The notes under the pieces are model-generated. The model had not been told where the DNA came from. It ran no database searches and saw nothing but the letters and a program-made list of their open reading frames with translations. The position numbers were made by a program, and so were the translations under genes. This document shows, piece after piece, positions 1 to 64,000 of a DNA stretch of 64,000 bases (positions are counted from its first letter, which is position 1; the number at the start of each line of letters is the position of its first letter). The DNA is from a virus: the IMG/VR virus record IMGVR_UViG_3300035670_000058, positions 32,001 to 96,000 of that record, one strand, 5' to 3'.

Positions 1-1959
1 ATCTACCGTACTCCGCATACCACATATTCAGAATTTGCACAAAGTCAGGCAATTATCAGGGCCAAGTATACTGCAAGAGCCAACGTAAGAGCATCGATCA
101 AAAGAACTTCAGTCAAACACTCTCAAGCAAATGCGCTTATTTTCCATCCACAAGGTTTTGGACAAGCACGGGCAACCGTCAAGAAGGGCGGTACTGGTGT
201 ATTCGCTCAAGCCAGTGCTTATATGCGTCTATATGTTGGCTATGCTCAGTCACGGGCTTGGATAACAACAGGGATACTCAAGAGCGCTCAAGCAACTACT
301 TATATACGACTTCCTGCTGGATACGCACTAGCACGAACAAGCATAAAAACAACATATCTTGGACATGCACAAGCCACAGGAGCGGTGCTGTTCTCTGGAA
401 TGTTTGCTCAAGCAAACGCTGACATTAAGCAAAAATATACCCAATCTGCACAAGCAAATGCGCTTATCAATTCTTATATTAAAGTTCAATTTGCTCAAGC
501 ACAAGCGGTTGTTTTCCAGATTATCATAACAAGTTTTGAATTAAGGGTTCTTGAGGTTGGAACGCTTCCAACCGCTGGAGTTTCTGCGATCTTCCTGCGA
601 ACACTTGTAAACAGGTCTACCTATAGAAGCGCACAATCTGCTGCATTGATCAGCAATATTTCAAAAGTTGCTTCTGGGCAGGGTGTGGGTTCTATAAGAA
701 CACATTATGCGCAATCAGGCCAATCGATGGCCTATATAAGTGCTTATGGAGTAAGTTACTTTGCTCAGGCTGAAGCAAGTATCCTAAAACTTGCTGGATA
801 TGGACAGGCACAAGCCTATTTACGTGCTTTTGATGTGGGGGCATTTGCCCAAGCACTTGCATATTCACTTGGTATGACATTTGTATACGGACAGGCACAT
901 GTGTATATACGTCCCTTGACGGGTTCTGCACAAGCAAACGCACAGATAAAATCCACCTCTACACCGCACGCAAATACACAGGCAATGATTGAGATTCAAC
1001 GTAGAGGCTATGCACAAACAGAAGCATGGATATTGGACACTATCTCTATCTATTCTGCTACGGCACAAGCGCAGATTATCTATCGTATGTGGTCATCAGC
1101 ACAAGCAATGACAGAAATCACACGCTATAAGTTTGGATGGGCTAATGCTCTTGCTCGTATTGCTGGTCAGGAGCATGGCAATGCTCAGGCTCTCATAAAA
1201 GCACCCTCTCTTGGACTAGCTCAAGTCGCTGCCTTTATTAAGAACAAATATACAACAATTATTTATAATAACTACCTGTTGCCGGGATATTTACAATCTA
1301 AATCTATGAATGATTCTACTAGAATTAAAATATCTGGAGTACCATACTTCGATGGGCAGGATTCTGAATATATAGGCTTGGAGAATAAGACAATCTCATT
1401 GAGGTTCAAATTAGTGGGAGATACACTAGATAGTATGAAAACTCAAGCTACAACGGCTTCTACGATGGTGTGGAGTGCAAGAACTCAATCTAAATTGTAT
1501 ATTCATGCATTGGATAAATATTATCTTGCAGTTCCAAAATCATTCAAGATGGAGCCTTCCGCTTCTGAGCGTACACTGGATTATAGCGTTGACTTCAACG
1601 CCCAGCCTTGGCTTTATAGCGACGTTATAAATACGATTACAGGAACAACCTCTTTAGTAACGACAGGACGTACCATCGTTGATGGTGTTGCTACTCCAGC
1701 AGTAGTGATTATCTCAGGAACAGATGTCACTGTTTCAGGATATACCTCAGATGGCTCATGTACAGGATATTTTGCTACCTCTGGTAGTGTTTCTAACTTG
1801 ATTATCAATTCAGAGGAGTATTCAGCAACAATAAACGGAGTTAACAGAAACGATATTATGAGAAATCTAGACTATCAAATCTATGTGGGCCAGGGAATTA
1901 CGTACTTCGATATAACAGGAGCCACTAGTGCAGAAATTTCTTGGAGGAATAGGTGGTAA
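1..1959 (+). CDS. Tail protein, 5'-truncated by the window edge: long Ala/Gln repeat region plus C-terminal distal-tail (Dit)-like domain
   Basis: Frame of the 223..1959 ORF is open from base 1; recurring AQAxA motifs; last ~240 aa resemble Dit proteins (YSVDFNAQPW, ISWRNRW end); directly upstream of a Tal-like gene. Confidence 0.6.
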   Translation: MYRTPHTTYSEFAQSQAIIRAKYTARANVRASIKRTSVKHSQANALIFHPQGFGQARATVKKGGTGVFAQASAYMRLYVGYAQSRAWITTGILKSAQATTYIRLPAGYALARTSIKTTYLGHAQATGAVLFSGMFAQANADIKQKYTQSAQANALINSYIKVQFAQAQAVVFQIIITSFELRVLEVGTLPTAGVSAIFLRTLVNRSTYRSAQSAALISNISKVASGQGVGSIRTHYAQSGQSMAYISAYGVSYFAQAEASILKLAGYGQAQAYLRAFDVGAFAQALAYSLGMTFVYGQAHVYIRPLTGSAQANAQIKSTSTPHANTQAMIEIQRRGYAQTEAWILDTISIYSATAQAQIIYRMWSSAQAMTEITRYKFGWANALARIAGQEHGNAQALIKAPSLGLAQVAAFIKNKYTTIIYNNYLLPGYLQSKSMNDSTRIKISGVPYFDGQDSEYIGLENKTISLRFKLVGDTLDSMKTQATTASTMVWSARTQSKLYIHALDKYYLAVPKSFKMEPSASERTLDYSVDFNAQPWLYSDVINTITGTTSLVTTGRTIVDGVATPAVVIISGTDVTVSGYTSDGSCTGYFATSGSVSNLIINSEEYSATINGVNRNDIMRNLDYQIYVGQGITYFDITGATSAEISWRNRW

Positions 1960-1962
1960 ATT

Positions 1963-4900
1963 ATGCTTCAAATTAGACTGACTGATAGCGCGGGTAATAA
2001 TCCGATCATTTTGGAGAAAGCAGATAATAAGATTTACAATAAAGCTTTGAGTTCTGCCGATGAGGGCATCTCTTTTGAGTACCCTAAAAATGACAGCAAA
2101 TCAGCCTACCTTAATCCTTATGATTCTGCATCATATACGCGCCTGTGGGAAGTATGGAATACACGAACCAATAAGCGGCTTAATTTCGGTCCTATTACCA
2201 CCATCTCAGATGGCCCAGAAGCCTACCAGGTGGACGGTGACGGGCGTTCTGCCCTGCTGAACGACTACTATACGTCGATTAAAACATTTTATGGAAGAAT
2301 AGATTATATCGTGGAAGAAATGCGGTATGAGAATGTTGCTGTTTCTCCATCAAGTTCTGTCTTTATCCATAATCAAGACGAAGACGATGCCGATATGAAT
2401 GCTGTTCTAGGTATGTGGGCTTATCCATCTAATACATTTTTGGGGGAAGATAGGTATTATAATATAAGCAAATACTCTAAAGATTTTATTATTGATGAGC
2501 AAACAGGGTATATTCCGCTAGGGAAGATAGAGCCACCTAGAACATTCTCAACCACAAGTGAATACTGGACTGGTGCTGGTCCCTTTGATGCTGTTCTTAT
2601 AGATTTTGGTGCAGAATACGATATTTCCAGATTAAAACTTCTGTTTCCTTGGTGGGGAGGACCACAACGGGCAACCAATAGGACGTATGATTTCAAACTT
2701 GTTGGATACCCCGAAGGGAGTTGGAAAACGATCTATAATAGGGGTTTGGGTGATCCTATAGAATACTTAGACTCTTACTACCTATTAGGTGGTGTAAGTC
2801 GTATTGTAACTACTCCAGAGCGTCCCTATGAATTTTATGTTGGGACAACTGCAAGTGGCCTTGGAACACAGATAAACAGTTTTAATATTTTAGGTGGTTA
2901 TCAAAGTCCTCCATCGATTCGTTACTTAAAAATAGAAATTCAAGATGTGCATGCGTGGTTTGGTACTGATAATGATGCCAAGGCTGCACATGAAGGTTAC
3001 CCATATCAGTGTGAGCCTAGTTATCGCCCCGGTGATGATAGTTATTTTGGAAATAAGTTGGGGCTAATGACATATAAAAACAAAAATGGTGTTCTAAAAG
3101 AACGAAAAATTTCAGATGAGGTAATTAAGCCAAGCAATGATTGTAATGCTTCGGTTGTAGAATTAGGAGCTTATAAGGAGATTATCCCTAAAAATACTAT
3201 TAAACCACTAGCATTGCAGCGAATTGACAACAATAGTATGCAAATTGAGTATAGTCATTATCCACGCGGCTCAGAAATGACAAAAATTACTATTGATGAC
3301 AAACATTATCGTAAATTTGAACCCGGTACGTTTTTTAGGAAGTTTAAAATATCGTGGACTGGAGCAGATAATACCTACTATAAATTTTATAAGAAAGATT
3401 GCGATCAATGTTATCCAGATGGGTTCTCTTTTGGTGTTGTAGATGATGATAATAGTCTTATCTACTCTTCAGACAACTCCAGTGGTACAGATATCAACGT
3501 AAAAGGCAAGCAGTATACAAAACATATCCGAACAAGGGGTTCAAATACTTCAGAGGTCACTTGGGTAGATGCATGGAAAGGAATTACTGATCCTATGTCT
3601 TGGGGAGGAACGTATTCTTATTCTGAATATCAAAATGACTATTTTGTAGTGAGTTTCAGGGGAGAATCCTTAAAATGGTATGCAACGATACCAAGTGATA
3701 AAACCGGATCAAGAGTTAAAATTGAAATAAGACATAGACTTAACTCAGAATATAATAGAAGTTCTTCAAGTGTGGACCAACTTGTAGAAGATATACAATG
3801 GGCACTTGATCATAGCGAACCCTTACCACCTATTGAAATTGTAGATGGTAACCCACTATTTTGGAGTGACTGGACTGTTTTAGAGGCTGACTATCAACTA
3901 CCCAATAATGTATCAAGTTCTGTAGTTTATGAAATCCCTTATAATGCTGGAATACTAGAATCTGAAACAAGTTATCAAATAAAGGTTACCTTACTTACTG
4001 ATGGGTATTGTTCAATTGACTCGTTTGAGGGCTACTGGTCAGCCTCATTCACTGAATATAATGAGGATAGTTCCAGAATTGTACTCAGTAAGCCGGATGT
4101 TTTCAAGCAAATCTATAACAAGAAATTTACTGCTGGATCAATGTACAAATGGAATAAGCCGGGGGCTGCTGCTTCGATGCAGTTTGAGGGTGATCGTATC
4201 ATCATTCAGTCAGCAAAAGGAAGGCAGCATGGAAAATTGACACTTATTTTGCTTACCTATGAAGATGGTATCAATGAGTATGATCCCGGTACAGAAAATC
4301 ACGTATTCATACCTACTTCTAAAGGCGGTGATCCATCTGATGGGAGCCTCACAGTCAATCTAAGCACAGGTAAACGTGGTCAGGAGTTTGCTAACTTTAT
4401 CATCTTCGATAGTAACGATATTTTCAGTGATGAGGGCGGACTTCCTTGGGGCAAGTACATGATGAAAATTATCTATACGCCATCTGAAAAATATACGGCT
4501 AGCAAGACAGATAATGGATCATCATCGTTCCAGTATCGTTGTCGTGATTGTGATGGAGAAACGGATGGCAAGACAACAAGCATCTATAGATATGTTTATC
4601 TGGATGCTATTGGTGTTCATGAGCGGGTTGGGGTATCAGTTAATTTTGAGCAGAAGCCTCATCTTGAAATTATTAAATCAATGGCAGAGGCAATCCAAGT
4701 TGAGTGGGATGCCGCAGAGTCTGGTTTGATCTTTGAGCCAAGACTTGGCATTGATAAGGATATTGCCTTACGTGAAAGTGAGAATACACTTGTTTCCTAC
4801 CAGATCACAAATGATCTGAAAAAGGTAGCAACACGTTTACTTGCATACGGATCGTCTATTGATGGACTTGACTTATTTACTATTACAGAAGACAAGAAAA

Positions 4901-5199
4901 CAAGGGAAGCATTCGGTCGAACAATTACCAGGCAGAATGACTTTAGGGATATTGCCAGTTATAGTCAACTCATAGGTTTGTCTAGAATGGAATTGAAGAG
5001 GCGAAACAAGCCAGAACGGAGAATAACCGTTACACACAGGGCAGAGGAACTTGATCTTGAACGCGGAGATTCCTTTATTCTATGGACAAAGAAATCAGGA
5101 AATCTAAGAGTTAGAATTGAGCATATCTCACGAAAGGAATCATCATCCTCAGGTACAACGTTTGATATGGAGTGTGTGGAATGGCCTCAGATCAGTTAA
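1963..5199 (+). CDS. Large minor tail / baseplate hub (Tal-like) protein with inserted beta-sandwich carbohydrate-binding domains
   Basis: 1078 aa after the Dit-like gene; discoidin-like motif (VLIDFGAEYDISRLKL), repeated FxGx(I/L) strands, hub-like C-terminus (ATRLLAYG, LERGDSF). Confidence 0.6.
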   Translation: MLQIRLTDSAGNNPIILEKADNKIYNKALSSADEGISFEYPKNDSKSAYLNPYDSASYTRLWEVWNTRTNKRLNFGPITTISDGPEAYQVDGDGRSALLNDYYTSIKTFYGRIDYIVEEMRYENVAVSPSSSVFIHNQDEDDADMNAVLGMWAYPSNTFLGEDRYYNISKYSKDFIIDEQTGYIPLGKIEPPRTFSTTSEYWTGAGPFDAVLIDFGAEYDISRLKLLFPWWGGPQRATNRTYDFKLVGYPEGSWKTIYNRGLGDPIEYLDSYYLLGGVSRIVTTPERPYEFYVGTTASGLGTQINSFNILGGYQSPPSIRYLKIEIQDVHAWFGTDNDAKAAHEGYPYQCEPSYRPGDDSYFGNKLGLMTYKNKNGVLKERKISDEVIKPSNDCNASVVELGAYKEIIPKNTIKPLALQRIDNNSMQIEYSHYPRGSEMTKITIDDKHYRKFEPGTFFRKFKISWTGADNTYYKFYKKDCDQCYPDGFSFGVVDDDNSLIYSSDNSSGTDINVKGKQYTKHIRTRGSNTSEVTWVDAWKGITDPMSWGGTYSYSEYQNDYFVVSFRGESLKWYATIPSDKTGSRVKIEIRHRLNSEYNRSSSSVDQLVEDIQWALDHSEPLPPIEIVDGNPLFWSDWTVLEADYQLPNNVSSSVVYEIPYNAGILESETSYQIKVTLLTDGYCSIDSFEGYWSASFTEYNEDSSRIVLSKPDVFKQIYNKKFTAGSMYKWNKPGAAASMQFEGDRIIIQSAKGRQHGKLTLILLTYEDGINEYDPGTENHVFIPTSKGGDPSDGSLTVNLSTGKRGQEFANFIIFDSNDIFSDEGGLPWGKYMMKIIYTPSEKYTASKTDNGSSSFQYRCRDCDGETDGKTTSIYRYVYLDAIGVHERVGVSVNFEQKPHLEIIKSMAEAIQVEWDAAESGLIFEPRLGIDKDIALRESENTLVSYQITNDLKKVATRLLAYGSSIDGLDLFTITEDKKTREAFGRTITRQNDFRDIASYSQLIGLSRMELKRRNKPERRITVTHRAEELDLERGDSFILWTKKSGNLRVRIEHISRKESSSSGTTFDMECVEWPQIS

Positions 5200-6224
5200 A
5201 TGAAGTTGGAAAATACATCAAAAAAAGTAGAACAGATGCAGATTATGCACTGAAAAAGGTACGCCCCAATCGTCCAACGGTAGAGCGCACACGGGATATC
5301 TTTGATATAGACATCCCATTCAGTATGCAATTTGAAGTCAAAGACACCCAGAAGAGCATTTCCCTTGATCTGGAATTTAATAAACCTCCACCGCAAAGCA
5401 ATTGTTTTTCTGATATTGACTGCCCGCGAGGTACGTGTGAGACATTCACACTTTCTGCTGGAGAACATGAGATAACATTAGCATATGGTATTCACCCTAT
5501 TAATGAGTTATTTCAAGTTTATGTCAATGGACAACCTTGGGCTACATCACAGTACGCTATACTTTCAAAAGGTGGCCTAGACACACCAGCAACAGTATTA
5601 GTTGCAAATCTTCCTCTAGCCTCTAATACAGTAGTTATCTGCTATATGATCTACTGTCTTGGTGAACTTTATACCGGTCAGGCATTTGGTGCTTTGCTTA
5701 GAAGTAATCATACTGAATGGGAATGGAATGGTGATCAACCACCGGCAGGATGGTATCCAGAACCAGCAATTGGTCCAGTTCATTATGAGGGTAATACTAT
5801 CGTTATTGATCAATCAATATATGCACGGGTTGAGGCATATGCCAACTACGCTCTTGCTCCCGGTCGATGTACAACAGACTGGCCTCCCGGTGGGTGTGAC
5901 TGCGGGAGAGGGGTAATCATTAATGTTAGTCTTGATCCATTCGTAAGCGATACTCTTAGATGGCCGTGTGGTTTATACTATGTTTCTGGTGATTGGCATT
6001 ATGATCAATATATGTATCTTCCAGCAGGAACACGTATTAGCGGCTCTTTTAGTATGCCAAGTCCACCAGAGGTTGGGGGTTGGGGATGGCAGTGGTGGGA
6101 AGTCAATGAAAGTTGGGTCAGGGTAGGAAGACTTCGAACGTACTTTCCAAATGAGGGCGGCTCTAAAGGTGTATGGGGGTATTGGGACGGAGCAGAGGCT
6201 TGTACACAAGGGGATTGTGTTTAA
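5181..6224 (+). CDS. Putative tail fibre / receptor-binding protein
   Basis: Tail module context; Cys/Trp-rich; N-terminus similar to next gene (NExGK...RDIFD...F..PPP..NC). Confidence 0.5.
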   Translation: MASDQLNEVGKYIKKSRTDADYALKKVRPNRPTVERTRDIFDIDIPFSMQFEVKDTQKSISLDLEFNKPPPQSNCFSDIDCPRGTCETFTLSAGEHEITLAYGIHPINELFQVYVNGQPWATSQYAILSKGGLDTPATVLVANLPLASNTVVICYMIYCLGELYTGQAFGALLRSNHTEWEWNGDQPPAGWYPEPAIGPVHYEGNTIVIDQSIYARVEAYANYALAPGRCTTDWPPGGCDCGRGVIINVSLDPFVSDTLRWPCGLYYVSGDWHYDQYMYLPAGTRISGSFSMPSPPEVGGWGWQWWEVNESWVRVGRLRTYFPNEGGSKGVWGYWDGAEACTQGDCV

Positions 6225-6764
6225 ATGGATACTGTGAACGAACTAGGTAAATCTCTTAATAAAATAGCCAAAAACGCTAAACAAGCCGTTGAAAAGCAGT
6301 CGGCTGAATACCCCATGACTGAAACAGTTCGTGATATCTTTGACAGCATTGTCGCATATAGGGCACACTTTTTTGTTCCAAGAAAAGGAATGAGTATTAC
6401 GACTGATCTTCAATTTGAATTACCGCCCCCATTGGGATCGGGTAATTGTTGTGGAGATTGTTTCTGTACTGCTTGTGAGGTATATTCAACATCTGATTTT
6501 GCTGACTACGTGGGGTATACTTCATATCCCTATTTACCGGGGACATTGAGAATAGTTGATTCCCATAAACCACTTAATTCAGCAGTAAATGAAACTGATC
6601 CCGCTTCTGGTATCTTTACCTTAGGGTATGATCCAGATACTTCAAGTAGTTCTTATGTTTTATATGCTTGTTATATCTATCAATATGATGGACATTGTAC
6701 TACAAATCCTACGGAACCAACAGAAGTTTTAATTTATGGTCAAGGAATGGCACAAATTTCATAA
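6225..6764 (+). CDS. Putative tail protein with N-terminus paralogous to 5181..6224
   Basis: Shared N-terminal motifs; abuts previous stop codon. Confidence 0.5.
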   Translation: MDTVNELGKSLNKIAKNAKQAVEKQSAEYPMTETVRDIFDSIVAYRAHFFVPRKGMSITTDLQFELPPPLGSGNCCGDCFCTACEVYSTSDFADYVGYTSYPYLPGTLRIVDSHKPLNSAVNETDPASGIFTLGYDPDTSSSSYVLYACYIYQYDGHCTTNPTEPTEVLIYGQGMAQIS

Positions 6765-6776
6765 GGAGGTGAAGGT

Positions 6777-6995
6777 ATGGCAGCAGTTTACCCTACAGGA
6801 ATACGGGTTTATATTGATGAAGAAGATGTTACGTATTGGATATTTGGTTCAGATACAATCGAAATCAATGATCTTGAGTATAGATTCCAAGGGATTGACC
6901 TATCCCCCTTCTGTGCAGAGCCGGGGGATCATAAATTAGAAATCACCTGTGATACAGGTGTTGGACGTGTTGAAGCGAGGATTCAAATAGAATGA
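6777..6995 (+). CDS. Small hypothetical virion-module protein
   Basis: Strong SD TAAGGAGGTGA upstream. Confidence 0.6.
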   Translation: MAAVYPTGIRVYIDEEDVTYWIFGSDTIEINDLEYRFQGIDLSPFCAEPGDHKLEITCDTGVGRVEARIQIE

Positions 6996-7291
6996 AAAGC
7001 GATGCATACGTATTATTCACGGCAGAGGCTGAAAAGGCACGACAAGCATACGCCCAAGGTAAACGGATAGCCAAGCCTACAACAAAACCACAGTATGAAC
7101 TACTAAATACTGTAAGTTTAGTTGAAGCAGTCCACTTTGCCCAGAAAAATGGCTGGAAAGATAAGAAAGTTCAAGTCAAATCTTTCAGAATCAACGATAC
7201 TGAGATGGAATATATCGTAGAACCCTTCGAAACGGACTGCAAGTGCCCCAATCTGCTACGCTATGACGATTATTTTGGTGGGGGAGAATAG
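6992..7291 (+). CDS. Hypothetical protein
   Basis: ATGA overlap with previous gene. Confidence 0.55.
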   Translation: MKSDAYVLFTAEAEKARQAYAQGKRIAKPTTKPQYELLNTVSLVEAVHFAQKNGWKDKKVQVKSFRINDTEMEYIVEPFETDCKCPNLLRYDDYFGGGE

Positions 7292-7315
7292 ACACCTATA
7301 GTAAGGAGAAGGTTA

Positions 7316-8533
7316 GTGAAGATTTTCTATGTGGGGGATAGCCCCACAGTACCGACAGGATTTGGACAGGTGAGCAAGAATTTGCTCAGGCGTTTTATGG
7401 AACGGGGATACGAAGTCGAGGTTATGGGCATCAATAGTTTTGGTGAACCATATGACCGAGAAGAATTCCCCTATAATATCTGGCCGTGTGACAAGGGACC
7501 AATAGAGATGCTGTATGGCTACGCCAAAATGTGGCATATCGCCTCAAGGGTGAAGCCTGACATCATCTTCTTTTTGAATGATCCTTGGGTGATTGAACGC
7601 TACCTAGATCACAAGCCAGAAAGTTTTGCTGATGCCCATGTGAAATATATTGCATACTATCCGATTGACTCAGGACCGCTCAAGCCGCACTGGGCTAAGA
7701 TGCTTACTGAGAAGTTTGATGCACAGGTATGCTACTCTAATTTTGCTGAGCGCGTCATCATTGATGCCAACGAAGGAAAGAGGCCGGATAATCTGTACCA
7801 GATTTATCACGGTGTGGACACCAAGACATTCTTTCCTGTGGTGCAGGGACTCGCCCGTGCCAAGTTGGGACTTCCCCAAGATGATTTCATTGTAGGCATG
7901 GTGGCCCGCAACCAGTACAGAAAGCGCTTTGATATTTTGATAAAGGCTTTTGCTGAGTTTACAAAGAATAAAAAGAATGTACGCCTTTATCTGCACACAG
8001 CACTAGCCGATGTAGGGTTTGATATCCTTGATATTGCCAGACAATTCAACCTAGATGATAAACTTATTCTCACCGAGGATATGCGATTACCTGAGGGTGT
8101 ACCTGACTGGCAGTTGAATCTGATCTACAACACGTTTGATGTGAATGTTCTTCTAAGTTTAGGTGATGGATTTGGACTACCTGTAGCAGAGTCTATGGCC
8201 GTAGGATGTCCTCAACTTGTATCGGATCACTCCTGTTTGAAGGAGTTAGTAGACGGGCATGGTGGGTTAACTGTCAAGACTGCAACTTGGCTGCTCAATG
8301 TTTCAGGTATCAACACATGGGGTGGTGTACCTGATGTGGATGATGCTATTGCAAAGTTAGAATTACTCTACGATAATAGAGCTCTCCGTGTAAAGATGGC
8401 CGAGGATGCTTATCATTTCATTACGCAGGATAAGTTCAATTGGGATCATATTGCAGACCAATTTGATGAGGTCATCCGCAAGACGGCTCATATACTTCCC
8501 CGTACTTTGGCGGGGGTAGGAGCGGGTTACTAA
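7316..8533 (+). CDS. GT-B fold glycosyltransferase (GT4-like)
   Basis: N-terminal DSPTVPTGFG, HGVD, VARNQYRKRFD, DGFGLPVAESMAVGCP donor-binding motif. Confidence 0.9.
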   Translation: MKIFYVGDSPTVPTGFGQVSKNLLRRFMERGYEVEVMGINSFGEPYDREEFPYNIWPCDKGPIEMLYGYAKMWHIASRVKPDIIFFLNDPWVIERYLDHKPESFADAHVKYIAYYPIDSGPLKPHWAKMLTEKFDAQVCYSNFAERVIIDANEGKRPDNLYQIYHGVDTKTFFPVVQGLARAKLGLPQDDFIVGMVARNQYRKRFDILIKAFAEFTKNKKNVRLYLHTALADVGFDILDIARQFNLDDKLILTEDMRLPEGVPDWQLNLIYNTFDVNVLLSLGDGFGLPVAESMAVGCPQLVSDHSCLKELVDGHGGLTVKTATWLLNVSGINTWGGVPDVDDAIAKLELLYDNRALRVKMAEDAYHFITQDKFNWDHIADQFDEVIRKTAHILPRTLAGVGAGY

Positions 8534-9345
8534 TGTACCAGATTACGTGGAAGTCTTCACCCAACAAGTGGACAGGCAGGAGTGGGTACCAGCCTATTGC
8601 GATTGTTAATCACCGCATGGTTGGATACCTACCCGGTACTGATGCTACTTTTTTAAATCCTGATAACGATGTATCCGCACACTTTGGCATAGGCTATCGA
8701 ACAGCAGGGGGACCCGTTCGTATTTCTCAATACGTCGATTTGTCTGATAGTGCTTGGGCTAATGGAAACTATGATCCCTCAGGAGGATGGCCGCTAGTAA
8801 AAAAGACTGCGGCTGGAACAGTTATCAATCCTAACTACTATACTATCAGTATAGAGCATGAAGATGGTGGACCTAATGACGGTGTAGTAACCCAGGCTGT
8901 AAAGGATGCATCCTGCTGGCTACAAACTATCATGTTATCAGGTGATATAGATTTGATGCGCTACGTTGGTATAGCGATACGGGATGTGGCTACGGCTACA
9001 GCACTAAAGGCTCTACCGCCGGCGCAGGAAACAATCATTGATCACAATAGAATATCAGGTAAACTTAAGCCCTACTGCTGGCGACCGTACAAGAATGATA
9101 CGGGCGGATTTCCAGCATGGCAACCAACGTTAATTAAACAATTACGAGGAAGCGAAATGGCAATACAGGACACTCTAGCACTGCTGGAGCAACAGATCAC
9201 AGAGTTGGAGAACCAGCGCAACGCTGCTGTTCTTGAGGCAGCACAGTCTAAAAGTAAACTTGACTCAGCAAAGATAATGGCTGATCAAATTGATATCAAG
9301 TCATCTGAAATTAACAGTCTTGCCAAGCAGATCAAGGCTTTATAA
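8533..9345 (+). CDS. Endolysin, N-acetylmuramoyl-L-alanine amidase with C-terminal coiled coil
   Basis: AIVNH, VSAHFGI, AWANG, TISIEHE, IIDH motifs of Amidase_2 family; lysis-cassette position. Confidence 0.8.
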   Translation: MYQITWKSSPNKWTGRSGYQPIAIVNHRMVGYLPGTDATFLNPDNDVSAHFGIGYRTAGGPVRISQYVDLSDSAWANGNYDPSGGWPLVKKTAAGTVINPNYYTISIEHEDGGPNDGVVTQAVKDASCWLQTIMLSGDIDLMRYVGIAIRDVATATALKALPPAQETIIDHNRISGKLKPYCWRPYKNDTGGFPAWQPTLIKQLRGSEMAIQDTLALLEQQITELENQRNAAVLEAAQSKSKLDSAKIMADQIDIKSSEINSLAKQIKAL

Positions 9346-9359
9346 GGGGGTGATGATAG

Positions 9360-9992
9360 TTGGCTTTACCGCACACAAAGAATATCTTTGACTATCCGCC
9401 CCGGTTTCAATTCGGGCAATCAGGGGCACCGTGCAACGGTCAATCATGTTGCACAGATACTTGTATCCAGATGATAGTAGATTTCTACAAGGATGATCAC
9501 AACTCCTTGGCAGAGATTCGACGCAAGGCACAGAATAAATATGCATTCGATGAGCGTCCATGCACTGGCATCAACCACCTTGAAGCGCTTAATGCACTAT
9601 CCCAGTATGGCTTAGGACATTACAAAGCTGGCTTCGGTGTTGATGCCGGCGATGTATGGAATTATGTTGCTACTGGACCTGTACTTGTAGGTGTCTGGTA
9701 CGGAAGTTATCCGAATGAGCATGGATATTGTGGTGGGATAAAAGCAGAATACGAGGGCAGAACTGACTGTGGATTCAGAGGAACCCATGCTGTTCTTGCA
9801 ATAGGGCGACGTTGGCATAACGGGCATCGTGATATCTATGTACGTGACCCAGATCATAACTCTCCGTCACGACCAGAGCGACCCAAGTATGATATCGTTC
9901 GTCTTCCTGACTTGAATAGAGCAATGCGGAATATTGTTCCGTATTCACCATTCACGAATACTTATGCAATTTACCCTACACGAAGAAAATAG
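9360..9992 (+). CDS. Papain-like (C39-like) cysteine peptidase
   Basis: Q..SC catalytic Cys region, HAVLAIG His, YVRDP Asp. Confidence 0.65.
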   Translation: MALPHTKNIFDYPPRFQFGQSGAPCNGQSCCTDTCIQMIVDFYKDDHNSLAEIRRKAQNKYAFDERPCTGINHLEALNALSQYGLGHYKAGFGVDAGDVWNYVATGPVLVGVWYGSYPNEHGYCGGIKAEYEGRTDCGFRGTHAVLAIGRRWHNGHRDIYVRDPDHNSPSRPERPKYDIVRLPDLNRAMRNIVPYSPFTNTYAIYPTRRK

Positions 9993-10001
9993 GAGGTTAT
10001 T

Positions 10002-10286
10002 ATGTCATTGTTTGGTTGGCTAGAAAAGATTCCTTTCTGGCGTGATCTACCGTACCCAACAAAAGGAGCGCTGCTACGAGCCATGAAGGCTGCACTGTCA
10101 GTGTTTGTTGGTGTCTTGGTTGCAGCTTTAGCTCAGGGGATTCTTCTTCCACCTGAGTCAAGTCCTTGGATTGTTCTCATTGTTACTGCTGTATTGCAGG
10201 GTGTTGATAAATTCTTGCGCGAGCAGCAAATTGCAGCAGAGGCGGATGCAAATCCCGGTCCTCTCACAGATAATCCCACTCCGTAA
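10002..10286 (+). CDS. Putative holin
   Basis: 94 aa, two hydrophobic segments, SD AGGAGG, follows lytic enzymes. Confidence 0.6.
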   Translation: MSLFGWLEKIPFWRDLPYPTKGALLRAMKAALSVFVGVLVAALAQGILLPPESSPWIVLIVTAVLQGVDKFLREQQIAAEADANPGPLTDNPTP

Positions 10287-10299
10287 GATGGAGACTACA

Positions 10300-10346
10300 A
10301 CGGGGCTGAGTGCTTTGTCCACTTGGCCCCGTTTTTTTTCTTTTTG
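10300..10346 (+). terminator. Intrinsic terminator ending the late/lysis operon
   Basis: ACGGGGCTGAGTG...CACTTGGCCCCGT followed by a long T run. Confidence 0.85.
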
Positions 10347-10348
10347 AC

Positions 10349-10378
10349 TTGAACCTAGGGGGTCCAACTCGTTATAAT
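10349..10378 (+). promoter_or_regulatory. Promoter, TTGAAC-N18-TATAAT class
   Basis: TTGAAC 10349-54, TATAAT 10373-78; same pattern recurs six more times in the window. Confidence 0.7.
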
Positions 10379-10507
10379 ATTTAGAGTATATAGAGTATGT
10401 ATAGTATATACTCTATAATGCTCAGAGCATAAGGAGTGGTGCCGTTGCACGAATCTAGTCCGATTTGAACCTAGCAAGCACGTTTTGCTACTTTAACCCT
10501 AAGCCCA

Positions 10508-10993
10508 TTGTCCCGGCTGTCGGGACAGGCCAAGTATAGCACACAGGAGGCCAGATATCTGGATGATGACGTAGACATTTATAAGACCTGTGTTTTGTGC
10601 AATCTCTCAAAGACCTTGGATGATTTCCACCGCGCAAAGCGAAACAAGTACGGTCGGCGCAACTACTGCAAAGAATGCGACCGAAAGGTTAGAGATAAGA
10701 AAATTATCCTACCTCCCCGTGGTGAGCAAACACCCTATACAAAGGAACAGAAGAAAGATTGGAATCTTAAGCGTTCCTATGGGATTACACTAGACCAGTT
10801 TAAAGCAATGAGTTTATCCCAACAACACAAGTGCGCAATATGTCTTGAAGAAAAGAAACTTTATGTAGATCACGATCACTCAACAGGCGAAGTCAGAGCA
10901 TTGCTCTGTAATACTTGTAATAGAGCCTTAGGTTTTCTACATGAGGATATAGACCTTATGCAACGCGCCATACAGTATATAAGGAGTTTTTAA
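10508..10993 (+). CDS. Endonuclease VII-like HNH endonuclease
   Basis: YGITLDQF..Q..KCAIC...VDHDH.TG.VRALLC..CNRALG signature. Confidence 0.85.
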   Translation: MSRLSGQAKYSTQEARYLDDDVDIYKTCVLCNLSKTLDDFHRAKRNKYGRRNYCKECDRKVRDKKIILPPRGEQTPYTKEQKKDWNLKRSYGITLDQFKAMSLSQQHKCAICLEEKKLYVDHDHSTGEVRALLCNTCNRALGFLHEDIDLMQRAIQYIRSF

Positions 10994-11728
10994 ATGCCGT
11001 TCTCTGAAGAGCCTAGAACATATAGTGAGACTAGAAATCGTACCAGCACTAGTTACGTTAAGTTTTCTCCTGATTACCGAGTAGTTCTGAGGATTCTTGA
11101 TAATAGAGCGAAAGTAATCTGGAAGCATTGGCTTCCTATGGCAAATGGCGGCAAGGGATTTGCTGTCAATTGCCCTAACACTTCATCTCAGGTACGTCCT
11201 TGCCCCATCGAGAAGATGCTGGAAGGACTTGCTCAGGATGACCCCAAGCGAAGGGAGTTAGGCTCACGCAGACGCTTTGTCGTCAACGTGCTGGATCGCA
11301 CCCCGCATACCGTTTGTGATTCCTGCGGGAATACTACCCCCGGTAAGAAGTGTCAGTTCTGCAAGGCTGATGTTTCTAAGAATGAGTTTGTTCCGCTCAA
11401 CAAGGTCAAGATTCTTGAGGGTGGACCTGAGTTGTTCAACAAGACTCTTAACCCGATTGAGAAGATGTATGTCGAGGATCATGGTGTCAACATTGATGCT
11501 TATGATCTTGTCTTTATGACGCAGGGTGTTGGTCGTGATCGTCAGATTGCTGCTAATCCTCTGAAGGTTGAGGAGTTGCCTGAGGAGGCATTCCTTGATG
11601 AGAATGGTGAGCGCCAGAAGTTGTTTGATCTGGAGATGCTTGCTGAGCCTACCAGCATCGAAGAGATTGATATGTACCTTGCTGGTGCAACAATCAAGGA
11701 AGTCAATGACGCCCGTGGGGTGAAGTAG
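10994..11728 (+). CDS. Single-stranded DNA-binding protein (gp32-like, Zn-binding)
   Basis: LRIL..HW..CP..CPI..RFVVNVLDR..VKIL..YDL motif series, acidic tail, replication context. Confidence 0.65.
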   Translation: MPFSEEPRTYSETRNRTSTSYVKFSPDYRVVLRILDNRAKVIWKHWLPMANGGKGFAVNCPNTSSQVRPCPIEKMLEGLAQDDPKRRELGSRRRFVVNVLDRTPHTVCDSCGNTTPGKKCQFCKADVSKNEFVPLNKVKILEGGPELFNKTLNPIEKMYVEDHGVNIDAYDLVFMTQGVGRDRQIAANPLKVEELPEEAFLDENGERQKLFDLEMLAEPTSIEEIDMYLAGATIKEVNDARGVK

Positions 11729-12181
11729 ATGGGGGTTGATTGGGATGCTCATCTAGTATTTGGATACGATCTAGGATTTCCTGATGAGGTTATACCCTAC
11801 GACGAAGAGCCATCTTGGTATGATCCTGAAGATGATGATTTACACCAGCAGTTGAATGATGCTTTGCTAGATAAACTTGCAGGATTCTCAGATAAATGGA
11901 CTAGGGAGGATACAAGTTACTGGGAACGAAGGAGCAGAGCAGAGGCTAAAATAGGCGTTGAAATATGGAATTATTGCTCGCTCTATGAGCGTGATTCCGC
12001 AGGACTTATTCTTGGGACTAAAGGATATCGAGCCTCAGAGGATGAGGTTGCAGAGATTACATCCGAAGACCTTGTTATTGATCCTGAATGGATTGAAAGG
12101 TTGGATAATGCGATTGCTGCCCTTGGTTTGAAGCCTAAGAATAGTAAACCCGCGTGGCTACTGTGCGCTTTAATGAGTTAA
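11729..12181 (+). CDS. Hypothetical acidic protein
   Basis: ORF abutting SSB. Confidence 0.65.
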   Translation: MGVDWDAHLVFGYDLGFPDEVIPYDEEPSWYDPEDDDLHQQLNDALLDKLAGFSDKWTREDTSYWERRSRAEAKIGVEIWNYCSLYERDSAGLILGTKGYRASEDEVAEITSEDLVIDPEWIERLDNAIAALGLKPKNSKPAWLLCALMS

Positions 12182-12191
12182 ATATGGAGGA

Positions 12192-12557
12192 TTGATGGAG
12201 CAAGCGAAGCCCCTCTCACGATGGCGCTTCGAATTGCAGTCCATAGGAAAGCGACACTGGCCGGTATTCTACAGGGAATTCCTTGGAGTACCGGCCTCTT
12301 CCATTCCTAGGCTGTATAAGGCTCTGAATAACTACGGATTCTGGCCTTTGTTTGAAGCCATTGTGGAGTCAAGTGATAGAGAGTTAACCGGCGATCCCCT
12401 CAACTATGTGATCGCTGTAGCAAAAAATAAGTGGAAGGAAAAGGAACAGGAAAGCGAGACAGACGAAGCCTATCTGTCAGAGATTGATGCGGCTAAACGC
12501 CACAGCCAGCAGCGTAATGAGGAGTTGGCGCGCAAGTTGAAGAAGGTGAAAAAATGA
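12192..12557 (+). CDS. Hypothetical protein (possible replication accessory factor)
   Basis: SD GGAGG; PLNYVIAV..NKW motif loosely reminiscent of DnaD-like domains. Confidence 0.45.
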   Translation: MMEQAKPLSRWRFELQSIGKRHWPVFYREFLGVPASSIPRLYKALNNYGFWPLFEAIVESSDRELTGDPLNYVIAVAKNKWKEKEQESETDEAYLSEIDAAKRHSQQRNEELARKLKKVKK

Positions 12558-12636
12558 ACGAGAGTCTGTGGTGGATTGTCATGTTCTTTGTGTTTGTAGG
12601 ATTAGCCAATCTAATGGCTGCTTTAGGAAAACCTAA

Positions 12637-13320
12637 ATGAGATTGCTTGATTTGTATTGTGGAGCGGGGCTGGCGGCAGATGGTTATGCTGCACTAGGAT
12701 TTGAAATTACTGGTGTGGATATACGACCCCAGCCCCACTATCCGTATGAGTTTATTCAAGGGGATGCCTTAGAGTATCTAAGGACTACTGACTTGAGTCA
12801 GTATGACATTATCCATGCCTCCCCGCCATGTCAGTTGTTTACAAGAGCAAAGCATCTGCGCACAGCGCAGGGTAGCAAAGCAAAAGAAAAGATTGACTTG
12901 CTAACACCTACTTTAAGCGTGCTTGCTGATCTCCCTATTCCTTGGGTAGTAGAAAATGTGGAGGGTGCCAAGAGCATTATGCCCTCCGATAGCGTGCGCT
13001 TATGTGGGTCCTACTTCCGTCTTGATGTGCAACGCCATAGGTTATTTGCTTCCAACATGGAAATCATTGGGACTCCTTGTGAGCATTGGAGATTTCCTAT
13101 TGATAGGGAGAGCCTGAGGCCACGACCTTGGGGAGTGTATCACGTACCGGGTGACTCTATCCCTAAGGGTGGACGAACAGCAAGAGATGCTGCCCATGCA
13201 CAGGAATTGATGGGGGTTGAACGTAACCTTCCTTGGGATTCCCTCAAAGAAGGATTCCCTCCTGCTTATACTTCATGGATAGGTGCATGGATTATTACTA
13301 ATCATTACTTGGGAGGTTAG
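12637..13320 (+). CDS. DNA cytosine-C5 methyltransferase
   Basis: LDLYCGAG (motif I), HASPPCQ (IV), VENV (VI), QRHRLF (VIII). Confidence 0.9.
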   Translation: MRLLDLYCGAGLAADGYAALGFEITGVDIRPQPHYPYEFIQGDALEYLRTTDLSQYDIIHASPPCQLFTRAKHLRTAQGSKAKEKIDLLTPTLSVLADLPIPWVVENVEGAKSIMPSDSVRLCGSYFRLDVQRHRLFASNMEIIGTPCEHWRFPIDRESLRPRPWGVYHVPGDSIPKGGRTARDAAHAQELMGVERNLPWDSLKEGFPPAYTSWIGAWIITNHYLGG

Positions 13321-14628
13321 ATGACGAATCTAGTACCCTTTAACGAGGATTTTGAACGCGCAGTAATCATTGCGGTTCTCTCTGACCCGATGCTTCTGCC
13401 TAGGGTCAATCAAATAATCAACGCTGATGATTTCTTCAAGTCACAGAACAAGGAGATTTTTTCAGCCATCGAAGAAGTCGGGGTGGATAACCTTGACTCT
13501 CTTACTGTTGAAGATAAATTAAAGTCCGATACCAAGGACTACTTCAAGAATCTAGTTGAGGATTCCAGCCGCTATCTGCCCAGCATGAGCAACATCATGT
13601 ACTACGCCGATACTATCAAGGGCAAGGCAAGGATGCGGGCAGGAATTGATCTTGGTAGAGATATTGTAACGCTCTGCTATAACCCAGAGATGGATGCTGA
13701 TGATGCAATGCATCAGTTGGAGCAGAAATTCTCTACCTTCTTGCAGCAGAAGGTGCTTGACAATGTAACTGAATCAAGCACAGAAGCATTCAAAGAATTC
13801 TATGCCAACCTAGGCAAGCATGCCTATGATCCCAAGGCTGTGACGACTGGCTATCAGGCTATTGATCTGATGCTGCACAGACTTGAAGGATTGATTGTAT
13901 TGGCTGCACGCCCAAGCGTAGGCAAGACGGCACTTGCAATCAACATCACTCGCAACGTTGCTGAGAAGCACAAGGTCTTGTTCTTTTCACTAGAACAAAC
14001 CAGAGAGCAAATCTTTGAGAGAATGCTCTCAATTGAGAGCGAAGTAAACCTTGAGGACATACGCACAGGAGCCTTCCTAGCCAGTCCACAAGACACGCAG
14101 AGGCTCGATAGGGCCAAGGATAGTCTCTTGGTAGCCCTAGAGAATATTCATGTTGATGAACAACCGGAAATCCCTACGTCATATATCTCTAGCGTAGCAC
14201 GCCAGAAGAAATATGAATGGGGGGAGATTGGATTAATTGTAATTGACTATCTGCATATTGTTAAACTGAATAACAAACAGGTAGTTGATGCGCTGGGTGA
14301 TGCCACCAAGGAGATTAGAGCCTTGGGCAAGGAGTTAGGATGCCCAGTTATTCTATTGGCACAGCTTAAAAGATTAGATACTAACGATGCTAGCGGTAAG
14401 AGAAAGGCAAATCGTAGGCCCGACCTAACCGATCTACGCTCATCTGGAGAGATCGAACAGTCAGCAGATGTGGTTATTTTCCTGCATAGAGAGTCATATT
14501 ATGAGCAAGCAGGACTAGCCCCAGATAATGATGTAGTAGAGGTTATTGTAAAGAAGCACAGAAATGGCCGGCAAGGAATTGCTACCCTTCAATGGCTTCC
14601 ACAGTATGTTAAGTTTAAAGACTTATAG
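13321..14628 (+). CDS. dnaB: Replicative DNA helicase
   Basis: AARPSVGKT, FFSLE, VIDYL, LAQL, DLRSSGEIEQSADVV, KHRNG. Confidence 0.95.
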   Translation: MTNLVPFNEDFERAVIIAVLSDPMLLPRVNQIINADDFFKSQNKEIFSAIEEVGVDNLDSLTVEDKLKSDTKDYFKNLVEDSSRYLPSMSNIMYYADTIKGKARMRAGIDLGRDIVTLCYNPEMDADDAMHQLEQKFSTFLQQKVLDNVTESSTEAFKEFYANLGKHAYDPKAVTTGYQAIDLMLHRLEGLIVLAARPSVGKTALAINITRNVAEKHKVLFFSLEQTREQIFERMLSIESEVNLEDIRTGAFLASPQDTQRLDRAKDSLLVALENIHVDEQPEIPTSYISSVARQKKYEWGEIGLIVIDYLHIVKLNNKQVVDALGDATKEIRALGKELGCPVILLAQLKRLDTNDASGKRKANRRPDLTDLRSSGEIEQSADVVIFLHRESYYEQAGLAPDNDVVEVIVKKHRNGRQGIATLQWLPQYVKFKDL

Positions 14629-14638
14629 TAGGTGATCT

Positions 14639-14854
14639 ATGGTGGATAAAGAGTTTAAATTATATGATGAAGCTCCAGGATTTTGGTTATATATTGCCCT
14701 GTCTCTTGCTGCTGATGTGAGCGAAAATCCACTGTTATCTGCTAAGAGTCCTTACAGTAAATTAGAGCGGTATAAGTACGATCTTTATACCACTTTCAAG
14801 GAAGCGGCTGAATCATATAATAAGCGCTCCAAGCGAGGTAAATACATTGGGTAG
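14639..14854 (+). CDS. Hypothetical protein
   Basis: SD AGGTGA, operon context. Confidence 0.5.
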   Translation: MVDKEFKLYDEAPGFWLYIALSLAADVSENPLLSAKSPYSKLERYKYDLYTTFKEAAESYNKRSKRGKYIG

Positions 14855-15491
14855 ACTAGTAAATTCAAAGAGGAAATTCGTATGCACTAAATGTCAAGGA
14901 CAGCAGATGGTATGGGAGGGGAAGTGCCGGTCATGCACGGCTATTGGTACGCTGGAGGAAGTGAATCTGACAAATGTACGGACAAAGAGTACCGAAACAA
15001 ACGAGCAGCGACGGCTTAGACGACGCTCTAAGGATTCTGAGAGAGGAATTGCTAAGCGAATGGTCGCAGCAGATGGACCCGATCCATCCTTTAGTAAGAT
15101 CGCTTCTAGCACGGGGCGTATTGGGCATATATCTAACATACGTGTTGATGCTGTTAGTAGAACCTACGTAACAGAGAATAAGAACAGGAAGATGCCTACG
15201 TGGCTGATTCAAGCGTGGGTACTAATTAATCAGAGGGGTGAAGATTTCCAGAAGAACGTGCTTCTGCACATTGATCCGCCCAACATGCCCAGAGATTATC
15301 AGTCTCAGGGTATGAAAAAGAAACTGGACACGATGGCAATCATCACGCAGTCTCGCCATGAAGAATTGATCCGCAAAGAAAAGGCTCTAGGTGAGTTGGA
15401 AAAGATTCTTTTTACCGATGTGAAGGACGCTGCCAAACTGGAACAGGCCCAGAATTTGTTCATCTATGATGAATTGGACAAGACGCCTTGA
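14847..15491 (+). CDS. RadA-type zinc ribbon fused to a putative PD-(D/E)XK resolvase-like nuclease
   Basis: FVCTKC...WEGKCRSC..IGTLEE matches the RadA/Sms N-terminal Zn ribbon; SER.IA...VD......ENK resembles Hjc-type active site. Confidence 0.5.
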   Translation: MGRLVNSKRKFVCTKCQGQQMVWEGKCRSCTAIGTLEEVNLTNVRTKSTETNEQRRLRRRSKDSERGIAKRMVAADGPDPSFSKIASSTGRIGHISNIRVDAVSRTYVTENKNRKMPTWLIQAWVLINQRGEDFQKNVLLHIDPPNMPRDYQSQGMKKKLDTMAIITQSRHEELIRKEKALGELEKILFTDVKDAAKLEQAQNLFIYDELDKTP

Positions 15492-15648
15492 CCCTCGGGA
15501 GGGCAGATTAGTACAATCAAGGCATGATCTGCAACACCCCCTTAACAGAGCCGCAACCTTCGGACAAAGCAGTGGGGGTATCGGGGGCGACAAAGCAGTG
15601 TCACATGGCCTATATCGAAAGGTATAGTCGCCCACTATCGGAGGATGG

Positions 15649-16441
15649 ATGGAAATTTGTGACGACTTTTGGGATGAGTTTTTACGATGGGCTTTGGCGT
15701 TCAATAAGGTAAAAAAGGACGCGGATATCTACGACGTTTTTGACTGGATTCGTTCTCGTCAGCCGGGTGCTTCTCCTTACTCTCCCACATTCCTTGAAAA
15801 AATTGACAAGGAGATTGAAAAGGAGTTGGGTCCGTGGACATAGAACAATTGATAGAAGAAATCCGTGGGTATCGGCAGCAGTTGAACGTTGAAAGAGAAG
15901 GCGAACATCTCTACAGCAACTATCAGGAAGTGATGGCTGTCATGTGGAGAGTGTCGGAAATACGTGAGGAGATTTCCTATCTGGAGTTACTAGGAACAGC
16001 AACACCACAGCAGCGTAAGTTTCGTACCGCTATCTTGGACCCCTTTATTGACAGGCTCCATGATATGGCAACGTTTGAGAGTAGAAAGATTACCGCAAAA
16101 GGTATTGAAGCAAAGGTGGACAGATGACGGAGTATTACCAGCATCTCAATGATGCCCTCAAGCCTAACAATAGTGAGGGCATTCTTGAAGAGTGGGAAGT
16201 TGAAGCAATCATCATCTCGTTTGTTGGAAAGCGGGGGGAAGATGGAGCATCAGAGGAAGAAATCTTTCAGGTTATCAAGTGGTGCGAGGAGATGCGTATT
16301 GGTGCCGAGTTAGTCAACCTTGTTTGCAAAGGTATCGTTGATATCAATCTGAAGGATGGCGAACCAGTATTTAGTGCTACGCCTGAGGGGCTGGAAGCAC
16401 TCAAGCAGGAAGAGGAGAAGAACAATGGCGCATTTAACTGA
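15649..16441 (+). CDS. Three small hypothetical proteins (15649-15843, 15834-16127, 16124-16441)
   Basis: Overlapping start/stop codons with SD sequences. Confidence 0.55.
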
Positions 16442-16658
16442 GATGTTTTATAGCGATGACGAGTTGGATACTACCATTATCTTTAATGGTGCCCTGACAA
16501 CGGCATTTGTTTCTAGCCGCGAGTTGGGTGTCTATGCAAAGGGTAATGCGAAGCATAATTCTGAGGATGCTTACAACCAGCAAGTTGGTATGGACCTTGC
16601 TGTTGCTCGCGCTCGATCTCGCCTCTATAGCAAGATTGCAAAGCGCTTGGCGCGATGA
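16425..16658 (+). CDS. Small dsRBD-like / DUF1876-like phage protein
   Basis: G.AKHNSEDAYNQQVGMDLAVARA motif; SD AGGAG before ATG 16425. Confidence 0.5.
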   Translation: MAHLTEMFYSDDELDTTIIFNGALTTAFVSSRELGVYAKGNAKHNSEDAYNQQVGMDLAVARARSRLYSKIAKRLAR

Positions 16659-16820
16659 ATAGACCCACGTATAGGACTACGGATACATCCTTTGGATGCC
16701 TAGGATGCCTAGTTATCTGGGCTATCTATCTAGGTATTGCGGGTGTAACTATAGCGTTTTTTGTTTGGGTAATTGTTACGGTACTAAATTTTTTGAATGT
16801 ACTTTAAGGAGTGATTTAAT

Positions 16821-17644
16821 GTGCCTCTTAATCCCGCTAAATTAGGAGAGAAAACATATAGGCGTCAATTCAAACTTATGAACCGTGTCGGTCAATTAGG
16901 TCGGCAGGGAGTACACGGGCCGGTGGAGAAAAGTGAGAAGAGGATACTTAATGCACACCTTGCTAAGTCGAAGGCGACTACTAAGAAGCGCACTTCGAAG
17001 GGGTAGATAATGAGGGTAAAGATTGCCAGTACATCTACTTACTATGAGGCAATGATTCTGCGCAACGAGTTGCAGGAGAAGTATCCAGAGAAGACTTTCC
17101 AGATTAGGAAGACTGACAAGGGCACACGTTTTGTTGTGACTGAGCGAGTATTCACCAAGACTGAAAAGGGTAAGAAGCATGGCAATTCTTTCTGAGATTA
17201 CCTACAACCGCCTTGCACGCAGCAAGGATATTGCGTATCTTCTCCTGCTCAATGACTATAATGAGTCGGTCAAGACAGGCAAGTTGGTGACCTTGAAGCA
17301 TACCACTACTAAAATCAAGACACGTTGGGAGACTGAGGATTCGTCTAATACCTCCCCCTTCACGTATGCAGCACTCATCATTGGGACCAAGAGTGTTGTC
17401 ATCTCAAGCATCCGTCCCATTGAGCGGACTGAATACGGTTACATGGATTTAGAGTATGACAGCCTCTGATAAAATCCCGCTTGAAGTTGAAACAGAGATG
17501 CAGATCATAGCCAACATGCTTGACTACAGTCAAGATTATAACTGGCTTGATCCTAAAGTATATGATATCGTCATCTCTGACGCATTAAAACTTATCAAAG
17601 CAGCAACATATGCTCGCTTGGAGGTAATGAAAAAGCAGACCTGA
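16821..17644 (+). CDS. Four small hypothetical proteins (16821-17006, 17010-17195, 17179-17469, 17456-17644)
   Basis: Tightly packed co-directional ORFs. Confidence 0.5.
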
Positions 17645-17657
17645 AAGGTGTGATTAT

Positions 17658-18434
17658 TTGAGACACATATCCTACAGTTTCCTTCACTTACTGGCTTGCC
17701 CCTATGCAGCCTTCCTCAGATACGAGGGAGCCATACGGGCACCAGCAAATGAGTACCTAGCGCTTGGAAACGCTCTGCACCTTGCACTTGAGTTGTCCTA
17801 TAAGAAAACAGGACAGTTTGATGCGCAAGGTGCAGCATCTATTTTTACTACAGAGTTTCACCGTCAGATTGATGACGAGGAAATCTTTATTGGCTATCCT
17901 AAGAAGAAAAAGATGGAAGCAGAGGGCATCAACATGCTTGCCCTCTATGCACACGATGTTGAGTCAGGGAAAATCCCTGCCACTCCCTTGGACCATGAAG
18001 TAGAATTCAAGATACCGTTCAAGGATATCTATATCGTGGGCCGGATAGATAAGGTAGAGTTTGATCCTGCTATTGGCTACGATATTATCGACTATAAGAG
18101 TGGGAGTCAGGAGCCTGACCCTTGGTTCCTTCGCCACAATATCCAGTTAACTGTGTATGCGTGGGCATGCTTAGAGTTATACGGAGAGTTGCCCCATCGA
18201 GTTAAGTGGCATCATCTCCGCAATGGAAAGATTCTTGAAACAGAAAGGACAATGGAAGATATCGAGGATGTGAAGGTGATGATCTCCAACGCTATCTTGA
18301 TGGATAAGAAGGAGATCAGGCACAGAATCTTCCACGATCAGATTTGTAAATGGTGTGACTATCGTGGCCCCATCTGTGACGACAAAGGTTTGGAGGAAAG
18401 GATTCTCAGTGAACGAAAAGCAAAGCGTAATTGA
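17658..18434 (+). CDS. PD-(D/E)XK RecB/AddB-family (Cas4-like) exonuclease
   Basis: SYS....CP, GNALH, E..F, GRIDKV, IIDYKSG, QL..Y, CKWCDY...C. Confidence 0.9.
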   Translation: MRHISYSFLHLLACPYAAFLRYEGAIRAPANEYLALGNALHLALELSYKKTGQFDAQGAASIFTTEFHRQIDDEEIFIGYPKKKKMEAEGINMLALYAHDVESGKIPATPLDHEVEFKIPFKDIYIVGRIDKVEFDPAIGYDIIDYKSGSQEPDPWFLRHNIQLTVYAWACLELYGELPHRVKWHHLRNGKILETERTMEDIEDVKVMISNAILMDKKEIRHRIFHDQICKWCDYRGPICDDKGLEERILSERKAKRN

Positions 18435-18906
18435 GGGGCTGATACCAATTAAGCATGTTGAACCATACTACAAATTAGCGCTTAAAGAAGCGCAGCAATC
18501 TCCATGTGTCCGACGCAAGTACGGTGTGGCGATTGCATTCGATAACCTTCAAACAGTAATCACCCACAATGCAAGAGTAACCCGTGCATGTAATTCAGCC
18601 TGTGTAAGAGAACGCTATGGCATAATACATGGATCACAAACTGAGTTAGGCGCAGAAGTACATGCTGAACAGGCTGCACTCATCGAGGCCAAGGGTAAGG
18701 GACTTGCCTTTGTATTGGCCGGGTGGAAGGGGGAAAAAGAGTTAAAGGGTGTCAATGTATACCCTTGTCTAGTCTGTGCACGAATGATTAAATATGCAGG
18801 ATATCTCTGGGTTTATATTAAGAACGAGACAGATCAAATTACTCCTGTGAGTATTTATGAAATCATTGAGTACCGTGAGCAAGAATTAGGGCCGGTGTAT
18901 GAATAA
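18409..18906 (+). CDS. dCMP/cytidine deaminase-family protein
   Basis: SPCVRRKYG, HAEQAAL, PCLVC..MI zinc deaminase motifs. Confidence 0.85.
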   Translation: MNEKQSVIEGLIPIKHVEPYYKLALKEAQQSPCVRRKYGVAIAFDNLQTVITHNARVTRACNSACVRERYGIIHGSQTELGAEVHAEQAALIEAKGKGLAFVLAGWKGEKELKGVNVYPCLVCARMIKYAGYLWVYIKNETDQITPVSIYEIIEYREQELGPVYE

Positions 18907-19126
18907 TTATTCAATCAGATTCATCGATGTTATCCCTGACTTTGCTACCCAACTGGGTATCAGTAATCTTGGGTACATGCATGTAGCAGTTAGACAGGCG
19001 GAGTATTATGGGTTCAATGAACTTGCAGAGTGGCTACAAACCGTCGAAGACAGGCTCAAGCGGGCAATCGAGGAAGAATGGAATGCGGAACCCTTCGATA
19101 ATGCTACCGACTCCAACACTTGGTAA
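18899..19126 (+). CDS. Hypothetical protein
   Basis: Overlapping junctions with neighbours. Confidence 0.5.
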   Translation: MNNYSIRFIDVIPDFATQLGISNLGYMHVAVRQAEYYGFNELAEWLQTVEDRLKRAIEEEWNAEPFDNATDSNTW

Positions 19127-19655
19127 CGTGCCTGTAGGATATCGACTGGCTTTCTACGGCCCGATGTCCTCAGGAAAGACTACCTGTGCTGACTATCTGG
19201 TTAAAAACTACGGTTATATTAGACTGTCCCTTGCTGACAAACTCAAGGCTATTGCTTACGAGTTGTATGGGGTGCAAGGAAAAGATGGTGATAACCGCAA
19301 GATTATCCAAGAGTTAGGGGACCGTCTACGCTCATTTGATGATGACGTATTCACTAAGTATCTCTTAGCCACAGTCAGAGAAAGGTATCCTTACAATAAG
19401 GTTGTTATCGATGATCTACGTCTGCCAAGAGAAGCACAACTACTTAAAAAGAACGGCTTTTATCTGGTACAAGTCCAATGCTCCGATGAGGTGCGCCTCG
19501 ACCGGATCAAGGCTCTCTACCCACGCCTCCCAGCAGCCCCACAGAGCCACGGTACGGAAGTCGCTTGGCTCCAGATACCTCCCCACACGGTAGTCAAATC
19601 GGAGGAACCCGCAGACTTATTTGCTCTTGATAGTTTAGTAGCGGGGCTAGACTAA
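19101..19655 (+). CDS. Deoxynucleoside monophosphate kinase
   Basis: GPMSSGKTT P-loop, LADKLK, R..IQELG, VVIDDLRL..E. Confidence 0.85.
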   Translation: MLPTPTLGNVPVGYRLAFYGPMSSGKTTCADYLVKNYGYIRLSLADKLKAIAYELYGVQGKDGDNRKIIQELGDRLRSFDDDVFTKYLLATVRERYPYNKVVIDDLRLPREAQLLKKNGFYLVQVQCSDEVRLDRIKALYPRLPAAPQSHGTEVAWLQIPPHTVVKSEEPADLFALDSLVAGLD

Positions 19656-19657
19656 GT

Positions 19658-20170
19658 ATGCGAGTTGTTTTAGTAGGTACCAAACAGACCCCACGAACGG
19701 CGGTTGCGCGAGAGTTAGAACGAGCCTACAAATTCAAGGTTGTAGGAATGCTAGATGCGGTGGAGAGGATTTACCGCATCATCTATTTTAATAACAAGTG
19801 GAACCGTGTGCGATGGGAAAAGACTGTCAAGATTTATGATGCGCTCTACGAGGTTGATCCTGAGATATGGATTCAATACATGGAGCGCAGACTCAGCACA
19901 TCGACTCAGGATATTGTCATTCCCGATGTTAGATATGTTGCTGAGTTAGACAGGCTGCGCAATCTTGGTTTTACTGTTGTGCGTGTACGAGAAGAGGGGG
20001 GCACCTCTGTTCCACACCCCGGTAAATCATTGCTGGATGCGGGAGAGGGTACCGTTATTGTCCATGAATACTACGGGAAGTTGCCTGTAGACTTCGGAAT
20101 CTCGTTTGAAAATAGAAAAAACATGGTCGAAAACGTAAGTTATTTAGTTTCTAAGTTGAAGGAACGGTAG
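19658..20170 (+). CDS. dNMP-kinase-like paralog with degenerate P-loop
   Basis: DPEIWI, IVIPDVRY..E..L...GF retained, but GTKQTPRT replaces GxxxxGKT. Confidence 0.6.
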   Translation: MRVVLVGTKQTPRTAVARELERAYKFKVVGMLDAVERIYRIIYFNNKWNRVRWEKTVKIYDALYEVDPEIWIQYMERRLSTSTQDIVIPDVRYVAELDRLRNLGFTVVRVREEGGTSVPHPGKSLLDAGEGTVIVHEYYGKLPVDFGISFENRKNMVENVSYLVSKLKER

Positions 20171-20217
20171 TAAGTCTTGTATAATCACTCTAGCCCCTAA
20201 TTACATAGGAGACTAGA

Positions 20218-20688
20218 GTGAGAAAGAAATCAGCACACCTGACGAGACTTATGATCGAGGGTATCAGTAACTATTCTCCCTACAAGGGAGGGAGGCTCAA
20301 CTACATCAGAGAGTACGACCCTGATCCCAACATCAATGTTGATCTGACTACCAAGATCGATATAGACCGGGCAATTGATATCCTCTACAGGCGCAAGGAA
20401 TTATCTGATCAAGAGATACAGATGCTTCGCTACGTCATGGCTGATGGACGATTGTCGCGTCGTGACATATCAAAGATGATCCAAGAAGAGGAAGGCTACT
20501 ACGTAGACCAGCGAACCATATCAAGACGATTGGAGACTGCCTACTCAAAAATCTCCAAGTTTCTTGGCTTTGAATACAGCGACAGTCGTATCTTTAGAAT
20601 GGTGGCTAAACAGATGGGCCGTCCCTACCCATACATTCTATCTGATGATGAGATAGACAAGATACAAACGATAATGGAGAGGGTTTAG
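20218..20688 (+). CDS. Sigma70 region-4-like HTH transcription factor
   Basis: KIDIDRAI..L...EIQML.....LSRRDIS......VDQRTISRRL..AYSKI..FL. Confidence 0.6.
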   Translation: MRKKSAHLTRLMIEGISNYSPYKGGRLNYIREYDPDPNINVDLTTKIDIDRAIDILYRRKELSDQEIQMLRYVMADGRLSRRDISKMIQEEEGYYVDQRTISRRLETAYSKISKFLGFEYSDSRIFRMVAKQMGRPYPYILSDDEIDKIQTIMERV

Positions 20689-20889
20689 ATGCCGAGAGGA
20701 AGACCTAGAAAGGTTCCCGTTGTTGAGGAGCCAGCACCAAGCACAGTGCAACAGATTATAGCAAAGGTGATATCAGAAGAGTGTGGTATCCCTGGCTGCA
20801 TGCCTAAGTTTCATCTTACAGAAGCAGCCAGAGTTATAACAACCTTAGAGCAAGCAGGATATACAATTGGAAAGACCGCTACTTCTTGA
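20689..20889 (+). CDS. Small protein with N-terminal AT-hook
   Basis: MPRGRPRK. Confidence 0.55.
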   Translation: MPRGRPRKVPVVEEPAPSTVQQIIAKVISEECGIPGCMPKFHLTEAARVITTLEQAGYTIGKTATS

Positions 20890-21523
20890 TCTATTCTGTG
20901 GCGCAGGGGGCGCAGCAAGAGGTTATGAGCAAGCAGGATTTGAGATAGTAGGTATAGACCTATACCCACAAAAGCATTATCCGTATGAGTTTTATCAAAT
21001 GGATGCGCTAGATGCACCCAGTCTTTTTTCTGATTGGAACATTAAAGTTATACATGCTAGCCCCCCGTGCCAAAGATACAGTGATCTTGCCAAGCGAAAT
21101 AAAAACGCTGACCAATGGCCTGATCTAATCCCTCAGGTGAGGAAAGAGTTACAGGCTTCGGGATTACCATACGTCATTGAAAATGTGGAGGGCGCTCCGC
21201 TAATTGATCCTTTGCTGCTATGTGGAGTTAGTTTTAAAAAGCTACGAGTCATTAGGCATAGATTATTTGAGTCTAATATAAAATTACATGGACCAGAACA
21301 TCAAAAGCACCCACTGGTCTTTACTAAAGATAAGCGCAAGAATCACTATGGAAAATTAAATGAGTGGGATTCATATGTAATGGTAAATGGTGGTGGCAAC
21401 TGTTCCGTAGCAAATGCACGGGATGCGATGGGTATTAACTGGATGACAAAGAAGGAATTAAACGAAGCCATTCCTCCTCAGTATACCAAGTATATTGGTG
21501 AACAACTTATGAGAGCGCTATGA
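20867..21523 (+). CDS. DNA cytosine-C5 methyltransferase
   Basis: LDLFCGAGG, HASPPCQ, IENV, RHRLFE. Confidence 0.9.
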   Translation: MERPLLLDLFCGAGGAARGYEQAGFEIVGIDLYPQKHYPYEFYQMDALDAPSLFSDWNIKVIHASPPCQRYSDLAKRNKNADQWPDLIPQVRKELQASGLPYVIENVEGAPLIDPLLLCGVSFKKLRVIRHRLFESNIKLHGPEHQKHPLVFTKDKRKNHYGKLNEWDSYVMVNGGGNCSVANARDAMGINWMTKKELNEAIPPQYTKYIGEQLMRAL

Positions 21524-22101
21524 ACGTATTAGTTGCTTGTGAATTCTCAGGTGTAGTACGGGATGCCTTTATTGCTAAAGGGCATTCTGCTATATCATGT
21601 GATCTACTTGATACGGAGAGTCCCGGTCCTCATTACGTAGGTAATATCATGGACATTATTGATGATGGTTGGGACCTAATGATCGCCCATCCTCCCTGCA
21701 CCTATCTCACCAATAGCGGCGCACGATGGCTCTACGGGGGCAAGGGGACAGTCAAAGACCCTGATCGCTGGGCAAAGATGGAGGAATCAGCACACTTCTT
21801 TCTTGATCTATTGAATGCACCTGTCCCTCGTATTGCTGTAGAAAATCCAGTCATGCATGGACATGCTACGAAGATCATTGGTAGAAAGGCTGATCAAATT
21901 ATCCAGCCTTGGCAGTTTGGACATGGTGAGATCAAAGGTACGGGTCTATGGTTGAAGAATCTACCCCCGCTTGTGCCTACAAATATTGTAGACGGTCGTT
22001 CCCCGCGTGTGCATTATGCATCTCCCGGTCCTAACAGATGGAAGGAACGCTCTCGTACATATACAGGTATTGCGGAGGCTATGGCAGAACAATGGGGTTA
22101 G
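21520..22101 (+). CDS. Phage DNA cytosine methyltransferase (VLVACE-SG family)
   Basis: VLVACEFSG, IAHPPCT, VENPV, IQPWQFGH, RSRTY.GIA.AMA.QWG. Confidence 0.85.
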   Translation: MNVLVACEFSGVVRDAFIAKGHSAISCDLLDTESPGPHYVGNIMDIIDDGWDLMIAHPPCTYLTNSGARWLYGGKGTVKDPDRWAKMEESAHFFLDLLNAPVPRIAVENPVMHGHATKIIGRKADQIIQPWQFGHGEIKGTGLWLKNLPPLVPTNIVDGRSPRVHYASPGPNRWKERSRTYTGIAEAMAEQWG

Positions 22102-22784
22102 TGCTACTTGATTTATTCTGTGGTGTTGGTGGTGCTGCAATGGGCTATCACCAAATGGGATTTGATATCATTGGAGTCGATATCAAACCTCAACCCAATT
22201 ATCCATTCAAATTCATACAGGCTGATGCATTAGAATTCCTACGGGAAATGAATTTCTATCCTGATGCTGTTCATGCATCGCCGCCCTGTCAAGGATACTC
22301 ATCCGCAATTAGAAGTGATGGTCGCTGGTCTAAGGGGGTACATAAAGGAAAAGATACGCCCAAGTTAATTCAGCCTGTTAGAGATATTCTAAGGGAGATG
22401 GAGTTAACATATGTCATTGAGAATGTCGAAGGAGCGAAGGATGATCTAGTGAAACCCCTACTACTATGTGGGGCGATGTTTGGTCTAGGCACACGTAGAC
22501 ATAGGTTGTTTGAAAGCAATGCTCCAATTAGAAGTATTGCACACGACCAACCTTGCTGGAAATTAACGCATCCAGTAGCAGAAGCATGGATTGCCGTTGA
22601 CCCAGAGAAGAGAGATCGTCGCATCTATAGGGTAGTAGGCAAGGGTAGGCAAACAGGGACGGTTGACGTATGGCGTGCGCTGATGGAGATTCCTTGGGCG
22701 CAAAGAGATTTAGAATTAGCAGAAGCAATTCCTCCTGCTTACACAAGATATATTGGTAGTGAATTATTAAGGATTGGTGTATAG
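22092..22784 (+). CDS. DNA cytosine-C5 methyltransferase
   Basis: LDLFCGVGG, HASPPCQ, IENV, RHRLFE, EAIPPAYT. Confidence 0.9.
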   Translation: MGLVLLDLFCGVGGAAMGYHQMGFDIIGVDIKPQPNYPFKFIQADALEFLREMNFYPDAVHASPPCQGYSSAIRSDGRWSKGVHKGKDTPKLIQPVRDILREMELTYVIENVEGAKDDLVKPLLLCGAMFGLGTRRHRLFESNAPIRSIAHDQPCWKLTHPVAEAWIAVDPEKRDRRIYRVVGKGRQTGTVDVWRALMEIPWAQRDLELAEAIPPAYTRYIGSELLRIGV

Positions 22785-22788
22785 TTAG

Positions 22789-23211
22789 ATGAATAAAGAG
22801 ACAGACCTAGCGTGGGCTGCTGGGTTTATAGATGGCGAGGGTTGTGTTAGTTTGATTAAACGACGCAATGGAGATGGCTATCTATATTATCAGGCTAATT
22901 TAAATGTCCCCCAGATAGATAAAGCCCCGCTCGATAAACTGAAGGAAATGTTTGGAGGAAATATACGGGCCAATAAAATTATTGGTAATCGTAGACCCTC
23001 ATTTACATGGACAATTCACGCGGCTTCTTGTAGAAAAGCACTACAAGAAATGCTGCCCTATTTAATAGTTAAAAAGAAGGAAGCGCTACTTTTGCTAAGT
23101 ATAGATTTTGATTATACAAGATTAACAGATGAGAAACTAATGCAGCGAGAAAATGTTTGGGCGGCTCTTAGAGATCATCACAAGAATTTTATATTTAAGG
23201 TTGGTGGTTAA
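22789..23211 (+). CDS. Free-standing single-motif LAGLIDADG homing endonuclease
   Basis: LAWAAGFIDGEGCV, L..MFGG.I, LPYLIVKK. Confidence 0.88.
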   Translation: MNKETDLAWAAGFIDGEGCVSLIKRRNGDGYLYYQANLNVPQIDKAPLDKLKEMFGGNIRANKIIGNRRPSFTWTIHAASCRKALQEMLPYLIVKKKEALLLLSIDFDYTRLTDEKLMQRENVWAALRDHHKNFIFKVGG

Positions 23212-23910
23212 GACGGCCAGATGTGTGGTCTGCGAAAGGCCGACTAGCGGAAGTTTAGAGTTTTGCAAGCATCATTTTGGTGAGTTTAAAGACGACATTC
23301 GGGACAAGAAACCTTGGGTTAGAAGTCTAAAGAATGAGGCTCAGCGCGAGCGTCGAAGAGCAAACCGGGAATTTGATAACACATCATTAGACGCTATCAT
23401 GGACAATGAGTATAGTCGCAGATATTAGGGGTGTTATGATTGAGAAGAGTTAAGCCTTTGTCTTGTTACTTATGGAAACTTCGGATCATAAAAGCAAACG
23501 TCGAGGGCAAACGAAAACACATTGTATAAGGGGGCACGATAGAAGTTTATCTAGGATTGGTGAAGACTGTCGTGTCTGTGATCGTGAAAGAAACAGACTC
23601 AGACCAAGAACCCCAGAAGCAAAATATCTTCGCTATAAACGTGATCTTGCAGCACAAATACAGAAGAAGCAAGAGCGCATTCATGAGTTAGAAAGGATTT
23701 TACATGCACAAGAAAACTGAAGTCGAAATGGAGCGGGAGCGCATCACTAAGATCACTCGTACTCTAGTTAGACTTAAGCATTCTCTAAAGGCAGATGCAG
23801 AACTTAACCAGTTGCTTCCAGCAACACTTGATGAGTTTGACGAGTCTCTACAGAAGGGTGAACTGAGAACCCTAGAGTCTAGCCTTATTTCAGAGTTACT
23901 GGGGGACTAA
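23153..23910 (+). CDS. Three small proteins (23153-23428 Zn-finger; 23463-23720 KTHC.RGH motif; 23704-23910)
   Basis: CxxC..C..H motif; KTHCIRGH..CRVC as in HNH-associated domains. Confidence 0.5.
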
Positions 23911-24468
23911 ATGCTTGTAACTAAAAAGAAGTTACGGATACTCGATGTAGATATTGAGTCAAGACCTCTTTCATTTAGGGGCTTCCGTCCAACCGCAGAG
24001 ATAACTGCAATGGCATGGTGCTTTGCAGATGACCTGTCATCTATGGAAGTCTACCTGTTAGGTAGAGATAACCCAGAGGATATGCTCTGGGCATTTAGAA
24101 GTGCCTATAAGGAAGCAGATATACTGACGGGACATAACGTTAAATCATTTGATCTACCCAACATTAATGGGGCCATGCTGGAGTATGATATCCCCCAACT
24201 AGGTTCCAAGTTGGTGCAAGATACGTACACCGATCTACGGAAGCGTGGGGATATTCCAGCATCACAAGAGTATCTTGTTGATCTCTTTGGCATTGGTGCA
24301 AAGGTTCACATGAGTCAACACTCATGGCGTGACGCCAATAGGCTCACTCCAAGAGGCTTGGAGAGGACACGGGAACGTGTAACCGGCGACGTATACGATC
24401 ACATGCGCCTCAGAGTTGAGATGATTAAGCGAGGGCTTTTGCGCCCGCCTAAGATTTGGAAGCCTTAA
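23911..24468 (+). CDS. RNase H-fold (DnaQ/YprB-like) 3'-5' exonuclease
   Basis: LDVDIE, LTGHNVKSFDLP, GDV motifs. Confidence 0.8.
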   Translation: MLVTKKKLRILDVDIESRPLSFRGFRPTAEITAMAWCFADDLSSMEVYLLGRDNPEDMLWAFRSAYKEADILTGHNVKSFDLPNINGAMLEYDIPQLGSKLVQDTYTDLRKRGDIPASQEYLVDLFGIGAKVHMSQHSWRDANRLTPRGLERTRERVTGDVYDHMRLRVEMIKRGLLRPPKIWKP

Positions 24469-24470
24469 GT

Positions 24471-25029
24471 ATGGATACAATCACACTAGTATTCTTTACC
24501 CTTCTGGGTGGGGGATTGCTCATTGCTTTTATTATAGAAGTGTTTGAGCTTAAAGGGCAGAAACAAGCGTTTGAAACTTGGTCTGCGCTTATTAATGATT
24601 ACATCGAAAGCTATGAAGAGTTAAAGAAAGCAATCAATACCAACGCTAATCTTCTAAGAGTTGCCGGCGAAACAATCAATGATCATGATCGTGTCTTACG
24701 AGTGATGTCAATTGTTGTTGATACACACTCAGAGATACTAAAACTTAACCCGCAGCTACGAGATCAACTTGAGCATCCCCCTGTCGATGGATTTATTGTG
24801 ACAGTAGGGGAAGACGTTGAGTAAACGCTTTAGAATTTTAGCTACCGTTCTTATCTACAAAGACTACGAAAAAAATGAAGTACAGTATTACAATAGTGAA
24901 GATGAGTACATTATGTCTGTTGTCAATGATTGGCAAGAAGATAGCTATCTTAAATTAGCCGATGCACTTTCTTGGGATTATGAATCAGTAAACGGCATTG
25001 AAGTTTCTGTGATTGTTGAGGACGACTAA
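24471..25029 (+). CDS. Membrane-anchored coiled-coil protein (24471-24824) and small acidic protein (24817-25029)
   Basis: N-terminal hydrophobic helix; overlapping ORFs. Confidence 0.5.
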
Positions 25030-25074
25030 TCAAAATTTTTTGGGGGAGAAATTCTCCAGATTTTGAGGTAGCCT

Positions 25075-25422
25075 ATGTATGTTAAGAAAGCAAGACTAGT
25101 ATGCAGAAAATGTACTAAGCCATTAGATAGAAATGGATTTCTTTGCTCTTCTTGCCATGTACATTCTAATTCTAAAACTAGGAATAAAAAATATAAAGGA
25201 AGCCCGTTAGTATATGCGTTCTTTGACGGGGGAGAAGCCGTTTATGTTGGAAGGGGATCACGCTATCGTGTCAATAAGCATCGGTTTACTTCATCTTGGT
25301 GGACTCCTAACTTACTAGTGATAACGATGGACTGCAAAGACGAATGGGAAGCGATGGAATACGAGGGTAAGTGGGGTGGATTGTACCACCCTAAAATGAA
25401 TAAAGACGGTTATAGATATTAG
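25075..25422 (+). CDS. GIY-YIG nuclease with N-terminal zinc finger
   Basis: LVYAFF.....YVGRG...R...H, A.EYE......HPKMN. Confidence 0.7.
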   Translation: MYVKKARLVCRKCTKPLDRNGFLCSSCHVHSNSKTRNKKYKGSPLVYAFFDGGEAVYVGRGSRYRVNKHRFTSSWWTPNLLVITMDCKDEWEAMEYEGKWGGLYHPKMNKDGYRY

Positions 25423-25425
25423 GCA

Positions 25426-25465
25426 TAAAAAAAGGGAGGCTGCGAAGCCTCCCTTTTATTTTTAT
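25426..25465. terminator. Bidirectional intrinsic terminator between convergent blocks
   Basis: AAAAAAAGGGAGGCT-GCGA-AGCCTCCCTTTT. Confidence 0.9.
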
Positions 25466-26559
25466 TTATGTCCACTCAATCTCTTTAGTTGGAACCCACG
25501 GGGGACGGTTCTCCTCGTTCTCAATAGAACGGGGGTTGCCTTTACTCAGTCCTTCAGTGTAACTCCAATCACATTCCATACAATACCAGTGAATGGCGCT
25601 GCTGCATCCTATGCAACTCATCCACACGCCATTATGACCGGGCCATGTATGGCAGTCAAAGAACCCGTTAACTTCTGAATTACACCTGGGGCAAAGATAA
25701 TCAATATCTTCGAAGTCACTCATATTATCTCAACAGATATGAAGTTGTATTACCAAGGATACCAATCATTGTAATGCCAATAGCAAGGGAAATGGCATAC
25801 TTCCTTCTGTGTTCTGTTACGCTTTTAACAAGCAGGATAATAATTGTGAACGCTATGAGTTTGAATGTTCCTACAAGGATAGGTCCCGTCTGTTCATAAA
25901 ACAATCGCATGATTGGATTCAATTCATTGCTGATACCCACAGTAGGTACGGCAGCAATAAACGTAGCAAAATCTGCCAGCATTACCAGTGCCAAGACAGC
26001 AATCATCATGGGACAGGCTCAATCTCATCAAGTTGAGCAAAGTAGCCCAGCATTCCTTGATTATCCAGAAGTGAAACACCTGGCCCATGAATAAGATAAT
26101 CGTTTGTATCAATTTCATAGACGGTCAGTACCTGACCGTTATATCCTTCGGTACGTGTGAGATAATCATAATCAGCAGGGTCACGCCAGTCGTAGTTTCC
26201 AACTGTGACCTTTACCTTCATACCAATCTTGACATCCTCTAGTTTCATCATCCTGCCTTCTTTAGTTTACGTGTCTCTTGGTAGATATGGCCCTTTACTT
26301 TGCGTATCTCTTTAGTTAGAGCCACGCAGCGTGCCCGATACTCAGGGTCACGGGCACGCTTCTCACGTTCAAACTTTGCCTTGCGCTCACGCTCACAGGC
26401 ATTGCAGCGGACGAAGCCACGCTTGAAGTCCCAGAATTCCTCTGTGAGAGGCCAGAAATATCTACTGTTCTTAGCCTTGCAAGGCTCGCAACGATACTCA
26501 AACTCTTGAGTATCTTTATTCCATCGGATCGGCTGTGTCGTACTAACTTTACGGCTCAC
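25466..26559 (-). CDS. Four small proteins: Zn-ribbon (25466-25723), membrane protein with ELNPIM motif (25725-26009), SH3/KOW-like (26006-26251), basic Zn-finger (26248-26559)
   Basis: CxxC pairs; three hydrophobic segments; KIGMKVKV; overlapping junctions. Confidence 0.6.
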
Positions 26560-26635
26560 TCTCGATCCCTAAAGACAATAAGATAGGCAATCAACATTGC
26601 GAATCCTAGAAGTAAAATCTCCATCACTCCCTACC

Positions 26636-26890
26636 CTAGTGACTCCGCTTAGGGACAATCACCAGATCGAATCCTAAGGCATCTACAAGGGCCGCAAGCC
26701 ACACTACCCGTGTAGGATACAGCCCACGCTCATACTTTGATACAGTTGAAAGTGAAATCCCTGCTTTATCTGCAACCTGTTGCTGAGACAGTTGATTGCG
26801 TAAACGCTCAGACCTAGCAAGTGTCATAATACCATCAAGTAAGGATTTACCTCTAGCCTGATGATTCTGGGTAAGGTCAAGTCTACGCAT
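26636..26890 (-). CDS. XRE/Cro-family HTH regulator
   Basis: R.RNQLSQQQVADKAGISLSTVSKYERG; SD GGAGG. Confidence 0.88.
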   Translation of the reverse strand: MRRLDLTQNHQARGKSLLDGIMTLARSERLRNQLSQQQVADKAGISLSTVSKYERGLYPTRVVWLAALVDALGFDLVIVPKRSH

Positions 26891-26947
26891 TTTTACCTCC
26901 AAATAAAAGAATAAATGCCCCACCAAAAGATGGGGCATTTATCTAGT

Positions 26948-27618
26948 CTACCAATCCGTTTCGTCAGACTCACCCTCAGGAAGTTGAGGATCAAACGAAC
27001 GATTGATCTTTGCAGTCTCTTCGCGGCGATAACCTTTGTTATCGGACTTCCAGAGTGTAGCGACCTCTTGTGTGATAACCTCTTCCTCATAGTCGAGGGA
27101 TTCCTCGCGGAAAGAAGCAACACCAGAGAAGCAGCCAAGAATAGATGCTTTAGTAGAAGAGTCAGCATAGACACGAAGCGTGCCTACCATTGATCTCTCA
27201 GAATATGCGGTAGATTTATCATTAGGGGGTGACCAAGGACCGAAGGTAATCTTGGCCTCATCGGAAACAGTTATCCGAAACTTCTTTCCGTTGGACTTAG
27301 TTACCAGAATATTCCTAGACACTAGTTGGTTTTACCTCTCTGCTTGCGCTTCTCGATGATGAATACTTTGTAGAATTCTACCAGACCCATCATCATCTCT
27401 TCAAAGCATGGATCAAGGTGGAACCGCATAGGATGCCCGTCAGCGGCTTCATTCTTTATGGCCCACTCACTTCTACGGGGCCAAATAATCACATGCTCAG
27501 GGTCTTCTGTGATGTTGATCTCTTGCCCACATCTAGCGCAACTCTTAGGACTAATGCTGCCCCAATGAGTTTCGCTAGATGCGAGTTGAATCTGAAACTT
27601 CTCAGGTTCCCGAGTCAT
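26948..27618 (-). CDS. Two hypothetical proteins (26948-27322, 27322-27618)
   Basis: Coupled ORFs. Confidence 0.55.
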
Positions 27619-28198
27619 CGAATGTAGTTGCTCCTATACGTTCTTTATAGTATCGAGCATTACGCTTCTCTGCCTCTAGGTCATTGACGAGATTGCGATT
27701 CGTTTCAAGGACTTCTTGTACTTTAGACAGGAGATATATTGCCTCCTCTCCCAGCATATTCGGCTCAAAATTGATCACATCATTGGGATCAATGTTGGCC
27801 TTGAGAATTTCAGCGCGGGCTTTCTCAATGGCTAGTTTTTGATTCATATATTCAAGCACATTGGGGATCGCTACAGACACGGCAGATAAATCCTTTTCAA
27901 CTTGACGCTCTGTCGCCCGCTCTTCGATTCTTTGTTCAACCTCTGAGGGTGGCTCCATGCGCGTAAGGCGCACTCCTGCAACACGGGCACGTCCTGTTGC
28001 AGCATCCTCATCCCGCAGAATCTCCAACTCGCCCATTCGCTGCAAGCGATAGAGAGTTTGATATACCTGCGAGTAATTCAGTCCGGTTTTATTGATCAGA
28101 TCGTCAATGGTGAGATTGATTTCACGCTGCTTATATGCGAGCAGCGTTGATCTTAGTTGATCTTGTAAATCGCCGCGACTGCCTACTTGTGCCGACAT
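27602..28198 (-). CDS. Winged-HTH protein with coiled-coil C-terminus
   Basis: LTIDDLINKTGLNYSQVYQTLYRLQRMGEL. Confidence 0.6.
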   Translation of the reverse strand: MSAQVGSRGDLQDQLRSTLLAYKQREINLTIDDLINKTGLNYSQVYQTLYRLQRMGELEILRDEDAATGRARVAGVRLTRMEPPSEVEQRIEERATERQVEKDLSAVSVAIPNVLEYMNQKLAIEKARAEILKANIDPNDVINFEPNMLGEEAIYLLSKVQEVLETNRNLVNDLEAEKRNARYYKERIGATTFDDSGT

Positions 28199-28199
28199 T

Positions 28200-29036
28200 T
28201 TACAAATCCTTCAATAGAATCCGCCCTCTAGGCATGCGCCCTACCAGCCCTAGTTGCAGCAGATAAGGCTCAACTTCTCGCTCGATTGTCTTGGTATCAA
28301 GCCCCAGCATTGCTGAGAGATGAGATAGACCGACTGAACGGTCGGTATCGAGCGCAGCAAGGTACTTGTAATCGCGCTCAGTAAGACCATTTTTGTCGAT
28401 CCCTAGGATACTGAAAGCATCTTCTAGGTTTTTCTGGGTGGGGACAAAGTTGTTGTTGACAATCATCCAATCAAAGATGAATGACAGGTTGTGAATGGCT
28501 GCTCTAGGATTAAGGCGGGAACGCCTAGCAATCTCAGCAATTGTCTTGTCAGCCATAGTAAGATTTTTCCTGGCAACAGCGTTAGCCAGAATTTTCTCAA
28601 TTTCGTTCAAATTATACGGTTCTAGGTGAATTTCCCTGAATCTGGATTTAAACGCAGCAGGGACTTGACCGGGGCTAGTTGTGCAAGCAATCAATTGCAC
28701 AGACCCGCGATCAATTAGGAGGTTCAGTGAATCTGCGACAACAGAATCTAGGTTATGAACCTCATCAATGATTAGGGGATGCTTGATAAAGGGAGTGCCC
28801 TTGAACGCAGCAGCGTCCATTACCCTCGGCGTAATCCCCGCTGATTGGAAAATAATCTTTGCGAGTGAGGTCTTTCCTGTTCCGTAGGGACCATCGATAA
28901 GAATGTTGGGCAGGGAGCGTGCCTCGATTTGCGAGGCACTAATCATCAAGCGAGCAATTGCCTTTGGTCGTTCCTGCCCGACATAATCGTCAAAATTTTG
29001 GGGGGTGAAAATCCCCACCTTTTCAGAAGGGTACAT
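28200..29036 (-). CDS. ruvB: Holliday junction branch-migration ATPase RuvB homolog
   Basis: P..FDDYVGQ, GPYGTGKTSLA, IDEVH, TT..G.V...F.SRF, IARRSR..PR, IE..VEPYLLQ.G...R.PRGR. Confidence 0.9.
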   Translation of the reverse strand: MYPSEKVGIFTPQNFDDYVGQERPKAIARLMISASQIEARSLPNILIDGPYGTGKTSLAKIIFQSAGITPRVMDAAAFKGTPFIKHPLIIDEVHNLDSVVADSLNLLIDRGSVQLIACTTSPGQVPAAFKSRFREIHLEPYNLNEIEKILANAVARKNLTMADKTIAEIARRSRLNPRAAIHNLSFIFDWMIVNNNFVPTQKNLEDAFSILGIDKNGLTERDYKYLAALDTDRSVGLSHLSAMLGLDTKTIEREVEPYLLQLGLVGRMPRGRILLKDL

Positions 29037-29619
29037 TAATCTACTTTCACTATTGGAACGATAGTATCTCCCCTATCGGGAATAATACACATCTCCCTAT
29101 ATGAGAGATATTCGGGATTTGTCAGATATACGATATATCCGTTATCCTTTTTACATCGACGTAAAAAGAATCCTAGTTTATACCCGATAAAGTGGTCCTT
29201 TGACGAAACCTTTACCGGAGTCCCTTCTTTTAGGTTTATGGGCGGGTTTTGCAACGCTAAGAACCTTCCGCTCCAGTTTGCGGGTTTTATCGAATTCCTC
29301 TGAGAATGCGCATGCAGCGCAATTCGGAGGTGTGCCCTTATGATTAGTTTGATGGCGCATTAGCACCCTCATCCCAAATCTTGTGGGTAATTTTACCCCA
29401 AACGCTCAACGGAAAGTCAATAGTTGCCTCTGTTGGCTTAGTCTCACCGATTGTCTTAATGAGCATTGCTGCCCTGATACTGTCGTCGTTGTGGATCATA
29501 CTAAAATAAACGACATTAAGCCCATGCGGGTCAATTTTTGGAGCAAAATCGGGATTATACTTCTTCATAAAAGAAGCCAAATCGTTGCCATTGATAATAG
29601 TGTACGCCTTACCGGCCAT
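29036..29619 (-). CDS. Small hypothetical proteins (29036-29254, 29344-29619)
   Basis: SD AGGAG; TTGACA-17-TACACT promoter just upstream (~29643-29671, minus). Confidence 0.55.
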
Positions 29620-29688
29620 AGACTGTCTCCTAGTTTTTACCGAGTGTAGCACGTTTTGACGTGCTTGTCAAGGTGATAAAAATACGGG

Positions 29689-30489
29689 CTAGTTGCGCTT
29701 ACCGTCGCCCAAGGAAAGGGGGCCACTAACAGTAGAGCCGCTACGGATGCCACGGGTGAATTGAATATCGTGACCAGCAATGCGGCCTGATTCGTAGGCT
29801 GCTCTATAACTGGCCTGAGCGCTTTTAACAGAAATAAGCTTGGGGAATTGCTGATTCATAAACTCCTTCAATTTTGCACTGTCAAGTGTAATCAATGCAG
29901 TGATCGATGGATTGTCTGCCTCCATTGCTGTTAGGTTCTCTTCAAGCCTGTCGCGGATGGTACGTACAGCACCGACATAAAAGGAAGCCTTCCATGTCTT
30001 TCCATGTACGTGCAAAAGCGAGCGATCAGAGAACAGGTCAACGTCAGGGAATTGCTCCTGCATTTTGCGGAGTGCTTGAATCTGCTGCCACTTCTCTTCG
30101 GCAATGCGCTCCAGATCATGCATGATAACCTCATACATAAACTGAGCGACTTCTACGTTGGCTTTCTTGCCAAGGAAGTACATTCCCTTGCCTGAGTAAA
30201 CCCCCTTGCAGAGATTTCCCTTAGCAACGGCAAATGCCAAGTCTCGCTTCCACTCAATAACGTTAAGGCCAAACAACTCCTTGAAGTCATTGACAAGACG
30301 TGTCTCTTCGCGGTCGAGTTTGACGTTCTCAACCTGAGACATCTCAATATTGTACTTGACGAGCAATTCCTGAGCCTTAGCCGCAGCGAGTGCAGCCTCA
30401 TTCTCATTTGAGGATTTGCTCAGCGCCATCAATTTCTTGATCTTGATGACGAGTGATTCAGCCTCTTTATCCGAAAGATTATCCAGCAT
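29689..30489 (-). CDS. DUF2786-domain protein
   Basis: KIKKLMALS.S.NENEAALAAAKAQELLVKYNI; SFYVGAV..I; AYESG..AG. Confidence 0.85.
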   Translation of the reverse strand: MLDNLSDKEAESLVIKIKKLMALSKSSNENEAALAAAKAQELLVKYNIEMSQVENVKLDREETRLVNDFKELFGLNVIEWKRDLAFAVAKGNLCKGVYSGKGMYFLGKKANVEVAQFMYEVIMHDLERIAEEKWQQIQALRKMQEQFPDVDLFSDRSLLHVHGKTWKASFYVGAVRTIRDRLEENLTAMEADNPSITALITLDSAKLKEFMNQQFPKLISVKSAQASYRAAYESGRIAGHDIQFTRGIRSGSTVSGPLSLGDGKRN

Positions 30490-30536
30490 TTATTCTCCTA
30501 GTCATAAAAATGAGGGGGCATAGAAGCCCCCTCGTA

Positions 30537-31406
30537 TTACCGATCCTTGAGATAGACTTCGTAAAGCCTAACTGCTTCAGCCTCCAGCGGAGTAAGAGGC
30601 TTATTAGCCCTATCAAGCAGAGAGATAGCCAGATCATCTTCCTCTGCATTCTCTGCGAGAGAAGCAGCAGTTTCAAGCCAAGTCCTGCGCTTGATAAGAC
30701 GCTCAATTGTTGGGAAATTAGTAGACTCGTTAGGAAGTTGAATAATGAGAGGCGTAGGCTCCTCATTATTCTCGATGATATCCGATGCTTCCATAACAAT
30801 TTCTTCCGGCTGAATGAGGGTCAGAGTTTTTGCCCCATTCTTAGAAAGACGAATATTATAGGGGATACGATCCTTTGTAGAACCCCTGTCAAAGTTGATC
30901 CTGCCTTCTTTGGCAAGAGACTCCATAACATGGGTCATATTGTGGAGATCGATGTTATCCCCATCCCTGCGCACAACCTTGACAAGATCAGAGGTTGTCT
31001 CAAAGTGCTGGTATTCAGTAACTGCGGCCAGAACCCTGGCCTTAAGTGAATCCTTTCGAAGAGTAGGAGGCTTAAGTGCATCCCTCTCTCGCTTATGCTG
31101 CTTATCCAGAGCAGCAAGGCCATCCTCCCTACCCATCAGAAGAGTCCAATGGTAAGAACGGCCATTAACCTTCCTGCCGGTTGCATCCATAGCGCCGAAT
31201 TCAAGACGTCGCGTAAGGATACCGCACTTCTCATAAGTACGGACGGCTGCATCAATAAAAGGAACGCCCATTTTAACTTCATGGGCAAACTTGCCGGAAG
31301 ACATGAAACGTGCTTCTGTGCCAACTGTAGGCATATACGCATACAGAGCCAGAAGAGCATCATACTCCCGAGCCTGACGGTTTGTGAAATTTGCCTTAGG
31401 CTTCAT
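30537..31406 (-). CDS. Hypothetical protein with probable winged-helix domain(s)
   Basis: TTSDLV......LHNMTHVMESLAKEGRI; hairpin terminator at ~30505-30535. Confidence 0.55.
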   Translation of the reverse strand: MKPKANFTNRQAREYDALLALYAYMPTVGTEARFMSSGKFAHEVKMGVPFIDAAVRTYEKCGILTRRLEFGAMDATGRKVNGRSYHWTLLMGREDGLAALDKQHKRERDALKPPTLRKDSLKARVLAAVTEYQHFETTSDLVKVVRRDGDNIDLHNMTHVMESLAKEGRINFDRGSTKDRIPYNIRLSKNGAKTLTLIQPEEIVMEASDIIENNEEPTPLIIQLPNESTNFPTIERLIKRRTWLETAASLAENAEEDDLAISLLDRANKPLTPLEAEAVRLYEVYLKDR

Positions 31407-31515
31407 TAATTATCCCTCTTATGGTAACCCTTCACACAAAAAGCACAAAGGTTTGTTTTAGGTGTGACCCACGCGGCAATCGGAAGATCACAAACACACT
31501 TTGTACACTGACATT

Positions 31516-32538
31516 TCATGCCGCAGTTTCATCCACTTTGTAAGGCATAGGTTTGATAGGTTCTGCCCACATCAAAATTCTGCGGTACTTGTTTGACTTT
31601 ACATCGTCATAAACATGTACGCGCAGTTTGAAACCACGGGTAGCAAAATAGTTGTATAGCGTTCTAAACGGGTTGTTCCCCCTTTCTAGTGGCATTTGAT
31701 AATCGACAAACAATGTTTTGCCGGCGAGCAAATCTTTGACTAGGGGAGAATCAATTTCTTGGCGCACATAGGTATCCCTAGTCCTAATACCAGCACGCCA
31801 CGTATTTGGCACTACCTTATACTTATACTCCATATAAGCATAATTAGGCGCTGGTTTATCCATGCGCTTATGCTTTTTCCAGTAATAGCGACGTGATGAA
31901 GCACGCCGCATTTCTTTCTTCTCTTCAGGTGTCATGGATTACCAACCGTCACATCCATCGTAATAACTATCCACTTCCCCTTTGAGATTGTACTGAAAAT
32001 CAAAAAGCGCTGTAGATGATGCAGCAGGAGTGCCGCAACTTCTACAACGCGCAACGCGACCTTTTAGGCTGATTGTTTCTCTAGCCTTTTTGGGGTTAGA
32101 GTGTAGGCACGAAGAACAAACAGGGATTTTACTCCCTTCATGATCTGTCCATCTAGAGGTGGAAACGTGCCCACAGGCCATGACAACACTTGGCTCGACC
32201 ATAATAATCTCCATAGTCGATATCATGTACCGATTATATCAAATTCGTCAAGACTTGTCCATACCAGACTTTCTATATCGGGCACGTAGGGACAGGAGCA
32301 AGGATTCCAGCCCAACAGTCTCTTCACCAAGTTGCTTCAATTCAAAGACAATTTGGAAGAGATCGCTCACAGGAATCTGGATGGAGTTGAGATCACCATC
32401 ATAAGGCTTGGACGAAGCCAGAGCCTCTACAACGGCATTCGTTGCAAGGTACATGGCTTGAATTGTCCCGTCGCCTTTATACTCCCCTGCTAGTTTTTCT
32501 AACAGGAGAATTTGTCTACGGGCCTCAGAAATGCTCAT
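31516..32538 (-). CDS. Three hypothetical proteins (31516-31935, 31939-32226, 32248-32538)
   Basis: Co-directional packed ORFs; SD AAGGAGG before 32538. Confidence 0.55.
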
Positions 32539-32554
32539 GGAGCCTCCTTTCTAT

Positions 32555-32599
32555 AAAAAAGGGGACGTACATGAAATGCGTGGATGCATGTACGTCCCC
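32555..32599 (-). terminator. Intrinsic terminator
   Basis: 13-bp stem GGGGACGTACATG/CATGTACGTCCCC plus T6 on the minus strand. Confidence 0.85.
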
Positions 32600-32650
32600 T
32601 CAAGTATCTGAAACAATCGAACATAGCAGAGAGATTGATTAGCCATTTTC

Positions 32651-33247
32651 CTAAGCGGAGGCGACAACCTCTTCCTGCTCAGTATTCGAATACTGGGCAG
32701 AAAGGGCACGCTCGACAGCCTCCTTGAGTCGAGCCAGTTCAGACGCATTGACACCCACCAGAGCCGAAGCATCCAGTTCAGAAAGATTGTCCACGCGGAA
32801 AATCTTCTTGCGGGGGCCACGCTTCTTAGCGAGATTGTTATTCGACTTGAAATTCTGGACTGCATCCCGAACGTACTTAGGAGCGCGGGACGAACCCTCT
32901 TCCACAGAACCTCGGAAATACTGAACCATAAACTGAGTCATCTCTTTCGCATCAGCGAAAGGCTCAGGCTCTTCACCCTGCACCCAAAGGTACGTAGGGA
33001 TCAGATCAAGCCGACGATTGCGATGCGAGATATCCTGAACGATTTGCTCAGCATCATACTTCGCATCGACCGTGAAATCATTGACGATCACTCCATCAGT
33101 CGTGATCTCAAAGTTAGCACGGCCACCAAAGAGATGATAGATACCCTGCCATGCAGCGAGGACAGCGTTTCCTGCGCCATTCTCAACGCCGACAGTAATG
33201 GGCTGAGTGCGAGTCTCAGCCTCAGGGGTTGCGTTAGCCTTAGCCAT
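32651..33247 (-). CDS. Hypothetical, probably abundant protein; monocistronic and enclosed by a long UTR stem
   Basis: 198 aa; tandem promoters, boxA-like element, flanking inverted arms 33276-33309 / 32612-32644. Confidence 0.8.
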   Translation of the reverse strand: MAKANATPEAETRTQPITVGVENGAGNAVLAAWQGIYHLFGGRANFEITTDGVIVNDFTVDAKYDAEQIVQDISHRNRRLDLIPTYLWVQGEEPEPFADAKEMTQFMVQYFRGSVEEGSSRAPKYVRDAVQNFKSNNNLAKKRGPRKKIFRVDNLSELDASALVGVNASELARLKEAVERALSAQYSNTEQEEVVASA

Positions 33248-33323
33248 TGTATTTCGATCCTTTCGATTGGTGTAAGGCTAACCAATCTCTCCATCTATAT
33301 TCGGTTGTTAAGGTGCTGGGAGC

Positions 33324-33458
33324 ATTATCCATGCTTCCCTGAGTCTTGTCAAGACCCTGCCGGTTGTCTAGCGATTTTCCGGCCCGTCTATTCTGGACTC
33401 CCGACCGCCGTTCCCGACCGCCTGTGAGCATCCTAGCGCTTCCCCGTCCCCTTGTCAA
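33324..33458 (-). promoter_or_regulatory. Tandem sigma70-type promoters (P1/P2-like)
   Basis: TTGACA-17-TAGGAT (33458-33430) and TTGACA-17-GATAAT (33352-33324). Confidence 0.8.
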
Positions 33459-33868
33459 CATCTTTTTTCAAAATAGGTTATAGCTCAGATCATCAAAGTA
33501 TCGATTTGTTCGATGATTACTTCAGGCATCATATACCGCTGGTTTACAAATCGAATTTCATCGGGGAGCCTGTTACTCACCGGGTAAGAAAAGTATCTTA
33601 CCACGTAAAAACCTAGCCATTTCCGCCGGCGCCCAATAGCTCGATTTTGCCAGGCAATATTCTAGCCTTTTTACGCGGTAAGATGACTCATTCTTGCGAT
33701 TTGCAAAAAATCCAATTAAAACACTTGACAAACGCCGCCGGGTGTGCTACGCGCGGGGGCATTTATATAGGGGCGCGGGGCCGGAATTTTACGAGGCACA
33801 TTCCTGGCCTTTTATCTAGCCTATTCTTGCGATTTTTACGCCTCCAACAAAATAGCCTATTTTACCCA

Positions 33869-33897
33869 TTGACAAGCCCGCCCGTTTGTGGGACAAT
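33869..33897 (+). promoter_or_regulatory. Sigma70-type promoter of the rightward small-gene operon
   Basis: TTGACA-17-GACAAT with TG extension. Confidence 0.75.
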
Positions 33898-33964
33898 ACA
33901 GGTAGCGGAAACGCCGCCCTCAAAACCCATCAAAACCTCTAGCGATAGAAAGGTAATTGAATAA

Positions 33965-36900
33965 ATGGGAAACATGATCGTTCCCGATAACCAGATCAAA
34001 ACTCGACTGTATAATCTGGTTATTGATGGCGATACTGTCGAGGAGATGCTTTCCTCTAGAATGGCAAATATCCTCGCCAATGAGTATCGCGCAGAGGGAT
34101 ATCGTGTGGATAAGATCGAGGTTTACTCGATCACCAAATCCGCCGATGTGATCGAAGAAATGGCTTCAACAAAGCCAATGAATTACCCCCGTAAGGAAAT
34201 CGGCACTCCTACGGTAACAAAAAAGAAAGAGCAAGAGAATAGGGCTAAAGCCCACGCAAAGGCCGAGGCAATCCGATCCAAGAAGAATAGCGCAAAGCCA
34301 GCAACATACCGATCCTCTTACGGAAGGGATAGGGGATCACTTCTCCATCAGGAATACCTAAATCTTCTCAAGAGGGATGGATATAGGGTCTTCAACAATC
34401 TGAATGGAGAAGTCTGGATCGGACTCCAAACAGAAATCTCCTCCCGCATCTTCAACTACATCCAAAAGGGCGGGAAGAAGTCCGATCTCGATATCAAATA
34501 TATCGGAAAGGCTGCATAATGGAAAAGAATACTGAAATCGCCGTCTGTGACGAATGCGGCATGGACTACGATCACAAAGGCCATTGCGATATCTGTGGAA
34601 AAGCAATTCTCTCTACATGGAAGATGCATGATGCAGTTTGGGGGCATGAAAGAGAAACAGACTCTGAAGCGGATGCTCGATACGAAAGAATGTACGAGCG
34701 CTAATTGGAGAAATAAAGATGGCGCGATACTTTTGCGTCAGATGTAAAGAAATGCTGAATACGCTAGATAAGCCACATCTTTGCAAAGATGTGGCTTTGC
34801 GTTTGCAAGAGGCAGAGCGAACACTAAAGCGTGAGGAATGTCCTCCCAAATTTGGTCGCGGTAGACTAGATGATTGGCTGAAGAAAATGGATGCGCTTGA
34901 CCCACAGGGCAAGCATGGTCCAAAAGGAAAGGCTCATGATTGGGCCATTGGTCATCATGGTGAGTGGATTGATCAATGTCATCCAAAGGAGTGAGATGAA
35001 GGAATACGAAAACGTCGAGAAGTACGTGAGTGAACTTCTTCAATACGATAAGGTGGTAGAAGCCACACAGGAATTGATCAACGTCATCAATCAGGATGAC
35101 GAAACAAATCAACCGATCAAGAAGATCGTCAGTGAAATGGATAAGGATGGCGAGTGGTGCGTATATGCCATCCTTCAAGATAATAAATACTTCAAGTACG
35201 CAATGTACATCTACGAGAATGGTGACATTGTAGCAGATGGATGGTAAAATGAAGCACAAGAAGGTTCTCAACGATCTCCTGGCAAATCATTGTATTGCGA
35301 GGATGGCTGAAGATAAGTCCCATTATCTCTTCGTTATCGACACCCATTGCAATCACCTCTGGGTGGTCGCTAAAAAGACAGAGAAAGTCCTAGAGTACGA
35401 TATCCTCTTTGCTGAGTTTCAGGGAATGAATACCAGCGAAGCGATGTATGAGAAAGTCAATCAAGTTTACAGCGATTGGAGGAAGTGGTAAATGGCCCTG
35501 ATAATCAATCTCAATGAGGGTGACCAGATTGGTCGCCTTATCTTTACCCGCAATCTTAGCGGAAGCCCTGATTGGCAGGGAACGGTTGCTCTTGTAAATG
35601 ATACAAAGAGTGATCGTTTCTTTGTTATCAGTGGTATTATGAGTGCATTCGATACTGGTCGTCCAGAGATCGTGATCCTCCCTGCGGATGCAGATGGAGA
35701 GGTCATTGATTGGATCGAGGATGCTTGTTGGAGAAATCCACGAAATCTCGATGAGGTGATGTGGGACTTCTCCTTTATGTTGGAGGATGAGAATTAATGC
35801 AAAACATTCTACTCCCTGATCCAGAAAATGATCCTGATGAAGAAGCGGAGTTGACCTATCGCCTACAAGAAGCAATTCACGAATACGAAGGTGATGGTGG
35901 CCCGTGTGAGGCATGGGCTAGGAAATTCTGCTACACCCATAATAAAGTCGATGATTGTGCTCCCTGTGGCGCACAGAAGTCCTCTGTCCTACATTATCCC
36001 GATCCAGAATGGCATGGCTGGGAATGCTATTGCCGGGAGTGCAGTGAATGAGTTACTGGATTTACTCTCATGATGACGATGGTGAAATCGTCGTTGATCT
36101 GGGATCGACTCACACACATGATTTTGATGAGGCTTTGGCAATTGCTCTAAACCTCATGAGTGATTCAGATCGATTCGCACAGCATCATATCCTGCGAATT
36201 GTGGATGAGAATAACGAAGGTCAGACGTGCTGGATTGCTGGTCCAGTTGAATACATGAGGGAGCATTATGAACGATAAGTGTACAATCTGTGGCCTCACC
36301 TTCAAAGAGGCTATGGATAAGAAGCCCTACGATATCCATTCATTCAGTTGCAGCGATGCCGATCTTGGTATTGACATTGTTGCAGAAGCGGCTAAACTGC
36401 TTGGAATGAGCGATAAGGATTTGAAGGAGTTGCTTGATGCGGCGCGGTGATAACATTCCCTCTGTGAGTGATTACGCTCATTGGGGAGAGGAAGCAGAAG
36501 CAGTTTGGTACGCAGAAAACAAATACGACATGGAGAATTGGGACGAGGAAATCGAACCCGATGACTTTGAGGATCGCTACTACGCAGAGCCTGATCCAGA
36601 TATTGAGATGACTTTCAATACAGAGGAGGACGCACAGGCATTTATGGATCGACCCCAAGATTGGGGTTATGATGTCGAGTCGTTGAGTATGACTCGATAT
36701 GGCGATAAATGGGTAGTTGAAGGTTATACCAAAGAACTCCATCGAAAGTACGTTGAGATGAACAGAAGGGCCAGGTTTCACTAAATGATCGCTACAAGTG
36801 AAATGACAATTACAGAGCTGGAGGAAGCCATCACTCAACTCAATTACAAGATCACTAAGAAATACGATGGTGTCAAGGGTATCTGTACCGTCACTCTTAC

Positions 36901-38131
36901 ATCAAAGGATGGTACAACGGTTATCACCGATGCAAATCGCAGTTCAATGGCTCTGTGGCGTGCCTATCGCAAGGCAATGCAATTCTGCCTTGATCAATTG
37001 AAGGGAGCAAGGTAAAGTAAATGAACGAAGACAGCCACCTGGAAATGGAATACGAAGATCGCTTCGTTGCTGATACAGATATCGATGATGGGGAGATCGA
37101 GGAAGATATCGACTGGGATGGAGGTCCGGTAGATGGAACCGAAGAGTGGTTCTAATATTGATACTACATACGAGGCATATGCTATTGGCTATTTCTATGG
37201 AAGAGAGTTTGGGAATGATGAACCCGGTATTGCAGAACTAACTGCTAATGGAATGAATGACCATGCTGAGAATATGCATGCATTCAAGACAGGGTATGAG
37301 AGAGGCGTTGCAACCTACTGCGACAGATGGGAAGATGAACATGATTGTTCCGACGCTAAGCGTCCTTGTGATGATTGTCTTACAAGCAACTTGCCTGTAT
37401 TTGATGGCGAATAAAGATCGCTCATAATCTCATGGTAGCACACTCTCTGAAATTTATTTGACTTATCCTAGAAAGTGTGCTACAATGAGGTCTGGAGTGT
37501 TCCTGACCCGTATAAAGAAAGGGACGGATCGGTAGATGGAATTGCATCAGGTCAAGTTTGAGGATCACCTCACTATCTCGACTCTGGTCAATGACAAAGA
37601 GCCAAAGCAAATGGTGAGGATTAGGTGGGGCGAGGGGTACGATAGAATTATCGTGTCGTATCGCGCACCTGAGATGGATGAGATTGATGTGCGGACTTTC
37701 ATGGTCCCTCACGATCTCTCTGAGGAAGCACTATTTGCGATGTTCGAAGAAATTATCATGTGGGTACACAGCAATTTCTTCGTGGATAAGAAGGGGGCGA
37801 TGAATTAGTGGAAAGTCTAATCTGCACTAAGTGCGGAAAGGCAGTTATTATCATACGGCATAAAGAATTGGTCGAAGTTGATAATGCCCTTAGCATCAAG
37901 TTTGAAGGTGGATATGGGTGGTTCGTTGATCCGCTAAATGATGATGAGGCGGATAGACTATCCATTATCCTGTGCCATGAGTGTGCCCATCAATTCTGTG
38001 ATGATAACCCCTGGCTAACCAATATTATTGAGCCTCATACATCTCACTCCCATACGCATGAGTATCAGGATGCTCATCCTGAGCATTATGGATGGGATTA
38101 TGACTTTAGGAGAAAGATCGATAAGAAATGA
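33965..38131 (+). CDS. Run of about 16 small, mostly acidic hypothetical proteins (e.g. 33965-34519, 34519-34704, 34719-34994, 35492-35797, 35797-36051, 36048-36278, 36434-36784, 36785-37015, 37133-37414, 37536-37808, 37808-38131)
   Basis: Head-to-tail ORFs with overlapping stops/starts and SD motifs; no recognisable family. Confidence 0.6.
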
Positions 38132-38286
38132 ATGAGTCGGACTTTGATACAGAAGTCATCTTTGATCTTCCTGATGCTGATATCAGTAACCCACCTGATT
38201 GGTGTGAAGAAATCCTAAGTAAAGACTGGGGTTTTATTTGGGACGATCTTCCTGAGGCTCCAGAATGGTAGAATGAGGAAAGGTAG

Positions 38287-38613
38287 ATGCCCAGAGATAA
38301 AAAGAAGTATAATGAGTATATGCGATGGAAAATCCTAGAGAGGTACCATGCACGTAGAGATGCTGCGCTAGAAGCCCTTGGTGGCAAATGTACGAGATGT
38401 GGTACAATCGCAAACCTACAATTTGATCATATTGATAGGCACACTAAAGAGTTTCCAGTTTCTAAGATGTGGTCACTATCGGAAAAGAGATTCTGGGCAG
38501 AGATTGCTAAATGCCAGATTCTCTGCAATGAGTGCCATAAAATCAAATCAAAGGAGAATAACGACTACTTAGGAAAGCGTACAACTCCTTCTAGACTCAA
38601 GAAAGTGGAATAA
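38287..38613 (+). CDS. HNH endonuclease
   Basis: LGGKCTRCG....LQFDHID...KCQILCNECH. Confidence 0.85.
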   Translation: MPRDKKKYNEYMRWKILERYHARRDAALEALGGKCTRCGTIANLQFDHIDRHTKEFPVSKMWSLSEKRFWAEIAKCQILCNECHKIKSKENNDYLGKRTTPSRLKKVE

Positions 38614-38620
38614 ATTCCTT

Positions 38621-38694
38621 GGGCGCATAGTTTAACGGTAAAACAAGGTCCTTTTAAGTCCTAGTTTCGGGTTCGACTCCCGGTGCGCTCACCA
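38621..38694 (+). tRNA. tRNA-Lys(UUU)
   Basis: GGGCGCA/TGCGCTC acceptor, D arm, loop CTTTTAA, GGTTCGACTCC T arm, encoded CCA. Confidence 0.88.
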
Positions 38695-38712
38695 ATTCAG
38701 AAAGAAGAATAA

Positions 38713-38982
38713 ATGATTGTCACTGGTAAGGAACCCTTTATGCACAAGAAGGATATGTGTGCAGGAACATTCTGTTGTTTTCACAATCCTTCTGACCACA
38801 AGATGGTTGATTGGCCCATGAATTTGCGTACCGATGAATGGGCGGCCTCCCTTATTGAACGCCTATGTCCCCACGGTGTTGGTCATCCTGACCCTGATAG
38901 TGTTGCTTTTATGGAGAAGGCATTTCCAGAAGGTGGGGGAACATGGGGGGTACATGGATGCGATAGGTGCTGCATTGAATGA
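38713..38982 (+). CDS. Cys/His-rich small phage protein
   Basis: HNPSDH.M, ER.CPHGVGHPDPD, HGCD.CC. Confidence 0.65.
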   Translation: MIVTGKEPFMHKKDMCAGTFCCFHNPSDHKMVDWPMNLRTDEWAASLIERLCPHGVGHPDPDSVAFMEKAFPEGGGTWGVHGCDRCCIE

Positions 38983-39377
38983 TTACCCTCAGTAAACTTT
39001 ATAAGCGTGATAAAGGTATCTGTCATATCTGTAATACAAGAGTAAATCGCCTTTCCGATGCTTCAAGAGATCATGTAATTCCTAAGTCCTTGGGTGGACG
39101 AGGAGTAACACATAATATTGCACTTGCACACCGATGGTGCAATAAACAGAAAGGGCATAAAGTATTTCGCGCAGAACAACATGGTATTGGCTGGGTCGTC
39201 GTGGACCCGAAAGGAGAAATCGTATCCGACGAATATGAAAGTGCGCTAGATGCCAGAATTATCGCAGAAGAATTGAATGAGGATCGTGTCTATTTGGACT
39301 CTCATTACGAAGAAGCAGCCCAAATGAGCGAGGACAGCGATATGTATGTCATCATTTCTAGGAGTGCAGATGCTTGA
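38979..39377 (+). CDS. HNH endonuclease-domain protein
   Basis: RDKGICHIC, DHVIPKSLGG, NIALAHRWCNKQK. Confidence 0.85.
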   Translation: MITLSKLYKRDKGICHICNTRVNRLSDASRDHVIPKSLGGRGVTHNIALAHRWCNKQKGHKVFRAEQHGIGWVVVDPKGEIVSDEYESALDARIIAEELNEDRVYLDSHYEEAAQMSEDSDMYVIISRSADA

Positions 39378-39809
39378 TGTAAGAACACTTCTAAGTGTCC
39401 ACAGGCGATTGCGGGAGCATAAGAAAGGCTCCTTGATCGCTATTAGGAACAATATAGAATACGACCAATTTATGCGTGACAATGCAGTAACACTAGTTGA
39501 AATCATCTTTGACTCAGTGCTTACTGAGATCGAAATCATGCTCGATGACACGCAGAAAGGGGTGAAGAATGCAGCCTCTGATTGATCAAATCATGAACGA
39601 GGACAGTACACTGAACAAAATTGCCAGGGGTATAATCGCCGGCGCTGTGATTATCTTGACGGTTATGGTTATTGTCAAGTTTATGACCGGGCAATGGGCG
39701 CTGTAACGAATTATACCATCGAATAAAGAACGGAATCGAATTGGATTGACGAGCCGGTTACCCCGGCAATTGATCAGATATATCTCTATTGAGAAAGGAA
39801 ACTCAATTC

Positions 39810-40910
39810 ATGGCGTATTCTCACGGTGAGATCACCGATCATTTCGCTAAGCGGGAGAATAACCGCGATAAGCGGGGGAATAACGTATTCACAGGACACG
39901 GGAATACAGAGATTTATTCCTACGGGACTCACTTCGTCCTTGCCATCGCGGATGATGATCGCAAGATTATCATTGTGAATGGTGACCGATATAGCGTCAC
40001 TACTGCTAGGCATCAATCCCTCCTTAGAAGCAGTCTTTTGGAATATCTTCCTAAGGGCTACCGACAGATTACTATCCCCTTTAGCGTGCTGTATGCTGCT
40101 AGGGTTGATAAGTACACTGTAACTCCTATTGATACAGAGACAGATTATGAGTCGGCTTATTGCAAGACTCATGATAAGTCTTTCTACGCTACCCAATTTG
40201 ATACCGCTTATATGGTTCTTATGAGTCATAAGCGGGATAATGACTATGAGTGTCAGACTCATTATGAGCATCGCCTTGGCGGTAGTGTATTTCGAGCCAA
40301 GCCTCTTTACCATGAATTTAATCAAAACTATAAGTATTTTCTGTCGGGATTTGATGAGACTCACAACTCCCGAACCGATGGATATTTCATCTCTGAACTT
40401 CCACATTCTGTAAAGACTGTTGCGGATGGATATGAATCACTGAAACCCAAGGAAGTTAGGGATGCTATTGCTGCTGGGCTTGATGTCAAGCGTCAGGGTG
40501 ATGCATTTGCTATCCCTGTGTCTGATCTCAATGTTCGCAGGATGACTAAGCAGAAGGCTCATCTCGTTCCTAAGTCCGGTTGGGCATACCGCGATGATGA
40601 GGGTAATGTCTATGGGACAGCGTATCCCGGTTATAGTAGGACAAATGGTAAGCCTGTAAAGTGGGAGTACGGACCTCTTGGTAAGGAGTTGGAGATTCCT
40701 ACGTTTATGATTGAGGGCCGCAATTCTCATGGGGCAAATGAGATTGCAGTTGATCGCTATGGGCATGTGTATGCCCGTGGTAATCTTATGCATCGTCCTA
40801 TGGTGCGAATGCCTGAGCATAGAAATATCCCTCTAGGCAAGACTTGGCACCGTATCGTTTTCAATAGGGCTAAGGCTAGTTGGCAATCTACAACTGGTAG
40901 GGTTGACTAA
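39810..40910 (+). CDS. Hypothetical phage protein
   Basis: 366 aa, SD AAAGGA; IYSYGTHF, YSVTTARHQ and RQGD...PEH motifs. Confidence 0.7.
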   Translation: MAYSHGEITDHFAKRENNRDKRGNNVFTGHGNTEIYSYGTHFVLAIADDDRKIIIVNGDRYSVTTARHQSLLRSSLLEYLPKGYRQITIPFSVLYAARVDKYTVTPIDTETDYESAYCKTHDKSFYATQFDTAYMVLMSHKRDNDYECQTHYEHRLGGSVFRAKPLYHEFNQNYKYFLSGFDETHNSRTDGYFISELPHSVKTVADGYESLKPKEVRDAIAAGLDVKRQGDAFAIPVSDLNVRRMTKQKAHLVPKSGWAYRDDEGNVYGTAYPGYSRTNGKPVKWEYGPLGKELEIPTFMIEGRNSHGANEIAVDRYGHVYARGNLMHRPMVRMPEHRNIPLGKTWHRIVFNRAKASWQSTTGRVD

Positions 40911-40922
40911 ATCGAGGTACTT

Positions 40923-43900
40923 ATGAGTAGCAACCTCATTCAGTTTGCCTCTATCTTTGATGCTGCGGGTTGCAAGATCAACTTCAATTCGCATATCATG
41001 GAGGCAGAGATTATCTCGTATCCTACGGGAAGAACTGGGGTTATTGAGGGAGCAATTGATGAGATCGATTGCTTCCTCGATACCAAGACATTCAATGATG
41101 GTATTGCAATCCTTGCGATTGCAGATCAGATTGATGGTAACCCCAATCCCCTAGCGATAGAGACTCGCAATACTATTCTCAATAACGCCGGCTTGAAGAA
41201 GAACAATAGATATATCACTCAAGCCCTGGCACTTCTAAAGACAAATAAGAGTTGGCATTCAAGTGAGGTTCCAAACGAATGCACATACTTTGGCGATCTT
41301 TGTACCACAAGAGGTATCACAGAGGTAGATGGAAAGCGGGGGCGTAAAAGTAGCCGTCTACCTGATGACTATCATATCCGAAAGACTAGCGGGATTATCA
41401 ACCGTGAGCAATTGATCACACCACTTCTTGAGGAAGTGTATCGTGCAATCCCGCAGGAAAATCTTATCAGTATGAAGCCCAAAGAGGGTAACATTATCAA
41501 TCTTGATAAGATTGATGAATTGGAGCCAGAGGAACTGGCTCGTATTCTCCAGCGTATTAGAGAAGCAGAGGTCAAGGTAAATGACGCCTGATAAGGTTAT
41601 TGGATTTCCAGCAACCGTTGAGCGATTTATCAAGTTGCGAAACGAAGAGATTGCAAATTGCTCCCTCTGTCAGAAGCATAAACCGGGGGAGATGATGCCA
41701 AGTCATTTCCTATCTGATAAGGTGATTGATGGTCAACTGTGCCTCTACACAGGAAATTGTGGTGGAAATGGAAGACGATTCAATCCAGTCCTTGAAGAGT
41801 TTGTTGGCAATGCTCATTGTACCTGTGATGCGTGCTTCTAATGGATGACGAGCAGGAACAGGCTCTAGAGCAAGCCTACAGAGAAGAGGCTATGTATCAC
41901 AAGGGATGGGATGACTCCCGAGAGTATTATCGAGAGGCATTCCAAATCCTTGTGATGGACATGGGTTTCATGGGTGAATTCAAACTCACTCATGAGGTTG
42001 TAAATGATATCTTCAATGAGCATCCTGAAGATGCTGCTGGTATTCTCTATCAGGCAGCACTCAATAGAGGACAACCGTAATGGTAGATGATAATGTGATG
42101 TATGTGGGTAGATACCCAGCAAGCATGTTGCTTGATATCCTCTCTGATGGAATTGATTGGAGTGCCAGAGGATTTTGGGCACAGGTTGAAAAATTTAGTT
42201 GGTATTGGTGGTATGTACGCGATGATAAGGGTGAGCCTGATATGAATAAGGTTAGCCCTGATCTAACTCCTGATACCGTGCTAATGAAAGTGCGCGATGA
42301 TGAAGATGGAGAGGCAAACGAAGAGCATCGAGTATTTACTCCCATTACCCTCAATGATCTTGCACAGTCTACTGATTGGGCGCTGGAAGAGTATTCTCAT
42401 CTCTTTGGATACTCTGTAAGCAAGGGCAAGATTGTTGATATTGACTATGATGCAATCGGTGCTGATGTGATCATTCAGAAGATTGTACTTGGAGAGGTGA
42501 TTTATGGGTAAAGGATATCGTGTTGAATGGTCTATTGTGCTTGAAGCAGATGATCATGTTGATGCTGCTCTACAAGCGTGGGCCACTCTAGATGATTCAA
42601 CTACATACAATCAATACGCAACCGTCCTCTTTGTGGAAGAATATGAGGGCGATGGATCAGATCGTAAGATGATTGACATGGAAGACATGCATATGGAGGA
42701 CAATCCCCGTGCCTAGGTCGCTTGAAGATATGAAGCGTGATCGTGGCGGTATGTGTCATCGCTGTGGTATGGATATTATGAGTCCTGAACAGAAGGATCA
42801 TACATACTGCAATGACTGCTGGGATACAATGCTCGCTCATTCCTTTGAGCGAGATGATGATGATCTTTGTGCCCAGTGTGGAGAGGATGAGAATTATCGT
42901 CCTCATGACATTTACAGGCGCAAGATCGCTGATAGAATGTATAGAATTGCGGGGCTTGGATGACTGTTGGTCTATCTATGATGGAACCCGATGAGCCTGA
43001 AGAGGGAGATTACGCTTCCTTTGATGGTGGTTTCAAGTGGTACCAATATAATAAGATTGTACTCTCATGTAGTGAGGATGATGATCCTGCGGCTAGACTA
43101 GCGATCCATGCCGCGCTCAATAACTACTGGCCTAACGCATGGCTATTCTCTGATCATGGTAACGCACATCTATTCATCTATTTGAAGGAGAAGTAATGGG
43201 ACTCGATATGTATCTTCATCGCAAGACATATGTGCAGAACTGGCCTTTCAATAAGCCGGAACAGCATGTAGATATCACAATTACTAAGGGTGGTGAGCCA
43301 TACCCTGGAATTGAGATTGATAAAATCAAGTATATTGTCGAGGAAGTTGGATATTGGCGCAAGGCAAATCAAATCCATCAGTGGTTCGTTGATAACTGCC
43401 AGAATGGAGTTGATGATTGTGGGGAGTATTACGTCACAGTAAATCAACTTGAGCAACTTGTAGATATCTGTAAGAAAGTTTTGGCTGATCCATCTAAGGC
43501 AGATAAACTTCTTCCTACACAGGGAGGCTTCTTCTTCGGGTCTACAGATTATAATGAGTGGTATATTCAAGATTTGCAAAATACCATCGATCAACTGACA
43601 CCGCTTATTGAAGCCCCAACAGATGAAAATGGTCTTCCATTCTTTGACTACTACTATCACAGCAGTTGGTAAGGAGTAATATAATGGGTCTGGATATTAT
43701 CGCAGTCTCTAACGTCGTAAAGATGGAGAACCCTACTCTTGATGGGTGGGATACTCCTGTTGGCGTTCATGCTGATACATTCAAGGCATATCATCTTCGT
43801 GGATTTGAGCGGTCATTCCGTGGCCTTGAGGAAGAGGCTTGGTATATGACTACTGATGAGTCAGATATGGTTGACTTTCGTGCTGGCTCATATGGTGGAT

Positions 43901-46354
43901 ATAATAAGTGGCGAGATCATCTTGCTACATTTGGTGTAGGAGTGCCCGCAGCAGAAATCTGGGCTAATACTGATAAGTATCAGGACGGGCCATTCTTTGA
44001 GTTGATCAACTTCGCTGATAACGAGGGATCAATTGGTCCCGATGCAGCGCGTGATCTTGATATTGATTTTGCTGTCAATAGGGATGACGTTGAGCAGAAG
44101 GCTCGCGCTCATTTCACAGATGACGGTGATTTTGATTGGTTCATGCAGAAGTATGATGACTGGGCAGAGGCATTCAAGATTGCTCGCAATCAGGGACTGG
44201 TGTATTTCTGCTAATGACTACTATCAAAGTTGCACCTATGAGGATGCAAACTCATCTCAAAGAGGTGGGTAGAACCATCAATGATAATGGTAACAAGATT
44301 ACCTTTGATTTTAGTGATACGTCAGCAGTGAGAATTACTACTGTATCAGAGGATGGACATTCCTGTCAGATAGTCCTTACGAGCAGGGAATGGTTTCTTG
44401 TCAATGAGTTGAAGGACACGATCTACAGACTGAAAACAACTACAGTCTGACTTGAACCTACTATTCACAGAATGGTATACTTGATTCCGCACAGTCGGGA
44501 GACTTGATGATGGATAATTTGAAACTCTACCTAGTTGAGTATGAACCGTTTGTATTCATAGTTGCATACGAAACCTATTGGGCAGAGGATATTACTCATG
44601 CTAGAGAGCAATTTGCTAATGCCCATCCAGATGGGGTAAATGATGTGATCAGTATCTTTGAGTGTACGAAAGTTTGGGGCGAGGAAGATGACAACGCATC
44701 TTAGCGATTTCGATAAGTCTCATATTGGTGAGATTATTCATTATGACAATAGAGCCTATGAGTGGACCAGCGCACATATCATCAGATTTATTGATCGTAT
44801 GATCAGCAAGGGTGCATCTGATTATGAGATGGGTACACTCTATGCTCTGTGGCCCGAGTATTTTGATGCTGTACTTGATTGGTATGGCTGGCCTAAGAGC
44901 GAGCAGAAGATGATGATTGCTCGTTGGATTAGTGCGGTGGGATAAAAATGAACGTAACGCAGTTTGATCAGATTCCAGAAGCAGAAAAGGAATTGATTGC
45001 TTTCATCAGAAAGGTGTTGAATCTCTCTGATGATGTACGAATTACTGTTGAGTCATGGTCTGATCAGTTTGGTGGCTATAGGATTTCTGAGATTGATGTC
45101 TTTACACCTGATCCAGAAAGAGGACTTCCATTTGGATCAGGTGGAACCTATATGCAATCAGATTATGACGCTGGTGCTGTACTCTTTGCAGCAGAGCGAT
45201 TTGTAATCAGTCGTAATGACCCTATTGAAGAATGGGGACTAGATAGTTATATTGATTATCGTCAGGAAAGGGAACAGGCTTTAGCAGAAGCATTGGGGGC
45301 AGAAATTCCTGAGTGGGAAGATAGGAGATAACTAATGAAGCCTCTATATAAGACAACTATTATTATCTGGAGTCCCTTTGATGGAGAGGAAGCAGAACTT
45401 ACTGATCTAGCATTTCAAGCAACAGAAGGTAATAGTTATTGCTCTTCTCAGAAATCTATTCTGGTAGATGATCCAAGGGATGATCCAGATTGGGATGGTA
45501 CATCATTCTTTGATGATCCATACTGAGGATATAAATGGATACTCAAGATAAGTTCATGAAGACACTTGAAAAGGAACTTCCAGATCACTTGGAAATGGTT
45601 GTGAATAAGAGTTACCATAATGATGGAGTTATTTTTATCCAACCAGTTGAGTCCTTTGAATGTGTGCTTATGATTAGATTCAATTTCCAAACCAATTACT
45701 GCACATTTGAAATCTCTCCGGTAATCGCCGGCTCTTACCGTATTGAACAGAATTCAACTATGGTCTATGTACCTAGTCCATTTGAGAAACTTGGACAACT
45801 TATTGAAGATATCAAGAAGTATCTTCTCTCATAAGGGAACCCCTAATCATGAATGATGTGACGCTCACTATTACAATCGAGCGATTGCTTGATCCTGATG
45901 CTGCTGATAGATTTCTAGAGTTGGAGGCAGAGAAGCAAGGTATCATTGATTCAGATCGATCAGCATATGAGATTGAGCAGGATATTGATGGGCTGCTCAG
46001 CGATTATCTTGATACTTCTGACTTCCATGATATTGTCAAATACGAACTCGATGCCGAATATTCGGGGGAATAAGGAATCTATTTATGTCGTATAAAGGTA
46101 TCGAGATTGAAGTGACGCCCGATGATATCGCTAAAGCACTTGATCCATCCCGCACATTTGATCCAGTGACTTATGCGATCATCAGGACATACCCATATGT
46201 ACCTGTCATTGATGTAGGCTCAGAGTATGTGGTAATCGGCAATGCAAAGTATTATACCAACGATGTGCTTTATGAGCATCTACTTGAGTGGGATAAGTAC
46301 AAGGTATTCCACCCACATACATACAGACTAAAAAGGGCGCAAGATAATATGTAA
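40923..46354 (+). CDS. Run of about 18 small hypothetical proteins, including two related MGLD-start proteins (43196-43672 with YWRKANQIH; 43684-44214)
   Basis: Contiguous coupled ORFs in the track. Confidence 0.6.
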
Positions 46355-46621
46355 TATATACTATCTAGGTATATATACCATGTTGTCTAGATGGAGTGAA
46401 TCCCCAGATATCGGGGCCATTCTTATTGCGTGTCTAGTTGTGATCGGATTGATCCTCTTGATCCAAAGTGGGGGCAAGAATGACAGATTATAGTTAAATA
46501 TATACAAAATATATAGGAGATACCACAGATGTGATCTTGATAAGCTATTGCCAGGTATAAAAGAGGCGCAGGCTTACACTGTAAACCATATAAATATATA
46601 ACAGAATAAGCACGAACGTTT

Positions 46622-46662
46622 GCCCTTATCTCGTATAATTACGGGATAAGGGCTTTTATTTT
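46622..46662 (+). terminator. Intrinsic terminator closing the rightward operon
   Basis: GCCCTTATCTCGTA..TACGGGATAAGGGC plus TTTTATTTT. Confidence 0.85.
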
Positions 46663-47094
46663 GAATTACGCCGGCACCTCTGTTACATGGAGAGTTTTTT
46701 AATTATATTTATATCAGTATATATACGTAATTGACACCTTTTATTCCTAGGCAATTGCGCAGCCAATGGAGCGCAGCGTATTTTAGAGGCGTATTGCCTT
46801 GGAATAATATATCCTTTTTTATATGGATTTAGCCAATAGACTACGAACACAGAGTAAGTCAGTATTATTTAGCCAATGGAGCGCGCCGCCTAATAGGTAC
46901 GTATTATCCTGGAGAATATAGAATGAAATTGAATTAGAATTAAGCTCCGGTTACTGTTACGATATATACAATATATTTATATCTATTTGCCAGCTCTTGC
47001 AGCTTATCCCTTTACCACCTGGCCTTGCCTAGCTGATTGCGCATGCAATTGTCTGTCCCTATAAAATTCATTTGTTGCGATTTGCAAATAATGC

Positions 47095-47123
47095 TTGACA
47101 AGCGCCGCGCGGTGTGCGACAAT
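47095..47123 (+). promoter_or_regulatory. Sigma70-type promoter of cassette A
   Basis: TTGACA-17-GACAAT with TG extension. Confidence 0.75.
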
Positions 47124-47239
47124 CCTCTTGTACCCGAAAGGGAGCACCTTTACAAGAGAATAGAGAGGGCAAGGCGAAAGGTAGCCTAATTCTCCGTCCT
47201 GACTAACTAGCATTTATGCTAGAGAAAGGAGGTGAAAAT

Positions 47240-47536
47240 ATGGCAACGTATCATATCGCCAAGATGCGTGTCGTGCGGCCATCCGAAAAGATGGCGGCAA
47301 AGCATCCCGACCGTTTCGCAACGGTTTTCGGTATCTTTGCTAATGAGCAGGGGCAGCGGCTTAGCATTACGTCTAAGGTAATTACCATTGACGAGGCTAA
47401 GGATAGCGATACTACGATTGACATCGTGAATGGTATTCTTACTCTTCCCGATGGAAAGCGTGGTCGCACCGCTTCCGAATCCATTTCGCAGGACGATATC
47501 GAAGCGGAACTCGCAGCGCTTCGCGGAGAGAATTAG
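47240..47536 (+). CDS. Cassette A protein (98 aa), paralog of cassette B
   Basis: SD AAAGGAGGTG; MRVVRP...PDR..TV.G.F...LSI..K.....AK......V.NG.LTLP.GKRGR....AELAALRGE shared with B. Confidence 0.85.
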   Translation: MATYHIAKMRVVRPSEKMAAKHPDRFATVFGIFANEQGQRLSITSKVITIDEAKDSDTTIDIVNGILTLPDGKRGRTASESISQDDIEAELAALRGEN

Positions 47537-47999
47537 TTACTAATTAGCCAAAACCCTCTCTATTCTCAGAAAGGATAAACTAATACTGAATTAGTATTAT
47601 AAAACGAATTGAATTTCGATGCCGGCCAGGTTCTTGAGCCAATGGAGCGTAGCGTATATCAGGTACGCCATATATATTTGAATTTGAATTATGTTCTTGT
47701 TCTTGTTATATATCCTGGATTATATTTGAATTTAAATTCTGTTCCTGTTTTATATTTTAGCCAATAGATTTCCATTCTCATCTGGGGGGGGGTGAGCCAA
47801 TAGAGGGGGGGGGATGAATGCCGGCCAAGCTCACCGACAATGTGAGAATAGAGCCTGTGGGCGACCAATACATTGGTCAGTATTGTCCACCTAGAAACAC
47901 TTGACAGGGTATGCGCCTTGTGGCAGTATATGGGTGTCAGAGATGACAGGGACCCGAGAGGGACCCGAGAACCTTAACAAGTGAATAGCAGGGGATAGG

Positions 48000-48401
48000 G
48001 TGACAAGGCCCGACAAGGGCGAAAGGGAAACTCCCATTAGCGTCACCTACTTCGTGGATCGGATGCGCGTCATCCGGCCCACAGGGAAGACCAAGGATCG
48101 GAACCCTGATCGGGTCTTCACCGTCAACGGCGTCTTCTACTCCACCGAGAGGGATGCCAAGGGCAACATCATCGTCAAGGACAAGTTGTCCATCATCACC
48201 AAGAACGTGGACGTGGATGACGCCAAGTCCACCGAATTCGCCCTTGACGTGACGAACGGCTACCTGACGCTCCCTGAGGGGAAGCGTGGCCGGGTCGCAC
48301 AGGCGGGGCTGGCAGAGGCGGATATCCTCGCGGAATTGGCCGCGCTGCGTGGCGAGGACACCGACGACACCGAAACCGAAACCGAAACGGAAACCGACTA
48401 G
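48000..48401 (+). CDS. Cassette B protein, paralog of A (true start uncertain, possibly ATT 48036)
   Basis: Clear similarity to 47240..47536; promoter TTGACA 47901; acidic TE-repeat tail. Confidence 0.8.
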   Translation: MTRPDKGERETPISVTYFVDRMRVIRPTGKTKDRNPDRVFTVNGVFYSTERDAKGNIIVKDKLSIITKNVDVDDAKSTEFALDVTNGYLTLPEGKRGRVAQAGLAEADILAELAALRGEDTDDTETETETETD

Positions 48402-48801
48402 GTATTAATTCACCCATCCCCTGCTATTCCTACCAATTTAATGAGAATGCCGGCGAGCTGCATATATATACAAATTAAGAATTGAATAAGAAATCTTAAC
48501 CTGTTTACTAAATAAGCCAATAGACTCCCGGCTCAATTGGAGGGGGGAAGCCAATGGAGGGGGGTGGCATAAAGGGACGCCCATACCTGGGATATATGCG
48601 CATATTCGAATTGAATTCGAATTGCCGTTCTGTTCCTGTTTTAGTGAATTGAATTAGCGCACCTGTTCGGTTACGTGCAACGCGCACAGGGATACCTGGC
48701 CGAGCCGGCCAGTAGCTGCGCGTGCAACTACCCTGGATTCGACGCGCACGGCAAAGCCCTACCCGAAGGGGTAGGGCTTGCCTGTTGGGAAGGACTAGGG
48801 A

Positions 48802-49083
48802 CTAGTCGATCATCTCCTCGTAGGGCTTGTCGAAGAAGCCACCGGGGACCGACTCGTTGAGCCTGTCCCACAGGTTCCGCGCTTCCGCGTTCATGTCGCG
48901 GTCACGCATTTCCTGATGGATGAGGTAGAGGCCAAAGGTGACCTCATCGACGGTCGGGACGCCAAGGTCCACGCCCACCGATTCCTGAAGGAGAGCCAAG
49001 GGGAACATGGTGTCGGTACCCTCGTAACCGAAATCCACCAGTGCCCCGTAATCGAGTCCCTTCAGGTACTCAATCGGGTCCAT
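48802..49083 (-). CDS. Cassette C protein (93 aa, acidic), family with E and H
   Basis: SD GGAAGGA before ATG 49083; hairpin at ~48750-48782. Confidence 0.75.
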   Translation of the reverse strand: MDPIEYLKGLDYGALVDFGYEGTDTMFPLALLQESVGVDLGVPTVDEVTFGLYLIHQEMRDRDMNAEARNLWDRLNESVPGGFFDKPYEEMID

Positions 49084-49663
49084 TATTCGGTTATCCTTCC
49101 CTGTTGCCTTGGGTTCTTCCCTTCCCCTTGGGGTCGGTCCCTGCTGTTTCCGACATCCATAGATTAGCACGACCACCATAGGGATGAAGAGCTCAATGTC
49201 ACAAGAATTCGTGACCAATGGCACTATGCAAGCGCCGGCAATTGTGCTACAATCCTCTGGGACAGCCCAGGGTGCGAAGCCAATAGAATGCGTCAGCAGA
49301 CTGGGGCGTGAGCCAATGGAGCGCAGCGTGTATGTTGGGCGCATGGAATATACAGTAGATGAGTATTAGAATTGAACTGCGGTTCTGTTCCTGTACTGTA
49401 GAGGATTAGCCGTTCTGTTCTGTTAGGTATATGGTGTATAGCAAGGTGCCGGCTTCGCGCCATTTCACGCTATCCTGGATGAATCTATACTGATTCGCTA
49501 TGATATAGGCTCGATTTGTCCTGGTCTATTGAGCTATCCAAGCCGGCTCAAATCGCCCAATAATCGATTATTCTGGGCGCAAGAAACCCCTTGACAACAT
49601 TCACCAGGTGCGCTAATCTACTGGTAGATCAAGAAACGCTCCTACAGGGAAGGGACACCAGAA

Positions 49664-49909
49664 ATGTTGGACGCAGCGACACTCATCGAGGACGGGTACG
49701 ACCCGGACATGGCGGCGAAAGAATTGATGGAGGATGCACAATTCATCATCAGCGATCTGGCCGAGGATCTTCGCAGCCAGGATCGCAGACTACAGGATGC
49801 ATTCTCTGGGCAGGAAATCCCCGAAATCGTCTGGGACGCGATCTGCGCCATCAAGGCGACGGTCAAACATCTCGATAGCGCGGAGGATGCACTGGTCCGA
49901 TATATGTGA
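49664..49909 (+). CDS. Cassette D protein (81 aa, acidic helical)
   Basis: TTGACA-17-TAATCT (49591-49619); hairpin 49921-49957. Confidence 0.75.
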   Translation: MLDAATLIEDGYDPDMAAKELMEDAQFIISDLAEDLRSQDRRLQDAFSGQEIPEIVWDAICAIKATVKHLDSAEDALVRYM

Positions 49910-50306
49910 ATAACCGAATATATTAGTGCGGGGGTAATACATACTCCCGCACTAATACATAGCCCTGGAGTAATATATAAGTCCTGGGGTACTAGAATAG
50001 AATATAAATAAATCTTAACAATAAGAAATCTTAACCTGTTTAGTAAATTAGCCAATGGAACGCATGCATAAAAATGCACGCCGAGCCAATGGAGCGTATA
50101 TATAATATTGGGCGGGTGTGTGTTTGAATACGAATTGAACATCCGTTCTGTTCCTGTTTGAATAGCACCTCGATTCCTGTTATGCGCATAAGCGCATAGC
50201 ACGCGCATAGCGTGCGCCTAGGCGTGAGCTTGCCGGCCCTATGGGCCAGGCACTTGAGCATGGTGATAGGGGAGAGGCTTTCGCGCTCTCCCCTATCTGC
50301 TAGAGT

Positions 50307-50612
50307 CTAGTAGTTGACGGGCTTGGTGGACCGGACGAACGAGGCGTACTCGCTGTAGGTCTGGTCCTCAAGGATCGTGCCGTTCGGAGAAGCGGCGTTG
50401 ATCCGGTTGAAGAGATCGACTGCATCCCCGTCCAGATCGCGCCACACCAGATGGGCGTGGATCATCTGGGAGAGAAGAGTGTCGGTGGAGATGGTGTAAG
50501 GATCGCCGCTCTTGACTGCCTCCGCGTAGAGGCTGGCCTCCTCCTGTGCAATCGCCACCAGAACGTGATCCGGCACGATGCTCAGGTAGACCATCATCTC
50601 TTCAGGCCCCAT
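50307..50612 (-). CDS. Cassette E protein (101 aa)
   Basis: SD AAAGGA; hairpin ~50264-50297; similarity to C and H. Confidence 0.75.
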   Translation of the reverse strand: MGPEEMMVYLSIVPDHVLVAIAQEEASLYAEAVKSGDPYTISTDTLLSQMIHAHLVWRDLDGDAVDLFNRINAASPNGTILEDQTYSEYASFVRSTKPVNY

Positions 50613-51050
50613 CTATTCAGTTATCCTTTCCTACTGCTGGCCCCTCTGGCCCTGTCAGATCGTGTATCGATCTGATAGGTGTATCTTCGTCTATAGCGCT
50701 ATCATGATATAGGTCCATATGGGGTAGATATTTGTGACCAATGGCACTTGACACACAGGGGATGATGTGCTAGCCGGCAAATAGAACAGGCGTTCTAAAG
50801 CTGTGCGAGCCAATAGATTCAACATCCATTGAATGGCGCATGAGCCAATGGAGCGTGCCGCGTGTATGGGGCGCAGGAATATATACCAACTATGTATTAG
50901 AATCGAATATCGGTTCTGTTCCTGTCATAATGAATTAGCCTGATGTGTTGTTCTGTTATATCTCCTGAGGCCGGCTGTGCGCCTCTCCTGTGAGTCGCCT
51001 GGCCCTAGGGCAAAGAGAAAGGACCGGGTGTCCAGCCCGGTCCTTAGTCT

Positions 51051-51299
51051 CTAGCGGAAGTCGATATCCAGAATGGTCAGGCTTCCGTCGCTGATTTCCT
51101 TCTGTAGAGCATCGACTTCGATTTCGATGCGAGCGATCTTGGTATGGAGAGTATCGAGGATTTCCGCGAGAGCGATCTGCTCCTCGTTATCATCGGTGAT
51201 TTCGGTGATCTGATCAGCGATCTGGTTGACCCACCAATTCGCGTCACCAATCTGCCCGATGACCTTCTCCAGCCCTTCGATCAGAAGGTCTGTATTCAC
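51051..51299 (-). CDS. Cassette F protein (82 aa, acidic coiled coil)
   Basis: SD GAAGGAAGGA before GTG 51299; hairpin ~51019-51045. Confidence 0.7.
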   Translation of the reverse strand: MNTDLLIEGLEKVIGQIGDANWWVNQIADQITEITDDNEEQIALAEILDTLHTKIARIEIEVDALQKEISDGSLTILDIDFR

Positions 51300-51840
51300 T
51301 TGGGTCCTTCCTTCGCTACTGGCCTGGCCTGTCCTTATTGGGGACAAGCCCATTGTGCGCCTATTCCGCTGATATGTCAATACCCTTTATGCAGTTGGTC
51401 ACTATTGTCCACCTATTCTGTGAGCAGTACAAAGGTCCCAAAAGATGTGACATTTGGCCCTTGACAGGAGCCGGCAGATATGCTAGCTCTACTTGCATAC
51501 TTGCGCAAGCAGCTAAGTGACAAAAGTCACAAAAAAATGTGACAAATGGCACTTGACAAAGCCAATAGACTCCAGGCTCTATCCTGGGCGCAAGCCAATG
51601 GACCTAGCCTTATATCTTGGACGCATGTATGAATATACTGATATACGCATATATGGATGAATTGAATTACGAATTCGGTTCTGTACATGTTCTGTTATAT
51701 GGCCTGGCCTGTTAGGCTGTTCTGTTATAGAGATATAGCGCGATGAATTCCTGGCCGGCTGGTGAGCTTTCCCACGCGCATGGGCCAGGCGATGGGCAAA
51801 GAGACAGGGCCGGGATCGCTCCCGGCCCTGTCGCCTCACC

Positions 51841-52146
51841 CTAGGCTGTAGGGTGGGCCGCTTCGAACGGCATTCCCCGTCCGATCCCCGTCCGATGGGC
51901 GTTAGCCGCATCGTAGAGGCGCTTAGCGATGCCACGGTGACGACGCCAGATCGCTTCGTCCACCAGCCGATCCACCAGCGCGGCAATCGTGCGAGGATCG
52001 ATTTCCTCGCCCGTCACCAGCACCAGCGTGAGGCTACCGGACTCTTCGATCTGCTCCGCGAGGCTGCGAGCCATAGCGAAGATCGCGCCCGACGACTGCT
52101 CCCGCAGATCGAGTGCGATGGGATCGAACATTTGGCCTAGCACCAT
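51841..52146 (-). CDS. Cassette G protein (~100 aa)
   Basis: SD AGGAAAGGA; hairpin 51803-51832 directly after the stop. Confidence 0.65.
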   Translation of the reverse strand: MVLGQMFDPIALDLREQSSGAIFAMARSLAEQIEESGSLTLVLVTGEEIDPRTIAALVDRLVDEAIWRRHRGIAKRLYDAANAHRTGIGRGMPFEAAHPTA

Positions 52147-52664
52147 CCTTTCCTATATCACCTTGGAACAAGGTGATTGTACGCCTCGCGGCTAATAGAT
52201 ACCTAGGGCCAAAAGTCCCGAAAAAAAGTGACAAATGGCCCTTGACAAGCTATGCCGGCATATGTTAGGGGCCAGGTTAAGAAATCTTAGCTTGTTTAGT
52301 AAACTAAGCCAATGGAGCGTGTACTATAAATGGTACGCCCGTTCTATTTCCAGGGCTTGAGCCAATGGACCTAGCCTTATTAGGGGGGCGCAGGAATATA
52401 TCACTGATTGAATTAGAATTGAATTACGGTTCTGTTAGGATTACATACCAATCCAAGTTCTGTTATGCGCATGTATGTATCCTGGGCACATATATCGCCG
52501 GCTGATATATTCCTGGCCTAGCAGTAGCTTGTTGCCGGCGCAACAGCTCATGCGGCATGAAGTATATATTGGTCACTATTGTCCACCCGAATTCTCTTGA
52601 CACAGCCAGGTGCATCCGGTACGCTTAGCCTGCGTCCAGCGGCAAAGATAGTACGGGAGATGAC

Positions 52665-53018
52665 ATGGACCAGAACGGCGGCACTCAGGACTTCCTGAGC
52701 GAGATCGCGCACGCGACATGGATCGCGTGCAACCCTCAGACCACATCCCCTGCCGACGTCGAGGAATTGGGTATCCTCGCAATCCGCGATCTCAACGCAG
52801 CCATCGAGAATGGCGACTACATGATGGCGACCGTAGCCAACGCAATCGTGTCCACCGTCCATCGCGCAATGGTCTGCCGGGGAATGTTCCTCGACGCGAC
52901 CGATCTCTTCTGCCGGGTCAACGCTACTGCCAAGAGCATCGGCATCGATGACATGCTCGACGGGCAGACCTACACCGAATACGTCGAGGCGATCCTCGAC
53001 TGGTACGCTCAGGCGTAG
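52665..53018 (+). CDS. Cassette H protein (117 aa)
   Basis: TTGACA-17-TACGCT (52597-52625); SD GGGAG; hairpin ~53032-53058; similarity to E. Confidence 0.78.
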   Translation: MDQNGGTQDFLSEIAHATWIACNPQTTSPADVEELGILAIRDLNAAIENGDYMMATVANAIVSTVHRAMVCRGMFLDATDLFCRVNATAKSIGIDDMLDGQTYTEYVEAILDWYAQA

Positions 53019-53457
53019 CGATCCACTAGGGTAGGGAGGCTAGCAATAGCCTCCCTATTCCTGTTGCCCTGGCCAGGGGCGCATATATATGCATGCATAC
53101 TCATACAATGGGTATGCAATATTGCGTATAGACGCAATAGAACATCCGTTCTGTTTCGTTCTGAGCCAATGGAGCGTGCGCTGTTATAGGTGCGCCCATG
53201 TTCTGCGCATAGTGTACCGTTCTGTGTTCTGTTATATAGGGCCGGCTATACGATAGGTCCTGGGGTAAGCTTTACCTTGAGCTATATGGCCGGCTCTATA
53301 TCTAATACCTGGGTATACCTTACATCTAGGTATAAGGTACACCTTATAACTTCAGGCCATCTTGGTGACATTTGGCCCATTGACAGTGACCAATGGCATA
53401 TAGTAGAGTACGGGCATGGTCATCTACTTCCACTCCACTAGCACAGGGGGCCACGCT

Positions 53458-53993
53458 ATGGCACCGGATAGGCGCGATGCGCGCGTTGCAGCGCGGATCG
53501 CACAGGCGCAGGATCGCGCTGCGCGCGATGCTCGCAACACTGCGCGCGACAATGGCAAGTCAGAGTCAGATACGGCATACGATTACAGGATGGGAGCGGC
53601 ACAGTGAAGCGCAATCAGGCGCATCCCTGCTACGTCAACGGCAACACCCCTACGGGCATGGCGCATATGCCCATTGGCCGCTACGTGGAGTCAGTCCGCT
53701 ACGGCGCATCCCTCACAATCGGCAACATCGTCCGTCGCAACGCTCTCCGCTACATGCTGGACGATGCCGCACAGGTCGCCGACACCGATACCACAATGGC
53801 GCTGCTAGATACAATCGAACACTACACTCCCAGTGTGCCGCGCTGCATGGGCACCGACACCGACTGCAACCACACACAGTCGGTGCACGACTGGGATGGA
53901 TGCTTGCACGATACGTGCGAGTGCACCCTGCGATACGGTCGCGGTGTCAATCGACTCAATGAGATGATCATGGCAGAGGGATACATGATCTGA
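53458..53993 (+). CDS. Cassette I: two coupled small proteins (53458-53607; 53604-53993 with Cys/His cluster)
   Basis: TTGACA 53380; GTGA overlap; C.H....H....C.H..CEC; hairpin ~54014-54044. Confidence 0.6.
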
Positions 53994-54331
53994 CTTTCAC
54001 AACTCAAATTCACAATTAGGGCCGGTTATACGCCGGCCCTAATTCATATTACCCAGGTTGCGTGATTGCGCAAGTACGCAAGACCCCCCCCTATATTCGC
54101 ATCGAATTAGTGCACATTCAACGCCGTCGAGCTCTGTTACTGTACATAAATCCGAGGTCAACTTTTTGAAACTTTTTAGAATACGTCTGCCTTCATTCTG
54201 AAGGTACTATACAAAAATACGAGGTCAATTTTTTCCAGTTTTTTAGAAGACCTCTAGAGTAAAAAAATGGGAGCAAAAATTTCACAGTTTTTTAGATAAC
54301 TCTCGTCATAGTATACGGTAAAATTGGGCAT

Positions 54332-54916
54332 AAAAAAGTAAAGCCCCCAAGGAGCAAACGACTTCGGGGGGAAAGTCATTCGATCAACTTGGAGGCTTTA
54401 CTTTGATCTGAACAACAGCCGAAATTAATTTTCAGATCAAAGCAAGGATCAGCGCCGCATACGTGGCGGCATCTATTCAGTTAGGTTCTGCGCCCTATCA
54501 GTACATTTGGGCGCAGAGTCTGGTTGCTTTACAACAAAGGATTTTTTGCTGTATTACTACGTGAATTTGAGTGTTCCTTGGCAACCTTTCTGTCAATGGA
54601 GAGTCTAGACTTCCTGACAGTGCCGCTGGGGTCGCTTTCACGTATACTGACCAGAACTATCCAACAACCACATTGGGGTACAATATAGTTGTTATATAGC
54701 CGAAGGTTTTGATTGACCTATCAGATGCATTCAGTCAATCAATCAGATGCATGATACGCAGATAAGGGGCCGTGAGACACCCTCTGTGTATGATGCAGAG
54801 AACGAGATTTCCAAATCATTCTCTTACGTCTGTCTGATATCAGCAGAGAGTTTGCCAGAAGGAGTCCTGATCTTTTGAGGGACCAGAGGTTTCTGGTTGT
54901 CTCCCCCGCTGCTGAT
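54332..54916 (-). ncRNA. Candidate large structured non-coding RNA (~585 nt); strand tentative
   Basis: No credible ORF; at least 8 consecutive or nested stems; minus-strand TTGACG-17-TACAGT promoter (54951-54923) and terminator-like stem plus T6 at 54404-54332. Confidence 0.6.
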
Positions 54917-55599
54917 GTATGTACTGTACCGTGCCCCAGACGACCCGTCAAGTTGCGGTTCGGTTACAACTCGGGGGCAAAGGCTCTATTTTTGGGAGCC
55001 GAGGGATAAAAACTCACCTTGACAACCAATTGCCAATCGGCTATGCTAGTAGGTACAGAGAGGGGAGTATTTTATCGCCTGAAATCTGGTCGATTTTTTC
55101 GACAGTTAATGTGGCTTGTCCGCAGTAGAATTGCGGTAGTAACCATTTCGGCGTCCTTTGTTCGAACAGTTGTTCTTGAATTCCTTTCAGGGAGGAATTG
55201 TTTCGTTGGACCCAGATTATGAAGCCTACCGATTGTGCGGCAAGTGTGGGAATATGAAACCTCAGACAGAGGAATATTTCTACATCATGCGCCCAAGAGG
55301 GCCGCACAAGAGCATCGGTTGGCAATCGTATTGCCGCGAGTGCTGGAAAGACATCAATGCGGCGAATAAACTTCGCAGGAAGTTGGCGTGCAAGTGACCT
55401 ACATCAACACTGATTGCTGGTGCTATGGTGTCGGTTGCGAGTGGTGTTTCTGTGGATGGGATGAGCAATGACGTTTGTGAAGTGTTCTGTTCCTGTTGGC
55501 GCTAGGCCGGTGTTCCATTTCTGCAATCGCAGGAATGAACTCGCCTCTTGTCTGCACTGCAAGAAGGTTTTCTGCAAGCAGCACATGAGCAGACATCGC

Positions 55600-56880
55600 T
55601 CATAACTCCTGCACAGGGACACAGCCCCATTTCGGAATCAATGCCCTATTGACAACAGTCTCATTGTAGTCATAGGGCACTCTACTCGATACCGTGTTAT
55701 CACAGGTCTTACAGTAAGCAACTAAATAAATCTCGTCACTATAGACAAACGCTTCATGTGACGAGCCACGAACAGGCATGAATGAGTACATCCAATTGTG
55801 CTGCATTTGTGCCTGTTCTTTTGTTTGCAAAGCTTCAAGCATTTCTGCTGGTAATTCTGTCATTCACATTCACTCCTTATTTCCTCTATCCATGTTGGAC
55901 CAAATTCATACACGATATCATATTCATATGACCCATAAAGTCTAAACCCTTTCTCCTCGCATTTAAGGCATTGCATAGCCTTACGCTTTTTGACTGTTCC
56001 TTTACCTGTTGTAGTGTTAAACTTTTTATTCCAACTAAGTGTTATTTCCTCCATAGGACAGCCACAGTATTCGCAAAATTTGCGAGGGGGCCAGAACCTG
56101 TCCTTGATCTGCCAAGGAATCATTCTCGCTCCTTGTCATACTTAGCCCAAATCTCTAGGTTTGCTTTCTCATCCTCTGGATCACGTAGCCTCTCTAGGGC
56201 ATGTTCTGGTACTTCATGTCCTGCTGCTCGGTGTTCCATCAGATGATGGATCATCGCTTGATTGCTGCGGAACACATGAGGTACTGCTTTGGTTGTTTTC
56301 ATATAGCCCTTGAATAGTTTATATGTGGGATCATCCACCCATTCGTACTCCTGTAGCCCGCACATGCAGCACTCAATACCGTCTGCGCTTGTGAATACAT
56401 ATACATCGCCTTCTAAGAATCTGCAATAACTCATGTTTCCTCCTTGCGCCCTTTAGGAAAACCTCCGGTCCAAGGTTCTCCTTCAAGATAGTCATAGATT
56501 GCATCCATACACCAATAAAAACCAACTTCAAATGCTTCCTTAGGATCAAGACCGTAACTTCTGCTTACTGGTCGGGGTGGTTCCAGTTGTTCAATATAAT
56601 CCTCTAGCGCTCTGGCATATTTCATTGGCATCGGGCGCACATCAAGCGATGGGCAGATGCATTCATTTTTTGCACATCTGCCATCACATTTATCTATGTC
56701 CAGTGACGGTATCTTGGAAATAATCTTCTCTGCAACTGGAACAAGGTCTTTACCCCACCACTCAGGTCCCAGTATCTGGGCATCATTGATAGCAACAGCC
56801 AGTGTTAAAGCATCAATACCAATGATTGTTGAGCCAGAATCTCCACGCTCCACAGGCTGATCCATATCTTCCATTGACAT
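55600..56880 (-). CDS. Four hypothetical proteins (55600-55863, 55860-56123, 56120-56434, 56431-~56880)
   Basis: ATGA-coupled ORFs with SD motifs. Confidence 0.6.
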
Positions 56881-57379
56881 ATCCTATACCCCACTTTACC
56901 TGTGTAATTGGATTTGTTTTCCAATCATCTCCTGCGGATGCCATCTTGCGCCCCGGCAATGCTTGGGGAATTCCATAGGCTCCGCTGTTCTTGTTATAAG
57001 CGTTCCAGCGCCATCCGCTCTCTTTATTGAAGAGATTGTAGATACAGGAATACTGGTTATTTCCCAGTCTTTTGCGCGCATATTTTTGCGCTGCGGTCTT
57101 TGATACCACCGGAACGTTTTGTGCCCTTCTAGGGGCTTTCTTGGGCTTCACAGAGGCTTTTACGATAGGTACTTCGACAACAGGTCGAGTTGAAGGTAAA
57201 ACTGTGAAGTCATAATCAGCATACACGTCCAGAGCCGTTGGCTTGTAGGTGTAGTTGAACTTGGTAAACTGAAAATCAGGCAAGGGATTGTATGACTCGC
57301 TTGGGGTCATACCACTTGCCTGACTGCATCCCGCTAGAAAGATTATTCCTAGTGAGGCACTAATAATTCTCTTCTTCAA
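56813..57379 (-). CDS. Lytic transglycosylase (SLT-like) lipoprotein
   Basis: SD GAGGAGGAG before TTG 57379; signal peptide with lipobox LAGC; KESGW...A.N..SGAYGIPQA, QVKWG..YV..RYG. Confidence 0.85.
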   Translation of the reverse strand: MKKRIISASLGIIFLAGCSQASGMTPSESYNPLPDFQFTKFNYTYKPTALDVYADYDFTVLPSTRPVVEVPIVKASVKPKKAPRRAQNVPVVSKTAAQKYARKRLGNNQYSCIYNLFNKESGWRWNAYNKNSGAYGIPQALPGRKMASAGDDWKTNPITQVKWGIGYVNGRYGSACGAWRFWLNNHWY

Positions 57380-57447
57380 ATATTTCTCCTCCTCACCGGG
57401 GAGCCTGTGTACATGGTAGCACACAGCACCCCCTAGGGTCAAGTCTG

Positions 57448-57660
57448 CTAGGAAAACGGCAACTTGTCACGTTGAACCTCGGACCCGTCTTTAGGTACAA
57501 TGTCAATATCCCTAAGGCCGCATCTGGTACAGACCCAGACCATAATAGTTTTATTTAACTTCTTTACTTTTCTTCTTCCTAATCTGATAGGAGCATAGCA
57601 ACACTTGCTTCTGTACCCGTAGTCTAAGATAGTAACCTCCTCTGAGTATGCTCTGAGCAT
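57448..57660 (-). CDS. Small zinc-ribbon protein
   Basis: SKCCYAP...VCTRCG; upstream TTGAAC-18-TACAAT promoter. Confidence 0.55.
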   Translation of the reverse strand: MLRAYSEEVTILDYGYRSKCCYAPIRLGRRKVKKLNKTIMVWVCTRCGLRDIDIVPKDGSEVQRDKLPFS

Positions 57661-57814
57661 ACTCTATATATTACTTAGTATATATATGCACCCTCCCCGC
57701 TCCACCCAATCGCTATTGTAGCAGTGCATATACCCTAGGTTCAAGTCAAAAAATAAAATTGCTAGAGAGCAAGCCTATGAAGCCCAAAAAGTCCTGACAG
57801 GAGCGTTTATAAGA

Positions 57815-58279
57815 ATGTCACTCACAAAGAAACCTAAAATATATGACTACTACGTCCTAGTGTATAAGCCCTCTCACCCCGCAGTTGTGGGCGATGGCTA
57901 TGTACCTGAACAGATTCTCGTTGCAGAAGAAGAACTAGGACGTTACCTATATCCAGACGAATCAGTACGACACAAGAACGGGGACACAAATGACAATAGG
58001 CCAAGTAACTTGGAGGTTGTATCGGCTAGCCACGGATACAAGATAGTTAATCTTGGTACTGAGCATGTTGAACCCCGCAAGGGTGCTTCTCGCACGTTTA
58101 TGCCTTGCAAGTTTCAGAAGCCGTGCTGGAAAGAGATTAGAGCGCCTATGGCGAGAAAGCACAAGATTTACCTTCCCTACATTTGCAGTTATCAGGAGTC
58201 AGGGGATGTATACAAGTGTTCAAGATTTTGGGGTTATGTTGATAAAGTTACAGAAGAAAGAGGGAGCGATAAAAATTGA
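57815..58279 (+). CDS. HNH endonuclease-domain protein
   Basis: GYVPE..LVAEE.LGRYL...E.V.HKNGD..DNRPSNL. Confidence 0.8.
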   Translation: MSLTKKPKIYDYYVLVYKPSHPAVVGDGYVPEQILVAEEELGRYLYPDESVRHKNGDTNDNRPSNLEVVSASHGYKIVNLGTEHVEPRKGASRTFMPCKFQKPCWKEIRAPMARKHKIYLPYICSYQESGDVYKCSRFWGYVDKVTEERGSDKN

Positions 58280-60141
58280 GCGAAGTCTATCAGCCTACAG
58301 GGCTAGCAGAGGTTATATTTAGAGAAAGATACGCCATTCAACCCGACGAGACATGGGTTGAAGCAAGCAGACGACTGGCAACACACGTAGCGGCTGCGGA
58401 ACACAATGGAAACAAGACCCCAATAAGTGAGCAGTTCTACGAGGAAATTGTCACTAATCGGTTTATGCCGGGAGGAAGGATTTGGTATGGGAGTGGTCGT
58501 CCTCGCGGTCAGTTGCTTAACTGTTTTGTTGTTCCTACTTCTGATAGCCGCGAAGGATGGGGGAAAACAATACACGACGTTATTGTCGTATCTGGCATGG
58601 GGGGTGGCGTTGGTATTAATTGCTCTCCTATCCGTCCTCGCGGTTCTAGGATTAATGGTACTGGGGGAATTGCCACAGGTGCTGTATCACTTATGCAGAT
58701 GATCAATGCTGTCGGTGACGTATTGGTCAGTGGTGGAGGGCGCAGACTAGCCCTCATGTTAGACTTGAATATCACACATCCCGATATGATTGAGTTTATT
58801 GATGCAAAGCTTGACCGGGATGAATTAAAGAATGCAAACGTATCGGTGATCATTGACAAGCGACTGCCTACGGATGCATTCATAGGCAAGGTGCGAAATG
58901 GGGAAAATTTTGATCTGGTTTACTCTGGTACGACTCACGGGACAGTCAACGCCAAGGAGTTATGGGAAAAGATCGTCAGCAACGCATGGTCGGCAGGAGA
59001 GCCGGGTGTACTGAATGGTGATCTTGCTAATAAAGAGTCTAATATTTGGTATTATAAGCCACTTGTTTCTACTAACCCTTGCGGCGAGATTTGGCTTGAA
59101 GAGTACGGTTCATGCGATCTGGGTGCTATTGTTCTTCCTAGGTTTGTATCTTCTACTGGCACCTTTGACTGGGATCAACTGGCTAAGACGGTTAAGGTCG
59201 GGGTCAGATTCCTAGACAATGTTCTTTCTGTTAACGAATACCCGCTTCCAGAGATTCGTGATAACAACAACACGATTAGACGCCTTGGATTAGGCATTAT
59301 GGGCCTACACTCCATGCTCATCCAGTTGGGATATCGCTACTCATCTCCAGAAGCATTGGCATTTGTCAATGATCTGATGGCTTTCATAAAGGAAGTCGCT
59401 TATACTGCATCTATCGATCTTGCTGTTGAGAAGGGACCGTTCCCTGCATTCGATGCTAATGGTTTCTTGGCTTCAGGATTTGTCAAGCGGGCAATTCCTA
59501 AGCACATCAAGCGCTCGATTCGGGAGCATGGAATTCGCAATGCTGCAATACTGACGATTGCCCCAACAGGGACAACAGGTATGGTAAGTAATGTGTCTAC
59601 TGGTATTGAACCACTATTCTCTGCGGCATATTGGCGACGGTTCTACAGGCCAACACCTGATGGAAGCCGGCAATTAGATAAAGAGTTGGTCGTTGATCCT
59701 CTATGGGATCAAGTCGATGATGTTAGCGTTCTTGAAGGCGCATACGATGTTAAGCCTGAGTATCACTTCGAAATGCAGAAGATTTGCCAGTCGCACATTG
59801 ACAATGCGACAAGCAAGACGATCAACTTAGCAGAAAATTACCCAGTTGAATCTCTATCAGACCTATGGCTAGAATATCTCCCATACGTCAAGGGCACCAC
59901 CTTCTACCGTGCTGGTAGCCGTGGCGAGGAGCCTCTTGAGGCCATCCCTCTTGACGAAGCCAAGCGATTAGTTGCTCAATCATCTTCCCATAATCATGCG
60001 ACCGTTGCTGAACAGAACAGCATGGATTGCCCCGATGGAGTCTGCGAGATTCCTGAGGATTTGAAGCCCCGTATAGGGTATATGGAAGGTCAGGCATGGA
60101 TGCGTGATGAGGGACCAGTCCCAACAATCAAAATGATATAG
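58276..60141 (+). CDS. nrdJ: Class II (adenosylcobalamin-dependent) ribonucleotide reductase
   Basis: FMPGGR, LLNCFV, GGGVG, GEPG, TNPCGE, RRLGLG.MG, TIAPTGT, ID...SKT.N; no beta-subunit gene in window. Confidence 0.88.
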   Translation: MSEVYQPTGLAEVIFRERYAIQPDETWVEASRRLATHVAAAEHNGNKTPISEQFYEEIVTNRFMPGGRIWYGSGRPRGQLLNCFVVPTSDSREGWGKTIHDVIVVSGMGGGVGINCSPIRPRGSRINGTGGIATGAVSLMQMINAVGDVLVSGGGRRLALMLDLNITHPDMIEFIDAKLDRDELKNANVSVIIDKRLPTDAFIGKVRNGENFDLVYSGTTHGTVNAKELWEKIVSNAWSAGEPGVLNGDLANKESNIWYYKPLVSTNPCGEIWLEEYGSCDLGAIVLPRFVSSTGTFDWDQLAKTVKVGVRFLDNVLSVNEYPLPEIRDNNNTIRRLGLGIMGLHSMLIQLGYRYSSPEALAFVNDLMAFIKEVAYTASIDLAVEKGPFPAFDANGFLASGFVKRAIPKHIKRSIREHGIRNAAILTIAPTGTTGMVSNVSTGIEPLFSAAYWRRFYRPTPDGSRQLDKELVVDPLWDQVDDVSVLEGAYDVKPEYHFEMQKICQSHIDNATSKTINLAENYPVESLSDLWLEYLPYVKGTTFYRAGSRGEEPLEAIPLDEAKRLVAQSSSHNHATVAEQNSMDCPDGVCEIPEDLKPRIGYMEGQAWMRDEGPVPTIKMI

Positions 60142-60149
60142 GAGAAATA

Positions 60150-60437
60150 ATGGTACGACCCGGTAGACCGATGCACCATGTGCATAACTGGCAATTGAAG
60201 ATCAAGCGCTTTGACCCAAGAATGACCCAGAACGAGAAGGGTTGGTACGGATTCTACGCTGAACGCTACTGGGAATGTATTCGTGGGGGAAAGGTTAAGC
60301 ATGTTATGCCTTCAAAGGAGTATCCTGCATACGCGCAGGATTTTGACAGCGATGGCTTCTTTAGATGGAAACAGTTAGAACCTAAAGTTTTCGTTGCTCT
60401 ATCAGGGAGTCCTTACGTTGTCGAAGACCCTTATTGA
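60150..60437 (+). CDS. Hypothetical protein
   Basis: SD AGGAG. Confidence 0.55.
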   Translation: MVRPGRPMHHVHNWQLKIKRFDPRMTQNEKGWYGFYAERYWECIRGGKVKHVMPSKEYPAYAQDFDSDGFFRWKQLEPKVFVALSGSPYVVEDPY

Positions 60438-61458
60438 AGTATTAACTGAACAAGAAATCGAGTTAAACTCAAGCGGCAATGGCAGATGGGTTGCGGTGTG
60501 TCCTTTTCACGAAGGCGACCGTGACCCATCTTTCACTGTTTATACGCATAATGATACGTATTATTGCTTTGGCTGCAACGCTTGGGGAGATGCTGTCAAA
60601 TTCCTTTGTGACTACAAGGGATGGACTACCAAAGAAGCACAAGACTATGTTGGAGTAGACCATGAGTACAAAAAAGCAGAAAAACCGAAGGTTATCAAGA
60701 CTAAGAACACTCTACGGACTTGGGAATTCCTCGATAGAGTGGCACAAATCTATCACGCCAACCTACTCACCACTAATGGTGCCTTTACCTACCTTAGAAG
60801 CCGGGGACTCAGTGACGCTACGATACGAGATTACCATCTCGGCTATACCGACGGAAGACTCCTTCAAATTGATCTCGCTGGAGACTTCGAAATCGCGCAC
60901 GAATGTGGACTCATCAATAACAACGGGTACGAAACCCTTGCCCACCGCATCACCATCCCAAACTACTGCGGGGTGGGACGGTGTGATTATATCATGGGAA
61001 GAACTGTAACAAATGATCGCATCAAGTATCTAGGGCTGCGAATGCCCAAGCCAATATACGGTTTTACTGCAAATGCTAAATCACCGATCCTATTTATGGC
61101 AGAAGGACAGTTTGATTGGCTGATCTTGGAGCAGTGGGGATATCCCTCTATTGTTATGTCTGGTAGTCATCTTCCGCGCTATCATCAGATGTCGCTAAGG
61201 GATAAGATGGTAATCATCATCCCTGATAATGATTCTACCGGCCAAGAAACCGCAAAGAAAGTGCATGCGTCCTTGTCCAACAGTTATATCCTAGAATATA
61301 GCCAGTTGGGGGTAAAAGATATAGGAGAATTAGGAGCGCTTCCAGACGGTGAGCGCATGCTAGCAGAATTGCTAAAGGAGCAGGAATGGTATCAAACTAT
61401 ACGTTCGTCGAAGGATCACTGGATGAAGTGGTTGCCGAATTCTCTAACGCAAACGTAG
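60418..61458 (+). CDS. dnaG: DNA primase (CHC2 zinc finger plus TOPRIM)
   Basis: CPFH..D.PSF.V.....YCFGC...GD; YL.SRGL; AEGQFD; PDND..G; KD. Confidence 0.92.
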   Translation: MSKTLIEVLTEQEIELNSSGNGRWVAVCPFHEGDRDPSFTVYTHNDTYYCFGCNAWGDAVKFLCDYKGWTTKEAQDYVGVDHEYKKAEKPKVIKTKNTLRTWEFLDRVAQIYHANLLTTNGAFTYLRSRGLSDATIRDYHLGYTDGRLLQIDLAGDFEIAHECGLINNNGYETLAHRITIPNYCGVGRCDYIMGRTVTNDRIKYLGLRMPKPIYGFTANAKSPILFMAEGQFDWLILEQWGYPSIVMSGSHLPRYHQMSLRDKMVIIIPDNDSTGQETAKKVHASLSNSYILEYSQLGVKDIGELGALPDGERMLAELLKEQEWYQTIRSSKDHWMKWLPNSLTQT

Positions 61459-63185
61459 TTGCCTTCGATCTGGAAACAACGGGCCTCAATCCTATAGACA
61501 GCCGCATCATCTTGGCGCAGTTGGGATTTCCTGATAAGACCTTTGTTATTGATGCTATAAAGGTAGATATTTCTCCCTTGCTCCCGTTCTTCAAGGACCG
61601 CAAGTGGTTGAAACTGATCCAGCAGTCCAAGTTTGAACGTAAATTCATGCAGCACTACTACAATATCCAAATCAACGGTGTTTGGGATACGTTCCTAGCA
61701 GAGAAACTGCTTGTCACAGATACAACGACAAGTGCTTCCCTTGAAGCGCTTGCGTTGAAGTATGCAAATGTGCAACTGAACAAATCCATCCGCAAAGGTT
61801 TTACTGAGGCCCGTGCAGTATCCGCATTCACAAAGGGTGAGTTGGATTATGCTGCGGATGATGTTATTGTGCTGTTTCCTATCTACGAAGGGCAGCGAGA
61901 AGCAATTGAGAAGCATCAACTAGGCAAGGTTGCTGATCTGGAGTTTGAGCTTGCACAGATTGTAGCAAATATGGAGTTGGTCGGTGTTCCTATTGACCAG
62001 ACCAAATGGCACAATATTCTGCTTCAAACTAAGGCAGAGCATGAGCAGTCAAGGCTAAAATTGAATGCGCTGCTTTTTGATGAAGGTAAGAATGCCGAGC
62101 AGATGGGCTTGTTTGTGCGGGATGGGATCAATTTAAACTCTGTACCGCAAGTAAAGAAGGCATTTACCAATCTGGGCATCAAGATTGATGCTACCAACGA
62201 GCGGGAGATCGGATTGATCGATCATCCGGCAGCAAAGGAGTTACTAAGATACCGTGGATTACAAAAGACTCTCTCAGCATACGGTGACTCATTCCTTGGT
62301 TATATCCATCCCTTTACCGGACGGATTCATGCCGACTTTCGACAACTTGGCACAGATACTGGCAGATTTTCTTGCAAGGAACCCAATTTACAGCAAATGC
62401 CAGATAACTTCCGTCAATGTGTCGGGAGCATGGACGGGAGCGAGGTGGTCATCGCAGCAGATTATAGTCAAATTGAACTCAGAATCCTTGCCGAGTTAAG
62501 CCAAGACCCTAACTTTATGAAATCCTTCACATCTGGTGAGGATTTGCACAAGGCAACGGCTGCTACAATGTTCAATATTCCTATCGAGGATGTTACCAAG
62601 GAGCAGCGCTTCATTGCCAAGACAATCAACTTTGGATTGGCTTATGGAATGGGGAGCAACAAACTCCGCGATATCCTAAACTCTGAGGCAGAGAAGAATG
62701 GAACCTCCAAGTACGGAGAGTTGCAGACCAAGCGTCTGATCGCCAAGTACAAGAATGCCTATCAGAAGGTTATTGACTGGCTGGACGAGGCTGGGATCGC
62801 TGCCTTCCGTAACGGATATTCAGAGACTATGTATGGTAGAAAGCGATTCTTTGTGCGCCCTGCACAGGGAATCTCGCAGCAGGATTACGATCAGCAGTTG
62901 TCAGGAATCAAGCGGCAGGGAGCAAATGCCCCAATTCAGGGTACAAATGCTGATATTACTAAACTGGCAATGGTCGATATCCACAGGGAATTGCGAAACA
63001 ATGGATTCAGCGCAAATATTATCATTCAGGTCCACGATGAAATCGTTGTGCTAGCCCGTAAAGACGAAGCAGAGGCTGTTAGATCAATTGTAGTGGCTTC
63101 TATGATTGAAGCCGCAGAGGTACTGCTAAAGACGGTACCCGTGAAAGTTGAAGCATATATAGCCGATATTTGGAAGAAGGGATAG
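61386..63185 (+). CDS. polA: Family A DNA polymerase (3'-5' exonuclease plus polymerase; no 5'-3' exonuclease)
   Basis: FDLETTGL, TGRFSCKEPNLQQMP, ADYSQIELRILA, RFIAKTINFGLAYG, NAPIQGT, QVHDE. Confidence 0.95.
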   Translation: MVSNYTFVEGSLDEVVAEFSNANVVAFDLETTGLNPIDSRIILAQLGFPDKTFVIDAIKVDISPLLPFFKDRKWLKLIQQSKFERKFMQHYYNIQINGVWDTFLAEKLLVTDTTTSASLEALALKYANVQLNKSIRKGFTEARAVSAFTKGELDYAADDVIVLFPIYEGQREAIEKHQLGKVADLEFELAQIVANMELVGVPIDQTKWHNILLQTKAEHEQSRLKLNALLFDEGKNAEQMGLFVRDGINLNSVPQVKKAFTNLGIKIDATNEREIGLIDHPAAKELLRYRGLQKTLSAYGDSFLGYIHPFTGRIHADFRQLGTDTGRFSCKEPNLQQMPDNFRQCVGSMDGSEVVIAADYSQIELRILAELSQDPNFMKSFTSGEDLHKATAATMFNIPIEDVTKEQRFIAKTINFGLAYGMGSNKLRDILNSEAEKNGTSKYGELQTKRLIAKYKNAYQKVIDWLDEAGIAAFRNGYSETMYGRKRFFVRPAQGISQQDYDQQLSGIKRQGANAPIQGTNADITKLAMVDIHRELRNNGFSANIIIQVHDEIVVLARKDEAEAVRSIVVASMIEAAEVLLKTVPVKVEAYIADIWKKG

Positions 63186-63188
63186 CCT

Positions 63189-63479
63189 ATGCCAGAATCA
63201 GATTGGAACAAACTTTTAGCGGGGATTGATTTTACGCTCCCTGAGGGTGGCTCGCCTCCGAGTATAGAGAAAACACCGTCTAAAGAGGCTAGTAGAATGG
63301 CCGGCAAGAAGGTTTTTGTTCAAAAGATAATCACTGAGGTATGGCTATACACAGATGTAGAAGGTAAAGCCTTTGGGCATCAAGGACTACAAGATATTAT
63401 AATTGTAGGAGAAATGCCCTACGATGAGGCGATCAAGATGATTGGAGAGCGCAAGAACAAGCGCAGAAGAAGCGGCTGA
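63189..63479 (+). CDS. Hypothetical protein
   Basis: ORF immediately after polA. Confidence 0.55.
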   Translation: MPESDWNKLLAGIDFTLPEGGSPPSIEKTPSKEASRMAGKKVFVQKIITEVWLYTDVEGKAFGHQGLQDIIIVGEMPYDEAIKMIGERKNKRRRSG

Positions 63480-63514
63480 GTTGAACCTGTTCTTGTTGCT
63501 CTGGTACTATATGG

Positions 63515-63603
63515 GGAGAGATGGCTGAGTGGTTTAAAGCGGCGTCCTGCTAAGACGTTGTGCGTAACAGCACCGCTGGGTTCGAATCCCGCTCTCTCCT
63601 CCA
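63515..63603 (+). tRNA. tRNA-Ser(GCU)
   Basis: GGAGAGA/TCTCTCC acceptor, loop CTGCTAA, long variable arm, TTCGAAT, CCA. Confidence 0.9.
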
Positions 63604-63641
63604 GCCCAAAATCTATATTTGGGAGTGGTTAATATATTCAC

Positions 63642-63733
63642 GGAGAGTTGCCAGAGTCCGGTTTAATGGAACTGTCTTGAAAACAGTCGCACCTAAGACG
63701 TGCCGATGGGTTCGAATCCCTCACTCTCCTCCA
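63642..63733 (+). tRNA. tRNA-Ser(UGA)
   Basis: GGAGAGT/ACTCTCC acceptor, ACTGT-CTTGAAA-ACAGT anticodon arm, long variable arm, CCA. Confidence 0.9.
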
Positions 63734-63747
63734 TTTTAGGGGAAATA

Positions 63748-63987
63748 ATGAGCAGTAGACTAATTAGTGAAGATGAACAGTATCTTATATTAGAGCGCTA
63801 CATACATGATGATACTGATGAGTTCTCTTACTGGGAATTAGATAAAGAGGCTAACCCAAAATATTCTCAAGTAGTCCAAGATGCTGAGCATTATGTGGCA
63901 TATGAATTAAAAATCAAGTATCGAATTGATAAAAAAACGGGGGAAGTTTTGTATTTAGAGTTTGATGGCATGGGACTTCCTACTTAA
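63748..63987 (+). CDS. Small acidic hypothetical protein
   Basis: ATG after tRNA with SD AGGGG. Confidence 0.55.
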   Translation: MSSRLISEDEQYLILERYIHDDTDEFSYWELDKEANPKYSQVVQDAEHYVAYELKIKYRIDKKTGEVLYLEFDGMGLPT

Positions 63988-64000
63988 ATGGGGATGTCGT

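Follow-up and report, generated by a model that had tools for sequence, protein, structure and literature searches.

A phage gene within a host-type rrn boxA and leader-trailer helix: a probable miniature of the 16S rRNA transcription unit

Why should a phage place a small protein-coding gene behind tandem promoters of the kind found in rrn operons, and between two sequences capable of pairing with each other across the whole reading frame? This question is raised by a 198-codon gene of an uncultured virus (record IMGVR_UViG_3300035670_000058), which we studied in a stretch of 64,000 nucleotides covering bases 32001-96000 of the record. This stretch is called the window below, and all coordinates refer to it. 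The genome of the phage comprises 114,680 bp and has direct terminal repeats. No relatives of it, by DNA or by protein, were found among annotated phage records, and no prophage relatives among 185,579 species genomes.

Strong TTGACA promoters are sparse in this genome and cluster at 29.6-55 kb of the window, beside replication and recombination genes (encoding, e.g., a RuvB-like ATPase and a DUF2786 protein), which indicates an early region, read by the host polymerase. A strong promoter on the plus strand (TTGACA-17-GACAAT; 33869-33897) is divergent from the two promoters of the 198-codon gene, P1 and P2, and points away from them; the segment at 33.3-33.9 kb is therefore a bidirectional early promoter hub. 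The G+C content at 48000-54000 is 0.52-0.54, versus 0.42-0.46 in adjoining sequence.

Layout of the 198-codon gene and of two further units

All elements of the unit lie on the minus strand. A consensus scan placed P1 (TTGACA-17-TAGGAT, 10/12 matches) at 33430-33458 and P2 (TTGACA-17-GATAAT, 11/12 matches) at 33324-33352, with a spacing of 106 bp between them. The -10 box of each is followed by a GCTC-rich stretch that is kept in relatives, and so are the positions of the promoters relative to the conserved motif described below (-145 to -169 for P1; -39 for P2, in L001, L003, L005 and L026). Next comes the 5′ arm of the stalk (33315-33276), delimited by sequence and fold. The 20-mer GCACCTTAACAACCGAATAt (33297-33316) matches in 19 of 20 bases a Chloroflexota rrn element, identified below as boxA, and a sequence scan located the motif ACCTTAACAACCGAATA within it, at 33314-33298. 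Because the -10 box of P2 ends 7-10 nt upstream of this boxA, P2 transcripts should start at it or just before it. Two helix strands were placed in the arm by the fold and by alignment of relatives: that of helix 1, AACAACCGAATATAG (33295-33309), overlaps the 3′ half of the boxA, and that of helix 2 is GAGAGATTGGTTAGCC (33276-33291). The Shine-Dalgarno sequence GAAAGGA (33258-33264), the same in homologues, is outside the stalk and not sequestered. The reading frame itself (32651-33247) belongs to an unassigned phage family with 24 homologues in metagenomes (alignment A1).

The 3′ arm (32644-32612), recognised like its two strands by sequence and fold, begins 6 nt past the stop codon with the helix 2 strand GGCTAATCAATCTCTC (32629-32644) and ends with the helix 1 strand CTATGTTCGATTGTT (32612-32626). 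It is followed by an intrinsic terminator (32555-32599) composed of a GGGGACGTACATG stem of 13-15 bp, a 13-nt loop and T6, which is visible in the fold and the sequence, and was absent from the terminator scan solely because its loop exceeds 8 nt. The original prediction had drawn this layout, with two TTGACA-17 promoters 106 bp apart, the arms, the reading frame and the terminator, and every one of these elements was recovered in its place. The downstream gene starts at 32538, 17 nt past the terminator, and has no good promoter of its own, so that it probably depends on read-through. The relative L001 lacks a terminator past the 3′ arm, which is directly followed by the next gene; hence, the helix is the only candidate there for setting the 3′ end of the message.

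The core of the motif, CCTTWACAA, occurs in only three copies in the whole genome: one at the 198-codon gene and two on the plus strand, at 47146 and 47971. Each copy lies downstream of a promoter, and in each case the complement of the arm is found just past the next reading frame. The plus-strand copies head two paralogous genes, A and B, whose units were delimited by sequence, fold and promoter scan, and their boxA variants by motif scan. Unit A (47095-47575) consists of a promoter (47095-47123), a CCC-GAAA-GGG hairpin, the boxA variant (47144-47163), the 5′ arm (47156-47169), a reading frame for 98 amino acids (47240-47536) and the 3′ arm (47554-47567), with AAAGG at 47571-47575. Unit B (47901-48429) has its promoter at 47901-47929, the boxA variant at 47969-47988, the 5′ arm at 47983-48003, a reading frame ending at 48401 and the 3′ arm at 48410-48429. 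The boxA is in the transcribed leader of all three units, the gap that measures 7-10 nt at P2 being 20 nt in gene A and about 40 nt in gene B. In both A and B, a small GNRA hairpin immediately precedes the boxA. Where translation of gene B starts is uncertain: the listed GTG at 48000 falls inside the 5′ arm and lacks a Shine-Dalgarno sequence, while GAAAGGGA followed by ATT at about 48036 is an alternative that would give a protein ISVTYFVD..., matching the starts of homologues.

The same leader and stalk are carried by the A/B family (A2), unrelated to the 198-residue protein, in the phage itself and in its relatives G001 and G002. A recurring design had been predicted for the three genes, and indeed motif and stalk head all of them as well as homologues in related phages. 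When the whole genome and the relatives were scanned for the motif and its downstream complement, a stalk was present at 3 of 3 genome copies and in 9 of 9 homologues of 47-83% identity.

Homologues of the A/B family number 12, and identities in the two families range from 39 to 91%. Neither the 198-residue nor the A/B proteins had a match in Pfam or among PDB sequence profiles. A PHROGs search of the proteins returned only phrog_14543 (E = 0.035), Foldseek found no match below E = 0.1 in PDB and BFVD, and the best score in the ESM Atlas was 0.76, with nothing usable. The two kinds of protein are not homologous (hhalign probability 0.4%); all that they share is a basic KRG(P/R)R motif with a helix after it. 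The model of the 198-residue protein (m0af3cad5164c, pLDDT 76) combines an alpha/beta N-domain with a long C-terminal helix, and its comparison by VIA-align gave a KH-like N-domain (Z 4.2) and an H-NS-like coiled coil (Z 4.1), both below reliable levels. That the protein might be a nucleic-acid-binding oligomer is only a hint from this model.

A co-evolving helix of the coding-strand RNA

The arms pair in a 16-bp helix with one G·U, a short internal loop, and a 15-position helix with one U·G and one C·A mismatch, so that their alignment reproduced the pairing originally proposed (about 30 bp in two helices, with wobbles and one mismatch). They close the stalk in the minimum-energy fold of the 776-nt transcript (z = -6.75 versus shuffles). 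Among about 190 ORFs of the genome, the strongest duplex between 5′ and 3′ flanks is that of the 198-codon gene, although duplex energy over long windows discriminates poorly, and contiguous-helix length is the better measure.

Covariation was followed in 14 instances: nine distinct homologues of the 198-codon gene, with their flanking DNA (47-83% identity), and five members of the unrelated A/B family, from the phage itself and from G001 and G002. All nine homologues have the motif about 65 nt upstream of the start codon and a 5′/3′ stalk, the sequence of which differs among them; in relatives its length is 20-35 bp. A processing stalk of the leader-trailer type is expected to exceed 17-25 bp. 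In a 14 x 14 matrix of 5′ and 3′ arms, the cognate pair was the best partner in its own row and column in 14 of 14 cases, with a mean duplex energy of -40 kcal/mol, compared with -20 for non-cognate pairs. At positions 8-23 after CCTT, pairing is seen in 12-14 of the 14 instances, and each variable helix column contains 2-4 types of Watson-Crick pair.

The original prediction had also held that the helix forms at the level of RNA, in view of its wobbles. When the 5′ arm of each of the 14 instances was aligned, with a strand-neutral score, to the reverse complement of its own 3′ arm, 351 matches, 16 G·U/U·G mismatches and 6 A·C/C·A mismatches were obtained, and five of the last six adjoin transversions in the internal loop. 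In-helix transitions read on the coding strand thus comprise 16 G·U/U·G and one isolated A·C. A DNA inverted repeat would not give such an asymmetry, and RNA pairing is therefore indicated, in agreement with the prediction. Duplex energy alone does not decide between sense and antisense (mean difference of -2.3 kcal/mol, the sense strand being favoured in 10 of 14). We conclude that the helix is real, that its two strands evolve together, and that selection acts on it in the RNA of the coding strand.

The relationship between the motif and the helix varies. The 3′ half of the boxA and GAATAG begin the phage helix, and CCTT is paired with a distal AAGG in about half of the 14 instances; in L008, ACTT pairs with AAGT, a compensatory change. 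ACCTT is conserved, even though about half of the instances leave it unpaired. As the NN dinucleotide and the GAATA of the motif also covary or pair, part of the motif conservation may reflect the helix rather than protein binding.

Identity of the motif and its spread among viruses

To which known element does the motif correspond? One genome per prokaryote species was scanned with the query GCACCTTAACAACYGAATAG, for which a few matches would be expected by chance. It was found in more than 120 genome stretches, nearly all of them, among the matches listed, from Chloroflexota (Dehalococcoidia, Anaerolineae, Chloroflexia and SAR202). The 16S gene starts 45-125 nt downstream in 44 of the 80 matches listed. 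A further 10-11 of these 80 lie in the 16S-23S spacer, where the element is 72-113 nt upstream of a conserved stretch near the 23S 5′ end, and at three loci Rfam recognised full SSU and LSU genes beside it. Its position upstream of 16S and 23S genes identifies the element as the rrn boxA of Chloroflexota. It has 10 of 12 bases in common with the E. coli GCUCUUUAACAA. The gamma-proteobacterial boxA consensus is GYTCTTTAANA (PMC5725501).

In 16 of the 17 host operons with enough sequence, the 20-mer also forms the base of the 5′ strand of the 16S leader-trailer helix (26-34 bp), its partner being in the trailer, 70-270 nt past the 16S 3′ end, where TTAAGG pairs with CCTTAA. In the phage, the motif is likewise an rrn boxA of the host type, and its placement with respect to the helix is that seen in the host. 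The resemblance to rrn operons, suggested at first by the tandem promoters, is thereby borne out: these promoters are kept in relatives, and the motif is both the boxA that precedes 16S and 23S genes and a strand of their leader-trailer helix. We regard the structure of the stalk and the identity of the motif as well established.

By the boxA match alone, the phage, which is known from metagenomes, probably has a host among Chloroflexota. The CC variant used by the 198-codon gene was seen mainly in spacers and mRNA leaders of Anaerolineae, and this class may be proposed on a weak hint. A cyanobacterial host, suggested by GAACCTTGAAAA (PMC8461337), was considered and dropped when the exact 20-mer was found in rrn operons of Chloroflexota.

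A scan of viral contigs (IMG/VR) with the 17-mer ACCTTAACAACYGAATA gave 83 stretches, and with the variant ACCTTAACAAGTGAATA a further 3. The flanks of the 83 stretches are mutually unrelated and often include an upstream promoter or a nearby tRNA gene, which pointed to a host signal copied by many phages. Several 5′ arms in these contigs read GAATAGTGGGCGGG, near the host GAATAGTGGAAGGAAG. Stalks were sought as a contiguous helix of at least 14 bp, with G·U allowed, between the 42 nt from the motif and the next 2 kb; they were present in 12 of 54 cases downstream and in 2 of 59 in the upstream control of 2 kb. With bulges allowed, about 17-20 unrelated contigs have a boxA and a stalk around 160-1,400 nt. 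About a third of the 83 stretches have a downstream stalk of their own, and stalk-less copies of the boxA are frequent elsewhere among viral contigs. The module is portable: neither the genes nor the phages that carry it need be related.

Variation among homologues of the 198-codon gene concerns both parts of the module. Distant ones (L018, L019 and L022; 39-43% identity) have neither motif nor stalk, and the module is therefore dispensable for the protein and an add-on to it. L015 and L020 keep the stalk and lack a clear boxA. A different leader, CACTTAAGCACAA, is present in L015 (1-100), possibly the boxA of another host lineage, while L020 (130-260) has no recognisable leader. In seven viral contigs (L073, L074, L089, L095, L103, L107 and L125) the 17-mer adjoins tRNA-like sequence (GGGACTCGAACCC and similar); the host boxA may stand at the head of phage tRNA arrays as well.

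Proposed expression mechanism and its alternatives

In our judgement it is rather probable that expression of the 198-codon gene relies on a small-scale imitation of the host 16S rRNA transcription unit; to judge by these sequences, the phage probably makes use of the machinery with which the cell transcribes and processes rRNA in order to express a protein. In the rrn leader, boxA binds NusB/S10 and assembles an antitermination complex, which was proposed to hold the leader strand at the exit channel and so to promote formation of the leader-trailer helix, subsequently cut by RNase III (PMC10250234). In the phage unit, host sigma-70-type RNA polymerase would initiate at the tandem P1 and P2, and the host-type (Chloroflexota) boxA would be the first element transcribed. 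NusB/NusE recruited by it would turn the polymerase into an rrn-type antitermination complex, and this complex would keep the 5′ arm tethered at the RNA exit channel up to the emergence of the 3′ arm. Since the boxA is largely base-paired in the final structure, Nus binding would be possible only co-transcriptionally. The 3′ half of the boxA and the next 30 nt or so would then pair with the sequence that begins 6 nt past the stop codon. Ribosome-binding site and reading frame would thereby be enclosed by a leader-trailer helix of about 30 bp, interrupted by an internal loop. Because of this 6-nt distance, a ribosome that terminates there would disrupt no more than the last few pairs of helix 2, and these for a short time only.

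The helix could be cut by RNase III or merely persist. A search of the phage proteins revealed neither an RNase III nor a dsRBD protein, and an enzyme of the host would be needed for any cleavage. The expected product is a discrete monocistronic message with both ends paired, shielded from end-dependent nucleases and separated from the read-through RNA that would feed downstream early genes. On the other hand, the unit has a terminator hairpin of its own and does not need the stalk for 3′ protection. These molecular consequences, i.e. Nus-factor binding, tethering, RNase III cleavage, high stability and high yield, we infer by analogy with the rrn operons. A fixed sequence of 17-20 nt, partly unpaired and set in a freely varying helix, argues for a protein that reads the motif.

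Other readings of the locus have to be weighed against the imitation of the rRNA unit. It is conceivable, if rather unlikely, that the helix acts purely by pairing of the message ends, as a shield against RNase Y, J or E, with no part for Nus factors or RNase III, the conserved motif being kept as a helix strand or a nuclease determinant. The model for such action is B. subtilis hbs, a monocistronic gene for a small protein, likewise with two tandem promoters, in which a 14-bp interaction between 5′ and 3′ UTRs just upstream of the terminator modulates cleavage by RNase Y (PMC5737220). The phage stalk, too, is just upstream of a terminator, P2 transcripts would begin right at the helix base, and L015 and L020 have retained the stalk in the absence of a clear boxA. 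However, the short helix of hbs, demonstrated by experiment, has no boxA, whereas that of the phage, recognised by covariation, is about twice as long and is built on the rrn boxA. A helix strand alone needs no fixed sequence, so that conservation of a motif matching the host boxA, across unrelated genes and phages and despite freely differing helices, counts against pure end-pairing; the persistence of ACCTT where it is unpaired has the same bearing.

Three boxA copies downstream of strong promoters could also be viewed as a decoy or a sensor, in which boxA RNA titrates NusB/S10 (perhaps also RNase III), or promoters with a GC-rich discriminator track host growth, expression of the enclosed protein being secondary. 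The GCTC-rich sequence past the -10 boxes of P1 and P2 and the frequency of stalk-less boxA copies in other viral contigs are in accord with this idea. We nevertheless consider it improbable, as three copies are few for a sponge, the Shine-Dalgarno sequence is left open, and the reading frames are conserved as proteins in both families. The arms flank exactly one gene, as might be expected of recombination or inversion sites of a mobile single-gene cassette, but a DNA-level inverted repeat of this kind is very hard to reconcile with the excess of G·U over A·C on the coding strand, with the location of the arms inside the transcript, between promoter and terminator, and with the nature of the host counterpart, which is an rRNA leader-trailer helix.

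Returning to the imitation of the rRNA unit, the likeness to rrn leaders (of E. coli, PMC10250234, and of the Chloroflexota loci L146-L225) extends to the tandem promoters, a boxA just past the promoter, and a co-evolving helix of 25-40 bp that joins leader and trailer around the product; the boxA 20-mer itself serves as the base of the helix in Chloroflexota rrn operons and in the phage alike. Unlike in those operons, the phage stalk encloses a translated ORF of 0.6 kb with an exposed Shine-Dalgarno sequence instead of rRNA, and its trailer, 6 nt past a stop codon, is followed by an intrinsic terminator. Enclosing a 198-codon ORF, it would be leader-trailer-like in its working, and not an rRNA leader-trailer helix. 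The lambdoid nut sites resemble the phage unit in having a host-type boxA right after an early promoter, which serves to modify host RNA polymerase (PMC10250234). In contrast to them, the phage boxA is a near-exact copy of the rrn element, fused to a one-gene leader-trailer helix that nut sites lack, and the only counterparts of boxB are the small GNRA hairpins before the boxA of genes A and B, which are not validated boxB elements. Early mRNAs of phage T7, made by the host polymerase, are cut by RNase III into discrete stable messages that end in a stem. The T7 sites, however, are local intergenic hairpins without boxA, as opposed to a long-range helix enclosing a gene.

Among the papers that we searched, none describes a phage or bacterial mRNA held within a leader-trailer helix that bears a boxA. 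The phage unit applies to an mRNA the boxA and leader-trailer architecture already known from rrn operons. The three ORFan proteins are probably, as the sequence of their units suggests, the most strongly expressed early products of this phage. We tentatively put forward a broader view, to which we assign somewhat less than an even chance, that Chloroflexota phages carry a portable "pre-rRNA socket" made of the host rrn boxA and a leader-trailer helix, into which any small gene might be inserted, and that the host antitermination/chaperone complex and RNase III would transcribe, fold and excise the mRNA like 16S rRNA. If so, the socket would constitute a general way of expressing phage genes that has so far not been described; its presence on two unrelated gene families here and in some 17-20 unrelated viral contigs is in keeping with a general expression device. 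The rrn antitermination/chaperone machinery, and with it leader-trailer processing, would then serve mRNAs as well as stable RNAs, and a natural, testable case would be at hand in which co-transcriptional tethering favours the formation of a long-range helix around a translated ORF. Furthermore, the boxA copy could serve as a phylum-specific tag, revealing the host phylum of uncultured phages. Here it would assign an otherwise host-less family of 115-120 kb phages from soil and sediment to Chloroflexota, a phylum with very few known phages.

Elements of the boxA type are not confined to stable RNA operons and phages. In mRNA leaders (of suhB and other genes) boxA recruits the Nus complex, and that of suhB represses translation and promotes Rho termination, in the absence of any leader-trailer helix, which sets it apart from the phage unit (PMC5725501). 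Copies in Chloroflexota genomes also precede a protein-coding gene: the 20-mer was observed 20-165 nt before cas1 at L171 (1141-2109), L180 (2056-2973), L217 and L219. The cas1 assignments were made with the Pfam family Cas_Cas1 (E = 3e-19 and 2e-10), and the arrangement suggests Nus-dependent transcription of CRISPR-Cas loci in Chloroflexota.

Follow-up and report, generated by a model that had tools for sequence, protein, structure and literature searches.

A polarised array of single-gene, early-type cassettes between composite modules in a new lineage of tailed phages

Where one short motif recurs about every 760 bp on a single strand of a phage genome, while the genes between its copies change in identity, length and direction, the question arises of what maintains the spacing and the polarity. 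Such an array lies in the window analysed here, a stretch of 64,000 nt (positions 32,001 to 96,000 of IMG/VR record IMGVR_UViG_3300035670_000058) within a complete 114,680-bp genome (G000), which was compared with a complete 120-kb relative (G001) and with metagenome contigs. This uncultured phage and its relatives are a new lineage of tailed phages with genomes of about 115-120 kb. A sequence-only reading had proposed either that unit length and polarity are under selection, as in a phased lattice at a first-injected genome end, or that the region is an exchangeable array of early genes. Our preferred reading, to which we assign a probability of roughly 0.5, is an array of early ORFan genes transcribed by the host RNA polymerase and accompanied by composite, array-specific cis modules, the period arising from unit duplication rather than from selection for a lattice.

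A scan of the window found 19 exact matches to AGCCAATRGA, 100% of them on the + strand and spanning 46761-53173, and the remainder of the 114,680-bp genome added only one further exact copy. With one mismatch allowed, 30 matches were obtained, versus 9.7 +/- 2.8 in shuffled sequences (0 of 100 shuffles reached 30). The pairs of this 10-mer reported earlier in modules 2 to 8, and the further exact sites in modules 1, 2 and 9, were recovered at exactly the same positions (Table 1), as were the steps between successive second motifs (754, 762, 773, 759, 750, 767 and 804 bp, with 766 bp from 46871 to 47637), and the autocorrelation of 8-mers has maxima at 760, 1520, 2280 and 3040 bp. The near-constant unit length held as a ~760-bp period, but not for one irregular interval of 924 bp (46871 to 47795), which is due to an extra half-module at 47637-47755. 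Spacing within pairs is 33-36 bp, as described, for six pairs, but 40 and 53 bp for two others, and is 33-43 bp among relatives. The proposed helical phasing failed, with second motifs out of register at 0, 0, 8.5, 4, 0, 3, 7.5, 8 and 3.5 of 10.5.

Table 1 Features of the array, in window coordinates (10-mer, AGCCAATRGA).
Feature	Coordinates	Strand	Content
Whole array	46731..54060	+	9 units; flanks on the left and right conserved, both aligning with G001
Module 1	46761..46965	+	10-mer x3 (46761, 46831, 46871), GAGAATATAG, AAATTGAATTAGAATT, CCGGTTACTGTTAC
Cassette 1	47095..47567	+	promoter TTGACA-17-GACAAT (47095-47123); g1 47240-47536, 98 aa, FAM1
Cassette 1, enclosing repeat	47156-47169 / 47554-47567		exact 14-nt 5'/3' inverted repeat
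Module 2	47606..47830	+	irregular: single 10-mer 47637 with GAATT and GTTCT words, then pair 47759/47795, GCCGGC
Cassette 2	47873..48429	+	Q word TTGGTCAGTATTGTCCACC; promoter TTGACA (47901); g2 48000-48401, 133 aa, FAM1 paralogue
Cassette 2, repeat	47983-47999 / 48413-48429		17-nt 5'/3' inverted repeat
Module 3	48479..48710	+	AAGAAATCTTAAC dyad, 10-mer pair 48515/48549, GAATTGAATT, GAAT-N4-GTTC + GTTCTGTTCCTGT, GCCGGC
Cassette 3	48750..49260	-	g3 48802-49083, 93 aa, weak paralogue of g5/g8; 3' hairpin 48750-48782; GTGACCAATGGCAC dyad 49211
Module 4	49278..49455	+	10-mer pair 49278/49311, GGAATATA, GAAC-N4-GTTC (49374), GTTCTGTT x4, GCCGGC
Cassette 4	49591..49960	+	promoter TTGACA-17-TAATCT; g4 49664-49909, 81 aa, orphan; hairpin 49918-49960
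Module 5	50010..50240	+	AAGAAATCTTAAC dyad, 10-mer pair 50050/50084, GAAC-N4-GTTC (50137), GTTCTGTTCCTGT, TGCGCATA words, GCCGGC
Cassette 5	50268..50780	-	g5 50307-50612, 101 aa, g8 paralogue, L069 orthologue 49% aa; 5'-UTR hairpin 50651-50679; GTGACCAATGGCAC-TTGACA 50734-50753
Module 6	50784..50975	+	GAAC-N4-GTTC (50784), 10-mer pair 50808/50843, GGAATATA, GAAT-N4-GTTC, GTTCTGTTCCTGT, GCCGGC
Cassette 6	51014..51558	-	g6 51051-51299, 82 aa, coiled-coil-like; promoter TTGACA-17-CACAAT (51380-51352); hairpin 51014-51050
Right of cassette 6		+	Q and GTGAC-N4-GGC dyads; two TTGACA (51461, 51553)
Module 7	51560..51760	+	10-mer pair 51560/51593, GAATATA, GAATTGAATT, GTTCTGT x3, GCCGGC
Cassette 7	51794..52270	-	g7 51841-52146 (start probably residue 6); hairpin 51794-51841; GTGACAAATGGCCC-TTGACA 52228-52247
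Module 8	52276..52540	+	AAGAAATCTTAGC dyad, 10-mer pair 52307/52360 (53 bp apart), GGAATATA, GAATTAGAATTGAATT, GAAT-N4-GTTC, GTTCTGTT x2, GCCGGC x2
Cassette 8	52569..53060	+	Q word; promoter TTGACA-17-TACGCT (52597); g8 52665-53018, 117 aa, g5 paralogue in opposite orientation; hairpin about 53030-53058
Module 9	53131..53295	+	degenerate 10-mer (GCAATAGA), GAAC-N4-GTTC (53140), 10-mer 53164, GTTCTGT words, GCCGGC x2
Cassette 9	53365..54056	+	two dyads around TTGACA-18-TAGAGT (53380); g9a 53458-53607; g9b 53604-53993; hairpin 54018-54050

The module is a composite cis element of roughly 170-250 bp that keeps a single direction whatever the orientation of the genes. At its core AGCCAATRGA occurs once or twice, and behind every copy lies a short stretch, GC-clamped with an AT centre and prone to form a hairpin, that closes with GGnCGC; next come an AT-rich block of GAATT repeats and a GAAC-N4-GTTC-like dyad running into GTTCTGTT(C/A). 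Most of the downstream words previously described as ordered are present (GGGCGCA-GGAATATA, GAATTGAATT, CGGTTCTGTTCCTGT and GCCGGC), but GAATATA occurs in some modules only; the AAGAAATCTTA word was confirmed at 48488, 50023 and 52279. The dyad is exact in four modules, with a one-mismatch form (GAAT) in three more, and 4 of its 6 genome copies lie inside the array, an enrichment seen for the N4 spacing only. Genome-wide, GTGAC-N4-GGC, TATTGTCCACC, GTTCTGTT and GAATTGAATT hardly occur outside the array or on the minus strand, 18 of 34 GCCGGC copies fall inside it, on both sides of most cassettes, and CCWGG, which is scarce in the genome, has half of its copies there. LexA operators of the B. 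subtilis type, or Cheo boxes, have the pattern GAAC-N4-GTTC (PMC4234289). The array dyad, which lies where the GAATT block meets GTTCTGTT, fits this as a pattern match alone and, unlike the Cheo box, continues into additional GTTC(C)TGTT repeats. A search of the phage for S24 or LexA-like genes found none.

Each interval between modules holds one promoter-gene-hairpin unit, and the gene orientations (+,+,-,+,-,-,-,+,+) are as first read. Typically, a host-type consensus promoter of the form TTGACA, 17 nt, TAnnnT, in many cases with TG upstream, precedes a single small, acidic orphan gene, and a hairpin closes the unit. The array makes up 6.5% of the genome, yet 6 of 28 genome-wide matches to the promoter pattern head its genes and a seventh lies inside g1. 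Its GC content is 0.51-0.56, versus ~0.44 elsewhere in the window, and that of the cassette genes is 0.51-0.64, versus 0.44 for the genome. Paralogy links g1 with g2 (FAM1, for which no Pfam, PHROG or fold match was found) and g3, g5 and g8, the latter group occurring in both orientations here and in the relative L069; homologues of g7 were found in 4 clusters only. Judging from promoter shape alone, the cassettes would be expressed early. The array lies mid-record, with a block of small and replication genes on either side, and is far from the terminase and structural genes.

The 10-mer is shared by G001 and 19 metagenome contigs, giving about 90 distinct sites, without exception on the strand that encodes FAM1, a family conserved in the array. 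G001 has 8 sites on the same strand at ~750-bp spacing, and in 19 of 20 metagenome loci, all found via FAM1, the 10-mer is on the FAM1 strand, an association that may reflect shared ancestry alone. Positions 1 and 10, unused for selection, are 98% A in relatives, and the bases adjoining the ~90 sites have almost no information content. Outside the 10-mer, module identity among relatives is about 50-70%, most genes are unalignable, and the only oriented words common to 8 of 8 relatives are AGCCAAT and GTTCTGT, with TAGAACnnnnGTTCTGT also recurring. The module words are specific to the array and to one strand, and they stay unchanged even across deep divergence. Word order within the module is kept among relatives but the period is not rigid, at 714-990 bp: units measure 725-990 bp, which speaks against the proposed selection on unit length, and orthologous units differ by <= about 65 bp. 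For the polarity, also thought to be selected, descent as direct repeats is the simplest account.

The comparison supports a conserved array in which single-gene cassettes of early type, facing either way, alternate with polarised modules of ordered motifs; over evolutionary time cassettes have come and gone as whole units (9 units in G000, 5 in L070 and L069, 4 in G001), in agreement with an exchangeable array. L069 joins its g2' straight to the g5 orthologue (49% amino-acid identity), whereas G000 has g3 and g4 between g2 and g5, and g6 and g7 further on. Since orthologues keep their orientation, g5 being on the minus strand in both, flipping is ancient rather than ongoing. Modules cluster by position across genomes rather than by genome, and recombination between them is therefore rare, not continual; the extra G000 modules (49311, 51593, 52360) are nearest to other G000 modules, and crossover points within modules are weakly resolved. 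The lack of a recombinase noted for the window extends to both complete genomes, which have neither a Tyr/Ser recombinase nor a Y1 HUH transposase, so that turnover must rely on general recombination; searches of both for RecT and YqaJ recombination proteins were negative, and neither has a sigma factor. Unit length in G000 is far less variable (sd 17; 8 when the last unit is left out) than gene length (sd 52), and duplication descent explains such uniform units only if the unalignable g4, g6 and g7 are very diverged copies.

It is possible, albeit unlikely, that the modules are instead non-coding RNA genes of ~200-260 nt or cis RNA elements (antiterminator or processing site) transcribed rightward, in which AGCCAAURGA would be a single-stranded recognition word before a variable hairpin, twice per RNA. 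Consistent with this, the 28 nt 3' of the 10-mer fold better than shuffled sequences (-5.6 vs -3.8 kcal/mol, p = 1.6e-6, 92 sites), the + strand folds better than its complement (p = 6e-4), which suggests G-U pairs, and stem sequences vary between paralogous modules (GCGTA/TACGC, GCGC/GCGC, TTCAA/TTGAA, CCAGG/CCTGG). Moreover, + strand TTGACA lies 0-60 nt upstream of modules that follow minus-strand cassettes (49225, 50748, 51553, 52242), and such modules run up to the bidirectional hairpin of the minus-strand gene that follows, likewise in L069 and L084. However, the -10 elements at these sites are poor (TAGCCG, TTAGGG, TAGCTC), and in G001 and L084 the dyad-TTGACA points leftward into the preceding module; the direction of this element therefore follows the cassette, not the module. 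Whole-module folding is also unremarkable (z of -0.5 to -1.8 in 4 of 8 modules, +1.3 in a fifth, best -4.0), many hairpins are weak, GGnCGC after each 10-mer is a fixed sequence rather than a covarying partner, and the modules have no Rfam match.

We consider improbable a polar DNA lattice at a genome end that enters first or is exposed, serving as a T5-like injection pause, for strand-specific nicks or as Chi-like exonuclease stops. The leading ends of T5, T7 and SPO1 are rich in host-type promoters, and the array is the densest set of these; the one-strand placement of 19 of 19 sites, often doubled, three DnaA-box-like words (TATTGTCCACC) and the concentration in the array of CCWGG, depleted genome-wide, also fit. 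Against this, modules alternate with genes and form no untranslated block, the array's position is remote from terminase and structural genes, and neither helical nor strict length phasing is seen. At 10 nt the word also exceeds the known Chi sites in length, and the record's 127-bp terminal repeat has a typical assembly-overlap size and looks like such an overlap. In T5 the stop signal occupies 1.66 kb of untranslated sequence that contains inverted repeats and 8 paired DnaA boxes; it is located in a roughly 10-kb terminal repeat and adjoins the conserved dmp, A1 and A2 genes (10.1101/866236). Nothing like it is present here, and the suggested first-step-transfer or nicking lattice is unsupported. 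The array does recall the T5 pre-early region in its cluster of small early genes, host-type promoters, ordered repeats, palindromes and DnaA-box-like words, and the phage recalls T5 in its size of about 115-120 kb and its tRNAs, PolA, DnaB-like helicase and RNR, but short direct-repeat modules here alternate with genes mid-record, and the large terminase has 23.5% identity to its single database match, a non-T5-like phage.

More improbable still is an integron-like or invertase-driven site-specific system, with the modules or flanking GCCGGC palindromes as recombination sites. Cassettes in both orientations, GCCGGC on both sides of most of them and whole-unit differences among relatives would fit, and integrons share the row of single-gene cassettes, the structured, variable, motif-bounded sites and a cassette number that varies between relatives. 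Nevertheless, the complete genomes have no integrase, no other Tyr or Ser recombinase and no Y1 transposase, the cassettes have their own promoters, which integron cassettes do not, and run in either direction, orthologue orientation is constant, the modules are not attC-like imperfect palindromes, and GCCGGC enrichment is partly due to the higher GC of the array. Least probable of all, plain decaying tandem duplication with functionless words would account for the period, for the g1/g2 and g3/g5/g8 paralogy and for the likeness of extra G000 modules to local copies, but is already contradicted by the strand, invariance and shared oriented words in relatives, where decay is not even: the 10-mer is invariant at ~90 sites despite FAM1 identities of just 38-72%, with near-uninformative adjoining bases, a mean module column identity of 49% and retained word order.

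Under the preferred reading of an early array with cis modules, the region would be of immediate-early, host-takeover type, a row of independent mini-operons whose modules are probably protein-binding or regulatory sites that also provide homology for unit gain and loss. The modules would be recognised by array-dedicated or host DNA-binding proteins, candidates being a LexA-type dyad binder and the two FAM1 proteins, which in every case come first in the array, and the bound proteins could coordinate or shut off early promoters and insulate neighbouring units. As direct repeats, the modules could allow general homologous recombination to duplicate, delete or import units, which would yield the ~760-bp period and common polarity by descent, while the high GC of cassette genes may suit host translation before phage tRNAs are made. 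An experimentally supported precedent is found in the PeSL (promoter-early stem-loop) elements of T4-type phage hyperplastic regions (Arbiol et al. 2010, PMC2839356; Comeau et al. 2014, PMC4122927), where conserved intergenic repeats likewise surround small early orphan genes, one at a time, with stem-loops and promoters of the host sigma-70 type, relatives differ in which whole gene units have been inserted, deleted or replaced, and general recombination between repeats, without a dedicated recombinase, is the proposed driver. The PeSL repeat, however, is itself the promoter and terminator (about 70 bp) and its genes share its direction, whereas here a 170-250-bp multi-word module stands apart from the genes' own, dissimilar promoters and hairpins, its direction is fixed whichever way the gene runs, and its invariant 10-mer has no promoter-like shape. 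The array is closest to the shuffling "regulatory cassettes" of T4-type phages, rather than to a T5-style injection lattice.

Nine promoter-gene-hairpin units, separated by intergenic modules that all point in one direction, make up the array, and the sequence-only reading of its motif, spacing and word order was confirmed as a whole. Exact matches to AGCCAATRGA number 19 in the array, every one on the + strand and at the positions given by the sequence-only reading, with one further exact copy in the rest of the genome, and allowing one mismatch yields 30 matches versus 9.7 ± 2.8 in shuffled sequences. The proposed period of ~760 bp is recovered by 8-mer autocorrelation (peaks at 760, 1520, 2280 and 3040 bp) and, independently, by repeat families spaced 749-773 bp; the words that follow the motif in fixed order were likewise found, as was AAGAAATCTTA. 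The regularity had been overstated, though: one supposedly near-constant interval is 924 bp owing to an extra half-module at 47637, two of the supposedly tight motif pairs have spacings of 40 and 53 bp, and the units are out of helical phase with one another. Compositionally, all six genomic copies of GGGGGGG lie in the array, on the + strand, with runs of 8-9 G flanking the motif copies of modules 2 and 3; GCCGGC flanks most cassettes (18 of its 34 genome copies are in the array); and the scarce CCWGG (63 copies genome-wide) has 32 copies in 46700-54100, mostly as ATCCTGGA-like words in AT-rich spacers, the + strand carrying the T.

Structurally, each module opens with an optional TTAAG-N4-CTTAA-like dyad and then has AGCCAATRGA once or twice; behind every copy of this motif come ~13 variable bases, an AT-rich centre and GGnCGC. 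The module continues with GGAATATA and GAATT repeats, then a GAAC-N4-GTTC-like dyad that is joined directly to GTTCTGTTCCTGT, and lastly GCCGGC. Modules are direct, non-palindromic repeats whose words are nearly restricted, genome-wide, to the array and the + strand, and TAGAACnnnnGTTCTGT recurs in the modules of relatives. The array holds four of the six exact GAAC-N4-GTTC copies in the genome and seven of the ten GAAY-N4-GTTC copies, with none at N3, N5, N6 or N7 spacing, and these dyads lie clear of the mapped promoters; they match the pattern of the LexA operator (Cheo box) of the B. subtilis/Gram-positive type, an operator that LexA binds over a regulated promoter, and the match is one of pattern only. 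No convincing promoter was found in the conserved module: promoters, upstream dyads and hairpins all lie outside it and vary by unit. Several candidate functions for individual words were rejected, including a −35 role for AGCCAATRGA, paired with GAATATA or with a TATA downstream of it (spacings misfit and vary), a promoter formed by the 10-mer, N17 and GTTCTGTTAC as arranged in distant relatives (the spacing here is 55-96 nt), GTTACATA as a promoter word used across the phage genome (one exact copy in the genome, and five to six scattered copies of looser patterns), a short peptide from the ATG inside AGCCAATGGAG (reading frames not conserved), a sigma-54 promoter within the GTGAC-N4-GGCAC-TTGACA element (GG-N10-GC spacing right in one copy only), and the 10-mer as half-site of a GTGACCAATGGCAC dyad (CCAAT of the dyad not conserved).

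Ten array ORFs with ribosome-binding sites were placed (see table). Four of the nine cassettes lie on the minus strand, and each has its own promoter, of host-type consensus (TTGACA-17-GACAAT, -CAGTAT, -TAATCT, -TACGCT or -CACAAT; TTGACA-18-TAGAGT). This pattern has 28 matches genome-wide, six of which head array genes while a seventh is inside g1, with the array making up 6.5% of the genome. Unit-specific dyads (GTGAC-N4-GGCAC; TTGGTCAsTATTGTCCACC, hereafter Q) precede promoters, and hairpins lacking a clear U-tract close the genes. Two sets of paralogues occur in the array: g1 with g2 (family FAM1) and, weakly related (E = 1e-5 to 1e-8), g3 with g5 and g8, the latter set including both orientations; g4, g6, g7 and g9 match no other array gene. 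No ORF of the ten had a significant Pfam or PHROG match (best E ~0.001-0.01, all below curated cut-offs), the best PHROG match being that of g4 to a minor tail protein family (E = 0.009, not significant), and g5 and g7 have one to four homologue clusters among billions of proteins. Twelve separate stretches of P0084, a metagenome protein of 1065 amino acids, match g7 residues 63-93, so that the C-terminal portion of g7 may represent a stand-alone copy of such a repeat.

Coordinates of the array, its genes and associated features (window positions unless a contig is named)
Feature	Position	Strand	Remark
Array	46731-54060	+	nine units
g1	47240-47536	+	ORF with ribosome-binding site
g2	48000-48401	+	ORF with ribosome-binding site
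g3	48802-49083	-	ORF with ribosome-binding site
g4	49664-49909	+	ORF with ribosome-binding site
g5	50307-50612	-	ORF with ribosome-binding site
g6	51051-51299	-	ORF with ribosome-binding site
g7	51841-52146	-	ORF with ribosome-binding site
g8	52665-53018	+	ORF with ribosome-binding site
g9a	53458-53607	+	ORF with ribosome-binding site
g9b	53604-53993	+	ORF with ribosome-binding site
GAAC-N4-GTTC, exact	49374, 50137, 50784, 53140		4 of 6 genome copies
GAAC-N4-GTTC, GAAT variant	48619, 50905, 52421
g2 promoter regions compared	47860-47925; L067 ~9790-9880; L070 ~2215-2290; L084 1930-1990
FAM1 inverted repeats	47156-47169 / 47554-47567; 47983-47999 / 48413-48429
FAM1 inverted repeat	L084 ~1205-1220 / 1587-1601
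FAM1 inverted repeat	L066 ~8880-8860 / 8455-8436	-
G runs, modules 2 and 3	47784-47812, 48540-48556		8-9 G
HTH_3 protein	26663-26812	-	~100 aa
Two 51-nt direct repeats	54138-54255		80% identical
HNH_3 endonuclease gene	57815-58279	+	overlaps RNR start

The array resides in a 114,680-bp IMG/VR phage genome rated complete, with the window covering its bases 32001-96000. The genome record closes on a 127-bp overlap; the 127-bp "direct terminal repeat" of the record looks like this assembly overlap, not a physical terminus. Encoded are a large terminase, portal, tail proteins, DnaB-like helicase, primase, PolA, RNR, tRNAs and a Ro60-like protein. The terminase has a single database match, in an uncultured mangrove-soil phage, at only 23.5% identity, and the phage is thus far from any isolate. 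No DNA similarity to the array was found among the 50,697 phage records searched, and the array region is richer in GC (0.51-0.56) than the genome elsewhere (~0.44). Pfam and PHROG searches of nine array-neighbour proteins matched only an SLT-domain protein and an HNH_3 endonuclease. An HNH_3 homing-type endonuclease gene lies directly before that of the RNR large subunit and overlaps its start. Immediately right of the array lie two 51-nt direct repeats that start with the CTGTTACTGTACATAAAT word and include T-runs, one copy being kept in a complete relative (G001); an ORF-poor stretch adjoins them on their right. The genome has a sole HTH_3 (XRE-type) DNA-binding protein, with another in G001, and this protein is a candidate to bind an N4-spaced dyad of the array.

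G001 (120,336 bp) is the other complete phage recovered by a pattern scan. Its syntenic region has eight same-strand 10-mers ~750 bp apart, and it encodes g1 and g2 orthologues together with a g5/g8-like gene. Twenty further FAM1-encoding contigs came from metagenomes of freshwater sediment, wetland and soil; in 19 of them the 10-mer lies on the same strand as FAM1, at intervals of 714-990 bp. Across ~90 distinct sites, positions 1 and 10 of the 10-mer, which lay outside the selection, are A in 98%, the flanks are almost information-free, and AGCCAAT and GTTCTGT are the only oriented words common to all eight arrays examined. These conserved sites and shared oriented words, together with the GC-rich cassette genes of relatives (0.55-0.68), rule out an evenly decaying tandem duplication.

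Relatives differ by whole units, with nine in the source phage, five in contigs L070/L069 and four in G001, so the earlier proposal of an exchangeable early cassette array is supported on an evolutionary scale. In L070/L069, the g2 orthologue (g2') is followed directly by a g5 orthologue (49% amino-acid identity) on the minus strand, as in the source phage, and g3 plus g4 and g6 plus g7 are therefore extra units of the latter. Modules cluster by position across genomes, the extra ones being closest to other modules of the source phage; position, not genome, determines clustering, and concerted evolution was rejected. A switch of similarity in a sliding comparison, itself weakly resolved, faintly suggests a crossover within the module after g2', just past the GTTCTGTT word. 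Orthologues of g2 carry two unrelated promoter regions, of the Q type in the source phage and L068 and of the paired GTGAC-N4-GGCAC dyad type in G001, L070 and L084, and regulatory pieces have thus likewise been swapped between close relatives.

The sequence-only reading had also suggested a phased protein-binding or nicking lattice. Units in the source phage do measure 767 ± 17 bp versus a standard deviation of 52 for gene length, with the non-coding remainder compensating. Among 36 units at 15 loci, however, unit length is 819 ± 72 bp (range 725-990), orthologous units differ by up to ~65 bp (the g2 unit is 754, 766, 790 and 725 bp), and pair spacing covers 33-43 bp, the range of a full helical turn. 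Because both unit lengths and pair spacing vary among relatives, and with no helical register, a strict lattice is not supported. Duplication of a unit would preserve its length while reading frames drift, as would inversion of its gene part, and together these would explain the tight period, provided that those genes that do not align are ancient copies or size-matched replacements.

Among known systems, the promoter-early stem-loop (PeSL) cassettes of T4-type phages are the closest: in both, repeated regulatory elements flank small orphan early genes in a variable region, relatives differ unit-wise, and a dedicated recombinase is missing. However, the PeSL element combines a sigma-70-like early promoter with a terminator stem-loop, whereas the module is neither promoter nor terminator but a separate, longer, oriented, multi-word element independent of gene direction. 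In PeSL arrays the flanked genes are non-essential, breakpoints between relatives fall within the repeats, and neighbouring elements recombine to give mini-circles. Integrons also differ, having an IntI tyrosine recombinase beside the array and cassettes that lack promoters, share one direction and end in attC imperfect palindromes, whereas these cassettes have their own promoters and both orientations; PF00589 (tyrosine recombinase) is missing from both complete genomes (positive controls were found in 14 of 14 genomes), as are sigma-70 region 2, serine recombinase, Y1 transposase, RecT, YqaJ and S24 peptidase. The suggested parallel to T5 first-step transfer is unsupported: the T5 stop signal is one untranslated block of 1.66 kb whose inverted repeats carry paired DnaA boxes, set within a direct terminal repeat of about 10 kb at the entering end and beside the conserved pre-early genes dmp, A1 and A2 (10.1101/866236), no such block was found in the array, non-coding stretches of at most ~530 bp alternate with genes, and the three DnaA-box-like words are unpaired and directly upstream of promoters.

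Functionally, FAM1 is a natural candidate for a reader of the module, and it stands at the head of every array found. Its 79 homologues are all from metagenomes; none was found in 185,579 species genomes, and G001 was the only IMG/VR hit. A FAM1 model (pLDDT 79) had no Foldseek match, ESM Atlas returned solely unnamed viral clusters (0.82-0.84), and an Sm-like barrel was rejected (best VIA-align Z = 3.3, too weak to use), leaving no convincing solved fold. The g1 and g2 mRNAs are each enclosed by a 14-17-nt inverted repeat between 5′-UTR and 3′-UTR, whose sequence varies among g1, g2 and the G001 and L084 orthologues while complementarity is maintained; the pairing resembles an RNA stalk, perhaps a helix for RNase III-type processing or for stabilisation.

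The main rival to recognition as DNA is that the module acts as RNA. The 28 nt 3′ of each 10-mer fold better than shuffles, the + strand better than its complement; paralogous modules have different stems; and a + strand TTGACA element after minus-strand cassettes reads into the next module. On the other hand, the module has no Rfam match, TTGACA elements facing modules have poor −10 boxes, the same element points leftward in G001 and L084, and GGnCGC is a fixed sequence and does not act as a pairing partner. Folding of the whole module is ordinary in five of eight cases, and a stably folded whole-module RNA was rejected. On these grounds, we favour DNA-level protein recognition of the module. 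A more ambitious reading, to which we assign a low probability of roughly 15%, is that the module would be a dedicated early-region organiser, an oriented nucleoprotein or RNA element (the AGCCAATRGA-plus-hairpin doublet and the GTTCTGTT dyad) read by the universally conserved FAM1 pair, through which the array would be switched on or off as one and would offer a fixed-size slot for orphan genes of either direction with their own promoters. If so, unit length would be functionally constrained, not merely inherited.

Early regions are home to the least understood phage genes, for example those for host takeover and anti-defence, and it is a general open question how gene turnover in them leaves regulation intact. 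It is a clean natural system, with an invariant, traceable 10-mer, at least 20 environmental relatives of three to nine units, cassettes of either direction, and the conserved FAM1 pair as a possible reader of the module. Should the module be a binding site or an RNA, the PeSL idea would extend from recombining promoter repeats to a separate, dedicated boundary element, and the array would offer a ready scaffold to test orphan early genes.

Follow-up and report, generated by a model that had tools for sequence, protein, structure and literature searches.

The 114,680 bp genome of an uncultured phage contains three small, strongly promoted genes, referred to here as A, B and C, which share a pre-rRNA-like message layout. 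Their predicted messages mimic the rrn design of the Chloroflexota: a boxA element closely resembling that of the host rRNA leader is followed by one strand of a long helix, and the other strand lies just beyond the stop codon of an ordinary protein gene. The Chloroflexota are therefore the probable host phylum, an assignment drawn from the rrn boxA motif alone. The phage DNA polymerase is less than 31% identical to that of any cultured phage and so points to neither close relatives nor a host by that route, and DNA and protein searches of the phage GenBank collection with gene A gave no match. We found no published description of a design in which boxA and an enclosing helix surround protein genes. 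The elements of the three cassettes are listed below, with coordinates in the window, the 64,000 nt stretch of this genome that was analysed.

Gene A
47095–47123, + strand: predicted promoter, TTGACA-17-GACAAT with a TG upstream of the -10
47133–47142, + strand: 5’-terminal hairpin CCC-GAAA-GGG; every A-family leader retains a hairpin
47144–47155, + strand: boxA, GCACCTTTACAA, including CACCTTTACAA at 47145–47155
47147–47194, + strand: stalk 5’ strand, including the exact 14-mer GAGAATAGAGAGGG (47156–47169) and the conserved GAATAG foot
47207–47235, + strand: local covarying hairpin (47207–47222), then the Shine-Dalgarno sequence GAAAGGAGGTGA (47224–47235)
47240–47536, + strand: ORF A, 98 aa, with 21 metagenomic homologues
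47528–47574, + strand: stalk 3’ strand, covering the stop codon (47534–47536), with the exact 14-mer complement at 47554–47567 and an AAAGG that pairs with CCTTT of boxA

Gene B
47901–47929, + strand: predicted promoter, TTGACA-17-CAGTAT with a TG, identified by eye and under the promoter-scan threshold
47935–47966, + strand: 5’ hairpins TGTCA-GAGA-TGACA and GGGACCC-GAGA-GGGACCC, with a CCC-GAGA-GGG core at 47953–47962
47970–47980, + strand: boxA, AACCTTAACAA
47971–47988, + strand: boxA with the helix foot, ACCTTAACAAGTGAATAG, one base different from the Chloroflexota rrn 18-mer
47980–48003, + strand: stalk 5’ strand, overlapping a possible GTG start at 48000; the arm 47983–48003 pairs with 48410–48429 with one bulged A
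48036–48401, + strand: ORF B, paralogue of A; start uncertain, either ATT 48036 (family alignment) or GTG 48000 (133 aa)
48410–48431, + strand: stalk 3’ strand, beginning 9 nt past the stop codon

Gene C
33324–33458, - strand: predicted tandem promoters, TTGACA at 33458–33453, and TTGACA at 33352–33347 with GATAAT at 33329–33324
33297–33316, - strand: boxA with the helix foot, GCACCTTAACAACCGAATAT, two bases different from the rrn 18-mer and ~5–10 nt from the predicted transcript start
33275–33312, - strand: stalk 5’ strand
32651–33247, - strand: ORF C, 198 aa, with 24 homologues and no family relation to A or B
32612–32644, - strand: stalk 3’ strand, whose UUGUU end pairs with AACAA of boxA
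32555–32601, - strand: canonical intrinsic terminator, a GC-rich hairpin plus T6, beyond the stalk

The order in each leader is boxA of the Chloroflexota rrn type (GCACCUU[A/U]ACAA) and then directly the 5’ strand of the helix, which begins GAAUAG; A and B add a 5’ hairpin before boxA. In A and B boxA lies ~15–45 nt past the predicted transcript start, and in C 5–10 nt. Pairing of the 3’ strand, found 8–20 nt beyond the stop codon, can extend to part of boxA, and the inner helix of A takes in the stop codon as well. The A and B cassettes had been recognized from the letters alone, and re-reading of the sequence showed all of the coordinates then given for their elements to be correct, including the gene A 14-nt arm with its exact reverse complement and AAAGG/CCTTT extension, and the gene B arms with their single bulge. 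The gene A stalk proved to be longer than claimed, with 36 bp extending over the stop codon. A GNRA hairpin had been proposed for both leaders and is present in each, but the hairpin is what is kept among homologues and not the GNRA loop, which can be GAAA, GAGA (A and B only) or 7–10 nt and purine-rich. The claim that A and B lack a local 3’ hairpin needs amendment, as a weak AT-rich hairpin with no U-tract lies 3’ of gene A at ~47581–47600. In gene B the family alignment places the start at a codon other than ATG, and the sole canonical in-frame start upstream, GTG 48000, is inside the 5’ arm. An Rfam search over 46000–55500 matched no family. CTTAAC words in the spacers of the cassette array that includes A and B, and upstream of the -35 in the A-family homologues L003–L005, were considered as further copies of boxA and rejected, being part of a GGTTAAG-N3-CCTTAAC palindrome and not a transcribed boxA.

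Comparison with rrn operons bears out the boxA assignment of the original prediction. Over 18 bases the phage elements have 1–3 mismatches to GCACCTTAACAA-CTGAATAG, an element that the Chloroflexota place 14–93 nt upstream of 16S and 23S rRNA. In genomes of the phylum that carry it the rRNA leader-trailer helix begins at CUGAAUAG, with its 5’ strand directly after boxA and starting with the same GAAUAG, and a GAAUAG/CUAUUC foot is common to the phage stalks and the host 23S and 16S helices. At L134, the single 16S operon that was examined, pairing with the trailer extends to boxA itself. The exact 18-mer occurs in at least 120 GTDB genomes, and among the matches listed most are Chloroflexota. 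It lies 31–76 nt upstream of 23S or 16S as located with Rfam, a 16S or 23S 5’ end is found 14–93 nt downstream in 79 of 120 loci, and the Chloroflexota copies are often ~2.1 kb apart, as expected of leader and spacer copies. Among sampled Chloroflexota genomes only one of 81 has the exact sequence, and allowing 2 mismatches gives 84 of 151 (7 of 151 for a reversed control), so the element varies at one or two positions; many Chloroflexota assemblies probably lack rrn operons. The 18-mer also precedes cas1- and cas4-like ORFs in Chloroflexota genomes.

The phage genome contains only three sites within 4 mismatches of the 18-mer, namely those of B, C and A (1, 2 and 3 mismatches respectively), and all three are at stalk feet; shuffled genomes have 0–1 site at 3 mismatches or fewer. 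The gene A 18-mer (47146–47163) has one of its three mismatches to the Chloroflexota rrn element ACCTTAACAACTGAATAG inside boxA, and this boxA variant, ACCTTTACAACTGAATAG, is present in one sampled Chloroflexota genome. The boxA element also matches 9 of 11 positions of the gamma-proteobacterial consensus GYTCTTTAANA (PMC5725501). NusB and RNase III are encoded in all five of the motif-bearing Chloroflexota genomes checked, and neither is encoded in the phage genome.

Folding of full transcripts confirms the stalk that had been proposed to enclose A and B. Unconstrained MFE structures contain 36 long-range pairs in A (z -8.0), 23 in B (z -5.5) and 41 in C (z -4.8), and for the A and B transcripts no shuffle folds as well as the native sequence. 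Genome-wide, only five exact inverted repeats of at least 14 nt are spaced 150–1500 nt apart, the A and B arms being two of them; at 12 nt or more there are 16, compared to 5–12 in block-shuffled genomes. A genome-wide duplex-energy scan for additional stalks stayed at noise level, with 579 raw hits versus ~400 in shuffles. Five independent, metagenomic A-family homologues (L003, L004, L005, L006 and L009) have 25–39 long-range pairs and four C-family homologues (L011–L014) have 21–37; overall a helix of at least ~20 bp flanks the cargo in 12 transcripts, with 21–41 long-range pairs in the unconstrained MFE. The expectation that homologues keep complementary arms is thus borne out in these five and four, but not in the A-family homologue L008, which has a local hairpin in place of the long-range stalk.

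Genes A and B share 44% aa identity and, as first noted for this pair, their arms differ while the pairing is kept. Across the families, own-arm duplexes have energies of -33 to -57 kcal/mol and cross-pairs mostly -10 to -29, the stronger ones being the A 5’ arm with the L009 3’ arm (-37) and close C-family pairs (up to -42 kcal/mol). Covariation was judged from folds of the individual sequences, from cross-duplex matrices and from a pair table built on anchors. In 27 leader-trailer pairs, offsets 6–17 after GAAUAG are paired in 78–100% of cases (85–100% at offsets 7–16), and each helix position has 3–6 pair types in a table made without phylogenetic correction. By these own-versus-cross energies and uncorrected pair types, the helix is conserved by compensatory change. 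RNAalifold did not recover the stalk from a MAFFT alignment of whole A-family transcripts, because a sequence-only aligner misaligns the variable arms.

We propose, with a probability of about 0.6, that A, B and C produce sigma-70-promoted messages that copy Chloroflexota pre-rRNA in function as well as in layout. Host-type sigma-70 promoters would drive the three genes and, by analogy with rrn operons, boxA would load NusB-S10 together with NusG, NusA and SuhB onto RNA polymerase, making transcription fast and resistant to termination. The loaded complex would keep the leader strand at the RNA exit until the ORF has been made, when it could pair with the trailer. Host RNase III may then cut the 25–40 bp helix as it does in pre-16S and pre-23S, freeing a discrete message from any read-through transcript, and the remaining duplex stub would lock both message ends, shielding them from 5’- and 3’-end-dependent decay. 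A canonical terminator lies beyond the stalk, as a distinct element, in gene C and three of its homologues, and protection of the 3’ end by the stalk therefore looks redundant in gene C. There is no U-tract after the 3’ arms of A or B, and with gene C having its own terminator we rejected a reading of the arms as a long-range intrinsic terminator.

A broader proposal, which we offer as speculation, is that phages use this strategy widely and have evolved it in several phyla of hosts. In it, mRNAs dressed as pre-rRNA would use the rrn antitermination complex as a co-transcriptional chaperone that closes a non-covalent circle, and would pass as ‘self rRNA precursor’ to escape mRNA decay, Rho surveillance or RNA-targeting defences.

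The main proposal also draws on IMG/VR viruses, among which about 15 other phage loci carry the module of boxA and helix around small ORFs. A complement of -30 kcal/mol or lower lies downstream in 16 of 65 evaluable motif-bearing loci, versus five of 57 in an upstream control, and the loci with a complement enclose ORFs of 62–450 aa.

The association of boxA with the helix is loose in the A family; boxA is part of the A and B leaders, but the five A-family homologues L003–L006 and L009 keep the stalk in leaders with no boxA. The stalk is thus not dependent on boxA, and the helix can do without Nus loading. This favours an explanation in which the helix alone is an end-protecting or insulating structure, non-covalently closed, exonuclease-resistant and folding independently of any read-through context, with no part for Nus factors or RNase III and with boxA a functionless leftover of a captured host rrn leader. 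The unusual compactness of whole messages agrees with this, as does the C-family transcript start, which is only ~5–10 nt before the helix foot and would have its 5’ end buried. We nonetheless consider it unlikely, since a local hairpin would be cheaper end protection and since boxA is too well kept for a leftover. The gene C design recurs in homologues from four other phages of 105–120 kb, and in the C-family leaders of these five phages the boxA motif is invariant while the proteins fall to 48% identity and the adjacent arms vary; moreover, all three genomic near-matches are at stalk feet, and the module recurs in many unrelated viral contigs.

BoxA could instead be a negative element or sensor, as at E. 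coli suhB, with Nus factors near the ribosome-binding site hindering translation and exposing the message to Rho, such that expression tracks the free Nus pool until the trailer pulls boxA into the helix and ends the effect. Such boxA-mediated repression and autoregulation is documented (PMC5725501), boxA and the start codons are 40–95 nt apart, several viral loci (L025, L035 and L074) have a Shine-Dalgarno sequence within ~20 nt after boxA, and the trailers are complementary to boxA itself. We judge this improbable, however, because boxA acts positively in rrn, whose layout is copied here, and because the consensus promoters and very strong Shine-Dalgarno sequences suggest maximal and not throttled expression.

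The strong promoters, tandem in gene C, and the close copying of both boxA and helix foot would also suit decoy transcripts, abundant pre-rRNA look-alikes that titrate host Nus factors, RNase III or factors of ribosome assembly and thereby lower host ribosome synthesis in the course of takeover, with the ORFs being secondary. This is very improbable, as there are only three copies per genome, the arms vary freely, for which a decoy of sequence-specific factors would have no need, and the ORFs show protein-level conservation, strong translation signals and a confidently predicted fold. The AF2 model of ORF A has a pLDDT of 83, and the protein belongs to no known family; Foldseek found nothing in the PDB at E ≤ 0.001, and a wide VIA-align search reached Z = 3.6 at best, with weak matches to small barrels and no clear fold match. 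Pfam and PHROGs searches with A, B, C and the neighbouring cassettes returned nothing meaningful, hhalign found no relation between C and the A family, and a scan of GTDB genomes for A-family proteins found none.

Genes A and B sit in a cassette array with a period of ~760 bp in which both orientations are present. This arrangement, together with the weakness of the G-U asymmetry in the A family (15 G-U pairs on the coding strand and nine on the opposite strand), could suggest that the arms are DNA-level inverted repeats for cassette inversion, exchange or mobility, a reading that we reject as scarcely credible given that the arms come after the promoter and within the transcription unit, correspond to the RNA helix between leader and trailer of host rRNA, fold better on the coding strand in nine of 12 cases (A and C families), serve the same design in gene C outside the array, and differ in every homologue and so provide no common recombinase site.

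If the proposed copying of pre-rRNA function holds, these genes represent a new route to producing and protecting bacterial messages, and they offer a natural system in which to test the RNA-chaperone role proposed for the rrn antitermination complex, with cargo far simpler than rRNA. A phylum-specific rrn boxA copied by a phage can also serve as a sequence-based host predictor, useful for phages of uncultured Chloroflexota, and the combination of promoter, boxA and matched arms could be a portable expression part for poorly tractable bacteria.

BoxA and leader-trailer helices are usually seen as ribosome-making devices, and the lambda nut sites are the textbook case of phage borrowing of boxA. 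As in lambdoid nut sites (boxA plus boxB, with N protein and Nus factors), the phage transcripts described here carry a host boxA, by analogy to modify RNA polymerase. They differ in their gene-enclosing helix, which nut sites lack, and in having a hairpin that precedes boxA, as in rrn, with a loop that is not conserved, on account of which we rejected a lambda-type boxB. Host RNase III cuts the T7 early transcript into discrete, 3’-hairpin-stabilised messages, a phage use of the enzyme on a longer transcript similar to that suggested here by analogy, although the T7 sites are local intergenic hairpins with neither a gene-spanning helix nor boxA. In hok/sok, the 5’ end of hok mRNA pairs with the 3’ fbi element, and the full-length message is likewise closed, compact and stable; however, closure keeps hok inert until 3’ trimming and the system works with an antisense RNA, and we see no such partner or toxin here.

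Host boxA elements are also found ahead of non-rRNA transcripts, including suhB, where boxA near the start codon can repress rather than activate in E. coli, and a toxin-antitoxin gene (PMC5725501), as well as CRISPR operon leaders (according to work cited in PMC13753749); these have no enclosing helix, and the suhB regulation is repressive. The Staphylococcus aureus icaR mRNA is a bacterial message in which the 3’ UTR pairs with the 5’ UTR to form an RNase III substrate, hiding the Shine-Dalgarno sequence and causing repression (PMC3868564), but icaR has no boxA, and the Shine-Dalgarno sequences of A and C are outside the stalk, which argues against repression of that type in these two genes; in B the possible GTG start is within the arm. 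The closest likeness is to rrn operons themselves, in the E. coli model of boxB, boxA, boxC, a 25–40 bp leader-trailer helix and NusB tethering (PMC10250234) and in B. subtilis, where a 5’ hairpin is followed by boxA (PMC13753749). The phage genes follow the same succession of promoter, hairpin, boxA and 5’ strand of a 25–40 bp helix, with the 3’ strand after the cargo, a boxA and helix foot within 1–3 of 18 bases of the Chloroflexota element, and arms that co-vary. They depart from it in that the helix starts 0–2 nt after boxA, compared to a boxA-boxC spacing of 18–19 nt in the Enterobacteriaceae, and in that the cargo is not rRNA but a gene for a protein of 100–200 aa with its own Shine-Dalgarno sequence; with conserved protein ORFs as cargo and no Rfam match, these are mimics and not rrn operons. 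Here the two rrn devices have been copied as a set and applied to ordinary protein genes; this is the case in two gene families with no relation to each other, and in many phages that are uncultured.

Genes A (ORF 47240-47536) and B (ORF 48036-48401), both on the plus strand, are paralogues whose products share 44% aa identity and for which searches of Pfam and PHROG found no family. The original prediction gave each a GNRA hairpin, a boxA-like element and a stalk in which a 5' UTR arm pairs with a 3' arm around the entire ORF, and all of its coordinates proved correct when re-read in the sequence. When each complete predicted transcript is folded by RNAfold without constraints, the 5' UTR likewise joins the 3' end, with 36 long-range pairs in A (47147-47194 with 47528-47574; z = -8.0) and 23 in B (47980-48003 with 48410-48431; z = -5.5); no shuffle of either transcript folded as well as the real sequence. 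The arm pairing in A is confirmed, but its extent had been understated: a second segment, GGUAGCCUAAUUCUC, also pairs with GAGAAUUAGUUACU, so that the stalk takes in the stop codon. Exact inverted repeats of at least 14 nt spaced 150-1500 nt apart occur only five times in the whole genome, and two of these are A and B. Two others, exact 14-nt repeats spaced by 400-640 nt, are at window 5314-5327/5709-5722, within a 350-aa ORF, and at genome 19149-19162/19791-19804. The family-aligned start of gene B is ATT at 48036, after a good Shine-Dalgarno sequence; all homologues have ATG here with the same Shine-Dalgarno spacing (window 48000-48038). The only canonical in-frame upstream start, GTG at 48000, falls within the 5' arm. 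Weak translation of gene B, or its control by the stalk, is possible.

A third stalk encloses an unrelated gene:

32651-33247, minus strand: gene C, with tandem TTGACA promoters and leader GCACCTTAACAACCGAATAT

The ORF following this leader encodes 198 aa, and hhalign finds no relationship of C to A or B (probability 0.1%). The C trailer (32644-32612) pairs with the leader through 41 long-range pairs (z -4.8), and a canonical terminator is present downstream of the stalk. Homologues in four other phages of 105-120 kb have 21-37 long-range pairs with diverged arms, and their leaders keep CTTAACAA..GAA.A invariant while protein identity falls to 48%. Because C and three of these four homologues have a separate terminator after the stalk, we reject the stalk as a terminator; two unrelated gene families have it.

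The A protein has 21 metagenomic homologues, and leaders and stalks were compared at eight homologue loci, of which L010 is identical to L009. Complementary arms are present in L003, L004, L005, L006 and L009 (25-39 long-range pairs each by whole-transcript MFE) but not in L008, which lacks a long-range helix and terminates in a local hairpin that keeps the foot GAAUAGGG...CCCUAUUC. As predicted, arm sequences vary while pairing is kept: each homologue's own arms pair at -33 to -57 kcal/mol, and cross-homologue duplexes are mostly at -10 to -29, with a single stronger exception of -37. A 5'-terminal hairpin is also conserved, as is a covarying hairpin immediately before the Shine-Dalgarno sequence. 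The GNRA loop does not generalize, being peculiar to A and B, and other loops are purine-rich and 7-10 nt long. The five stalked homologues have leaders without boxA, and their 5'-terminal hairpin loops carry a Shine-Dalgarno-like AAGGAGG or AAAGGAA. These recall STAB-SD, the 5' stabiliser of Bacillus cryIIIA mRNA.

The phage genome contains three copies of ACCTT[AT]ACAA, all at the feet of stalks. Scanning IMG/VR for ACCTTAACAASYGAATA yielded 90 stretches whose flanks agree beyond the search pattern, as (a)gc|ACCTTAACAACTGAATAG, and the exact 18-mer ACCTTAACAACTGAATAG is present in at least 120 GTDB genomes, mostly Chloroflexota among the matches listed (Dehalococcoidia, Anaerolineae, Chloroflexia and SAR202). 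In Rfam scans it precedes a 23S (L105, L107, L109 and L130) or 16S (L134) gene by 31-76 nt, and by BLAST 79 of the 120 listed loci have the 5' end of 16S (64) or 23S (15) 14-93 nt downstream, with 14 more too short to show one. In an even sample of Chloroflexota, 84 of 151 genomes match at two or fewer mismatches (reversed control, 7/151), and copies are frequently ~2.1 kb apart on the same contig, the spacing that leader and spacer copies would give. It is by such position and duplication that rrn boxA is defined (PMC10250234). Against the gamma-proteobacterial consensus GYTCTTTAANA, the core GCACCUUAACA agrees at 9 of 11 positions (PMC5725501), and boxA varies between phyla (PMC13753749). 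The predicted boxA-like element thus corresponds to the Chloroflexota element just upstream of 16S and 23S. Only three phage sites lie within four mismatches of the host 18-mer, those of B (1), C (2) and A (3); a shuffled control has 0-1 sites at three or fewer. From the motif alone we infer a host within the Chloroflexota. The 16S 3' end of L134, ...CACCUCCUUUCU, agrees with the long Shine-Dalgarno sequence AGAAAGGAGGUGA.

The rRNA leader-trailer helix of these Chloroflexota takes its 5' strand from the sequence that follows boxA, beginning with CUGAAUAG, and the partnering trailer ends in CUAUUCAG; in L134, the sole 16S operon examined, the trailer also pairs with boxA. The phage copies boxA, the GAAUAG/CUAUUC foot and a variable co-varying helix, and in part the trailer-boxA pairing (AAAGG in A, UUGUU in C). 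When 27 leader-trailer pairs are compared, 22 from phages and 5 from hosts, the foot does not vary at any of its six positions. Beyond it, at offsets 6-17, pairing is kept in 78-100% of cases (85-100% for offsets 7-16) through 3-6 pair types per position; these are raw counts uncorrected for phylogeny. The A, B and C messages are therefore copies, in sequence and structure, of the ends of the host phylum's pre-rRNA.

The module extends to other viruses. At 16 of 65 evaluable viral motif loci (upstream control, 5/57) the 1.5 kb downstream contains a complement of the following arm, with a duplex energy of -30 kcal/mol or below. ORFs enclosed by the arms are 62-450 aa long in L018, L024, L025, L035, L055, L066, L072, L074, L081, L086 and L089. 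The 3' arm starts 7-19 nt past the stop in most of these 11 and overlaps the stop codon in L066 and L074, and the next gene often follows this arm directly. A second boxA-like sequence (agcACCTTAACAACTGATAG) lies directly 3' of one unit's 3' arm in L086 (1-400), in tandem like A then B. In bacterial genomes the 18-mer is also found before cas1- and cas4-like ORFs:

L145:1092-1160 and L180:4324-4400: 18-mer directly upstream of Cas1-/Cas4-like ORFs (judged by N-terminal sequence only), Dehalococcoidia chromosomes

This suggests boxA-dependent transcription of Chloroflexota CRISPR-cas loci. The placement agrees with roles of boxA already described beyond rRNA (PMC5725501), including the CRISPR operons cited in PMC13753749. 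The exact 18-mer is also common to Peptoniphilaceae and Peptococcus (Bacillota) in the conserved context ttgaACCTTAACAACTGAATAGaccaagacaag (L136, L141, L160, L169, L183 and L185); no rRNA gene was found in the 8 kb scanned at L136, and a pemK RNA lies ~180 nt downstream. A leader conserved in L129, L139, L152 and viral L045 (caatcgttccttttgttggatgat...aaagc, then the 18-mer) precedes a gene for a 150-180 aa protein starting MLDW(N/D/G)KY, on Chloroflexota MAG contigs and one IMG/VR contig; this is possibly a prophage or mobile-element gene.

The window covers bases 32001-96000 of an IMG/VR virus record that is complete (114,680 bp, direct terminal repeats) and encodes a DnaB-like helicase, primase, DNA polymerase (<31% identity to that of any cultured phage), ribonucleotide reductase, clamp loader and tRNAs. 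Genes A and B start a higher-G+C region (~46.7-54 kb). At window 46700-54100 is an array (50-56% G+C versus ~44% elsewhere) with a period of ~760 bp: conserved spacers separate single small genes that may point either way, and every gene has a TTGACA promoter of its own. The spacers contain paired AGCCAAT[A/G]GA boxes, GAATTGAATT and GTTCTGTTCCTGTT. In related phages the -35 of A-family promoters is immediately preceded by a palindrome, and a second motif (family D6) adjoins the TTGACA of several cassette promoters:

L003:2834-2852; L004:1442-1460; L005 ~675-690: palindrome GGTTAAG-N3-CCTTAAC (or TCTTAAC), related phages
Window 48485-48503; 50020-50038; 52273-52295: the same palindrome, array spacers
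Window 49210-49231; 50732-50754; 51446-51467; 51538-51559; 52227-52248; L008 ~850-895: GTGAC[A/C]AATGGC[A/C]C

The palindrome includes a boxA-like half-site, yet resembles an operator in DNA, or a hairpin able to hide boxA. The second motif is a candidate regulator site, and a near-palindromic copy makes the 3' hairpin of the A homologue in L008.

By analogy with the rrn model (PMC10250234), boxA would load NusB-S10 and partners onto RNA polymerase, which would speed transcription, protect against termination and hold the leader strand by the RNA exit until transcription reaches the trailer; the leader-trailer helix would then form and be cut by RNase III, leaving a message with both ends in duplex. 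NusB and RNase III are encoded by candidate host genomes, and the phage genome encodes no NusB, RNase III or dsRNA-binding domain. Against a simple rrn-type reading stand the lack of boxA in five A-family leaders, the lack of a stalk in L008, the separate terminator of gene C and a weak G-U asymmetry (15 versus 9); in 9 of 12 cases it is the coding strand that gives the better fold. The closeness of boxA to the start codon, where repression is possible (PMC5725501), also counts against it.

Our literature search, of incomplete coverage, found no description of a protein-coding message in an rrn-type leader-trailer helix headed by a host boxA, and nothing on boxA in Chloroflexota phages. Lambda nut is a known case of phage use of boxA, hok of 5'-3' UTR pairing, and T7 of phage transcripts processed by RNase III. 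UTR pairing is also known in icaR (PMC3868564). The phage and host elements match clearly, and boxA borrowing and UTR pairing, each a known ingredient, come together here around protein genes, with RNase III processing as a putative third.

Follow-up and report, generated by a model that had tools for sequence, protein, structure and literature searches.

Few phage RNAs of ~600 nt are known, and most of them are of unassigned function. The GOLLD and ROOL-type families are characterised by many invariant nucleotides and by a shared multi-junction fold. RNAIII from Staphylococcus aureus is a regulatory hairpin chain of ~500 nt which has its own promoter and embeds a peptide gene; it base-pairs with G-rich ribosome-binding sites by means of C-rich loops, one of which is that of its terminator hairpin. 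ColE1 RNA II is a structured transcript of ~550 nt in which a G-rich/C-rich contact takes place, and the EutX/Rli55-type sRNAs are stand-alone, terminated non-coding RNAs composed of a sensor-like riboswitch domain and further hairpins. Another phage-associated structured RNA, manA, is a cis-regulatory riboswitch candidate found in the 5' UTRs of genes from marine phages and bacteria (PMC2864571; PMC9964418).

The DNA analysed in this work (the window) is a stretch of 64,000 nucleotides that corresponds to positions 32001-96000 of a complete 114,680-bp phage record of IMG/VR, whose genome has a 127-bp terminal repeat. The genes of this phage include those coding for a DnaB-type helicase, a primase, a family A DNA polymerase and a ribonucleotide reductase. 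The DNA polymerase shares only ~31% identity with its counterpart in any deposited phage, which indicates an uncultivated lineage. A first-pass annotation had proposed that the ORF-poor segment 54332-54951 encodes a large structured ncRNA comparable to ROOL and GOLLD. This proposal stands as far as the segment is non-coding, exceptionally structured and provided with a predicted promoter and a predicted terminator of its own, and its predicted boundaries are clear; the likeness to ROOL and GOLLD is not supported, as there is no Rfam match and the interior is not conserved. The locus shares with these families, as well as with OLE, HEARO and raiA, a length of 400-600+ nt, the non-coding character, the many helices and the location in a phage genome, but here the interior is unconserved even between phages whose DNA polymerases are ~71% identical.

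The reading preferred here, with a probability of about 0.6, is that the locus constitutes an independent early minus-strand unit making a structured ncRNA of ~585 nt that acts in trans. In the mechanism proposed, the host RNA polymerase would start early at the consensus-like sigma-70 promoter and would stop ~585 nt further on at an unusually long intrinsic terminator, and the non-coding product would fold into a stable chain of hairpins, whose 5' hairpin and 3' terminator are what a long-lived RNA would be expected to have. Exposed conserved elements (ACCUAACUGAAUA and the C-rich loops, C6 included) would then be presented to a host or phage partner, which might be a protein that is sequestered or scaffolded, or G-rich mRNA sites paired in the manner of RNAIII. 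The promoter, the terminator and the AT-rich element would form a conserved slot, and the folded body placed in it would turn over fast.

Genomic setting and transcription signals

The RNA unit sits in a 1.1-kb ORF-poor gap (54045-55157; Table 1). On the left of the gap the plus-strand genes stop at 53993 and converge on the unit, and the hairpin that closes them has counterpart terminator hairpins at the same place in two related phages. These relatives, G001 (complete, 119,870 bp) and G002 (complete, 120,336 bp), were the only ones with the gap in scans of IMG/VR carried out with the transglycosylase, DNA polymerase, HNH and zinc-finger proteins. Each has a DNA polymerase that shares 71-72% identity with that of the window phage, and both genomes show the same gap within the same gene order. 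The minus-strand promoter, the divergent promoter, the minus-strand terminator with its U-run and the ~55-bp AT-rich element are kept in both of them.

Table 1. Positions of the features of the RNA locus in the window (RNA elements are predicted).
Feature	Position	Strand	Remarks
Perfect 12-bp hairpin	54014-54044		Closes the converging plus-strand genes; left boundary of the gap
AT-rich block	54133-54310		2.5 copies of a ~55-bp unit (TACTGTACATAAAT...TTTTTTAGA)
Extended -10-like site TGTTACTGT	54135-54143	+	In the first repeat copy; read from the sequence, not by scan
Predicted ncRNA, ~585 nt	54332-54916	-	Chain of ~15 mostly local hairpins
3' domain, ~190 nt	54332-54521	-	Sole part alignable with G001
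Long intrinsic terminator	54332-54404	-	Hairpin 54404-54335, then U6
Hairpin Hc, 12-18 bp	54398-54445	-	In the 3' domain
Hairpin Hb, 7-nt loop	54454-54470	-	Followed by GAUCC
Single-stranded motif ACCUAACUGAAUA	54474-54486	-	Conserved with G001
Hairpin Ha	54488-54518	-	In the 3' domain
5' domain, ~77 nt	54840-54916	-	Closed by AUCAGCAG/CUGCUGAU; holds the G-run GGGGGA
Sigma-70-type promoter TTGACG-17-TACAGT	54923-54951	-	Consensus scan; predicted +1 near 54916
Divergent partner promoter TTGACA-17-TATGCT	55019-55047	+	Scan; predicted to drive the zinc-finger gene
Small zinc-finger gene	55194-55397	+	Right of the gap; conserved in relatives

The minus-strand promoter and start point read by the first-pass annotation were recovered by the consensus scan, and the last stem followed by T6 on the same strand was verified in the sequence; the predicted RNA opens with a stem and closes with a terminator. 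In G001 and G002 the -35 box with the ~14 nt that precede it (AACC..AACTTGAC) and the -10/+1 block (GTACA) of the RNA promoter are invariant or near-invariant, and the AAAA.T...CTTGAC block of the divergent promoter is kept too. The locus thus has the marks of a stand-alone RNA gene, namely its own predicted promoter, an intrinsic terminator and negative results in the coding tests described below. We infer that the unit is transcribed and that its RNA is stable and acts in trans.

The DNA between the divergent promoters shows two further details. In G001 a 7-bp inverted repeat, GTTAAGG TT CCTTAAC (L008:5196-5211), directly adjoins the RNA promoter at its -35 box; it is partly retained in G002, and CGGTT CGGTT is found instead in the window (~54948-54966). 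This GTTAAGG/CCTTAAC repeat may be an operator common to both promoters. Besides, a perfect DnaA-box consensus, TTATCCACA, is located between the divergent promoters of G002 (L009:2135-2143, minus strand of the locus), and it is absent at the corresponding place in the window and in G001.

Folding, coding potential and RNA families

All eight stems listed for the segment by the earlier reading are present, either as inverted repeats or as helices of the MFE structure. When the 620-nt segment was compared with its dinucleotide shuffles, the minus strand folded to -223.2 kcal/mol (shuffles -168.7; z -9.24) and the plus strand to -210.7 kcal/mol (shuffles -174.1; z -5.10), values that lie well beyond chance. 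The genome as a whole is unusually structured for mostly coding DNA, its 600-nt windows having a mean z of -2.3 (sd 1.7, n=71). The background was taken from 71 other 600-nt windows of the same genome, both strands being folded. The native-minus-shuffle energy of these windows has a mean of -13.7 kcal/mol, a standard deviation of 9.4 and a minimum of -34.4 (n=71), and that of the minus strand of the RNA segment is -54.5 kcal/mol; this excess beats all 71 background windows and is placed ~4 sd from the genome mean. A scan in 200-nt windows confined the excess to ~54200-54900: on the minus strand z goes from -3 to -6.6 over 54200-54899, and the flanks have values of ~-0.5 to -2.5. The plus strand is weaker throughout. 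The segment has no paralogue elsewhere in the phage genome.

The same strand bias is displayed by the counterparts in the related phages: the unit from G001 has a z of -9.0 on the RNA strand vs -6.3 on the opposite one, and that from G002 a z of -5.8 vs -2.8. In the three phages the RNA strand is 17-23 kcal/mol more stable than its complement and contains more G-U pairs. The strand had been left undecided at first reading, and it is now assigned as minus, given that the promoter and the terminator are conserved on it and that this strand folds better in all three phages.

With respect to coding potential, the longest ORFs inside the segment have 70, 54 and 47 aa. The existence of ORFs of 23-70 aa on both strands would allow one or more small proteins to be encoded, but this is very improbable: none of the small ORFs of the segment has a ribosome-binding site plus ATG, none of the ORFs matches Pfam, tblastx and a small-ORF comparison of the three loci revealed neither similarity nor a conserved ORF position, and the 70-aa ORF begins inside the -35 box, upstream of the predicted transcript start. 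A type I toxin-antitoxin pair was also rejected, as no hydrophobic or conserved small ORF is present in any of the three loci. A CsrA sponge was discarded because GGA motifs, counted by eye, are not in excess.

ARAGORN and Rfam detected neither tmRNA nor RNase P, in agreement with what had been noted previously, nor any tRNA. When both strands were compared with Rfam 15, no family matched at its gathering score, and only terminator look-alikes appeared for the window RNA at E<=10. Membership of GOLLD, ROOL, OLE, HEARO or raiA was discarded because none of these covariance models matched either strand, at the gathering score or at E<=10. The window's own RNA is unclassified, with no family match.

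Conservation and turnover of the RNA body

The body of the RNA has 585 nt in the window, ~555 nt in G001 and ~395 nt in G002. In all three RNAs the first hairpin begins no more than 12 nt from the predicted start, and CAG..GGGG occurs close to the 5' end; for the 5' domain of the window RNA, alternative long-range pairings are predicted as well. Outside the 3' domain common to the window and G001, no interior similarity among the three loci was found by blastn or tblastx, MAFFT gave no meaningful alignment of the full RNAs in their 5' two-thirds, and the 6-mers common to the three RNAs are as many as expected by chance (9 observed, 8.1 expected).

The 3' domain consists, in this order, of Ha, ACCUAACUGAAUA, Hb, GAUCC, Hc and the terminator, and the 8- to 9-mers that it has in common with the G001 domain occur in the same order. 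The single-stranded motif has the consensus ACCUAACU(G/U)AAUA in the two phages. The Hb stem is GCCGC/GCGGC in the window and GCGUC/GACGC in G001, both with 7-nt loops, so that pairing is kept between these two sequences; this paired change needs a 2-nt gap after the helix, and MAFFT places the gap in the loop instead. Ha and Hc agree between both phages by position only. Across the three loci, compensated helices can be read in the 3' domain only, from two sequences, and the interior beyond it is unalignable.

The terminator is composed of a 17-bp outer stem, the internal loops UUGAUCGA / UUUGCUCC, an 11-bp inner stem and a CCCCCC apical loop, the latter being predicted as unpaired with P=0.98. 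Its loops are identical in the window and G001 (internal UUGAUYGA and UUUGMUCC, apical CCCCCC). Pairing is also kept in the inner stem, GACUUU/GAAGUC vs GAGUUU/GGACUC in G001, and the outer stem differs from that of G001 at several positions and in length. The paired changes of the terminator carry less weight, because terminator stems are selected to pair anyway.

The C6 terminator loop is one of three unpaired C-runs in the window RNA. These runs, together with the hairpin chain and the promoter of its own (predicted here), are what this RNA has in common with RNAIII. On the other hand, there is no homology between them, no peptide gene is embedded here, and the conserved single-stranded motif lacks a target in the phage genome, where no complementary sites were found.

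The G001 RNA contains a domain that the window RNA lacks. An interior stretch of the G001 RNA (L008:4826-4991, minus strand) matches Rfam's model for manA (RF01745) end to end and on the predicted RNA strand, with 34.2 bits and an E-value of 3.7e-7 in the local search (1.8e-8 per genome). This match keeps the GAC-loop hairpin, CUGAAU..AAACUU, the 7-bp stem and the GGGUA...AAUCCC hairpin, one stem of the model being deleted and the closing helix mismatched. Membership of the manA family was rejected, since the score from G001 is below the gathering score (55.2) and the window has no match, either at E<=10 or in a whole-genome search. The Rfam model has no match in G002 either, and a covariance model built from the G001 domain found nothing in the window or in G002. 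The position typical of manA in a 5' UTR was discarded too: in all three phages the strand of the RNA bears no ORF downstream, and the RNA itself closes with an intrinsic terminator. The likeness to manA consists of a phage-associated structured RNA whose G001 counterpart carries a matching domain, and the difference is that manA sits in 5' UTRs whereas the units from G001 and the window are terminated and have no downstream gene. The phage in which the match lies is unrelated to the T4-like cyanophages.

The location of this match on the RNA strand provides independent evidence that the slot expresses a structured RNA on that strand, and its restriction to G001 means that the bodies differ in content between relatives. 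Only the G001 version, in which a manA-like domain and further hairpins end at a terminator, is similar to the EutX/Rli55-type sRNAs; no homology with them is known and the likeness is not applicable to the window RNA. If the RNA is real, a manA-like domain, so far known as an orphan riboswitch candidate, would be located in a stand-alone RNA and in a different phage lineage.

The pattern that emerges is unusual, in the sense that transcription signals and degree of folding are kept while the sequence, and possibly the fold, turns over. One way to understand it, which is put forward tentatively and held to be rather doubtful, is that hyper-structured RNAs are interchanged in a conserved expression slot, their body of 400-600 nt being replaced or rewritten from one close relative to another, and that the locus represents a new class of fast-evolving phage long ncRNA. 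The pace of change would suggest in this case a role in an arms race, for instance one in which the RNA acts as a decoy and diverts a host nuclease or RNA-binding defence, and the orphan manA motif would gain a trans-acting context outside 5' UTRs. If such RNAs are real, phages maintain long "structure-first" RNAs that homology searches have missed.

The same lack of interior alignment would also be expected if the region were a non-functional spacer, that is, a hairpin-rich remnant of decayed cassettes or palindromes between transcription modules that lies by chance behind a promoter. Hairpins abound throughout the genome, a hypervariable cassette array borders the region, and the unit is missing in more distant relatives. 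This explanation is nevertheless considered improbable. Synonymous sites are saturated among the three lineages, so neutral drift would not keep z values of -6 to -9 on the same strand; moreover, conservation extends to the promoter, the terminator and two single-stranded motifs, and the segment resembles neither the cassette array nor the rest of the genome. The maintenance of the fold excess and of the strand bias in interiors that share no sequence is instead the main argument for selection on the folding of the minus-strand RNA, and not on its sequence, as the preferred reading of a trans-acting ncRNA supposes.

All the occurrences found belong to one phage clade. In more distant relatives, whose HNH and zinc-finger proteins are respectively ~60% and 61-64% identical to those of the window, the unit is absent and protein genes occupy the space, from which it follows that it is dispensable for the wider lineage. 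No match of the segment was obtained by blastn against 50,697 phage records, and a scan of genome contigs gave no homologue. Among the loci from a metagenome scan (L019-L025), ORFs immediately precede the zinc-finger gene in L019, and a large gap is missing in L020. The search for homologues of the zinc-finger protein yielded one Logan protein. Scans of DNA with two conserved motifs as patterns returned only G001 and chance matches; L040 was rejected as a homologue because it falls in a coding region, and L026-L039 because they lack the Hb hairpin.

The AT-rich block and the surrounding DNA

Beyond the terminator, the units of the AT-rich block contain phased T/A tracts ~11 bp apart. They occur nowhere else in the genome, which led to their rejection as a genome-wide promoter motif, and with a GC content of 0.30-0.31 the block belongs to the lowest 0.3% of the 150-bp windows of the genome. 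One to two units are kept in G001 and G002, better than the RNA interior. The RNA locus is 3-7 kb away from the ribonucleotide reductase, primase and DNA polymerase genes. The block may alternatively act at the DNA level, for instance as an origin.

A second explanation of the whole locus, judged to be unlikely, starts from this point: the region would be a DNA-level element (a replication origin or a protein-binding control region), the repeats would serve as iterons or as an unwinding element, and the transcript would only activate or prime, as described for T7/T4 and ColE1 RNA II. The uniqueness of the repeats, their extreme AT content, their better conservation and the proximity of replication genes are in favour of it, as is the promoter pointing to the repeats; the 5' G-run and the 3' C-run loosely recall the contact made in ColE1 RNA II. 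The locus would share with this RNA and with the T7/T4 origin transcripts a structured transcript directed towards an AT-rich region near replication genes. However, a strong and conserved intrinsic terminator separates here the RNA from the repeats, for which reason a primer of the ColE1 RNA II type, running unterminated into an origin, was discarded. Furthermore, DNA hairpins would not give the strand-asymmetric fold excess found in the three phages, the GC skew of the genome has no shift at the RNA locus and no origin signal, and the DnaA box is a feature of G002 only.

The block also holds the plus-strand -10-like site of Table 1, and TGTTAC(T/A)GT is kept on this strand in the three phages. 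As judged from its sequence, this site could start a convergent RNA overlapping the terminator hairpin. The possibility then arises of a cis-acting orphan leader or sensor, in which the RNA, with the manA-like domain of its G001 version, would control read-through of its terminator into antisense transcription that covers the AT-rich element as well as the 3' ends of the converging genes, or would pair with the convergent RNA started at 54135-54143; the terminator hairpin would be common to both convergent RNAs. The description of manA RNAs as cis-regulatory riboswitch candidates (PMC2864571) goes in the same direction. Such a role is regarded as improbable, given that none of the three phages has a minus-strand gene downstream, the window RNA has no manA-like domain, the plus-strand site escaped the scan and has no -35 element, and a type I toxin pair would require a small hydrophobic ORF, of which there is none.

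Some other elements of the region deserve a brief description. In the 5' UTR of the zinc-finger gene, GGTCGATTTTTTC (55088-55100) resembles the core GGTCAA(C/T)TTTTT of the AT-rich repeats (54156, 54223). An HNH-type endonuclease gene (window 57815-58279, plus strand) is located immediately upstream of the ribonucleotide reductase gene; its product is 82-86% identical to those of the relatives, which makes it the best conserved protein of the neighbourhood, above the reductase or the polymerase. To the left, the motif AGCCAATRGA has 19 exact plus-strand copies in window 46761-53173, mostly as pairs 33-53 bp apart that recur about every 760 bp; when one mismatch is allowed, 30 matches are found in the window vs 9.7 expected. 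This array coincides with a GC-richer segment (0.52-0.54 vs ~0.44), and ends ~900 bp left of the RNA gap. Finally, the 11-mer UGUCUCACGGC (RNA strand) is shared by the window (54140-54150; position 140 of the window RNA) and G001 (L008:4717-4727; position 448 of the G001 RNA). Both positions are non-collinear and ~0.08 such matches are expected by chance; this 11-mer could be a shuffled module or a shared binding motif.
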